Assembly: GCA_019057375.1 (NCBI GenBank) | Contig: DXJF01000051.1 | Span: forward strand, 1-11,541 | Reading direction: 5' to 3' | DNA from: Candidatus Heimdallarchaeota archaeon | Lineage (GTDB): Archaea; Asgardarchaeota; Heimdallarchaeia; Heimdallarchaeales; Heimdallarchaeaceae | Length of the DNA: 11,541 nt | In this document: piece by piece, positions 1 through 11,541 of the stretch | Layout: the number at the start of each line of letters is the position of its first letter | Position numbering within the stretch: position 1 is the first letter of the stretch | The notes under the pieces: model-generated | Seen by the model: the letters and a program-made list of their open reading frames with translations, nothing else | Told to the model about the DNA's origin: nothing | The model's database searches: none | Position numbers and translations under genes: made by a program

Positions 1-484
1 ATCCTAATATGTCTCATACATGTTGTATTTCTGATATTCTGTTATTCTGTTGAATCTTGCATATACTGGAGATTGCTGTATGTTTACATTAGTCAAATAA
101 AAAAATAACTATCTCCTGAGAGTTAATTGCCTTTAGAGAGCCTGAAGTCAAGAAGAACTTAATCTGTCTAATTAAGGGACTCACAGATATCTTCTAAGGA
201 TTCTATATGATCCTCTTAATATAAAACATCAAATAAAAATTTGTCGAGCCTTAGGTTTGAAGTATACTCTGGCTTTAGAAAGGCTGAAACAATATAGAAC
301 TGCAGAACAGTGACTTTTCAATACTTCTTCTACTTCTTGCAGAAACTACTCAGAAAGCGAGAAGGAGACTTATTGTATGGTCACCTTTTAATAATATCCA
401 CCTTTTTAATTAGTCTCCCTTCTTGAAAGAAGACCTTAAAGCAAACTTGAAAGAATCCCTTGAAAAGTTTTCATGTTTTGTGAT

Positions 485-1348
485 CTATTCTTTTCCCATA
501 CTCTTAGTGAATTCAATGGAAGGATGTTTAGTATTTGGGTGTACATAATCATTCCAATATAACTCATCACACATATCATCATGGTGTAATGTACGGGTTC
601 TTCTCATTTTCACGATATGACCTTCATTACTGCTAGGAGAATCCCTAGGATAACAAGAACTGAGATACGCGATATCAGGGTCATTGAAAACCTTGAGAAC
701 TTCTGGAACTATGCATTTATCAAACCTATAGATTTCTTTGAAATCATCATACCTCCCAAGTGTAAAATTGGCTACACCATACTTAGCATAGCGTTTAAGA
801 ACAAACTCTCTTGATTCAGTGCGAGTTAAACTCAAAGGATCTTCAGGTTGATCACTAGTATCTTGTTCTTTCGTTTCCTTGATTAAGTATTCAACAATTT
901 CCTTGTAAAATTTAGTTCCCTCTTCTTTCCCTAATAAATCTTCAAAAGCTTTAACTCTATAATAAGATAGATGCCCCTCAGCTTTTCGAACATTGAAATA
1001 AATTAGTTCGATTTCTTCTTCAATAGAGTCTAGATCTTCAGGAAGTTCTAGTAATTTGCATAACAGAAGAATTATAACTTCCTCTAGTTCAGGATATTCA
1101 ACTAATAGTCTTAAATCTTGTTCAATTACTTCTAAATCAAATTTCTCAAGATTATATCTAAATTCACCTAAGTTACTTACTATTCTATTCTGAAAAGATA
1201 AAAGATATTCATCTAATCGATCTGGATGGAGTTTTTTGAAATATTTGATTACAGATTCTATCCTTCCAAAATTAGTTTTAATATATTTAGTAATGTTAAT
1301 GTTAATTTTTGCTGTTTCATTGTAAAAAGAATATGTTTCAATTTTCAT
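485..1348 (-). CDS. Protein with a C-terminal L-2-amino-thiazoline-4-carboxylic acid (ATC) hydrolase-like domain and an unassigned helical N-terminal region
   Basis: C-terminal pattern FDKCIVPE...YLSSCYPRD...RRTRTLHHDDMCDELYW matches the family's C...C...RTxTL...CD signature. The ORF track starts at GTG 1357. ATG at 1348 is preferred because GAAGTGA (SD-like) lies just upstream. Confidence 0.7.
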   Translation of the reverse strand: MKIETYSFYNETAKININITKYIKTNFGRIESVIKYFKKLHPDRLDEYLLSFQNRIVSNLGEFRYNLEKFDLEVIEQDLRLLVEYPELEEVIILLLCKLLELPEDLDSIEEEIELIYFNVRKAEGHLSYYRVKAFEDLLGKEEGTKFYKEIVEYLIKETKEQDTSDQPEDPLSLTRTESREFVLKRYAKYGVANFTLGRYDDFKEIYRFDKCIVPEVLKVFNDPDIAYLSSCYPRDSPSSNEGHIVKMRRTRTLHHDDMCDELYWNDYVHPNTKHPSIEFTKSMGKE

Positions 1349-1494
1349 TTTAATCACTTCTTACTTATTTATTCTTCTGCTTGATTCTAGTTTCACAATT
1401 TTATTGGAAACTCTAGCAGTTTGGTATGATGCTTACTATTGTTGAACTTCCTTAAGTTCAAATTTCATTAAACATTCCACCACTCCCAAGAAAT

Positions 1495-1609
1495 ATTCTT
1501 ATTCTTTCATAAGAATTAATACTCTTCTTTCTTGGATGAGAAATCAAATCAGAGGCACTTATTAAGGTTTTCCTCCTGATGAGAACACATTCTTATGATA
1601 TAAGAATGT
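1495..1609. promoter_or_regulatory. Two related palindromes (ATTCTTAT-N6-ATAAGAAT and ACATTCTTAT-N3-ATAAGAATGT) in a divergent intergenic region; candidate operators
   Basis: Perfect inverted repeats read directly at 1495-1502/1509-1516 and 1587-1596/1600-1609, between divergently transcribed genes. Confidence 0.45.
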
Positions 1610-1709
1610 TGAAAATGAGGGGTATTCAAAGTGAATATGAAACTTTATTAATATTTATACAAGCCAAACATTGTTTCCTATGAAATAAAAACAACGATTT
1701 CTTCTTGGT

Positions 1710-2456
1710 TTGACTATTTGGACTTTTATAATAGGAAGTATAATTGGGGTTGTATTTCTATTTGTATTGTTAAATGATTTTTCAGGTTTAGAATGGTTTG
1801 GTAGTCCAACATTTGGAATGGTAGTTCTCATAGTGTTGATGACTAGTTTCTATTTTATCTTCAGAAAAAGGAATATTCAACCAACTGTAATTGTTATAAT
1901 TTGGTTTTTCTTCTTGTTTGTAGCTATAACTATCAGCATGCTCGCATTTGCTTATACTAATTTAGGACAATGGGAAGATTTTCAGTCTATGCCATTATTA
2001 GGCACTTTTCTTCTAGTTCTATGGGCAATAGGAGTACACTTTTCTCTAAAGGACAGACAACGAAAACCTCTGTACATACTAACTCTATGGGCAGCAGTTC
2101 TATTTCTTACAATAGCTTTTACTATGATCGCATTAGGATTTGGTCTATTTGGTAGCTGGGATGAATGGCAATATTATCCAATTATTGGATTTGGAATCTG
2201 GGCTCTTCTTTCAGTAATTGCTTATCTAGTATTGAGAACACCAACAATTTCATGGATTGATTCATTGTTTTATTGGTCATGGTCTATGTTTATTGGTATC
2301 ACAACAAGCATGCTGAGTGTCCTCATTGTGTTACTAGATCATAGTGATTTATGGCCTATTTATCCTATAGCTGGAACATTAGGATTTGCAGCTTTATTTA
2401 CCACTTTGAAATTTACTTTGAAAAAATCAAATGTGAATGAAAAACTGAAGGAGTAA
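1710..2456 (+). CDS. Polytopic membrane protein (~8 TM) built from four ~60-aa hairpin repeats
   Basis: Eight hydrophobic stretches. A W-x(3-6)-P-x-x-G loop recurs (EWFGSPTFG, QWEDFQSMPLLG, EWQYYPIIG, LWPIYPIAG), with basic linkers between units. TTG start. Confidence 0.85.
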   Translation: MTIWTFIIGSIIGVVFLFVLLNDFSGLEWFGSPTFGMVVLIVLMTSFYFIFRKRNIQPTVIVIIWFFFLFVAITISMLAFAYTNLGQWEDFQSMPLLGTFLLVLWAIGVHFSLKDRQRKPLYILTLWAAVLFLTIAFTMIALGFGLFGSWDEWQYYPIIGFGIWALLSVIAYLVLRTPTISWIDSLFYWSWSMFIGITTSMLSVLIVLLDHSDLWPIYPIAGTLGFAALFTTLKFTLKKSNVNEKLKE

Positions 2457-2537
2457 AATGAGGACTCTATTCCGAAATTATGATTTTACTCTTGCATAAA
2501 TTAAACTTCTGTATAAAGCTCATATATCATTCAGACC

Positions 2538-2744
2538 TTAATTAGTTCCTAACTCCAAATCTGCTTTTTTCTTGGAACGAAATGGTCTATGTGACATAAT
2601 ATCTGCAAAAACTAGCTTTAGAACCTGTATCAAAAATCGAAATTTAGGTGCTAGGGTTTTTAGGTATGGTTTACCTTTTGCATTTTCTTTTAATTCCCTA
2701 ATCATTTCTTTGAGTAACTTTCTATCCAATAATTTCACTACCAA
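2538..2744 (-). CDS. Small basic hypothetical protein (68 aa)
   Basis: Fills the gap between the membrane protein and the hydrolase. Reads as amphipathic helices (LLKEMIRELKE, FLIQVLKLVF). A TATATATAA-like element lies upstream on the minus strand. Start codon uncertain (TTG 2744 or GTG 2738). Confidence 0.5.
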   Translation of the reverse strand: MVVKLLDRKLLKEMIRELKENAKGKPYLKTLAPKFRFLIQVLKLVFADIMSHRPFRSKKKADLELGTN

Positions 2745-2850
2745 TATAATTTTGATATAATAAAGAAAGGTATTTCGGATTATATATACATATCAAAATA
2801 AAAACACCCACTTTGTTTGTGAATTCTGTTTTGTTAGTATTTTTATTGTA

Positions 2851-3758
2851 CTAATGAATTACCTGTGAGAGAATTTCTTCAAATTTTCTCACAAACATAA
2901 AATGTCCCTCTGCCTTATATTCGGTATATAAAGCATTTTGAAGATGTTCCGCCTTATATTCTGCAAATTTCAAAGGAACAGTTATATCTTCAGATCCATG
3001 GAAGAGATGTATCTTGAAATCTATATCTTGTAGATTGAATCCCCAATCCAAGTATCTTATTCTTGTATCCCAAGATGGGCCATCTGCCCCATTCTTGAAA
3101 GCTTCATTCATATCCACTCTAAGAAAATTTGCCATTTCTTCATTTTGTGAAATTTTTGCATCTGGTCCGCTGTATGCAGATTGTAATAATTTAGAAAACT
3201 TTTGAGGAGATTTTGTTCTTGCAACCCGACCCATATAAGAAAAAGATAATTTGAACAATCGTGGAGTTATTTTCGCCATTCTCCAGAATAATCTGTCTAA
3301 AGGAACCATGACTTTTGATAGTCCTGTCTTATGAATTGGTGCATATCCACTTATATCAACAGCAAACAATAACCTATTGCTATATTCGTAGGCTAGAGAT
3401 AATACTGTAGTTCCCCCTCCGGATACTCCCATAGCTCCAAATTTTGATACGTTTAATTGATCTACTATTTCTAAAATATCATTATTGTAATCAAGTAACG
3501 AATACTTGGGTTTGAAATCTGAATCACCAAATCCTGGACGATCAGGTGCTATTATTCTTAAATTGTGACTAATTGCGGATTTTTCAGCAAACAATGCTTC
3601 ATATCTTGAACCTGGAGAACTATGAAAAAAGAGTATAGGGATACCTTTAGGATCACCTATATCAAGGTAGGAAACTCAAGGTAGGAAACTTTCCTTCCAT
3701 CACTGAGAGTAAGTAATTTGGTTTCAAGTTCATTCACTCTCTTCAATATATTTTCCAT
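2851..3758 (-). pseudogene. Alpha/beta-fold hydrolase, frameshifted by a 14-bp tandem duplication (297 aa if one copy is removed)
   Basis: Motifs: PDRPGFG, nucleophile elbow GVSGGG, HGSEDITVP, EGHF. The N-terminus MENILKRVNELETKLLTLSDGRKVSYL starts at ATG 3758 and stops at TAG 3657-3659. Removing one repeat copy restores ...KVSYLDIGDPKGIPILFFHSSPGSRYEALFAEK, in frame with the 2851..3594 ORF. Confidence 0.85.
3662..3689 (+). repeat. Perfect 14-bp tandem duplication (TCAAGGTAGGAAAC x2)
   Basis: Read directly at 3662-3675 and 3676-3689. Confidence 0.97.
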
Positions 3759-4134
3759 TACTTCTTCATGAAAAACTCATTTCTTAAGGCTTTTGAAGAA
3801 AACTAAGAAATTATGAATAAAATCCTGACACACCAGAACTTTTGGATTCTAGAGGATAAAGATGTAATAGTTACAATAGCAGAGAATTCTACTAACACAA
3901 AAAAAACTAGTCTGAGTATTCTTTTGGGGTATTTGTATTGTTCATAGTTCAATCAATTGACATGAAAAAAAGAAGACGATTAGTTAGTAATTAGTGAGAA
4001 TTAATAGAAATGGCCCAGTAAAAACTCCAATAAATTTAAAATTTACATAAGCTGTATGACATATTGTAGGAAAATTGGAATACTAATGCTTCTAACTTTG
4101 TTATTAGAATAACATTGGGTTATGGTGATCTAAT

Positions 4135-5934
4135 TTGACTGAAACAGTGCTTAAAGAATTACTTCACGTAGAACAATTAATTGATGAAGAAGATAACAAG
4201 AAAGCATTAGAACTTTTAGAAAAGATTTCTAAACGAGAGGGGTTGTCAATTGAAGATAAACTTGCTTGTACTTTACTTGAATCTCGAATAAATCTTAAAC
4301 TAGTTGAAAGAGAAAAAGCACTTAAAAAAGTTGAGAAAATTTGGCCAACAATTCGTAAACTAGAAAATCCATTACTTATTTTGGATTATTTGATAATTAA
4401 ATCAAATGCTTCTTGGACTATGGGTGAATTTGATAAGGGTATCAAAGCAGTTGAAGAACACTTGGATTTAATTGCAGAATTGCAACTAAAAATACCTAAA
4501 AATAAAGAAAAACGTTTCAAGATAAGAAAAAGTGAATTTCTGCGACATGGAGGTATCTTATATTGGTATAAGGGTGATCTTGACACCTCTCTAGAATTTC
4601 ATAAACAAAGTTTAGTTAATGGAGAAGAGGTAAACAATAAGATTTCCATTGCAGATTCTTATAATAATATAGGTCTTGTTTATTGGTCAAAAGGTGATTT
4701 CGATAGATCAATTGAGTATTACAATCGTGCATTGAGTATCTTTGATGATTTAGGGATTAAGCAAAAAGTTGCTCGTATTTTGACTAATTTAGGTATTGCA
4801 TATTCACAGAAAGGGGATCTTGACAAAGCATTAGAATATCAGCAACGAAGTTTGGAAATTAAAAGGAAATTAAGTATCAAAAGAGATATTGCTATCTCAG
4901 TTATTAATGTAGGTGTAGTATTTCAATTGAAAGGTGAACTCGATCATGCATTAGATTATTATCAAAAAGGACTTCAACTAACTGAAGAGATAGATTCCAA
5001 GCCTTATATCGCTCTCGCACTAAATAACATAGGTAATATATTTGATTTGAAGGGTGATCCTAATTCAGCTATAGAGTATTTTGAAAGAAGCTTGAAGCTT
5101 TACAAAGAGCTTGGTATTAAAGAAAAAATTGCCTTATTACTTGTAAATATTGGTTCTTATTGTAGTCAAAAAGGCAATTTTAAGGAAGCATTTGATAATT
5201 TTAATCAAAGTTTAGTAATTTATGAAGAAATAGGGAATAATTTGGGTTCTTCAGTAGTTCTTCTTGAACTTGTACAAGAAGCACTGGAACAAAATGAACA
5301 GGAATTAATTGAAGAGTATTTGAATAAATTTCAACAAATCAATAAATCTGCGAATATTCGTTCAATTGATCAACGTTTCCGTTTAGCAAAAGCGCTTTCA
5401 TTTAAGGTTAGTGATCAAGCTCGCATCAAAACAAAAGCGATAGTCTTATTTGAACAAATCATTGAAGAAGAAATCGTAGATCATTCACTAACTGTTAAAG
5501 CAATGGTTCACCTAAGTGATTTGTTGATAAGAGAACTAAAACAAACAGCAGAAATTGAGTTGTTAAAAGAGATTAAGGAATTAGTACAAAAACTTCAGAA
5601 AATTGCTGAAGAACAATCATCCAATTCGATTCTTGCAGAAATATACAGATTGGAAGCATTACTAGCTTTAGCAGAACTTGATTTGAAGGAAACTAAGCAG
5701 TTATTACAGAAAAGTCTTGTTCTTGCTGAGGAAAAAGGTCTTGAGAGCATTGCATCAAATATACGTGAAGAACAGAACAGATTAACAGAGCAAATTACAC
5801 TATGGGAGGAACTTCAAAACCGAAAAGCTCCTTTACAAGAAACTTTACAATACGTAAGAATAGAGGAATCTATTAAAAAGTTGCAACATGAAGAAACAGT
5901 CACATCCAGAAAATTATTTTCATTAAAGATCTAG
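4135..5934 (+). CDS. Tetratricopeptide repeat protein (about six ~40-aa MalT-like TPRs) with helical N- and C-terminal regions
   Basis: Repeats such as SYNNIGLVYWSKGDFDRSIEYYNRALSI and ALNNIGNIFDLKGDPNSAIEYFERSLKL recur with a 40-aa period. SD GGTGAT at 4124-4129 precedes TTG 4135. Confidence 0.92.
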   Translation: MTETVLKELLHVEQLIDEEDNKKALELLEKISKREGLSIEDKLACTLLESRINLKLVEREKALKKVEKIWPTIRKLENPLLILDYLIIKSNASWTMGEFDKGIKAVEEHLDLIAELQLKIPKNKEKRFKIRKSEFLRHGGILYWYKGDLDTSLEFHKQSLVNGEEVNNKISIADSYNNIGLVYWSKGDFDRSIEYYNRALSIFDDLGIKQKVARILTNLGIAYSQKGDLDKALEYQQRSLEIKRKLSIKRDIAISVINVGVVFQLKGELDHALDYYQKGLQLTEEIDSKPYIALALNNIGNIFDLKGDPNSAIEYFERSLKLYKELGIKEKIALLLVNIGSYCSQKGNFKEAFDNFNQSLVIYEEIGNNLGSSVVLLELVQEALEQNEQELIEEYLNKFQQINKSANIRSIDQRFRLAKALSFKVSDQARIKTKAIVLFEQIIEEEIVDHSLTVKAMVHLSDLLIRELKQTAEIELLKEIKELVQKLQKIAEEQSSNSILAEIYRLEALLALAELDLKETKQLLQKSLVLAEEKGLESIASNIREEQNRLTEQITLWEELQNRKAPLQETLQYVRIEESIKKLQHEETVTSRKLFSLKI

Positions 5935-6086
5935 AGATCCTCATCTGAAAAGTCCTAATATTTTTTTAATGCAAAAATGACATTTAGAATCCATGAAGAC
6001 AAAGCAGAAAATAGTAGAATAAAAAACATAAATTTCTCGAAATTTAATTAAATATTTTTATAAATCAGTATTCCCACTAGAATAAG

Positions 6087-6470
6087 ATGAAATTCTTCTG
6101 TAAAAAATGTGAAAACAGATTCGATGGTGAATATAAAGATCTTTTTGAACAGTTAAAATGTCCAAATTGTAAAAAAGAGGATAATGTACTAAATTTCATC
6201 ATTCAAGGTGTGCATCCTCCTGAAGCTGGTTTAGGCATATCTTATTGGGAATTTGAAGATGTCTTGGAAGAGGGTAAAGTAAATTATCTTAGAGAGTTCT
6301 TTGAAGAAGAATTCAATCTTCACTATTCTAGAAATGGTGATGAATTCATATTAGTGGAGAAATCTGGTCAGAAGGTTGATTTAAAGAACATTTTTGAAAA
6401 AACTCAGAATGATGGTAAACTTCAAAGGATGGTTTACAACATTTACTATGTCTTATTACATGGGTACTAG
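6087..6470 (+). CDS. Zinc-ribbon protein (N-terminal CxxC-x16-CxxC) with an acidic C-terminal domain of unknown function
   Basis: MKFFCKKCENRF...LKCPNCKK. ATG start; same strand as the gelsolin gene and 68 bp upstream of it. Confidence 0.8.
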   Translation: MKFFCKKCENRFDGEYKDLFEQLKCPNCKKEDNVLNFIIQGVHPPEAGLGISYWEFEDVLEEGKVNYLREFFEEEFNLHYSRNGDEFILVEKSGQKVDLKNIFEKTQNDGKLQRMVYNIYYVLLHGY

Positions 6471-6499
6471 AAAACAAACAATTTGAGCAATAACTATCT

Positions 6500-6538
6500 A
6501 GGAGAAAGGTTTTAACGATAGAGTGGGAAAACCTTTTC
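6500..6538 (+). promoter_or_regulatory. AGGAG followed by a 9-bp hairpin that abuts the gelsolin start codon
   Basis: AGGAG at 6500-6504; AAAGGTTTT (6505-6513) pairs with AAAACCTTT (6528-6536); ATG at 6539. Confidence 0.45.
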
Positions 6539-7222
6539 ATGAATGTATTTCATATTGTAGGAAATGAACTGATACCAATCAAGGAACCTTATCAGTTCAT
6601 TTCTGGTGATGTTTATGTCATTGAAACAGAAATTAATCTCTGGATATGGTTAGGTTCCAAATCCTTTGCTGATGAGAAATTCATAGGCTCTTGGGGAGCA
6701 AAGAAGATTGAAGACAAAAATAAGGAACTGAAAATTGAAACTATCAATCAAGGTTTAGAACCTGCAGTGTTTAAGGAGCAGATTGATTTTGAAGTGGTTG
6801 AAGGAGATACCTTAGGTTTTCTGAAATCAATTGATACAAAGTATGAGAAAGATTTCAAATTACTTCAAATTAAGGAGAATGATGAAGGAGAGATAATAGT
6901 TTCAGAACTACCTGTTGAACACAAACACTTTCAATCCGATGATGCTTTTGTTTTAGATGCTTTTAACATTCTTTATGTTTGGATTGGTAAAGATAGTCAA
7001 GTTAAAGAAAAATATGAAGCCGGTAGAATTACTAGACAGCTAGAAGTAGAAAGAAAAAGATCTCCAATCATTTATGTGATTGAAGAAGAAAATGAACCTG
7101 ATGGTTTTCGTGAGCTTATCTTTAAATTGGGATTAAGGGACGGAATTCTGGAATTAAGGAAGACAGTTAAAAAAGCGGAAGGATTTACATCCAAAAAATG
7201 GTGGCAATTCTGGAAAAGGTGA
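6539..7222 (+). CDS. Two-domain gelsolin/villin-family actin regulator (Asgard 2DGel type) with a C-terminal extension
   Basis: Two gelsolin cores (GDVYVIETEINLWIWLGSKS..DEK; DDAFVLDAFNILYVWIGKDSQVKEK), each followed by a QG/EE-x-EP-x-x-F motif. The linker EGDTLGFLKSI resembles the gelsolin G1-G2 linker GGVASGFKHV. Confidence 0.9.
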   Translation: MNVFHIVGNELIPIKEPYQFISGDVYVIETEINLWIWLGSKSFADEKFIGSWGAKKIEDKNKELKIETINQGLEPAVFKEQIDFEVVEGDTLGFLKSIDTKYEKDFKLLQIKENDEGEIIVSELPVEHKHFQSDDAFVLDAFNILYVWIGKDSQVKEKYEAGRITRQLEVERKRSPIIYVIEEENEPDGFRELIFKLGLRDGILELRKTVKKAEGFTSKKWWQFWKR

Positions 7223-7373
7223 TTTATCCTCCCCGTTTCATCATTTGTTTCCTAAAAATAAGAAATAAACAAATATACTACCAAAAAACTAAATTCCGCG
7301 AAAATTCTCTATTATTTTATGTTTTATTTGATATCTGAGTTATTTCAGCAAATTCTTTAGGCGGATAGGATAA

Positions 7374-7381
7374 TTTATAAA
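7374..7381 (+). promoter_or_regulatory. Candidate archaeal TATA box for the cold-shock gene
   Basis: TTTATAAA preceded by purine-rich GGATAGGA (BRE-like), about 140 bp upstream of the csp start. Confidence 0.35.
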
Positions 7382-7518
7382 GCCCCCTTCGAAATTCATA
7401 TTGCAAGTTAAAAAGTAGTGAATTTAGATTGTTTTGTTTCGTTAAAGGAGTAAGAATTTTCTGAGAACTAGTTTTTAATTAAGATTGAACTTGAAAAAGT
7501 TCCAATTTGAGCAAAAAT

Positions 7519-7731
7519 ATGGAGGAATCCAACTTGAAAGGCGTAATTAAAAGAATAATGTATGACCGAAATTATGGGTTCGTCAATGTCGAAGGAGAAG
7601 AAAAAGAAGTCTTTTTCCATCGTTCTGGAGTTAAAGAAGACTTTAACGACCTGAAAGAAGGAGACGAAGTAGAATTCGATGTTGAAGAAACTGATAGAGG
7701 TTCTCAAGCAACAAATCTGGTTAAAGCTTAA
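7519..7731 (+). CDS. cspA: Cold-shock domain protein (CspA family)
   Basis: RNP1 (RNYGFV), RNP2 (VFFH) and C-terminal EGDEVEFDVEETDRGSQATNL. ATG 7519 is preferred over TTG 7507. The symbol is at family level only. Confidence 0.93.
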   Translation: MEESNLKGVIKRIMYDRNYGFVNVEGEEKEVFFHRSGVKEDFNDLKEGDEVEFDVEETDRGSQATNLVKA

Positions 7732-7740
7732 TCAGATTTG

Positions 7741-7831
7741 AGGAAATTTCAGAAGAGTTTCCTAGTATAAACCGAATCTTCTTACTGAAACAATTAAATT
7801 TGTTTCACTATTCCTTTTTCTAATTTTTTGT
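7741..7831 (+). terminator. Two hairpins plus T-rich tracts between the convergent csp and E1 genes
   Basis: AGGAAA 7741-7746 pairs with TTTCCT 7758-7763 (extendable by G-U pairs). TGAAACAA 7786-7793 pairs with TTGTTTCA 7800-7807. These are followed by CCTTTTTCTAATTTTTTG. Confidence 0.55.
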
Positions 7832-7893
7832 ACAAGCTTTAGAGGACAACATAAAAAAAAGCAAGATACAGTTGAAGAAGATTGAATTGCTAG

Positions 7894-9144
7894 TTACCCC
7901 TTTAGTATCAACCTAATGTAGAGATCTATTTCTTCACCATTTTTGGTCAAACTTGTAACAAATAGAGTTTCATAATTCCTAATATCCTGTTCTTTCAGTG
8001 TTAGATTAAGTTCAACTTCCTCGGGATCTTTCTTATCAACCAACCAAAAAGAAGGTTCAAATTCAGGATCATGGCTATAACCTTTATTCTTAATGATTGA
8101 AAGAAGCATATCTAAAGTTATAGTGTCTGGAATTGTTATTTCCTCGATTATGGTTGCAGCTGAACCACATAAAGCACACTTTTTGTTAGGTGGCTTTTCT
8201 ATGTAAAAGAATTTACCAACCAAACCATTGTAAATAACATATTCCTTGTTTACTGTACCAAGTTTGATTCCTTTGGTATGATGGAGTATTTTAAGAGCTT
8301 CTTGTGATTGCAAAGAAGCTATTACTGCATTCATTGTAATTATTGTAGGATCATGCTGATCAACCATCTTTACGGCTTCGTCAATTGTAAAAATGCCTTT
8401 ATCTGGAAAATGCTCTTTAACTAAATTGTTAGAATAATCTAGAACAATATTCATTTCTTCTATGACTGTGGTATCAGGAATTCTGTTATGTTTTGATTCA
8501 AAAAATAACTGCCCTTTAAGCAGGCAGTGAGATCTTTTTCTGGGTATTCCAACCAAAGTACAAGCTGCCAAAGTTTCTCTTTCTCTCTCAATCTGAGGAT
8601 CACATTGAAGACAAGCATTCTCTCCTGGAGAGTAAGTGTAAACATGACCATAGTATGTTGCTGTTCCTCCATCAATCATAGGTTTCTTGAAATGAACAGC
8701 TCTACGATTTAATTCAGATCTTGCAGTAACTGAATCTAATCCAGAAATTATTAGATCAGCTGTTGCATATACTTCAGGATTAACATCTTCAAGATTTGAG
8801 TGATGCCAAATATATTTGCTAAAAGGATTAATTTTCTTTAAAGCTCTAGCTGAAACCTTGGATTTAGGTTCCCCCTCATCAGCATCTGAAAATAAAATTT
8901 GTCGATTAAGATTAGAGTATTCAATAATATCCAGATCTATCAAATGCAAAGTACCAACTCCTGCCATAGCCAGATTTTTAGCAATTTCTGTACCTAATCC
9001 TCCAATTCCAGCTATAACCACCTTGGAATCCTTCAAAGCTTTTTGATTCCATCCTGGTAATCTAAGTTGTCTATCTAGACGTTTTCTTTCTTCTTTAGAG
9101 AATGTTTCATTAAAAAAATTTGATTGTTGTGATTCGTTGCTCAT
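7894..9144 (-). CDS. Ubiquitin-like-protein activating enzyme E1 of eukaryotic Uba2/Uba3 type (ThiF adenylation domain, catalytic-Cys region, C-terminal ubiquitin-fold domain)
   Basis: GIGGLG nucleotide loop, DIIEYSNLNRQILF, GLDSVTAR, IDGGT, Zn ligands C178xxC181 and C323xxC326. AAC195TLVGIPRKRSHC207 parallels Uba3 PMCTIASMPRLPEHC. C-terminal NLTLKEQDIRNYETLFV resembles the UFD. SD GAGGAG lies at 9151-9156 on the minus strand. Confidence 0.93.
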   Translation of the reverse strand: MSNESQQSNFFNETFSKEERKRLDRQLRLPGWNQKALKDSKVVIAGIGGLGTEIAKNLAMAGVGTLHLIDLDIIEYSNLNRQILFSDADEGEPKSKVSARALKKINPFSKYIWHHSNLEDVNPEVYATADLIISGLDSVTARSELNRRAVHFKKPMIDGGTATYYGHVYTYSPGENACLQCDPQIERERETLAACTLVGIPRKRSHCLLKGQLFFESKHNRIPDTTVIEEMNIVLDYSNNLVKEHFPDKGIFTIDEAVKMVDQHDPTIITMNAVIASLQSQEALKILHHTKGIKLGTVNKEYVIYNGLVGKFFYIEKPPNKKCALCGSAATIIEEITIPDTITLDMLLSIIKNKGYSHDPEFEPSFWLVDKKDPEEVELNLTLKEQDIRNYETLFVTSLTKNGEEIDLYIRLILKG

Positions 9145-9178
9145 TGTATACTCCTCAATTATTACTCTACTTCTAGTA

Positions 9179-9234
9179 TGAAAAAATAATGATTGTTTGA
9201 AAAAATAATGGAATGAGAAAGAGAAATTCTTTCT
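9179..9234 (-). terminator. Candidate internal terminator or attenuator between Ubl and E1: a 7-bp hairpin followed by two identical oligo-T boxes
   Basis: AGAAAGA 9216-9222 pairs with TCTTTCT 9228-9234. A 13-bp direct repeat TGAAAAAATAATG lies at 9179-9191 and 9198-9210 (CATTATTTTTTCA on the coding strand). Confidence 0.45.
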
Positions 9235-9257
9235 TGGATATTGATTACTTCTTCTAT

Positions 9258-9617
9258 TTATCCTGCAGTTGATACAGGGATAAGTAGAATTGTATCTCCA
9301 TCTTCAACGCCATAATCATCTAAGATATCATCTGAATCACAGGTTCTTCCTGCGTGAGACAGATGAAATTCATCTGGAGGTAGTCCAAATATTTGACTAA
9401 CAGTATATTTGATGTCACCAATTGGTGCATCAGTGGCAACAACAAGTTTCTCTTGTTTTGGACTTGGTCCGATAGTGCTTTGGAAATAAACACTAATTTT
9501 CTTACTTCCAGGAGTCTTTGACTTTTCAGGTGTCTTTGAGATAATTTCTTCTTCCTCAACTTCCTCTTCTTCTTCATCAAAGGATAATTCTTCAAATTCT
9601 TCGCTCATAATAACCAT
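9258..9617 (-). CDS. Ubiquitin-like modifier with an acidic N-terminal extension and a C-terminal Ala-Gly
   Basis: Beta-grasp pattern KISVYF...DAPIGDIKYTVSQIFGLPPDEFHLSHAGRTCDSDDILDDYGVEDGDTILLIPVSTAG aligns by eye with ubiquitin/SUMO. Codons TCA ACT GCA GGA TAA. Lies directly upstream of the E1 on the same strand. The start may be ATG 9608. Confidence 0.88.
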   Translation of the reverse strand: MVIMSEEFEELSFDEEEEEVEEEEIISKTPEKSKTPGSKKISVYFQSTIGPSPKQEKLVVATDAPIGDIKYTVSQIFGLPPDEFHLSHAGRTCDSDDILDDYGVEDGDTILLIPVSTAG

Positions 9618-9864
9618 TCCTTGTTTATTACAGTTTATCCATATTGCATTTGACTATTAAAAAACTATTGCTTTTCGGTATAAAAAGCATTTTATTTAGA
9701 TTTTTGAAGAAAACAAATAGTAATATAAATAAGGAAAAAAGAGGTTATATATCTTGATTGATATCTAGAGTGATTCAGAACTGCTAAATATACAGATTTG
9801 AAGTTTTAGAATTTCTTGAAAACATATCTTTAGATGAAAGGCAAAATATGGATTTGACTTACAA

Positions 9865-10500
9865 ATGGCAAACAAAAAAAAGAAAAATAAGATTTCTTCC
9901 AAGATTCCAAAGCAAAAATATCCATATGAGTCTAAAATCCCCAAGGAGAAAATTCCAAAACAAAGATTAGATGATAGTGATCTAATTCCTCCGAAAAAAC
10001 AAAAAAGGAAAAAAGATAGTCAAATTCCTGCTCGAGCGCAATTACGAAGTACTTCAGAGAGGAAAAATAGTTCTCAAATTCCTAAACAGAAAATCCCTAA
10101 ATCGAAAATTCCTAGCCAAGATAAACTAAAAAAGACAAAAGAACCAAACTACATTCCAGTTGAGAAAACATCAAAAATTAAAGCAAAGAAGGAAGAAGCA
10201 ATTCCTAAAAGAGAAACTTTCAAAGATATCGAAGGCATGGAATCAAGAGCTATGGAGAAAAGGAAGAAAGAAAAAAAGGAAGAAACTCCTCCTTCAAGTG
10301 ATAAGGATAGATTCTCTGAAATCGAAGGTATGGAATCCCGACCACTTCCAAAGGAAGAAAAAAAGGAGAAAAAGGAGAGAAAGTCTCCAGCTGCTTCCCG
10401 AATAGAAGAAGTTGTACAAGAGAAAACTCCAAAGCAAAAAGTACCAACTCAAAAATACCCTAGTCAGACAAAGTTACCAAAGCAAAAGAAACCAAAATGA
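9865..10500 (+). CDS. Lys/Pro-rich, probably intrinsically disordered repeat protein
   Basis: Manual count: 54 Lys and 23 Pro in 211 aa; no Trp, Cys or His. Recurrent hydrophobic-P-x-x-K pentads (PKQK x4) and a duplicated F-x-[DE]-IEGMESR motif. Long ATG-started ORF in AT-rich DNA. Confidence 0.75.
   Translation: MANKKKKNKISSKIPKQKYPYESKIPKEKIPKQRLDDSDLIPPKKQKRKKDSQIPARAQLRSTSERKNSSQIPKQKIPKSKIPSQDKLKKTKEPNYIPVEKTSKIKAKKEEAIPKRETFKDIEGMESRAMEKRKKEKKEETPPSSDKDRFSEIEGMESRPLPKEEKKEKKERKSPAASRIEEVVQEKTPKQKVPTQKYPSQTKLPKQKKPK
10228..10337 (+). repeat. In-frame internal duplication encoding IEGMES (ATCGAAGG[C/T]ATGGAATC), 93 nt apart
   Basis: 16/17 nt identity between 10228-10244 and 10321-10337; the single difference is synonymous. 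Confidence 0.85.
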
Positions 10501-10544
10501 AAGGATAATGATCTTCTCTATACATAATTAATTTCTAGAATAAT

Positions 10545-11129
10545 TCATACAAACAGCATCAATAAGGCTGAATAGAAATACACCCCACCGAAAATCACAA
10601 GAAAGAGATTTTCAAGATAAAATACTGAAGTCAAGATATAAGTTGCAGGAATTATGAACATAAGTAAGAATCCAAAGAATTTTGGAGGAATACCTTTTTC
10701 GCTTGTTCCCTTGAGTCTGATGAAGGGGTATCGAATAAATGTTCTAAAAATCATGAAGTTGCTAAGTATATAATAAGGTAATAAAACAAAATCTACAGCA
10801 TTGATATAGAAAATATAGTCAAGACCTTCTGTAGATATTCCAGTTGAAACGATAAAAGGCTCGTAAATCAAAAATAATTTCTGAGTTAATATAATTAGAA
10901 CAGGAATTAGGGGAACCATTAGAACAAAAAACACTTCATTAAATGTTGCTTTGTGTCTCAAATAAAAGAAGCTTCTAAAAATTATAAATAAAGAGAGGAA
11001 AGCAAAAATTGCAGCAAAAATGTAAACTCTTCCGAGGAAATTGTTGTCTTCTATGAAATAATAAATTGAAACACCAACTAATGTTAGTGATAGTAGAAAT
11101 GCTGCAGATAGCTGTTTCCAAGTAGCCAT
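10545..11129 (-). CDS. Hypothetical polytopic membrane protein (~5-6 TM)
   Basis: Multiple hydrophobic segments. ATG 11129 (MATWKQLSAAFLL), preceded by AAAGGT, is more plausible than ATG 11222, whose 31-aa extension is Asn/Lys-rich and looks intergenic. Confidence 0.8.
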   Translation of the reverse strand: MATWKQLSAAFLLSLTLVGVSIYYFIEDNNFLGRVYIFAAIFAFLSLFIIFRSFFYLRHKATFNEVFFVLMVPLIPVLIILTQKLFLIYEPFIVSTGISTEGLDYIFYINAVDFVLLPYYILSNFMIFRTFIRYPFIRLKGTSEKGIPPKFFGFLLMFIIPATYILTSVFYLENLFLVIFGGVYFYSALLMLFV

Positions 11130-11265
11130 GATAATACCTTTCTTTCTATTTTCCAACTTGTTTATATTTTTTAAGTTATTAAACAATTGGCTACTCGAAT
11201 TATTATGATGTGATTTTGTCATATAGTCATAAAAAGCATAATATTAGGAACAAGTATTATTGGAG

Positions 11266-11273
11266 TTTAAATA
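11266..11273 (+). promoter_or_regulatory. Candidate TATA box for a leaderless tnpB transcript
   Basis: TTTAAATA sits at -30 to -23 relative to ATG 11296. Confidence 0.35.
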
Positions 11274-11295
11274 GGAAAATCTAGGGAAAGAAGTG

Positions 11296-11541
11296 ATGGG
11301 AGTAGTACCTAGAGCAGAAGTGATGGAAGTGAAACATCATCCAGTTCTGAGTAGACTGTGCCATCAAACAAAGAATCTCTACAATCGAGCAAATTACTTG
11401 CTGAAACAATCTAAACAACAGCAGGGTACAATCCTCTCGTATTATGAACTTGATAAGCAACTCAAAACTGAATCATGCTATCGACTCCTCCCAGCTCATA
11501 CTGCACAACATACACTTAAACTTCTATCAAGAAATTGGAAA
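11296..11541 (+). mobile_element. tnpB: IS200/IS605-family TnpB RNA-guided endonuclease, 5' part (truncated by the window edge)
   Basis: The frame from ATG 11296 reads MGVVPRAEVMEVKHHPVLSRLCHQTKNLYNRANYLLKQ...LSYYELDKQLKTESCYRLLPAHTAQHTLKLLSRNWK. This is the characteristic TnpB N-terminus (KNLYNxANY; LPxxxAQxxLKxLxxNWK). It is absent from the ORF track because there is no stop in the window. Confidence 0.9.

What the first reader, a model, noticed from the sequence alone, without database searches (positions are those of the whole stretch)
7154..7222. Gelsolin with a C-terminal WH2-like LRKT motif and a KKWWQFWKR putative membrane anchor
Seen: after domain 2 come a helix (FRELIFKLGL), LELRKTV, and a terminal KKWWQFWKR. 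A second LKKT-like motif (LKSI, 6821-6832) sits in the interdomain linker. Established: WH2 motifs are a helix plus LKKT-type sequence that binds actin; Trp/Phe clusters flanked by Lys/Arg partition into membrane interfaces; Asgard 2DGels regulate actin. Inference: the protein could bind two actin subunits while tethered to the membrane, linking actin to the cortex in a way relevant to Asgard protrusions. Similar K-x-WW-x-FW tails also occur on unrelated prokaryotic proteins, so novelty needs checking.
Basis: partly seen in the sequence, partly recalled or inferred. Interest (0 to 1): 0.7.

Follow-up and report, generated by a model that had tools for sequence, protein, structure and literature searches.

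The report
Membrane-tagged gelsolin of Heimdall archaea
This archaeal actin-cutting protein (a two-domain gelsolin) ends in a short tryptophan-rich tag, KKWWQFWK, that also ends dozens of unrelated bacterial, archaeal and phage proteins. The tag most likely sticks the protein to the inner face of the cell membrane, but that has not been tested.

Summary
ORF 6539-7222(+) encodes a 227-aa two-domain gelsolin (2DGel) of a Heimdallarchaeaceae genome.

LKSI is the already published interdomain WH2-like motif. ELR-x-TV is conserved in most relatives but is predicted helical, and it degenerates in deep-branching members. Its actin binding remains untested.

The KKWWQFWK tail is nearly invariant in 68 cluster representatives (51-96% identity). 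It occurs once per genome in this family, and a tail-less paralog usually coexists.

In sister families the same position carries MinD-type membrane-targeting sequences (for example KRGFLSRLFGRG). So does the crystallised Heim2DGel (PDB 7whf, ...KKKGFFGRLFGR), whose tail role was published as "unclear".

The exact octapeptide also ends proteins in at least 62 unrelated bacterial and archaeal clusters, and it sits at the termini of phage proteins. Selection acts on the peptide, not the DNA. In Bacillus plasmid DUF3967 proteins it replaces the lipid-binding tail of TubY, which has been validated experimentally in B. cereus.

Best reading (about 0.65): a flexible spacer plus a portable amphipathic membrane-targeting tag that places a calcium-regulated actin severing and capping protein at the membrane. 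I found no description of this.

The parts
6539..7222 (+). Gene for a 227-aa two-domain gelsolin (2DGel), stop codon included
   Evidence: ORF list and translation. Pfam Gelsolin E 1.9e-19 with two stretches. PDB 7whf E 8e-45 and 7c2h/7c2g E 1e-28.
6593..6772 (+). Gelsolin domain 1 (core matched by Pfam PF00626)
   Evidence: the genome search PF00626 hit at C151:6593-6772. AF2 strands 2-38, helix 46-60, strand 65-70.
6821..6832 (+). Interdomain WH2-like motif LKSI (L95-I98) within a disordered linker
   Evidence: Aligns with LKHV of Heim2DGel, which is described as a WH2-like motif in PMC9433394. L95 is invariant in alignment A1. pLDDT is below 50 for residues 92-101.
6899..7111 (+). Gelsolin domain 2 (core matched by Pfam PF00626)
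   Evidence: Pfam stretch 121-191. Genome search hit at C151:6899-7111.
7106..7180 (+). C-terminal helix of domain 2 and its extension (residues 190-214). It contains the conserved D201-G202 and ELRKTV (205-210, 7151-7168).
   Evidence: AF2 helix 190-214, with pLDDT 87 falling to 72. Motif counts among 67 of the 68 WW-tail homologs (one lacks an E-[LMQV]-R anchor): E 67/67, L 62/67, R 67/67, T 59/67, V 56/67. D201 is invariant in all 51 aligned 2DGels.
7169..7192 (+). Variable charged spacer (KKAEGFTS, residues 211-218)
   Evidence: Length and sequence vary between homologs, with 9-16 residues (mostly 12-14) between ELR and WW. pLDDT is below 50 from residue 214.
7193..7219 (+). Terminal tag KKWWQFWK(R), residues 219-227: a putative amphipathic membrane-targeting sequence
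   Evidence: Conserved in 68 cluster representatives. The helical wheel separates W, W, F, W from K, K, Q, K. The same octapeptide ends at least 62 unrelated protein clusters. The pattern hit at C151:7193-7216 is the only one in this genome.

Best explanation
The gene encodes a calcium-regulated two-domain gelsolin of Heimdallarchaeaceae. Its two gelsolin domains and the interdomain LKSI strand bind actin as in the solved Asgard 2DGel-actin complexes.

Beyond domain 2 the chain continues as an extended helix (with ELRKTV), then a short variable charged spacer, and ends in KKWWQFWK(R). On contact with a bilayer this octapeptide would fold into two helical turns. Three Trp and one Phe would lie on one face, in the lipid interface. 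Three Lys and Gln would lie on the other face, towards anionic head groups. It would thus act as a weak, reversible membrane-targeting sequence of the MinD/FtsA/TubY kind.

The tag would concentrate actin severing and capping at the inner face of the membrane. Because one tag binds weakly, it would favour filament-bound arrays and so link actin filaments to the membrane. The tail-less paralog in the same genome would act in the cytosol.

Shown: gelsolin identity, conservation of the tail, its amphipathic arrangement, its interchange with MinD-type tails, and its portability. Inferred: lipid binding itself and its effect on actin.
For: 1. Identity.

2. Conservation: 68 of 120 homologs keep KKWW-x-FWK down to 51% identity, while the spacer varies.

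3. Same position, different sequence, same chemistry. 2DGels of sister families in the order end in KRGFLSRLFGRG, KRGFFSRLFGRKS, KKRGFFSRLFRRG, KKKGLFARLFSC, KKGFWSKIFRR, KKSFWDKLKFW and KKRSWWKRLLGLK. Heim2DGel 7whf ends in KKKGFFGRLFGR. The E. coli MinD membrane-targeting sequence is KGFLKRLFGG (PMC5471200). Inside the family, one derived clade swapped the WW tail for FFWFFTKK, GFLSFLKKK or FLDSFKRKVFSVLKK.

4. Portability. Of 120 ORFs, 108 carry the motif within 5 residues of the stop, and they fall into 62 unrelated clusters. 27 of 32 synonymous versions and all three stop codons are used, and the 3' flanks are unrelated. Phage contigs carry it at C-termini (88) and N-termini (19).

5. Experimental anchor. 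Bacillus plasmid DUF3967 proteins end in KKKWWQFWLK or KKKKWWEFWK. They align end to end with TubY of pBtoxis, which ends in KKSFLQKIFGK. The TubY tail of B. cereus binds liposomes and is needed for membrane localisation (PMC7762940).

6. Biophysics: helical moment 0.69-0.79, and a Wimley-White interfacial sum of -3.1 kcal/mol against -0.6 for the MinD sequence. The 20 residues before the tag are polar. AF2 gives low confidence after residue 214 and a short helix at 221-224.

7. Removing the Heim2DGel tail left actin disassembly intact but changed localisation in human cells (PMC9433394).
Against: No lipid-binding data exist for this octapeptide or for any Asgard gelsolin.

The exact sequence, including Gln or Glu at position 5 (114 of 120 in the viral scan), is kept more strictly than simple lipid partitioning seems to require. 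That could point to a specific partner.

A minority of carriers are exported proteins (about 12 of 99, by a crude test), and some are phage portal proteins. No single compartment or lipid explains all cases.

One 8-residue tag is probably too weak alone: a single TubY tail did not localise GFP to the membrane.

Archaeal ether lipids differ from the bacterial lipids used in all the validated examples.
Confidence: 0.65

Rival explanations
1. The tail is a second actin-binding element. ELRKTV would act as a WH2-like LKKT strand after domain 2, and/or the Trp cluster would dock on actin. One molecule would then hold two actin subunits, or bundle or nucleate filaments.
For: RDG-ILE-LRKTV resembles the WH2 consensus (G-x-x-L-[KR]-K-[TV]; the consensus is from my own knowledge). 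After the shared EP-x-x-F-[KR]-E-x-I, domains 1 and 2 are each followed 12-13 residues later by an L-[KR]-x-[TI] motif. ELR-x-TV is kept in most tail-bearing homologs. The first 10-20 tail residues of other 2DGels contact actin or calcium (PMC9433394).
Against: The segment is predicted helical, not extended. TV is lost in early-branching tail-bearing members (LELRNDD, REMRRKP, IEQRKKE), while the WW tag stays invariant. The same octapeptide occurs in bacteria and phages that have no actin. Sister families carry MinD-like tails and no ELRKTV. Pfam WH2 finds nothing, though it also misses the accepted linker motif.
Confidence: 0.15
2. The octapeptide is a specific recognition tag for a conserved protein partner (chaperone, protease/degron, assembly factor) or a self-association sticker, and not a lipid binder.
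For: The 8-mer is conserved exactly across unrelated proteins and phyla, with a strong Gln/Glu preference at position 5. Its terminal position is typical of degrons and docking peptides.
Against: Carriers span Bacteria, Archaea and phages, and include cytoplasmic and exported proteins, so no single protein partner is shared. In two independent families the tag alternates with generic amphipathic MinD-like tails. No conserved neighbouring gene exists. A destabilising tag on a cytoskeletal regulator or a portal protein is unlikely.
Confidence: 0.1
3. The tail is an intramolecular latch that folds back on the gelsolin domains and keeps the protein inactive without calcium, like the C-terminal helix latch of eukaryotic gelsolin.
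For: Eukaryotic gelsolin uses a C-terminal helix to block G2 in the calcium-free state (established knowledge). Asgard 2DGels are strictly calcium controlled (PMC9433394).
Against: AF2 gives no confident docking of residues 214-227 (pLDDT about 40). The tag works as a portable unit on unrelated folds. Tail-less 2DGels such as Thor2DGel are already calcium controlled (per PMC9433394, and my recollection of the PNAS 2020 abstract).
Confidence: 0.05

Closest known systems
Heim2DGel (Heimdallarchaeota LC_3 two-domain gelsolin, PDB 7whf; Akil et al. 2022, PMC9433394)
   Same: Two gelsolin domains, interdomain WH2-like motif (LKHV vs LKSI), extended domain-2 helix, charged tail, and a basic-aromatic amphipathic end.
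   Different: Its tail is 68 aa and ends in a MinD-type KKKGFFGRLFGR. Here the tail is about 35 aa, carries ELRKTV and ends in KKWWQFWKR. The paper calls the tail's role unclear and does not mention lipids or amphipathic helices.
C-terminal membrane-targeting sequences of MinD (KGFLKRLFGG) and of TubY
   Same: Extreme C-terminal position, 8-11 residues, basic plus aromatic/hydrophobic amphipathic helix after a flexible linker, transplantable, and weak unless the carrier oligomerises (PMC5471200; PMC7762940).
   Different: It is Trp-rich (three Trp) with a fixed Gln/Glu. The sequence is far more uniform across unrelated carriers. It is also used at N-termini of phage portal proteins. Lipid binding is untested.
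Pfam DUF3967 (PF13152), C-terminal 35 residues of Bacillus plasmid MerR-like proteins
   Same: The model ends in the same KKWW[QE]FW motif.
   Different: It is a family-specific model of unknown function. The gelsolin tail does not match it. It does not describe the tag as portable.
Eukaryotic gelsolin regulation by PI(4,5)P2 through basic/hydrophobic sites near the G1-G2 linker (established knowledge)
   Same: A gelsolin whose activity is coupled to the membrane through a short basic-hydrophobic lipid-binding stretch next to an LKKT-like segment.
   Different: The eukaryotic sites are internal and lipid-specific, and they release actin. Here the site is a terminal generic tag whose effect on actin is unknown.
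Synthetic and natural Trp/Arg-Lys membrane-active peptides (Combi-1 Ac-RRWWRF-NH2, puroindoline; PMC6017362)
   Same: The basic-basic-W-W-x-F core is almost the same as KKWWQF. These peptides bind bilayer interfaces.
   Different: Those are free antimicrobial peptides. Here the motif is a covalent tag on intracellular proteins.

Membership tests
Asgard two-domain gelsolin (2DGel), gelsolin superfamily | Two gelsolin-homology domains | tested here: met
   Pfam PF00626 E 1.9e-19 with two stretches; genome hits at 6593-6772 and 6899-7111; the AF2 fold elements repeat in both halves; the two halves align with each other at E 9e-6.
Asgard two-domain gelsolin (2DGel), gelsolin superfamily | Sequence similarity over both domains to solved 2DGels | tested here: met
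   7whf E 8e-45 over residues 2-202; 7c2h/7c2g about 1e-28; 7whg 1.6e-16.
Asgard two-domain gelsolin (2DGel), gelsolin superfamily | LKKT-type WH2-like motif between the domains | tested here: met
   GFLKSI aligns with GFLKHV of Heim2DGel; L95 is invariant.
Asgard two-domain gelsolin (2DGel), gelsolin superfamily | Calcium-dependent severing, capping and sequestering of actin | not testable with these tools
   Needs biochemistry. The genome encodes an actin (Pfam Actin E 5.6e-134).
WH2 domain (applied to the C-terminal FRELIFKLGL...LRKT segment) | Match to the curated WH2 profile | tested here: inconclusive
   No Pfam hit up to E 10 for residues 183-227. The accepted interdomain motif (residues 70-110) also gives none, so the profile cannot decide.
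WH2 domain (applied to the C-terminal FRELIFKLGL...LRKT segment) | Amphipathic helix followed by an extended LKKT/V strand, free to dock on actin | tested here: inconclusive
   The helix plus LRKT spacing is WH2-like by eye. However, residues 190-199 are the structural short helix of domain 2 (F190 is invariant even in tail-less 2DGels), and LRKT lies inside predicted helix 190-214 (pLDDT about 72).
WH2 domain (applied to the C-terminal FRELIFKLGL...LRKT segment) | Conservation of the LKKT-like residues among orthologs | tested here: inconclusive
   Among 67 of the 68 WW-tail homologs: L 62/67, R 67/67, T 59/67, V 56/67. The motif degenerates in early-branching tail-bearing members.
WH2 domain (applied to the C-terminal FRELIFKLGL...LRKT segment) | Binding to actin | not testable with these tools
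   The one complex job (actin plus residues 186-227) was not folded by the tool's policy.
Amphipathic terminal membrane-targeting sequence (MinD/FtsA/TubY type) | Short segment at the extreme terminus after a flexible linker | tested here: met
   1-2 residues follow the last Trp in 65 of 68 homologs. The spacer is variable and has low pLDDT. Linkers are polar in 99 carriers.
Amphipathic terminal membrane-targeting sequence (MinD/FtsA/TubY type) | Helix with one aromatic/hydrophobic face and one basic face | tested here: met
   Wheel positions: F, W, W, W at 140-300 degrees and K, K, Q, K at 340-100 degrees. Moment 0.69-0.79, in the top 6-7% of permutations. Interfacial sum -3.1 kcal/mol.
Amphipathic terminal membrane-targeting sequence (MinD/FtsA/TubY type) | Interchangeable with validated membrane-targeting sequences at the same position in homologs | tested here: met
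   MinD-like tails occur in sister-family 2DGels and in 7whf. The TubY tail and the DUF3967 WW tail align at the same position.
Amphipathic terminal membrane-targeting sequence (MinD/FtsA/TubY type) | Direct, reversible binding to lipid bilayers | not testable with these tools
   Needs liposome and localisation assays.
Tripartite C-terminal sorting signals (LPXTG, PEP-CTERM, PGF-CTERM and the like) | N-terminal signal peptide, plus a C-terminal signature, a transmembrane helix and a basic cluster | tested here: not met
   The gelsolin has no hydrophobic N-terminus and no transmembrane-length segment. Most carriers lack signal peptides. No NCBIfam sorting-signal model hits.

The most novel reading that the evidence does not exclude
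ELRKTV and the KKWWQFWK tag together form a lipid-switched second actin site. At the membrane the tag inserts into the bilayer and frees or blocks the adjacent WH2-like segment. Membrane contact would then switch capping, uncapping or nucleation. This would be an archaeal forerunner of PIP2 control of eukaryotic gelsolin and of membrane-actin linkers, built from a tag that is itself an undescribed, cross-domain universal membrane address.
Probability: 0.15. Interest if true: 0.85.

Novelty: new variant of a known kind. Interest (0 to 1): 0.7.

Why it matters
Heimdallarchaeia are among the closest known archaeal relatives of eukaryotes, and their cells form actin-filled protrusions. How their actin is coupled to the membrane is not known.

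If these tails bind membranes, most 2DGels of this order are membrane-addressed actin regulators. That includes the one already crystallised. The tail-less paralog would provide a cytosolic counterpart. This gives a simple, testable route for cortical actin control before eukaryotes arose. It also explains a published but unexplained observation, the tail-dependent localisation of Heim2DGel.

Separately, KKWW[QE]FWK appears to be an undescribed, very compact terminal tag shared by many unrelated bacterial, archaeal and phage proteins. It could serve as a predictor of peripheral membrane proteins and as a minimal targeting tool.

Tried and rejected
1. Complex prediction of the genome's own actin (alignment A2) with residues 186-227 was not folded, under the tool's policy on eukaryote-like chains. 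The job was counted. It gives no evidence either way, and I did not try another route.

2. Pfam WH2 and any other family on the isolated tail and linker: no hit up to E 10, which is uninformative.

3. Conserved gene neighbourhood (TPR protein, Zn-ribbon protein, E1/Ubl pair): not conserved in three related loci. I therefore dropped an operon partner, and a TPR receptor for the C-terminal peptide.

4. A genome-wide sorting signal: no other ORF of this genome ends in the tag. In 400 Asgard genomes the only in-frame hits are the family's gelsolin genes; the single other hit (G123) is out of frame.

5. A mobile-element or DNA-level origin of the shared tail: rejected. 27 of 32 synonymous versions occur, all three stop codons are used, and the flanks are unrelated.

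6. NCBIfam and Pfam on ten carriers: no model covers the tag, except DUF3967 in one Bacillus family.

7. Literature string searches for KKWWQFWK and its substrings: no paper holds them. Searches for Asgard gelsolin plus amphipathic helix or membrane targeting found nothing relevant.

8. Hydrophobic-moment statistics for the MinD-like tails were not significant when the flanking lysines were included. I do not rely on them.

Full report
**What is in the window**

The ORF at 6539-7222(+) translates to 227 residues. It carries two Pfam gelsolin repeats (E 1.9e-19). It is most similar to the solved Heimdall 2DGel (7whf, E 8e-45 over residues 2-202), then to Thor 2DGel3 (7c2h/7c2g) and eukaryotic gelsolins.

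- LKSI at 6821-6832
- LRKT from 7154
- KKWWQFWKR at 7193-7219, with the stop at 7220-7222

The genome (3.47 Mb, 159 contigs) also encodes an actin (Pfam Actin E 5.6e-134) and a second 2DGel of 208 aa that ends ...KEDKKLEKKK, without any tail. Near-identical proteins in public data are labelled Heimdallarchaeaceae.

**The linker motif is known**

GFLKSI aligns with GFLKHV of Heim2DGel. Akil et al. 2022 describe this interdomain LKKT-like sequence as the WH2-like motif of 2DGels: LRRV in Thor, LKHV in Heimdall, LVDV in Loki (PMC9433394). It is therefore a family feature and not a new observation.

**The tail is real and conserved**

Of the 120 best homologs:
- 68 end in [KR][KR]-W-[WY]-x-[FV]-W-[KR], followed by 0-1 residue in nearly all cases.
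- 10 keep ELR but end in another aromatic-basic sequence or in a near-variant of the WW tail (KKWWHFFKR, KKRWQFWK).
- 42 are the tail-less 203-209-aa paralog type, or fragments.

Within the 68, the two flanking Trp are invariant. The second position is W in 64 and Y in 4. Phe is present in 67 of 68. The x position is Q 53, R 6, E 5. The spacer between ELR and WW varies in length (9-16 residues, mostly 12-14) and in sequence.

AlphaFold2 with a 51-sequence alignment gives mean pLDDT 76.5. The two domains are confidently folded. The linker 92-101 is disordered. A long helix spans 190-214 and contains LELRKTV at pLDDT about 72. Confidence is low from residue 214, with a short helix at 221-224.

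**Distribution in Asgard archaea**

In the order that contains this genome, 44 of 47 genomes have a 2DGel. In the window's own family, 25 of the 30 other genomes have a full-length match that includes the tail. Most of them also have the tail-less paralog.

A back-translated pattern, searched in 400 genomes of the phylum, matched 18 genomes. Seventeen are genomes of this family (G000 included), each with a single hit; the 16 that I could compare with the gelsolin gene coordinates lie at that gene's 3' end. The remaining hit is out of frame inside another gene. The reversed-pattern control matched nothing. In this genome no other ORF ends in the tag.

The gene neighbourhood (TPR protein, Zn-ribbon protein, cold-shock protein, E1 and ubiquitin-like genes) is not conserved in three related loci.

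**What sister families carry at the same position**

I extracted 2DGel genes from other families of the order. Their C-termini are:
- KRGFLSRLFGRG
- KRGFFSRLFGRKS
- KKRGFFSRLFRRG
- KKKGLFARLFSC
- KKGFWSKIFRR
- KKSFWDKLKFW
- KKRSWWKRLLGLK

Each follows a long charged spacer. One protein had no such end, and three others have large unrelated C-terminal regions.

One of these proteins aligns over its whole length with the crystallised Heim2DGel and shows that 7whf ends ...KDKLKKKGFFGRLFGR. The E. coli MinD membrane-targeting sequence is KGFLKRLFGG (PMC5471200).

The 2022 paper never mentions amphipathic helices, lipids or MinD, and it states that the roles of the tails are unclear. It does report that deleting the Heim tail left calcium-triggered actin disassembly intact, and that GFP-tail was excluded from the nucleus. 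This fits a localisation role.

**Evolution of the tail**

I built a maximum-likelihood tree of 42 sequences. The root is a midpoint root for drawing only, and some tail columns were included in the alignment.
- The MinD-like-tailed families separate from this family (support 100/99).
- Inside the family, the tail-less paralogs form one clade (100/99) nested among WW-tailed sequences.
- The sequences with alternative tails (FFWFFTKK, GFLSFLKKK, FLDSFKRKVFSVLKK, FFDFLKRKK) form one derived clade.

If the root lies between the families, the WW tag is ancestral here. It would have been lost once after a duplication and exchanged once for a different hydrophobic-basic end. An aromatic-basic amphipathic C-terminus is thus kept across the order while its sequence changes.

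**The tag is portable across domains of life**

My estimate of the chance expectation is about 0.1.
- In 108 of 120 ORFs the octapeptide lies within five residues of the stop, and in 80 it is the very end.
- The 103 longer carriers fall into 62 clusters with no detectable similarity upstream of the tag.
- They come from Bacteroidota, Bacillota, Planctomycetota, Chloroflexota, Pseudomonadota, Myxococcota, Verrucomicrobiota, Nanoarchaeia, Methanoperedens and others.
- 27 of 32 synonymous codon versions occur, all three stop codons are used, and the 3' flanks are unrelated. Selection therefore acts on the peptide.

Carriers include HTH, zinc-ribbon and TPR proteins, the cytoplasmic end of Wzz/BY-kinases, MORN-repeat proteins and choice-of-anchor-J-like exported proteins. 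About 12 of 99 have signal-peptide-like N-termini by a crude test. The 20 residues before the tag are less hydrophobic than the rest of the protein (0.24 vs 0.33).

I also scanned phage contigs with the fifth codon left free. They fall into 37 clusters. The free position reads Q 98, E 16, K 3, S 2, Y 1.

**An experimental anchor**

The Bacillus carriers belong to a large plasmid family: a MerR-type HTH, a coiled coil, and Pfam DUF3967, whose 35-position model ends in the tag. Examples end KKKWWQFWLK and KKKKWWEFWK.

TubY of pBtoxis is the MerR-family gene next to TubR and TubZ. It ends KKSFLQKIFGK and aligns end to end with a DUF3967 protein (E 5e-7), with the two tails in register.

For B. 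cereus TubY, the C-terminal tail becomes helical with lipids, is required for liposome co-sedimentation, and is required for peripheral localisation in B. subtilis. A single tail on GFP is not enough; the tetramer is needed (PMC7762940). I did not see the B. cereus tail sequence itself.

So in a second, unrelated family the WW tag and a validated MinD-like lipid-binding tail alternate at the same position.

**Physical plausibility**

On a helical wheel, F, W, W, W occupy 140-300 degrees and K, K, Q, K occupy 340-100 degrees. The helical moment is 0.69-0.79, in the top 6-7% of permutations. The Wimley-White interfacial sum (scale values from memory) is -3.1 kcal/mol, against -0.6 for the MinD sequence. 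The core KKWWQF is almost the synthetic membrane-active hexapeptide Ac-RRWWRF-NH2 (PMC6017362).

**The LRKT question**

RDG-ILE-LRKTV resembles the WH2 consensus. After the shared EP-x-x-F-[KR]-E-x-I, each domain is followed 12-13 residues later by an L-[KR]-x-[TI] motif. Among 67 of the 68 WW-tailed homologs, R207 is invariant, T is present in 59 and V in 56.

Four points count against a WH2-like role:
- The segment is predicted helical.
- The helix 190-199 is the structural short helix of domain 2; F190 is invariant in all 2DGels.
- Early-branching tail-bearing members have LELRNDD, REMRRKP or IEQRKKE at this place.
- The sister families lack the motif.

Pfam WH2 is silent for the tail, but it is also silent for the accepted linker motif. 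The only available in-silico binding test was not folded. The claim of a second actin site stays open, at roughly 0.15-0.25.

**Verdict**

The gelsolin identity and the linker motif are known biology.

The new points are these:
- A conserved terminal tag on Heimdallarchaeaceae 2DGels.
- 2DGels across the order, including the published structure, end in membrane-targeting-like sequences.
- KKWW[QE]FWK is a cross-domain portable terminal tag. I found no description of it in Pfam or NCBIfam (other than within DUF3967) or in the searchable literature.

Membrane binding is the best-supported mechanism (about 0.65), but it is inferred and not shown. The unusually strict sequence, especially Gln or Glu at position 5, is not explained.

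Noticed in passing
PDB 7whf chain G, C-terminus (seen through L165:711-1496:-): The crystallised Heim2DGel ends in KKKGFFGRLFGR, almost the E. coli MinD membrane-targeting sequence KGFLKRLFGG. The paper that solved it calls the tail's role unclear and reports tail-dependent exclusion from the nucleus.
   Followed up: partly
L176:1949-3178:+ and about 18 other viral loci (L177, L218, L235 and others): A family of about 410-aa phage portal proteins (phrog_12) begins M-[ST]-KKWWQFWK, so the same tag is used at an N-terminus. It may tie portal or prohead assembly to the membrane.
   Followed up: partly
L312:343-879:+, L313:304-843:+, L073:5055-5678:-; L314:31828-32373:-: Bacillus and Priestia plasmid DUF3967 proteins (more than 750 plasmids, including pXO2-type) are MerR-HTH/coiled-coil proteins that end in KKWW[QE]FW. 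They align end to end with TubY of pBtoxis, which has a MinD-like tail. DUF3967 proteins may be membrane-binding TubY-like segregation factors.
   Followed up: partly
window 7894-9617 (-): A ThiF-family E1-like enzyme (416 aa, Pfam ThiF E 3.9e-57) lies next to a 119-aa ubiquitin-fold protein that has an acidic N-terminal tail and ends ...VSTAG. No E2 gene is in the window.
   Followed up: no
window 6087-6470 (+): A 127-aa protein with two CxxC pairs near the N-terminus (CKKC...CPNC) and no Pfam match lies directly upstream of the gelsolin. It is not a conserved neighbour in related loci.
   Followed up: partly
window 9865-10500 (+): A 211-aa lysine/proline-rich low-complexity protein with repeated IPKQK-like units and a duplicated F-x-[DE]-IEGMESR motif. 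No Pfam match.
   Followed up: no
window 4135-5934 (+) and 7507-7731 (+): A 599-aa TPR-repeat protein (TPR_12 E 5e-46) and a 74-aa cold-shock-domain protein (CSD E 3.2e-17) flank the gelsolin gene.
   Followed up: no
L052, L074, L102, L112, L115, L122 (Bacteroidales): Exported proteins with a weak choice-of-anchor-J match (25 bits, below the 30-bit cut-off) end in ...VVEGRQKKWWQFWK. That domain family is defined by carrying alternative C-terminal anchors, so the tag may serve as one more anchor type outside the cytoplasm.
   Followed up: no
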